Shown here one piece after another: positions 1 to 12,986 of a stretch of 12,986 bases of DNA. The translations under genes and the position numbers were made by a program. How positions within the stretch are numbered: position 1 is the stretch's first letter; the number at the start of each line of letters is the position of its first letter. Origin of the DNA: Candidatus Heimdallarchaeota archaeon (GTDB lineage Archaea > Asgardarchaeota > Heimdallarchaeia > JABLTI01); assembly GCA_030614005.1 (NCBI GenBank), contig JAUWKS010000083.1:1-12986 (forward strand). Reading direction: 5' to 3'. The notes beneath the pieces are model-generated. The model saw nothing but the letters and a program-made list of their open reading frames with translations. It was not told the origin of the DNA and ran no database searches.

Positions 1-2
1 CA

Positions 3-794
3 TATCACGCATCTCCAGATAATAATCTTCTAACTATCGAAGGTCAGAAAACAATAGGTCTAGAAATTGTCTTGCAGAAAGACACCATAGATAGTATAAT
101 TGTGCCAAGAGGTTCTGGATCACTAATATATTCCATTTTTCGAGGTTTTGAAGATGCAATTACCTCAGGATGGATTAAAGAATTCCCAAAGATTTACGCT
201 GTTTCATTAGAAAAAACAAAAGTAGCTCATTTAGCAGAATCATTAGAGATTACAAAGGTATTTCTTCTTGAAGAAGTGAAAAAGATAATTAAAAGAACAA
301 ACGGAAATGAAATAGAGATCGACGCTGAGTCTATGTTAGATGAAGCTATAATTTTAGCCAAAAATGAAGGACTATTTATTGAACCAGCATCTGCATCAGT
401 ATTAGTTGCTGCTAAAAATCTCATCCAAGAAGATCTGATAGATTCAAAATCTAGTGTTGCAATCTTGTCCGGTTCTGGATTAAGTACACTCAATGTTTAC
501 GCTGCTAGGTTAAGAGGAAAGAAGAAAGTTGTTTGGGGATTATCAGAAAGCTCAACTACAAAGTTTGAAATTCTCAATCTTATAGCTGGTAAAAAGGCTG
601 ATTATGGTTATTCAATCTGGATTTCTTTGGGAAAGAACCAATCTCTCCAATCAATCTATCAACATCTAGCAGAATTAGAAGAAAAGGGTTTGATTGTTCC
701 TAGTGAGAAAGAAGTTAAAAGAAAACACTATGAATTATCAAAAAAAGGTCTAGAAACTTTGGATAATATGCGAAATTTGATAGACTATCTATGA
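3..794 (+). CDS. 5'-truncated threonine synthase-like PLP fold type II protein with C-terminal PadR-family winged helix-turn-helix domain (putative one-component regulator)
   Basis: Frame is open from position 3 (YHASPDNNLLTIEGQKTIGLEIVLQKD...), so the track start at 72 is not the real start. ThrC-like motifs: IEGQKTIGLEI, IIVPRGSGSL, EGLFIEPASA, ILSGSGL. From nt 561 a PadR-like pattern: FEILNLI...YGYSIW...SLQSIYQHLAELEEKGLI...KRKHYELSKKG. Confidence 0.8.
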   Translation, partial: YHASPDNNLLTIEGQKTIGLEIVLQKDTIDSIIVPRGSGSLIYSIFRGFEDAITSGWIKEFPKIYAVSLEKTKVAHLAESLEITKVFLLEEVKKIIKRTNGNEIEIDAESMLDEAIILAKNEGLFIEPASASVLVAAKNLIQEDLIDSKSSVAILSGSGLSTLNVYAARLRGKKKVVWGLSESSTTKFEILNLIAGKKADYGYSIWISLGKNQSLQSIYQHLAELEEKGLIVPSEKEVKRKHYELSKKGLETLDNMRNLIDYL

Positions 795-804
795 TTTAGA
801 AATT

Positions 805-819
805 AAAAAAGAAAAAAAA
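805..819 (-). terminator. Oligo-T tract, probable archaeal intrinsic terminator for the 843..1211 gene
   Basis: Minus strand reads TTTTTTTTCTTTTTT about 23 nt after the stop codon, in the gap between two convergent genes. Confidence 0.5.
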
Positions 820-842
820 TAATTGGATAATTTGTTTTACAG

Positions 843-1211
843 TTAGCAATTTCCATCTTGTAGCTGAAGTTGTTCTTGAGTTCCATCTTGTTCACAAATA
901 CAAGTACAATTACAGGTTCCATCTTGAAGTTGATCTCTAATACGATCTCTTTCTCTTATCTGATCACCATCTCCAGGGGGGATACAGGTGCCATTACCGT
1001 TATTTGTTTCAGGAGGAACCATTGTACTATTGTAATTATTTTCATTTGGATCTTCACATGTACCATCTTGATACTGGTCTCGATCTCTATCGAAATCTCT
1101 TACAATTACTGTTTCATCAGCATATCCAATCATTGAAAGCTGTGTAGCTAAAACTAGTAGTGCTAGAAGACTTATACCAGTTAGTAATTTTTTATTTTTC
1201 ATAAGCTTCAA
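843..1211 (-). CDS. Small secreted acidic, Cys-containing low-complexity repeat protein of unknown function
   Basis: Basic N-terminus, hydrophobic stretch and GYA|D cleavage-like site (signal peptide, aa 1-31). GAGGT SD-like sequence at 1214-1218. Start is TTG 1211 or ATG 1202. Mature part is rich in D/Q/N/E/R, with 7 Cys and 3 N-X-S/T sequons. Confidence 0.75.
   Translation of the reverse strand: MKLMKNKKLLTGISLLALLVLATQLSMIGYADETVIVRDFDRDRDQYQDGTCEDPNENNYNSTMVPPETNNGNGTCIPPGDGDQIRERDRIRDQLQDGTCNCTCICEQDGTQEQLQLQDGNC
846..1100 (-). repeat. Intragenic imperfect repeats encoding (R/D)n-Q-x-QDG(T/N)C units
   Basis: CAAGATGG (Gln-Asp-Gly; CCATCTTG on +) occurs four times. Protein repeats: RDRDQYQDGTC, RIRDQLQDGTC, EQDGTQ, QLQLQDGNC, plus NGNGTC. 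Confidence 0.7.
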
Positions 1212-1344
1212 TTACCTCTTTTTTCAGATATATGAATAGATTGTCCTTTAAAATATTAAAGTAGGAAATAAATTGTCTCGTAAAACGGAAACTTTGATAG
1301 AGAAATTATTCATTCATCTTCTTTGCATTGCTTCAGATATCCAC

Positions 1345-1381
1345 CTAAAAGGTTTTATAGGTTTATACAAGTTGTAACTTG
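1345..1381 (+). promoter_or_regulatory. Candidate BRE/TATA promoter of the ECF operon followed by inverted repeat CAAGTT-GT-AACTTG (candidate operator)
   Basis: CTAAAAGG-TTTTATAG (1345-1360), a second TTTATA (1362-1367), then a 6-bp-arm inverted repeat at 1368-1381. GGTGA SD 4 nt before the GTG at 1405. Confidence 0.5.
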
Positions 1382-1404
1382 AATATATTTCTGTTGGTGA
1401 GAAT

Positions 1405-2241
1405 GTGAGTACAAATGAAGATAGCCTTAGTCAAGAAACAAATCTATCTGATCAAGATTATTTATTAAGAAATAAAATTCTAAAAGAAGTCTCTTCTATA
1501 CGTGGGATTGCGTTAATTGTATCTTTTACAGCACTGGTATTCTTATCTACATCAATTTTCTTCATTTATATTCCTGCTTCGAATGGATTCTTTAACATAG
1601 GAGAAGCTTTTGTTTATTTAGCTGCATTAATAGGTGGTCCTATAACTGGTGCAATTGCAGGTGGATTAGGCGCTTCAATGGCCGATTTAGCTTTAGGATT
1701 TGGTCATTTTGCTCCAGCAACAGCAATACTGAAAGCACTCGAAGGTTTTGTAGTTGGACTTTTATTCCATTACAGCAGAAGAGTTTATGGTTGGTTAAAA
1801 TATGTATTTATTGGAATAATATGCTCATTCCTAATTGGTTTTTCTGCATTTTTAACTACTCAAACATTTAATATTGGTCTTTCATTTTATGGCGCTGGAG
1901 AATTTTCTGTTAACATTCCAGGGTATGTTTTTCTGATTTTTTCTATTATTCTCACGATTATAATTATTCTAGTGCTTCTCCTACTCAAAGAAAAAGGTGA
2001 GATGGCACTTTCTTGTAGTCTAGGTGGGATCATTATTGTTATAGGCTATTATTTATATGAAATTTACATTCTCAGCTATGATCCAACTTTAGTAGCTCTT
2101 GAAATTCCCTTCAATATTGCACAAGTAATATTTGGTGCGGCAATAGCTATACCTATTGTATCCTATTTGAGAGAACTAGGTGTAATCCATTCGGATATTA
2201 TTGAAGACAAAGATATAGCAGAGGAAAAAGTACAAAAATAG
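1405..2241 (+). CDS. ECF transporter substrate-specific S component (COG4720-like; PdxU/HmpT-like), with internal hydrophobic insertion
   Basis: Motif IPASNGFFNIGEAFVYLAALIGGPITGAIAGGLGASMADL..G...FAPAT...KALEGFVVG and C-terminal EIPFNIAQVIFG are typical of ECF S components. Lies directly upstream of ECF ATPase and T genes. GTG start with GGTGA SD. Confidence 0.85.
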   Translation: MSTNEDSLSQETNLSDQDYLLRNKILKEVSSIRGIALIVSFTALVFLSTSIFFIYIPASNGFFNIGEAFVYLAALIGGPITGAIAGGLGASMADLALGFGHFAPATAILKALEGFVVGLLFHYSRRVYGWLKYVFIGIICSFLIGFSAFLTTQTFNIGLSFYGAGEFSVNIPGYVFLIFSIILTIIIILVLLLLKEKGEMALSCSLGGIIIVIGYYLYEIYILSYDPTLVALEIPFNIAQVIFGAAIAIPIVSYLRELGVIHSDIIEDKDIAEEKVQK

Positions 2242-2286
2242 ATGTCAAATTAATTTGTTAATACTTACCAATTACTGAGGATTATA

Positions 2287-3927
2287 ATGCTCCGCATAAG
2301 GAATTTATCAGTCAAATATCAATCAGATAAAAGATATGCTCTTAATTCTGTAAATATTAACGCAGAAGCTGGTGAGTTCATTGTAATTGCTGGTCCCAGT
2401 GGAAGTGGTAAAAGCACTCTAGCAAATGTAATTATGAGCTTGATACCTAATTTCATAAAAGCAGATATTAATGGAATAATCGAGTTTAACGATGAATCTA
2501 TTTTTAGTTTGGACAGAAAAGAATTGATTAAATTATTAGGATATGTACCTCAATATCCTAGTGATTTCACTACATCTTTATTAGTTGAAGAAGAGATAGC
2601 GTTTGTTTTAGAAAATCTTGCAATTGAAGCTAATGAAATTAATAAAAGGCTTGATTCTATTCTTGATCTATTAAAGATAAAACATCTGAAAAAACGATTA
2701 ATTACTGAATTAAGCTCTGGAGAATTACAGAGAGTAGCTTTGGCTGTTGCAATTGTAACAGAAGCCCCTTTGATAATACTCGATGAACCTATTGCAAGAA
2801 TTGATTCAAAATCTGAAGTCATGTTAACTGAATTATTAAGAGATATTGCAGACAAAGGTCATTTAGTTATAGCTTTTGAACACCGACTAGATTACATATT
2901 GCAAAAAGCTGATAGACTCATCATATTAGATGAAGGTAAAATAATTTCAGATGACCTACCAAAGAAAACGGTTAATTTGTTGAAGAATATTGATCCTCCA
3001 GAAATATCTACACTTGAATGTTCATCAAAAGAACAAATACTACTAATTGAGGAAGCAGTTGAGAAATGCAGAGCTCTTTTTACAAACTTATCTGAAAGAC
3101 AATACAATCTTAACGACCAGAGGTTTGCAAATAATGAGAATGATGTTTCGGTTAGATTGGATAACATTAGCTTTCGATATAACTCCAAAACATCTATGGT
3201 TCTGAAAGACATAGATCTATCTTTGTATGCTGGTCAATCTATTGGATTAATGGGTATTAATGGTAGTGGAAAATCTACTCTTTTGAAAGTCATTTCAGGC
3301 ATTAATAAAACAGCAAGTGGTGAGATTTATCTTAATGATTCAAGAGTTAAAAGCATAAGGAAAAGTAAAAATCATGTGATATTAGTTCCTGAAAATGCTA
3401 AACTGTTTTTGATAGGTCCAACTCCTTTCCGTGATTTATCTCGAATTATTAAAGAACCAAAAACAATTCACTCATTGTATAAGGAAACCGCATTAACTCC
3501 CCTTATGAATAAGAAACTCTATCATTTAAGTGAAGGAGAAAGAAGGTTGTTTGCTATTGTAAATGCTTTCCAATTCTCTGATGAAATTATCATAATTGAC
3601 GAACCAACCATTGGTTTAGATAAATGGGGGAGAAAGATTCTTTCTAATCTAATTAGAAGTGCTACAGCTAAAAATAAGACAGTAATAATAGCTTCTAATG
3701 ATCCTAGGATTTTTGTTGATCTTGATAGATTAATTGTTATTCAAGATGGTAACATAAAGCTAGACGGAAACCCAAGAAAAGTTCTTTATGAACTAGAAAA
3801 TAAAACTGACTTAATTCCAAATCAAATTGTTTGTTTCATCCAAATGATGGAAGAACAATTCCAATCAAAATTACCTCATTTCGTAAATACGAATGAAGTA
3901 AATGAATTTCTAAGGAGTGTTAAATAG
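2287..3927 (+). CDS. ecfA: ECF transporter ATPase, fused tandem A-A' nucleotide-binding domains
   Basis: Two Walker A motifs (GPSGSGKS, GINGSGKS), two signature-like motifs (LSSGE, LSEGE) and two Walker B/D-loops (IILDEP, IIIDEP). GAGG SD. Stop abuts the ecfT start. Confidence 0.9.
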   Translation: MLRIRNLSVKYQSDKRYALNSVNINAEAGEFIVIAGPSGSGKSTLANVIMSLIPNFIKADINGIIEFNDESIFSLDRKELIKLLGYVPQYPSDFTTSLLVEEEIAFVLENLAIEANEINKRLDSILDLLKIKHLKKRLITELSSGELQRVALAVAIVTEAPLIILDEPIARIDSKSEVMLTELLRDIADKGHLVIAFEHRLDYILQKADRLIILDEGKIISDDLPKKTVNLLKNIDPPEISTLECSSKEQILLIEEAVEKCRALFTNLSERQYNLNDQRFANNENDVSVRLDNISFRYNSKTSMVLKDIDLSLYAGQSIGLMGINGSGKSTLLKVISGINKTASGEIYLNDSRVKSIRKSKNHVILVPENAKLFLIGPTPFRDLSRIIKEPKTIHSLYKETALTPLMNKKLYHLSEGERRLFAIVNAFQFSDEIIIIDEPTIGLDKWGRKILSNLIRSATAKNKTVIIASNDPRIFVDLDRLIVIQDGNIKLDGNPRKVLYELENKTDLIPNQIVCFIQMMEEQFQSKLPHFVNTNEVNEFLRSVK

Positions 3928-4653
3928 ATGTCTTTTATGTTGAGAAGAATATATGACGGATTTCTTTTTAAACCAGACAGGTTTCATATCCATCCTTTGC
4001 TTGGGTTAACAATTATTCTACTACAATTTGGTTTTCTAATACCCAATATAAATTGGTCTCTTGCCCTTCTCCTATCATTTGTCATTCTTGAGAATATAAT
4101 ATTTAGAAATATTAGAGGATCACTAAGCATTCTATGGTCACTCCTTCCTGTTATTATTATTCTCGGTGGTTTAACTTTTCTTTTTGGAGGATGGTTACTC
4201 TGTTTTCGAGTACTATCTAGATTCTTTATTGGTGCAATAGGTTTTTCCTTTTTCTTTACCTCAACTAACCCATCAGATTTAACCAGATCTTTAGAAAAAC
4301 TGTACTTAGGTTCAAAGGTAGCTTTGATACCTTCCTTAGCTCTTGTAATAATACCTCGTATTGCTAAAGATTCTGAAGATACATTCAACACTTTACGTTT
4401 AAGAGGTGAGATTCAAGGAGGTTTTTACCGTTGGTTACCAAAAACATTAGCTATACTCATTGCTTCGGTTATCTATAGATCCGAATTCTTAGCTCAATCA
4501 CTTTATTTCAGAGGATTTGGTATTCAAAAAAGAACTCATTACAGAAAAATAAAGATGACATGGATGGATGTAAGTAGATTGGTCATTTGGGTAACCTTCC
4601 TTACTTTGTTTATTACTTTTAATTATTATGGGACTCTTAATTTCTTTGTTTGA
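3928..4653 (+). CDS. ecfT: ECF transporter transmembrane T component (CbiQ/EcfT family)
   Basis: Hydrophobic protein with TNPSDLTRSLEKL and two X-R-G coupling motifs (LRG, FRG) in the C-terminal half. Abuts ecfA (TAG ATG). Confidence 0.85.
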   Translation: MSFMLRRIYDGFLFKPDRFHIHPLLGLTIILLQFGFLIPNINWSLALLLSFVILENIIFRNIRGSLSILWSLLPVIIILGGLTFLFGGWLLCFRVLSRFFIGAIGFSFFFTSTNPSDLTRSLEKLYLGSKVALIPSLALVIIPRIAKDSEDTFNTLRLRGEIQGGFYRWLPKTLAILIASVIYRSEFLAQSLYFRGFGIQKRTHYRKIKMTWMDVSRLVIWVTFLTLFITFNYYGTLNFFV

Positions 4654-4678
4654 TTGAATACTAATGAATAAACTGAAA

Positions 4679-6043
4679 TCAGTCTATTTCTAAATCCATC
4701 TCTGATTGCTTCGCTTTTTCCCTAATGATTCTCTTTTTTGAAAGATCATAGAAACTTGCCATTAAAATGATACCAATAACAAAACAAATTATTGGTACAA
4801 CTACGATAAGTAGTTTAATTCCAATTATTGCAGTTTCAGTTTGTTTGTATGCATTTCCATTGTAACCTGTCAATCCAAGTATCAATGAAATCACTGATGC
4901 TTCCAAGATCATTGCAATTCTTACAGCGAATCCATAAAAACCAAAAAAAAGACCTTCTCTGTTTTTACCATATTTGTGATAGTCATCATCGATGATTTCT
5001 CCAATCAGAATCTCTGGAATGAGCATCAATCCGGCTAAAGGAGCACCAATTATTCCCATAAGGACAATAGTACTTAAATTAGTAGTAAAGAAGAACAAAG
5101 GTATTAATATTAATGAAAAAAGTACAGCACTAGTAAGAAAAACAACTTTTGGACCCTTTTTAAATGACACTCTTGCCCAAACAATGAAGAAAATTGCAGC
5201 AGTTACTACTCCAGCCCCATATATGTAACTTTCGAATTTTGCAGGTTGATTCAGTATCCATTTATTGAAATAAGGAACCATAGCTAGAAGAGTCAAATAA
5301 GCTATATTTGCAAAACAAAAAGAAAACAGGAAAGCAATATAATTCTTATTTTTCAAAACTTCTTTCAATTCGGCTAAGTATGAACCACTTTGAGGTTTAA
5401 TGGTTTTCATTATTTCTTTATCTCTGCAACCATAAATAGATAAAATAAAACCTAATAGAACAAAACCTGCTATAATTAAAATGGCTTTACGATAGGATTC
5501 AAGATTGTTGTATTCAAAAATCAATGGACCAATTACAACTGATACTATTACACCTATGACAGCTATCAGTTGTCTCAATGCAGCAACAAGGTTTCTCTCT
5601 TTTGTTGTTTTAAATTTCTCCGCATACAATGTCTGCCAGTTAAGAATAACAATTGTGTATAAAGTATCAAAGATAAGTAGAGAAGTAATAAAATATAGAA
5701 AAATTTTTACCTGATTTTTACTTTCTACTAAGGATATTGGAATAAACCAAATAGCTACAAAAGCTATTGTTAGAGGTATGAATCCAAATAAAATATAGGG
5801 GAATCGCCTTCCAAATCTAGTCCGTGTTTTATCTGATAACCAGCCAAATAATGGATCATTAACTGCATTCCATATAGCATAGATGGTCATAACAATCGGA
5901 ATATAAATTATATTTAGTTTCACTTCATCAGTATAAAAATTGTAAATTCTTGTATTAAAGAAATTAATAAGTATAGCACCTGAAATTGCTAATGAAGCAT
6001 ATGATATAATATTGAAAGTTCGTTTTTTTTTATCTGATTGCAA
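4679..6043 (-). CDS. MFS transporter, glycoside-pentoside-hexuronide (GPH/MelB-like) cation symporter family
   Basis: Hallmark IWNAVNDPLFGWLSDKTRTRFGRRFPY motif, many hydrophobic segments, and the loop DDDYHKYGKNREGLFFG. TTG start. Confidence 0.88.
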   Translation of the reverse strand: MQSDKKKRTFNIISYASLAISGAILINFFNTRIYNFYTDEVKLNIIYIPIVMTIYAIWNAVNDPLFGWLSDKTRTRFGRRFPYILFGFIPLTIAFVAIWFIPISLVESKNQVKIFLYFITSLLIFDTLYTIVILNWQTLYAEKFKTTKERNLVAALRQLIAVIGVIVSVVIGPLIFEYNNLESYRKAILIIAGFVLLGFILSIYGCRDKEIMKTIKPQSGSYLAELKEVLKNKNYIAFLFSFCFANIAYLTLLAMVPYFNKWILNQPAKFESYIYGAGVVTAAIFFIVWARVSFKKGPKVVFLTSAVLFSLILIPLFFFTTNLSTIVLMGIIGAPLAGLMLIPEILIGEIIDDDYHKYGKNREGLFFGFYGFAVRIAMILEASVISLILGLTGYNGNAYKQTETAIIGIKLLIVVVPIICFVIGIILMASFYDLSKKRIIREKAKQSEMDLEID

Positions 6044-6065
6044 ACCAATACAAAAAATCTTCAGT

Positions 6066-6084
6066 AATATAAAAATGTTTAATC
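6066..6084 (-). promoter_or_regulatory. Candidate TATA box for a leaderless MFS transcript
   Basis: Minus strand GATTAAACA-TTTTTATATT. TTTATA at 6073-6068 ends 25 nt before the TTG at 6043. No SD is visible. Confidence 0.35.
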
Positions 6085-6543
6085 ATTTATGAAAAAAGCT
6101 GCTACTTCCTCAACTGCTTTTAGAATCTCTTCAGAAACTTCACCCATGAACGTTAAATCCTTTACTTGGGCTCCGATAAGCTGAAATTTTTTACCTTTCA
6201 CTTCAATAATGTTTTTTATTTGCTCATAAGGGATAGTATGAGTTGATATTTGTGTTATTTTTGTATCAAAATCGTTTTTTACGATGATTTCGCCTGGTTT
6301 ACCATGGAAATCTACAGCATCAATGAGAAAAACATGCTGTACTTGCTTATTTTCAATCAAATCGAATAGAAAAACAGATAGGTCGTTATCTAGCTCAGAA
6401 AAAACCTTTTCGGGGTATTTTTCTTTAAGTTTTTCACCTACTAATATACCAAAAGAATCATCAGCTCTATCGCTATTTCCAAGACAAATAAAAGCGTATT
6501 TTTCAATTTCTGAAGAAGAAAAAAAAGGGAGGGATAGAGGCAA
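6079..6543 (-). CDS. Hydrogenase maturation endopeptidase (HycI/HybD, peptidase A31 family)
   Basis: CLGNSDRADDSFGILVGEKL, VFLIDAVDFHGKPGEI and STHTIP motifs. Directly follows the large subunit. GGTGA SD 8 nt before the TTG. Confidence 0.9.
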   Translation of the reverse strand: MPLSLPFFSSSEIEKYAFICLGNSDRADDSFGILVGEKLKEKYPEKVFSELDNDLSVFLFDLIENKQVQHVFLIDAVDFHGKPGEIIVKNDFDTKITQISTHTIPYEQIKNIIEVKGKKFQLIGAQVKDLTFMGEVSEEILKAVEEVAAFFIND

Positions 6544-7830
6544 TTACTCTTTCACCAATTTAACCATATGACAGCTGCATGAGATGCATGGGTCATAAGC
6601 TCTAGCAATCATTTCCAAATGAAGTTCAGTATCAGGATTGTCTTCTGCTAATAATTTCTCTGCAGCCACCCAAATGTATTTTTCAATATCATCTAAGAAT
6701 TGAGCTGTAGGTGTAATAATATCTGCATTGACAATTTTTCCATCTTTGATTTCATATGTATGATATAAAGTACCTCTTGGTGCTTCTACTGCAGCGGTTG
6801 CTGTACCATCTAATACCTCAGGAATGACCATTTCAGGATCGGGTAAAGCTTTGATTTTTTCGATGAGAATTGGTATTTGTTCAAAAGCCCAGAGTGCTTC
6901 AATTGCCTGACATAAGTTATTATATATAGGATTTGACTTCCAGCTTTCATTGAAATATTTATCATACTTCTCTTTTGCTTCACCTGTTAATCTATCACCA
7001 ATTAAAGCAAGTCTTGCTAAAGCACTAACCGAGAAAGGTTTGTCTTGATATTTTGATCGTTTAGCATAACTATGAGGAACAACTCTTTCATTTGTCATTT
7101 TCTTGTATTCTTCTACTGGATATTCCTCACCTGTAGAAATAAGGATTGTATCTCCTTCAAAACCAAATTTACCATCAGCTGGATTACAGCACATGAAAGT
7201 AGTATCTCTAACACCATATTCTGGTATTGGTAATGTTGCCATAAGATCAATAATGGCTGATACCCAAGATTGATATTCTGCTGCGTTTTCAAGGAATTTG
7301 TCTAATTCTTCATTTGTTGGTATCCGTCCAAATCCACCAATTTGAGGATTCTCTCCGTGTATTTTTCTTCCCATAAGAAGTTGCATCAATTCTGTACCGT
7401 ATTTTTTCATTACAACTGCTTGAACCACAGTTTCTTTGTGAGTTGCTAGTAATGCAATAGCAGAAGGTTGCTTGAAGAAATCAGGTAAAGCTAGATAATA
7501 AACATGCAAAATGTGTGATTCTACATATTCAGCAAGATGCATAAGTTCTCTAAGCAGTTTAACCTTCTCAGGAACCTTTACTTTAAGGGCTTTTTCAATC
7601 GCTTTAATTGAAACATTTCTATGAGAAACTGTACAAATAGCACAGATTCGAGAGACTAAAGAAAGAGTTTCTGTGTATGTCTTCCCTCTAACAAGAGCTT
7701 CAATCATACGTGGTCCTTCAAAGATATCAACTAAGACTTTATCCACTTTACCATCTTTGGTAAAGACTTGAATTCCTCCGTCACCTTCTACTCGGGAAAT
7801 AACATCAACACTAATTGTTTTTTCAGCCAT
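6544..7830 (-). CDS. hydA: Group 3b [NiFe] hydrogenase (sulfhydrogenase) large/alpha subunit
   Basis: SRVEG, L1 RICAICTVSH, EAPRG, L2 RAYDPCISCSCH plus a 7-residue cleavable tail. ATG at 7830 is preferred over TTG 7836 because GGTGA (7841-7837) sits 6 nt upstream. BGDA gene order. Confidence 0.93.
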   Translation of the reverse strand: MAEKTISVDVISRVEGDGGIQVFTKDGKVDKVLVDIFEGPRMIEALVRGKTYTETLSLVSRICAICTVSHRNVSIKAIEKALKVKVPEKVKLLRELMHLAEYVESHILHVYYLALPDFFKQPSAIALLATHKETVVQAVVMKKYGTELMQLLMGRKIHGENPQIGGFGRIPTNEELDKFLENAAEYQSWVSAIIDLMATLPIPEYGVRDTTFMCCNPADGKFGFEGDTILISTGEEYPVEEYKKMTNERVVPHSYAKRSKYQDKPFSVSALARLALIGDRLTGEAKEKYDKYFNESWKSNPIYNNLCQAIEALWAFEQIPILIEKIKALPDPEMVIPEVLDGTATAAVEAPRGTLYHTYEIKDGKIVNADIITPTAQFLDDIEKYIWVAAEKLLAEDNPDTELHLEMIARAYDPCISCSCHMVKLVKE

Positions 7831-7832
7831 TT

Positions 7833-8624
7833 TCAATCACCTTTTAACGCTTGTTCGACTTTATTGCCGCCAAACAACTTCAATTTTCTAATTACTTCTT
7901 CTTCTGATAGACCAATTTCCTTTAATTTATCAATCATGGAAGGATAATTTGCACCTTCGTATGTACCAAAACAGCCTATACAGGAAATATCAATGCTGGG
8001 ACAGGTAGCGTTACAACCTGCAGCTGTTACTGGTCCTAAACAGTATTTTCCATGAAGTAAGAAACAATCATTTCCTTCATATTTACATTCAACACAAACT
8101 GGCATTGGATACTTTTGAGGTAATAAACCACTGATCAATTTTGTATAAATTGGAACAAAGTTTTCAGCAGAAATAGGACAGCCTGGAATCATGATATCGA
8201 CATCTATGTACTCACTGATTGGTTGAGCAGGTCTGGGTTGTCCTACAAGATCTAAAAATTCGGGAACCTCACCACTCTTACCATAGACATATTCCATTCT
8301 TTCTTTGAATGTTTCTACATCTTCACCAAGATATTGAATTCCACCATAGCAAGCGCATGTTCCAAGTGCAACAACAACGTCAGCCATCTCACGTATTTCT
8401 TTGAGTTCTTTTAGTTGCCTTTCAGTATTAATACTTCCTTCAACAAGTGCAATATCAACTTTTGGAACTTCTTGATGAGATTGAGCCATATGGAAAAATT
8501 TGATATCAGCACTTGTAAAGAAATCAATAGTACTATCTTCCATATGAAGAATAGCTAATTGGTCTCCTGCACATCCAGAAAAACCAAAAATACCAACGAC
8601 GGGTTTCTTTTCTCTTTGCCACAT
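7833..8624 (-). CDS. hydD: Group 3b [NiFe] hydrogenase small/delta subunit (Fe-S)
   Basis: SGCAGDQL, VEGSI, ALGTCACYGG, PGCP, PVCVEC...C...CLGPVTAAGCNATCP...CIGCFG. GGAG SD. Located between hydG and hydA. Confidence 0.92.
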   Translation of the reverse strand: MWQREKKPVVGIFGFSGCAGDQLAILHMEDSTIDFFTSADIKFFHMAQSHQEVPKVDIALVEGSINTERQLKELKEIREMADVVVALGTCACYGGIQYLGEDVETFKERMEYVYGKSGEVPEFLDLVGQPRPAQPISEYIDVDIMIPGCPISAENFVPIYTKLISGLLPQKYPMPVCVECKYEGNDCFLLHGKYCLGPVTAAGCNATCPSIDISCIGCFGTYEGANYPSMIDKLKEIGLSEEEVIRKLKLFGGNKVEQALKGD

Positions 8625-9485
8625 TTAGATCAACTCCTTGATGTGTTGAACATCATAATACGTGAAAACTGGTCCTTCTAAGCAAGTATATCTTCCTCCA
8701 ACTGCACAATGTCCACAGTGTCCCTGACCGCATTTCATTCGTCTTTCAAGTGTCATTAAAATCTGATCTTTTGGAATGTTAAGTTTTAACAATTCTTGAA
8801 TAACAAATTTATACATTATTGGAGGGCCGCAAATTATTGCGGTTGTATTCTCACTGTCTATTAGTTCTCCTAGTTTTGGGATTAATTGTGTAACGAAACC
8901 AACATTATAGGGCCATTCACCAGTATCATCTTCATCAACTGCTAGATGAGTATCAATAATCTGTCTTTGATTCATTGCGATAAAATCTCTCTTGTAAAGC
9001 ATATCCTTCGGACTTCTTGCTCCATTTAAGAAGAAAACCTTATTGTATTCTTCTCTTCTATCTTCTATATAGAGTAAAACAGATCGTAATGGTACTGCGC
9101 CTAATCCTCCTGAGACGATTATAAGATCTCTACCTCTCAGGTCTTCCATTTCAAAACCATCTCCATATGGACCTCTTATGTCAATTGTATCTCCTTTTTT
9201 GAGTTTGAAAAGAGCTTCTGTAAAAGATCCAACTTTTCGAATACCGAATTCTATGAAATCTCTTCTTGTTGGAGTTGAAGATAATGAGAATGTGGCTTCA
9301 CCTACTCCTGGGAGGGAAAAGATAACAAATTGTCCTGGTCTATATTGGAAATCTTTGTTCATAGTAATATCTTTACATCTTAACTTGAAGTATCTTGTAT
9401 CGTCAGTCAAATCTCGAATTGCTAAAATTTCAGCTGGTTGAGTCTTGTATGTACTGATTTCTTCTTTATCTTTTGATGCTGTCAT
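8625..9485 (-). CDS. hydG: Group 3b hydrogenase gamma subunit (FAD/NAD(P)-binding, [2Fe-2S])
   Basis: RPGQF, GEATFSLSS, IRGPYGDGF, SGGLGAVPLRS, GARSPKD, ICGPPIM, ERRMKCGQGHCGHC...TCLEGPVF. GGAGG SD. ATGA overlap with hydB. Confidence 0.93.
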   Translation of the reverse strand: MTASKDKEEISTYKTQPAEILAIRDLTDDTRYFKLRCKDITMNKDFQYRPGQFVIFSLPGVGEATFSLSSTPTRRDFIEFGIRKVGSFTEALFKLKKGDTIDIRGPYGDGFEMEDLRGRDLIIVSGGLGAVPLRSVLLYIEDRREEYNKVFFLNGARSPKDMLYKRDFIAMNQRQIIDTHLAVDEDDTGEWPYNVGFVTQLIPKLGELIDSENTTAIICGPPIMYKFVIQELLKLNIPKDQILMTLERRMKCGQGHCGHCAVGGRYTCLEGPVFTYYDVQHIKELI

Positions 9486-10528
9486 TGGTCACAAACCTCC
9501 TGTGTTTCGCAAACTTCTTCAAAGAGTGCATTGGAAACAGTTATTACATTTATGTCAACCGGACAGTAGGCTATACACCGACCACATCCAACACAGCTTG
9601 GTTGTCCCCATCTGCCAATGTATTCTTTCAATTTGTGTGTATAGTATAATTTCAATCTTGCAGTTCGATCAGGTCTAAAATCATGATTACCAGCTACCAT
9701 TGAATAATAAGGTAGAGTGCAACTGTCCAACATCCTTTCTCTAATTCCTTCTTCTGCATTCATCATTATTTTATCATCTACATGGAAACAGTTGCATGTT
9801 GGACATACCAAACTACATGTTCCACAAGACAGGCATTTTTCCCCGAATTGTTCCCAAACGTCACTATCATAGTTCAAATGTATTATATCTGCTAGATACT
9901 TATATGAGGGAATTGAGGTCGTGAACATACTTGATCTCTCTTGTTGCCATCTAACATATTCTTGAATCTCTTCTTCAGAAACATTTTCTTCAAGCAAATT
10001 CTCTGCTTCAATAGCGATACCTAGACCTTTGTCTGACCCTACCCATAGTAGGTAGAAGTCATCCAATTCTGTTAAAAATAGATCAAATCCATCTTCAACC
10101 ATATCTGTACCTGTAGATTGACAGACGCATTTATCATCTGGTAAACAAGAATGTCCGATAATTATTAGATTTTCACGTCTTTTAGCATAATATGGATCTT
10201 TGATATTTCCCAAGAACAATCTGTCCAATATCTTAATCGCATGAATATCACATGGATGAACTCCCATTACTATTTGTGGTTCATCATCTGGAAGAACTTC
10301 TGTTTGTCCAAATTTTACGAATCGTAAAGTTGAATATTTAGCAGGAGTAATAAACTTTTTCGGACTAATGATCGTTCTTTGATAGTCAAAATCTAACTCC
10401 GAAAAATCTTTAATTTCCTCAAAGGAATATTTCTCTTTTTGTTTAACTGGTCCAAAAAGCTTCCCCTTACTTTTTATTAGTTCTACGAACTCTGGAAACT
10501 TCTCTTTAGACATTTTATACGTCTTCAT
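9482..10528 (-). CDS. hydB: Group 3b hydrogenase beta subunit (4Fe-4S dicluster; AsrA/HydB family)
   Basis: GVHPCDIHAI...D, CLSCGTCSLVCPTCNCF and CVGCGRCIAYCPVDI ferredoxin motifs. First gene of the BGDA operon. Confidence 0.92.
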   Translation of the reverse strand: MKTYKMSKEKFPEFVELIKSKGKLFGPVKQKEKYSFEEIKDFSELDFDYQRTIISPKKFITPAKYSTLRFVKFGQTEVLPDDEPQIVMGVHPCDIHAIKILDRLFLGNIKDPYYAKRRENLIIIGHSCLPDDKCVCQSTGTDMVEDGFDLFLTELDDFYLLWVGSDKGLGIAIEAENLLEENVSEEEIQEYVRWQQERSSMFTTSIPSYKYLADIIHLNYDSDVWEQFGEKCLSCGTCSLVCPTCNCFHVDDKIMMNAEEGIRERMLDSCTLPYYSMVAGNHDFRPDRTARLKLYYTHKLKEYIGRWGQPSCVGCGRCIAYCPVDINVITVSNALFEEVCETQEVCDQ

Positions 10529-10545
10529 GTCAAATAATTTTTTTG

Positions 10546-10560
10546 TAGTATGTTTATAAG
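10546..10560 (-). promoter_or_regulatory. Candidate TATA-containing promoter of hydBGDA (probably leaderless mRNA)
   Basis: Minus strand CTTATAAACATACTA. TTATAAA ends 25 nt before the ATG at 10528. No SD in between. Confidence 0.5.
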
Positions 10561-10587
10561 GTAATCTAAATCGACATCTTAATTCAC

Positions 10588-10601
10588 AACTAAATTTAGT
10601 T
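10588..10601. promoter_or_regulatory. Perfect 14-bp palindrome AACTAAATTTAGTT, candidate transcription-factor site
   Basis: Reads identically on both strands. Lies about 28 bp upstream of the candidate hydB TATA box. Confidence 0.35.
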
Positions 10602-10766
10602 CAAATAATATCAATATAACTTTGCTAAAACGATGCCAAAACTCAATAAATTTTAAGTTTAGAGTTCACTGATAGATATCTTCTCTTGTGCATATTTTTA
10701 GCACATTAATTTAAGGAAATGAATGATATGCGAATTAATTGTTTAATTAGCTATTTTGTTTAATAG

Positions 10767-10791
10767 TAAGAAAAACTTATAACACATACTA
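10767..10791 (+). promoter_or_regulatory. Candidate BRE-TATA promoter of mvhGA
   Basis: TAAGAAAAA (purine-rich, BRE-like) directly followed by CTTATAACACATACTA, nearly identical to the hydB promoter motif on the opposite strand. Confidence 0.5.
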
Positions 10792-10948
10792 AATCTATTT
10801 TATTAATATAACATCTGCATAAACCTGCTTGAAAAGGCATCAATAACACTTTATGACACAATTCAGCGTTGAGTCATAGCCCTACACTTCTGAAGCTACT
10901 TTGTTACTTCACTAATATCTACTATATCTATTCCTACAAGGTGAATAA

Positions 10949-11959
10949 ATGAATATAGAGGAAATTGAAGAGGAAAATATAACTAATAATAATAAATTAA
11001 AATTAGCTTTTTATTGGGCTGCTAGCTGCGGAGGCTGTGAGATAGCAGTTTTAGACATAAATGAAAAAATATTAGATGTTGTGGCTATAGCTGATATTCT
11101 TTTCTGGCCAGTGGCAATTGACACTAAGTATAAAGATGTTGAAGAAATGGTGGATAAACATATTGATGTTTGTTTCTTCAATGGTTCAATAAGGACTTCA
11201 GAACAAGAACATTTAGCTCATCTTCTTAGAAAGAAATCTAAAACAATGGTAGCATTTGGCGCATGTGCAGTTAATGGGGGAATTCCTGGTTTAGCTAATT
11301 TAGCAAGCAGAGAAGAAATATTCAACGTTTCGTATCTAGATAATCCCTCAACTTCTAATCCTCAAAAAACTTTACCAAAAACATCAGTTGAAGTTAAAGA
11401 AGGAACGCTTACTCTTCCCGAATTTTATGATGAAGTTAAGAGTCTTAATCAAGTGATTGATGTTGATTACTACTTGCCTGGATGTCCACCTCATCCTGAT
11501 ATGATCATGACCGCAATAGGAGCAATTGCAGAAAATAAACTTCCTGAGAAAGGTTCTGTTTTAGGACCACTAAAGTCAGTCTGTGATGAGTGTAAATTTG
11601 AAAAAACAGAAAAGAAAATTGATTCAATTAAACGGATATATGAACTTGATTTTATCGAAGACAAATGTCTTCTAGAACAAGGAATTATATGTTTAGGTCC
11701 AGCTACGAGAGGTGGTTGTTATGCTCAATGTCTAGATGCATTTATGCCTTGCACTGGTTGTGGAGGACCAGCTCCAAATTCTATTGATCAGGGCGCAAGT
11801 ATGATGTCAGCATTAGCATCCATCCTTGGATTAGAAGGAGAGGAAGAGATGAAAGAAGAGGAAGTAGAGAAACTGATTGAACAAATAGTAGACCCAGTCG
11901 GCACTTTCTACAAATACAGTTTACCTACAGCAATAATTAACAGGAAAGTGCAAAAATGA
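10949..11959 (+). CDS. mvhG: Group 3c (F420-non-reducing/methyl-viologen-reducing) [NiFe] hydrogenase small subunit
   Basis: KLAFYWAASCGGCEIA, FFNGSIR, AFGACAVNGGIPGL, YYLPGCPP, VCDEC, CLLEQGIICLGPATRGGC...C...MPCTGCGGP. AGGTGA SD 4 nt before the ATG. Confidence 0.9.
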   Translation: MNIEEIEEENITNNNKLKLAFYWAASCGGCEIAVLDINEKILDVVAIADILFWPVAIDTKYKDVEEMVDKHIDVCFFNGSIRTSEQEHLAHLLRKKSKTMVAFGACAVNGGIPGLANLASREEIFNVSYLDNPSTSNPQKTLPKTSVEVKEGTLTLPEFYDEVKSLNQVIDVDYYLPGCPPHPDMIMTAIGAIAENKLPEKGSVLGPLKSVCDECKFEKTEKKIDSIKRIYELDFIEDKCLLEQGIICLGPATRGGCYAQCLDAFMPCTGCGGPAPNSIDQGASMMSALASILGLEGEEEMKEEEVEKLIEQIVDPVGTFYKYSLPTAIINRKVQK

Positions 11960-12986
11960 CAACAATAACAATAAATCCAATTACACGATTAGAGGGCCAT
12001 GGAAAAATAATTATCTTCCTCAATCCTGAGGGAGATGTTGATAATGTTTATCTTCAAATACCAGAATTGAGAGGTTTTGAAAGATTTGCTCAAGGGAGAA
12101 GAGCTGAGGATATGCCTCAAATTACTTCTAGAATTTGTGGTGTATGCCCTGTTGCACATCATTTTGCATCAGCAAAAGCATTGGATAGAGCATTCAATGT
12201 AGACCCCCCAGTTGTCGCTAAGAAGCTCAGAGAACTTATGTATAGTGGTTATTTTATCTATGACCACATCCTTCATTTCTATTATCTAGGGGGACCTGAT
12301 TTTATTGTGGGTCCAGATGCACCAGCTGCTAAAAGAAATATTTTAGGTGTAATAGAAAAAGCTGGATTAGAAATAGGAAAAGAAGTAATTAAACACAGAG
12401 CGTATGGTCAAAAAATCACTGCAATATTAGGGGGTAAAGCTACTCATCCCGTTTGTGGACTCCCTGGTGGTGTTTCTAAACCTCTTTCAGATGAGGAAGT
12501 AAATGATATCAAAACAATGGTTACATCTTGCATTGACTTTGCTCAATTCACGCTAAAGATTTTTGATGATATTGTTCTTAAAAATGAAGACTATGTGAAC
12601 CTTATATTAAGTGATCCTTACACATTGAAAACGTATAACATGGGTCTTGTGGATGAAAACAACAAAGTCAATTTCTATGATGGACTCATTAGAGTTACTG
12701 ATACTAAAGGTAAAGAATTCCTCAAATTTGATGTAAATGACTATTTTCAACATATAGATGAGCATGTTGAGGAGTGGAGTTATATTAAATTTCCATATCT
12801 GAAAAAGATTGGTTGGAAAGGTTTTGTTGATGGTCAAGAAAGCGGCATTTATCGAGTAGGACCACTTGGCAGATTAAATGCAGCAGATGGGATGGCAACA
12901 CCTTTAGCAGATGCAGAATACAAAAGAATGTATAAAACTTTAGGAGGAAAACCTATCAACTCTACATTAGCTTTTCATTGGGCAAG
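11956..12986 (+). CDS. mvhA: Group 3c [NiFe] hydrogenase large subunit, 3'-truncated by window end (not in ORF track)
   Basis: ATG overlaps the mvhG stop (ATGA). Manual translation is open to the end: MTTITINPITRLEGHGKI...PELRGFERFAQGR...ITSRICGVCPVAHH (L1, nt 12130-12159)...HFYYLGGPDFIVGP...GGKATHPVCGLPGGVSK...YRVGPLGRLN...TLAFHWA. Confidence 0.93.
   Translation, partial: MTTITINPITRLEGHGKIIIFLNPEGDVDNVYLQIPELRGFERFAQGRRAEDMPQITSRICGVCPVAHHFASAKALDRAFNVDPPVVAKKLRELMYSGYFIYDHILHFYYLGGPDFIVGPDAPAAKRNILGVIEKAGLEIGKEVIKHRAYGQKITAILGGKATHPVCGLPGGVSKPLSDEEVNDIKTMVTSCIDFAQFTLKIFDDIVLKNEDYVNLILSDPYTLKTYNMGLVDENNKVNFYDGLIRVTDTKGKEFLKFDVNDYFQHIDEHVEEWSYIKFPYLKKIGWKGFVDGQESGIYRVGPLGRLNAADGMATPLADAEYKRMYKTLGGKPINSTLAFHWA

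Follow-up and report, generated by a model that had tools for sequence, protein, structure and literature searches.

A lysine-less threonine synthase fold joined to a PadR-like winged helix as a probable vitamin B6-responsive repressor in Asgard archaea

The stretch of DNA analysed here, referred to as the window, spans bases 1 to 12,986 of contig C27 from a 3.6-Mb archaeal genome (126 contigs, 90% complete), whose closest relatives are MAGs labelled Candidatus Heimdallarchaeota. At its start lies the gene of a protein that we judge likely to be a homodimeric, B6-responsive one-component repressor, built from a lysine-less threonine synthase (ThrC) fold and a PadR-like winged helix and controlling a vitamin B6 importer operon. 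The parts of the gene contained in the window are the following.

Positions 3-794, + strand: 3' part of the regulator gene, 263 codons plus stop (792-794), frame +3, open at the 5' end and truncated by the contig start.
Positions 3-473, + strand: sensor domain, C-terminal half only; ThrC-like (PALP, fold type II) on the evidence of Pfam PALP, a ThrC alignment and the AlphaFold2 model of an orthologue.
Positions 501-533, + strand: basic linker AARLRGKKKVV between sensor and DNA-binding domain, read from the sequence; the equivalent model residues 356-364 have a pLDDT below 50.
Positions 570-761, + strand: PadR-like winged helix-turn-helix, assigned from Pfam PadR, family-profile matches to solved PadR proteins and the model topology.

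The reading frame runs in from the 5' edge of the window, whose first base is also base 1 of the contig. About 184 N-terminal residues were removed by the contig start, and a tblastn search with the N-terminal 190 residues of an orthologue did not reveal the missing part elsewhere in the assembled genome, matching only the true ThrC. Within the window protein, Pfam placed PALP at residues 1-157 (E 9.6e-20) and PadR at residues 190-253, the latter with a marginal score (28.3 bits versus a cut-off of 27, E 1.8e-6); relatives reached 29-43 bits with the same PadR model (PF03551). Domain searches returned no aminotransferase or GntR match in the regulator. The sensor half carries the phosphate loop VPRGSGSL and the ring-nitrogen motif SGSGL. 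An earlier note on this sequence had described one frame joining a ThrC-like half to a PadR domain through AARLRGKKKVV, and both domains and the linker were indeed recovered. This architecture is directly observed and recurs in 94 database proteins and 131 genome loci, so the fusion is not an assembly artefact.

The 94 relatives were returned by a word-indexed search of 5.8 billion proteins. Mostly 445-460 aa long, they stem from Heimdall, Loki and Thor MAGs and include proteins of the cultured Promethearchaeum syntrophicum and Lokiarchaeum ossiferum. The best of them, P0001, is 94% identical across all 263 window residues. Full-length orthologues (92-94% identical, 447 aa) consist of a zinc ribbon, seen as CxxC...CxxC at the N-terminus of P0001, followed by a lysine-less ThrC-like domain and the PadR-like winged helix. 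A full-length match including the winged helix was present in 48 of 81 sampled Asgard genomes. While the PALP-PadR fusion was thus confirmed, it is not rare, falling inside the NCBIfam family NF004170, and the N-terminal zinc ribbon is an additional element.

AlphaFold2 modelling of P0001 (47 sequences; mean pLDDT 89, pTM 0.80) bore out the domain reading by yielding a ThrC fold plus a winged helix. Foldseek aligned the model with the ThrC structures 6NMX, 1V7C and 2ZSJ (E ~1e-22, TM 0.81-0.82 by target). A disordered linker at residues 356-364 is followed by a helix-helix-helix-wing-helix arrangement, with helices at 366-379, 386-392 and 399-411, two wing strands and a final helix at 431-446. 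The PadR assignment, which a failure to match winged-helix profiles would have refuted, likewise held: the C-terminal family profile matched solved PadR regulators, namely 5DYM (E 2e-7), then 4ESB, 3L7W, 9QBC and AphA. The top PDB match of this profile, 3JQH, was rejected as a repeat artefact of the short string 'QEIYQEL'. The putative recognition helix reads near-invariantly Q-x-x-Y-Q-H-L; DNA binding itself is inferred, there being no experiment on any member of the family.

We also modelled the protein as a homodimer. The model scored 0.90, compared with 0.34 for the best of three controls, with at least 45% of contacts shared between runs and a partner pLDDT of at least 85. Of 30 proteins whose structures were solved as pairs, 20 attain the mark applied to this score; of 23 solved as single chains, one does. 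Because ThrC dimers have already been solved, the pass may reflect the likeness to ThrC. Judging from the models, the regulator probably dimerises through a ThrC-type interface.

The Schiff-base position is located in the missing 5' part and hence unreadable in the window; it was therefore read from the orthologues. P0001 shows RNPTGSFRDRA at the position of SFKDR in ThrC, that is, an arginine in place of the Schiff-base lysine, and the same arginine was found in 12 of 12 and 47 of 47 aligned members as well as in loci 92-94% identical. The earlier note had called the enzyme part degenerate and had proposed looking for the lysine in an SFKDR-type motif; the full-length orthologues, with SFRDR instead, support this view. 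The strings that it quoted, VPRGSGSL, SGSGL and VSLEKTKVAHLAESLEI, are all present. The phosphate loop reads GSGSL in the regulator versus GGGTG/GNAGN in the genome's own ThrC, and the substrate-side segment, shortened to VSLEKTKVAHLAESLEI, represents a deletion relative to that enzyme. In addition, the arginine of the ThrC PYRLEGQKT motif is a threonine in the regulator, and the asparagine of ThrC ASTGN, which contacts PLP O3', is alanine or serine in Asgard members. An alignment of 47 diverse members has 25 invariant columns, roughly half of which fall within or next to the three PLP motifs. A separate canonical thrC, which the earlier note had suggested seeking, was found on contig C71 (PRK08197, 552 bits versus a cut-off of 303).

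The loss of the lysine is tied to the winged helix, as observed in a wider sample. The genome loci could not be used for this question because they had been fetched with a pattern containing the arginine; instead, P0001 served as the query of an index-free search of 1.84 billion representatives, and the best 150 were aligned. Among these 150, sequences with an aligned winged helix kept the lysine in four cases and replaced it in about 90 of 94 (R in 24, I in 27, L in 17, V in 6, T in 5, M in 4, and others), and full-length sequences without a winged helix kept it in 51 of 51, with no replacement. The only two arginine sequences without a winged helix among the best 150 are both N-terminal fragments. 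Several lysine variants were confirmed by Pfam as PALP plus PadR; their source labels are threonine synthase, and they originate from Asgard, Bathyarchaeota, Baldr-, Njord- and Korarchaeota. On this tally, lysine loss and the acquisition of a DNA-binding domain go together throughout a large archaeal superfamily.

Enzymes can double as repressors, as BirA, PutA and NadR do, and the protein might still be a DNA-binding enzyme, be it a ThrC variant or one with some other activity, dependent on PLP or not. Its PALP domain shows good conservation, with a mean column identity of 47-60% and the phosphate-loop glycines and SGSGL kept, but the substrate-side segments are deleted or changed. Four winged-helix-bearing relatives retain the lysine, against the roughly 90 of 94 among the best 150 in which it has given way, often to Ile, Leu or Val. 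The NCBIfam family name is threonine synthase and one relative, P0093, exceeds the cut-off; the Asgard members, however, reach only 265-281 bits on NF004170 versus the required 421. Full-length P0001 is far below the ThrC cut-offs (NF004170, 281.3 versus 421; TIGR00260, 96.5 versus 167.1), as is the window fragment (148.5 versus 421 and 42.1 versus 167.1), and the genome holds a full-scoring ThrC besides. We consider a retained enzymatic role highly improbable.

The family name itself calls for scrutiny. NF004170 (PRK05638) is an equivalog named 'threonine synthase', whose 442-position model spans the winged helix too; the window protein matches its positions 185-441. Since P0093, which passes this model (442.6 bits versus 421), also reads SFRDR, the name is very probably wrong for NF004170 proteins such as P0093. 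Revising it would correct a widespread annotation error, namely a 'threonine synthase' equivalog that covers proteins unable to form the catalytic Schiff base, and the mislabelling distorts metabolic reconstructions for Asgard and TACK archaea. More broadly, and with confidence only a little better than even, we see here a large, unrecognised archaeal superfamily of factors combining a lysine-less ThrC fold, a zinc ribbon and a PadR domain, in which the Arg-type proteins are B6 sensor-repressors holding PLP without a Schiff base and the Ile-, Leu-, Val- and Met-type proteins may sense other ligands. Its members are currently nearly all annotated as threonine synthase or 'pyridoxal-phosphate dependent enzyme'.

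The predicted target lies downstream of the regulator gene, on the same strand.

Positions 1353-1359, + strand: TATA-box-like TTTTATA of the ecfS promoter, inferred from reading the sequence, without transcript mapping.
Positions 1364-1385, + strand: predicted operator, the 22-bp palindrome TATACAAGTTgtAACTTGAATA, that is TATACAAGTT-gt-AACTTGAATA, 5 nt past the TATA box and 20 nt before the ecfS start.
Positions 1405-2241, + strand: ECF S component (ecfS), PdxU/HmpT family PF07155 (Pfam, 75.5 bits versus 26.7), predicted B6 importer and predicted target of the regulator.
Positions 2287-3927, + strand: fused EcfA-EcfA' ATPase with two ABC_tran domains (Pfam).
Positions 3928-4653, + strand: EcfT transmembrane component, CbiQ family (Pfam CbiQ, 35.7 bits versus 25).

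The identity of the target gene is plain, and ecfS is the only PF07155 gene in the genome. PF07155 includes PdxU and PdxU2/HmpT, which together with P5PA are the only three prokaryotic transporters of B6 vitamers or PLP to have been characterised (PMC9997740). The sole solved relative of the window S component is 4HZU_S, HmpT of Lactobacillus brevis, matched weakly (30.9 bits, E 2e-6). HmpT (4HZU chain S) binds and carries pyridoxamine (PMC4860826), and the glutamate aligned with HmpT Glu41 is kept in the window protein. We infer transport of B6 from the PF07155 membership, from this conserved glutamate and from the occupation of the ecfS slot by pdxS and pdxT elsewhere (see below), and accordingly the window S component is only predicted to import a B6 vitamer.

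To place this gene pair in context, 80 related genome loci were examined alongside the window, with ORFs called and 870 neighbours clustered. A PF07155 S component, present in 38 of the 81 loci, was the only partner to recur across different genomic settings. These 38 loci (24 from Asgard archaea, 14 from Bathyarchaeia or Desulfurococcales) represent several phylum-level lineages. The ecfS gene usually lies directly downstream of the regulator on the same strand; L079 and L087 have it in divergent orientation and L067 in convergent orientation, and in L058 it has been inserted into an otherwise conserved GHMP-kinase/threonyl-tRNA synthetase (ThrRS) neighbourhood. Neither ecfS nor pdxS adjoins the regulator in around half of the loci, and some Thermoproteota loci adjoin a GHMP kinase and ThrRS. 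Thermococcus is represented by the hits L072, L086 and L088. As partners, AMP-ligase, GatD/GatE, GHMP kinase and ThrRS were rejected, reflecting single-lineage synteny that is not common across clades; glycosyltransferases, a nuclease, an Mrp-type ATPase, arginase, TIM and an AIR-synthase-like gene were likewise rejected, each being confined to the gene order of one lineage.

The operator and its distribution are also a matter of observation. A strict, 18-base version of the palindrome has one match in the 3.6-Mb genome, which is the site at 1364-1385. In the Heimdall loci, the palindrome upstream of ecfS is recognisable and often near-identical, and variants of its AAGTT-N2-AACTT core precede ecfS in Loki (often in tandem), Bathyarchaeia and Desulfurococcales. 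The exact core occurs in 16 of 38 ecfS upstream regions versus 3 of 774 upstream regions of other genes, and two of these three matches are one and the same intergenic region. In the window, an A-rich, BRE-like stretch precedes the TTTTATA box, and related Heimdall loci show a similar AT-rich, TATA-like stretch at the same place.

The site also follows the gene when ecfS is remote from the regulator. Distances of 150 and 260 kb separate ecfS and the regulator in the complete genomes of Heimdallarchaeum aukensis and H. endolithica, and each ecfS still carries two tandem operators; in L. ossiferum, ecfS is 7 kb away, likewise with two tandem operators. No operator was detected at weak second PF07155 paralogues. 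Five Asgard genomes that lack the regulator served as a control: upstream of their pdxS or PF07155 genes, no site with up to one mismatch was found. Regarding autoregulation, no operator-like palindrome was present within 150 nt upstream of the regulator gene at 79 loci. Relaxed scans for a wider regulon in the window's genome gave weak or coding-like sites only (C30, C73, C10, C8, C56), which were discarded. The palindrome co-occurs with the regulator gene, and a homodimer was modelled; binding of the operator by a regulator dimer is inferred from this, without binding data. The near-invariant Q-x-x-Y-Q-H-L helix would fit an invariant operator core, which is an argument rather than a test.

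Two Heimdall loci connect the operator to PLP synthesis. In L020, the ECF slot is taken by pdxS (SOR_SNZ, 315 bits) and pdxT (SNO, 172 bits), preceded by TATACAAGATTTAACTTGAATA directly after a TATA box; in L018, TATTCCAGATTCAACTTGAATA and pdxS come immediately after the regulator. These loci bear on whether the regulator serves an ECF operon whose signal or substrate is not B6, but hydroxymethylpyrimidine/thiamine, riboflavin, or threonine/phosphohomoserine. PF07155 bears a riboflavin name in Pfam, and HmpT was first predicted to be a hydroxymethylpyrimidine carrier (PMC4860826); against both stand the pdxS genes behind the same operator, with pdxT following in the ecfS slot of L020, and a sensor that is itself a PLP fold. 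An AIR-synthase-like gene after ecfS in Bathyarchaeia has ThiL among its weak matches, but scores best as HypE and below every cut-off. GHMP kinase and ThrRS near the Desulfurococcales loci likewise count for a different signal, yet this arrangement is restricted to one lineage and in place with or without ecfS. Finally, the B6 kinase not found in the genome speaks for a different substrate, whereas the absence of PdxS from all tested genomes with the operator on ecfS speaks for B6. A signal other than B6 is therefore unlikely, although we do not dismiss it. The analysis supports the earlier note's inference of an enzyme fold turned ligand sensor, and of the ligands which that note put forward (PLP, phosphohomoserine or threonine), the regulon speaks for PLP/vitamin B6, not for the other two.

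Physiologically, neither PdxS nor PdxT was found in the window's genome (90% complete), and PdxS was also missing from five complete Asgard genomes in which both the regulator and an operator-bearing ecfS are present. These organisms appear to depend on imported B6. In the window's genome, no recognised B6 kinase (PdxK/ThiD family, PF08543) was identified either, which leaves the route from the imported vitamer to PLP incomplete. These data support the view that many Asgard archaea, including P. syntrophicum and L. ossiferum, lack the PdxS route and depend on a regulated B6 importer, a point relevant to Asgard syntrophy and cultivation.

For the preferred reading, a B6-responsive repressor, we propose the following mechanism. 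In the ThrC-like domain, a B6 compound (most likely PLP) would be held by non-covalent contacts and not turned over. The ligand is inferred: binding of a B6 compound is expected because the glycine-rich phosphate loop and the Ser/Thr-Gly-x-Gly ring-nitrogen motif are kept, and PLP binding without a Schiff base is unproven. ThrC-like domains would pair as ThrC dimers do, thereby bringing their two PadR-like winged helices to the 22-bp palindrome. This site lies just past the TATA box of the ecfS-ecfAA'-ecfT operon and overlaps its expected transcription start. With B6 plentiful, the liganded dimer would sit on the operator and block RNA polymerase; with B6 scarce, it would leave the operator and the importer would be made. 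In relatives, the same operator would control the PLP synthase pdxST instead.

The sign of regulation in this scheme is inferred from the position of the operator. An operator just past the TATA box, covering the expected start site, is the usual archaeal repressor placement. A B6-responsive protein with the opposite logic, acting as an activator or as a repressor released by its ligand, remains conceivable, as the sign has not been measured, and bacterial PdxR activates pdxST, going by references listed in PMC9997740. Against it stands a site that starts 5 nt past the TATA box and covers the expected start, and an end product that releases repression would imply positive feedback on uptake; both objections are inferences. 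We hold such inverted logic to be very improbable and retain ligand-dependent repression as the working model.

In the literature searched, we found no paper on a ThrC-like, fold type II or PadR-fused archaeal regulator, and no regulator of vitamin B6 homeostasis described for Archaea; the earlier note, too, knew of no characterised fold type II plus PadR regulator. The regulator family is widespread, mislabelled and experimentally untouched. If our reading is true, it fills the gap in archaeal B6 regulation with an independently assembled fold type II pseudoenzyme bearing a PadR winged helix, and it would be a clear case of convergent evolution from an enzyme fold to a cofactor sensor.

Three known systems serve as reference points. 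With ThrC (TIGR00260, PRK08197; 1V7C, 6NMX, 2ZSJ), the regulator has in common the fold, the N-terminal zinc ribbon, the motifs NPTGSF-x-DR, EGQKT and S/T-G-x-G-L and, probably, the dimer interface; it differs in the exchange of Lys for Arg and of GNAGN for GSGSL, the deleted substrate-side segment and the added winged helix. With the PadR family (PadR, LmrR, AphA; PF03551), it shares the winged helix-turn-helix topology and the C-terminal helix that follows, and it is likewise associated with a palindromic operator, here a predicted one. PadR proteins, however, are small (~110-180 aa), carry an N-terminal winged helix and bind their ligand at their own dimer interface, whereas the winged helix of the regulator is appended at the C-terminus to a sensor and dimerisation domain of 360 aa. 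The closest parallel in function is the MocR subfamily (PdxR, GabR, TauR), in which an enzyme-derived PLP-fold sensor is likewise joined to a winged helix. Members of the PdxR regulon include pdxST, pdxK and pdxU (PMC5320631); pdxST and pdxU are the two target types also predicted for the archaeal regulator. MocR regulators, reported to be absent from Archaea (PMC5320631), are defined by an N-terminal GntR-type winged helix and a fold type I aminotransferase domain with the Schiff-base lysine retained; in the archaeal protein, by contrast, the winged helix is C-terminal and of PadR type, the ThrC domain is of fold type II and lacks the lysine, and a zinc ribbon stands at the N-terminus. It is thus not a member of MocR, but analogous, not homologous, to bacterial PdxR.

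Two tandem copies of the predicted operator, roughly 20-30 bp apart, were located 5' of the S-component gene ecfS both in Loki loci (L032, L034, L035 and L037) and in Heimdallarchaeum genomes (L093 and L094), a duplication suggesting that two regulator dimers bind there cooperatively. The operator core, AAGTT-N2-AACTT, also occurs 5' of gatD in two Bathyarchaeia loci (L066:2748 and L060:2754), as an exact copy in L066 and with one mismatch in L060. Both loci share the gene row gatD-gatE-regulator, in which the regulator comes last. This core could reflect autoregulation via the operon, or it could be a chance occurrence.

Beyond the regulator and the ECF genes, the window holds the following features:

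843-1211, (-) strand: 122-aa ORF between the regulator and ecfS
4679-6043: GPH-type symporter
6079-10528, (-) strand: sulfhydrogenase-like [NiFe] hydrogenase operon with four subunits (ShyB/C/D/A-like) and a maturation protease
10949-12984, (+) strand: second hydrogenase small subunit (VhuG-like), after that operon

The 122-aa product starts with a hydrophobic, signal-like N-terminal segment and carries repeated, Cys-rich 'QDGTC' motifs; it matched no Pfam or NCBIfam model, and its gene (neighbour cluster c6) keeps the same position in 16 Heimdall loci. In the Heimdallarchaeum genomes, where this place lacks the ECF genes and the GPH-type symporter, the ShyB/C/D/A-like operon comes immediately after the regulator.

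Searching the whole genome carrying the window (G000, 90% complete) revealed neither PdxS nor PdxT, nor any kinase of the PdxK/ThiD family (PF08543). If B6 vitamers are taken up unphosphorylated, the corresponding kinase in this genome remains unidentified.

The state of the Schiff-base lysine varies among relatives bearing the winged helix. Two proteins with a PadR winged helix, P0102 from Bathyarchaeota (40.7 bits for this domain) and P0103 from Lokiarchaeota (31.5 bits), retain an intact lysine (SFKDR), and may be bifunctional or ancestral members of the regulator family. Many other fused relatives (representatives P0116-P0241) have Ile, Leu, Val, Met or Thr, not Arg, at this position; examples among them bear the source labels Njord- and Baldrarchaeia, plus one Korarchaeota label. 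Finally, the curated NCBIfam equivalog NF004170 (PRK05638), named 'threonine synthase', covers the winged helix as well, and the lysine-less P0093 scores above its cut-off (442.6 versus 421 bits); this model is a likely source of systematic misannotation.

Follow-up and report, generated by a model that had tools for sequence, protein, structure and literature searches.

A putative vitamin B6 homeostasis module in an Asgard archaeon: a threonine synthase-fold pseudoenzyme regulator, a promoter palindrome and a PdxU2/HmpT-like ECF importer

The 12,986-nt stretch of DNA analyzed here in full (the window; Candidatus Heimdallarchaeota archaeon, GCA_030614005.1 JAUWKS010000083.1:1-12986) probably carries, at positions 3–4653, a vitamin B6 homeostasis module that is composed of a pseudoenzyme regulator, a palindrome and a PdxU2/HmpT-like ECF importer. 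It is proposed that in this Heimdall-type Asgard archaeon, which lacks pdxS/pdxT, the regulator would act as a one-component transcription factor (N-terminal zinc ribbon, threonine synthase (ThrC) fold without Schiff base, C-terminal PadR-type winged helix, wHTH) and would most likely bind, in dimeric form, the 22-bp palindrome at 1364–1385, for which there are no binding data. Since this site is located between a TATA-like box and the operon start, the bound regulator would block initiation of transcription of the S-AA'-T operon; repression rather than activation is, like DNA binding itself, inferred. The most likely effector, also inferred, is a B6 vitamer, probably PLP, which would sit in the former active site without a covalent bond and serve as co-repressor, thus shutting off the uptake when B6 is plentiful. 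As pdxS/pdxT are missing, the ECF transporter would constitute the B6 supply of the organism. Neither the DNA site nor any ligand has been linked to the regulator by experiment. The original prediction had inferred that a PLP-binding repressor could feed back on the uptake of B6 or a related vitamin, which comparative genomics supports: of the three refuting conditions named there, the two that could be examined, concerning linkage and the affinity of the S component, both speak in its favor. The same palindrome in pdxS promoters and the mutual exclusion of S and pdxS among close relatives reach beyond that prediction. The features of the stretch are as follows.

3–794, plus strand: 3′ part of the regulator gene (Pfam PALP, E 9.6e-20, and PadR), open frame cut at the contig start
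570–761, plus strand: wHTH (PadR/HTH_45-like) DNA-binding domain of the regulator (PF03551, PF14947)
843–1211, minus strand: ORF of a small secreted Cys/Asp-rich protein, 122 aa, no match in searches of Pfam and NCBIfam
1348–1362, plus strand: putative BRE/TATA element AAAAGGTTTTATAGG in the promoter of the ECF operon, read from sequence
1364–1385, no strand assigned: putative operator, 22-bp palindrome TATACAAGTT-GT-AACTTGAATA, from a repeat search
1405–2241, plus strand: ECF S component, 278 aa, PdxU2/HmpT-like (PF07155, 75.5 bits)
2287–3927, plus strand: fused ECF A-A' ATPase, 546 aa, two ABC_tran domains
3928–4653, plus strand: ECF T component (CbiQ), 241 aa (PF02361)

The fusion gene, the inverted repeat and the ECF operon are all present at the positions first given for them. 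The regulator gene, placed originally about 600 bp upstream of a complete ECF operon, is separated from the S gene by 610 nt, and the single unrelated gene said to intervene is the ORF at 843–1211, that is transcribed divergently from the ECF operon. Similar ORFs occupy the same position in three genomes (G038, G024 and G034) and the ORF is syntenic in several genomes of genus g7; it lies outside the module and is unrelated to it. Riboswitch control was rejected, since an Rfam scan of the window (E ≤ 1) returned no family except a chance snoRNA match. A scan for sigma-70 promoters and terminators gave counts at or below the shuffle level and is uninformative for an archaeon.

The full-length regulator comprises 447 aa with a zinc ribbon, a threonine synthase fold and a PadR-type winged helix, of which the window encodes residues 185–447, the 5′ 552 nt being lost at the contig end. 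The fragment is 94% identical to residues 185–447 of the orthologue P0136 and aligns to positions 185–441 of 442 in NCBIfam PRK05638 (148 bits, cut-off 421). PadR PF03551 is matched at fragment residues 190–253 with a marginal score (28.3 bits, cut-off 27), PF14947 matches at residues 205–261, and the same PadR family is precomputed for many orthologues; Q400, Y403 and G433 are invariant in an alignment of 39 sequences (A2). Because the window copy lacks the N-terminal half, the fate of the catalytic lysine had to be read from orthologues, the closest of which is the 94% identical one. In these the motif NPTGSFRDR stands against NPTGSFKDR in ThrC: the Schiff-base Lys is replaced by Arg in P0136 and all close orthologues, and in 11 of 11 fused proteins of a second alignment (A1), whereas its three canonical ThrC have Lys. 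The fused proteins also show ASTGS for ASTGN, by which the O3'-binding Asn is lost; the Gly/Ser residues of the phosphate loop are still conserved, as is the frame NPTGSF.DR. The predicted fold matches ThrC of Thermus thermophilus (1V7C, TM 0.80), and the fold search yields, besides ThrC, further enzymes of fold type II. With its Schiff-base Lys gone, the domain is no ordinary PLP enzyme. What had been called a PLP-fold regulator therefore holds with regard to the PALP/ThrC fold and the PadR domain; PLP binding, with the Schiff-base Lys lost, is only inferred, and it is not assured without this residue and the O3'-binding Asn.

The regulator resembles ThrC also in its N-terminal zinc ribbon, which matches archaeal ThrC in A1, and in its 26–28% identity to bacterial ThrC; yet the replaced lysine and ASTGN Asn and the added DNA-binding domain set it apart from the housekeeping enzyme. 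It shares with the PadR family the winged helix and the inverted repeat, presumably recognized as a dimer (binding is inferred), but the domain is C-terminal and joined to a large enzyme-derived sensor. A close parallel in function is bacterial PdxR (MocR subfamily, GntR), likewise a one-component protein that combines a PLP-enzyme-fold sensor with a winged helix, and that has pdxS/pdxT as well as genes for the salvage or uptake of B6 (e.g., pdxK-pdxU) under its control via promoter repeats (PMC5320631). However, PdxR consists of an N-terminal GntR wHTH and a fold-type I aminotransferase domain with the PLP lysine kept, while here a zinc ribbon, a lysine-less fold-type II ThrC domain and a C-terminal PadR-type wHTH are found in the setting of an archaeal TATA/BRE-type promoter. 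These domains are unrelated and Pfam shows only PALP (fold type II) and PadR, so that the MocR/PdxR architecture is absent; the regulator is a functional analogue of MocR/PdxR, not a member.

The three consecutive genes at 1405–4653 fulfill the criteria of a group I ECF transporter (PF07155, two ABC_tran domains and PF02361), with 45 nt between S and A-A' and none between A-A' and T, whose start abuts the A-A' stop codon. The scores exceed the cut-offs for the S component (cut-off 26.7) and for CbiQ (35.7 bits, cut-off 25); the best NCBIfam matches of the A-A' protein, ECF_ATPase_1 (252 bits) and ECF_ATPase_2 (242 bits), are both under theirs. A profile of 39 S family members searched against PDB matched solely 4HZU_S (E 3.7e-15), and none of the RibU, ThiT, BioY, FolT and PanT chains was matched even at E ≤ 10, which agrees with the placement of the S component in a B6-type clade, as anticipated in the original prediction. 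The 4HZU S chain from Lactobacillus brevis, called HmpT and now PdxU2, binds pyridoxamine (PMC4860826), and PdxU and PdxU2 (PF07155) are among the only known B6 importers (PMC9997740). This group of S components also bears the identifier COG4720. Four of five residues of its pyridoxamine pocket are identical: Glu41, Tyr120, Asn140 and Gln143 align with E67, Y215, N237 and Q240, invariant in alignment A3, while the fifth, His84, corresponds to an invariant Lys110. Since such pocket residues are common to several S components (PMC4860826), they are not a proof of specificity. In contrast to PdxU2, the S component also has Phe102 in place of Trp76, as well as two extra transmembrane helices between SH4 and SH5 (residues about 122–199, from the hydropathy profile), and it is encoded along with a fused A-A' ATPase in an operon of its own (group I). 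That it transports a B6 vitamer is inferred indirectly, from its complementary distribution with pdxS and the shared operator.

The regulator was found in 96 of 200 sampled Asgard genomes, and in at least 58 of the carriers an S gene of family PF07155 (53) or pdxS (5) is located within ~3 kb of it, in tandem, divergent and convergent orientations; the co-localization, which the initial proposal had set as a test, is conserved. Promethearchaeum syntrophicum, whose genome is closed, has the pair too, along with two tandem sites and no pdxS. The regulator and the target genes are unlinked in G016, G026, G030 and L. ossiferum, the last having no S gene within 6 kb of the regulator and no site. At the same locus in G034, pdxS-pdxT stands in place of the ECF operon, behind two palindromes. 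In a set of 41 relatives, S occurs without pdxS in 20 and pdxS without S in 15, while none has both and 6 have neither (in genus g7: 10 S, 4 pdxS, 0 both). On the phylum scale an S-like gene also occurs in 8 of the 32 pdxS-bearing genomes. The genomes are related and cannot be treated as independent; the counts therefore make the statistical support look stronger than it is.

An inverted repeat had been reported in the ECF promoter, and it was found with its position conserved in many relatives. Its arms (1364–1373 and 1376–1385) are complementary at 9 of 10 positions around a 2-nt spacer, and its 3′ end lies 19 nt ahead of the GTG start of the S gene. Taken alone the repeat is only modestly unlikely by chance, as one at least as good arose 104 times when the 193-nt spacer was shuffled 5000 times. 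The degenerate 22-mer (consensus TATWCAAGTT-NN-AACTTGWATA) has a single match in the 3.6-Mb assembly, the next best site carrying 3 mismatches, and 25 distinct sites yield a clean half-site matrix. Relatives in g7 have an equivalent TATA-like AAAAAGTTATAAT ahead of the palindrome; a BRE/TATA function of the 1348–1362 element remains an inference from its letters. In G020, G038, G024 and G040 the palindrome sits immediately behind the TATA-like box at the S gene. G012, G030, G016 and G026, which have an unlinked regulator gene, also carry it before S, often as two tandem sites, and 11 g4 genomes without the regulator lack it in front of S. The palindrome occurs without mismatches in the pdxS/regulator divergent spacer of eight genus-g1 genomes and G011, with 3 and 2 mismatches at unlinked pdxS promoters (G075 and G108, respectively) and with 1 mismatch before the S-pdxS operon of G084. 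Only degenerate sites (4–5 mismatches) are present in G207, and the motif was not found in pdxS promoters of the regulator-less g5 and g10. The palindrome is thus kept upstream of S or pdxS genes only where the genome carries the regulator. A wider regulon was rejected, as genome-wide scans of G000, G016, G026, G012, G038 and G034 gave background counts besides the S/pdxS promoters; a match that recurs in G016 and G026 differs from the full motif at 6 positions. Autoregulation in the g7 tandem loci was likewise rejected, there being no palindrome upstream of the regulator gene.

Several other readings of the fusion protein have to be considered. It is hardly tenable that it is a working threonine synthase with an accessory DNA-binding domain, even though databases call many members of the family 'threonine synthase' and two rare fused clusters (P0248 and P0254) retain the lysine. 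A survey of 266 homologues (P0124–P0389) included 165 HTH-fused proteins that could be scored, of which 163 are without the Schiff-base Lys, whereas 61 of 67 unfused ones keep it; P0136 scores below every ThrC model cut-off (TIGR00260, 96.5 bits against 167.1; PRK05638, NF004170, 281.3 bits against 421), and a canonical ThrC is encoded elsewhere in the same assembly, at C71. That the neighborhood and the palindrome are coincidental, another factor binding the site and the fusion protein having an unrelated role, could be argued from the lack of direct binding data and from the unlinked loci; it is very improbable in the light of an adjacency that is seen in many families, in three orientations and in at least 58 of the 96 carriers, and of a motif that follows the presence of the fusion gene at both S and pdxS promoters. 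The alternative that deserves most attention, though it is unlikely, accepts the palindrome regulation of B6 genes as real and lets the pocket sense O-phosphohomoserine, threonine or a PLP-amino-acid adduct, so that PLP supply is tuned to amino-acid metabolism. The sensor has its origin in threonine synthase (the 1V7C fold match), an enzyme that binds O-phosphohomoserine in its pocket, and the PLP-contacting Lys and ASTGN Asn are changed. However, the detected regulon comprises B6 genes only (S or pdxS/pdxT), with no other standout targets genome-wide, end-product feedback is usual for such regulons, as in bacterial PdxR (PMC5320631), and the phosphate loop and the surrounding frame are conserved.

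It may also be asked if the cargo of the transporter is not B6 but HMP, a thiamine precursor, riboflavin or another cofactor, a regulator or a neighborhood being all that it has in common with pdxS. RibU also belongs to PF07155, the 4HZU chain was first named HmpT, and a search for ThiC gave no match in the 41 relatives (21 without S included), which therefore also need thiamine precursors. No pyridoxal kinase was found either: TIGR00687 had no match in the 41 genomes, PF08543 gave mostly sub-threshold partial matches (none in G000 or in nine of ten f2 genomes), and no convincing PdxK/PdxY/ThiD-type kinase was seen in the 41 relatives, G161, G172 or P. syntrophicum, which leaves the B6 reading with a gap in the salvage of unphosphorylated vitamers. 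Against another substrate, S does not track the absence of ThiC, missing everywhere, or of RibH, which coexists with S in G016, and neither shows a complementary pattern with S; S tracks the absence of pdxS perfectly in the 41 relatives, is swapped in situ for pdxS-pdxT in G034, and has as its structural match a pyridoxamine-binding protein. A substrate other than B6 is therefore improbable, and B6 import remains the preferred reading.

The B6 regulators known so far (PdxR and PdxR2) belong to the MocR proteins of bacteria (PMC9997740; PMC5320631), and a 2025 preprint on Asgard pdxS describes the pathway regulation as poorly characterized (10.1101/2025.11.07.685452). Neither a B6 regulator or control circuit in Archaea nor a pseudoenzyme regulator family with a lysine-less ThrC fold and a winged helix was found in the searchable literature. 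We lean, if only slightly, towards the view that this Asgard-wide pseudoenzyme family is the missing archaeal B6 regulator, sensing PLP non-covalently and repressing pdxS/pdxT or a PdxU2-like importer via the palindrome, and that most Asgard archaea obtain B6 from partners, possibly as PLP; the dependence on partners would follow from pdxS in only 32 of 200 genomes and no recognizable kinase in the genomes screened. A concrete regulator, operator and target are hereby proposed for a PdxR-like function built from unrelated domains, a widespread 'threonine synthase' label is corrected, and an abundant Asgard ECF S component is given a likely B6 role. The data suggest B6 auxotrophy for the majority of Asgard archaea, the cultured P. 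syntrophicum among them, which bears on cultivation and partner dependence.

Contig C27 is, on sequence comparison, probably mis-binned in G000, and for this reason and its collinearity with g7 the use of G000 as a within-genus contrast to g1 was dropped. The whole contig is collinear with g7 genomes at 65–81% nucleotide identity, and its proteins are 91–94% identical to those of G172 and G161.

The inverted repeat that the original prediction placed ahead of the ECF operon proved to be real: its arms, at 1364-1373 and 1376-1385, are complementary at nine of ten positions and are separated by a 2-nt spacer. It follows a TATA-like AAAAGGTTTTATAGG box, and its last base lies 19 nt ahead of the start codon of the first gene of the operon, within this arrangement:

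3-794, + strand: regulator fragment, an open frame truncated by the contig start, with PALP domain and PadR-type winged helix
843-1211, − strand: secreted Cys/Asp-rich ORF of 122 aa, without a family
1405-2241, + strand: ECF substrate (S) component, PF07155
2287-3927, + strand: fused A-A' ATPase
3928-4653, + strand: ECF T component

The degenerate 22-mer TATWCAAGTTNNAACTTGWATA occurs only once in the source assembly, the runner-up site having 3 mismatches, and no riboswitch was found in the window. In genomes of genus g7 (G020, G038, G024, and G040) a perfect or near-perfect palindrome is located directly 3′ of the AAAAAGTTATAAT box of the S gene, the remaining spacer has diverged and the palindrome arms carry compensating changes. 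The motif is also present upstream of S, frequently in pairs 18-20 nt apart, in G012, G030, G016, and G026, where the regulator is encoded 22 kb to >150 kb from S or on another contig. The S genes of 11 genomes of genus g4, none of which has the regulator, are not preceded by it. Thus, the presence of the motif tracks the regulator rather than the neighbourhood. Members of further families carry it as well (G044, with 0 mismatches, G089, G119, G123, and G166), and in the closed genome of P. syntrophicum, which has no pdxS and in which a single gene separates the regulator from a solitary S gene, two tandem degenerate copies directly precede the S start.

The same palindrome is found at promoters of the B6 synthesis gene pdxS. 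Eight genomes of genus g1 and G011 encode a regulator-family member of 482-487 aa (NPTGSFLDR) divergently from pdxS, and the spacer between the two genes (134 nt in G009) holds the palindrome about 20 nt ahead of pdxS, in most genomes with 0 mismatches. In G034, which belongs to g7 and shares the flanking genes of the window, pdxS-pdxT stands in place of the ECF operon with two palindromes ahead, and G187 is arranged similarly. The motif precedes unlinked pdxS genes in G075 (3 mismatches) and G108 (2 mismatches), the sites in the pdxS promoter of G207 are all degenerate (4-5 mismatches), and the motif is absent from pdxS promoters of genera g5 and g10, both without the regulator. In G084, tandem sites are followed by an S-like gene and pdxS in what looks like a single operon (locus L131, G084:C242, 932-2488), so that importer and synthase would coexist under common control in this genome. 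In several g7 genomes (G038, G024) the familyless ORF of the window occupies the same place between regulator and regulated operon, and its equivalent is also kept in G034, where that operon is pdxS-pdxT.

From 25 distinct sites the half-site T-A-T-W-C-A-A-G-T-T was derived. A TAGG-core variant occurs in families f12 and f19 and may represent a co-evolved operator; palindromes with TAGG instead of CAAG lie in the spacer by regulator and pdxS in two loci, L132 (G047, 221-242) and L133 (G078, 1260-1299). In every case the order of elements is TATA-like box, one or two sites, Shine-Dalgarno sequence and start codon, from which an archaeal repressor layout, with polymerase recruitment blocked, is inferred; DNA binding by the regulator is itself an inference, there being no binding data.

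Full-length regulator orthologues have 447 aa and comprise zinc ribbon, threonine-synthase (ThrC) fold and winged helix; the closest, P0136, is 94% identical over the window's 263 residues. The regulator is, as judged from the residues of its orthologues, a predicted pseudoenzyme. The Schiff-base lysine of NPTGSFKDR is replaced by Arg in all 11 aligned fused proteins, and ASTGS stands in place of ASTGN in nine of them, GN being retained in the two most divergent (P0219 and P0220). The phosphate loop is GSGSL in all 11, and reads RGSGSL or RGSGTL in the nine with ASTGS; the enzyme residues are intact in the three canonical ThrC of the same alignment. When the hits of a profile search against 1.8 billion representatives were pooled with earlier ones, the Lys was missing in 163 of 165 scorable HTH-fused proteins (replaced by R in 106, I in 20, L in 17, V in 6 and others) vs. 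retention in 61 of 67 unfused homologues. The AlphaFold model of the regulator (mean pLDDT 86.7) matches T. thermophilus threonine synthase 1V7C with a TM of 0.80, sequence scores fall below the cut-off of every ThrC model, and a canonical ThrC of 402 aa is encoded elsewhere in the source assembly. Named members of the family come from Heimdall-, Loki-, Thor-, Hod-, Odin-, Baldr- and Njord-archaea and are mostly labeled "threonine synthase" or "PLP-dependent enzyme" in databases. Two HTH-fused clusters keep the lysine, P0248 (Lokiarchaeota, NPTNSFKDR) and P0254 (named Bathyarchaeota, NPTSSFKDR), and these may be either evolutionary intermediates or enzymes that are active and carry a DNA-binding domain.

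The sole PDB match of the S protein alone (E 2e-6) and of a 39-sequence S profile (E 3.7e-15) is 4HZU_S, and other S components in the PDB gave no match at E ≤ 10. This chain, originally termed HmpT, is now PdxU2 and is a pyridoxamine binder (PMC4860826). PdxU2 residues Glu41, Tyr120, Asn140, and Gln143 align with E67, Y215, N237, and Q240, which are invariant across the Asgard family, whereas His84 corresponds to an invariant Lys. Unlike the six-helix PdxU2, the Asgard protein has two additional transmembrane helices and a loop between SH4 and SH5 (residues about 122-199, window 1768-2001); this insertion is apparently absent from many more distant S-like genes (190-230 aa). The only B6 regulators named in reviews are PdxR and PdxR2, and the only B6 transporters are PdxU, PdxU2, and P5PA (PMC9997740, PMC5320631); our literature search for a ThrC-wHTH regulator found no paper.

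Among 41 relatives (G000-G040), 20 have S only, 15 pdxS only, none both and six neither; for g7 the respective numbers are ten, four, none and two. Of 200 sampled Asgard genomes, 96 have the regulator, 32 have pdxS and 150 have an S-like gene, the latter occurring in 142 of 168 genomes without pdxS vs. 8 of 32 with it. A hand count from the listed coordinates gave 53 of these genomes with the regulator at most about 3 kb from S and five with it that close to pdxS, in tandem, divergent and convergent arrangements. Since related genomes are not independent, these counts are descriptive only. RibH shows no pattern complementary to S among the relatives; it is present in only 5/41, ThiC in 0/41, and with pdxS in 32/200 the sampled Asgard archaea look broadly auxotrophic for vitamins.

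The effector of the regulator is inferred from regulon content. A search of the 41 relatives for PdxK, PdxY, and ThiD kinases detected none (pyridoxal kinase by TIGR00687), and PF08543 gave only weak PfkB-like matches in these genomes and in G041, G161, and G172. Importer-reliant genomes have no recognised route to phosphorylate B6 vitamers; this leaves import of PLP itself or a kinase that is not recognised as such.

The window covers contig C27 completely; the MAG that contains it (G000) has 3.6 Mb and is 90% complete. Over its whole length this contig is collinear with genomes of genus g7 (family f2), to which its nucleotide identity is 65-81%, and its fusion and S proteins share 91-94% identity with their counterparts in G172 and G161. 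The MAG's own genus, g1, has the pdxS-type locus instead, its genomes matching C27 only at about 11956-12200 (G002 to 12986). Therefore, mis-binning of C27 is probable, the alternative being a large recent transfer. Downstream, at 6079-12986, the window encodes a maturation protease and two clusters of [NiFe] hydrogenase genes. Genomes of g7 retain the synteny of these genes with the B6 module; in g6 it is retained in part, the regulator there being immediately next to the hydrogenase genes.
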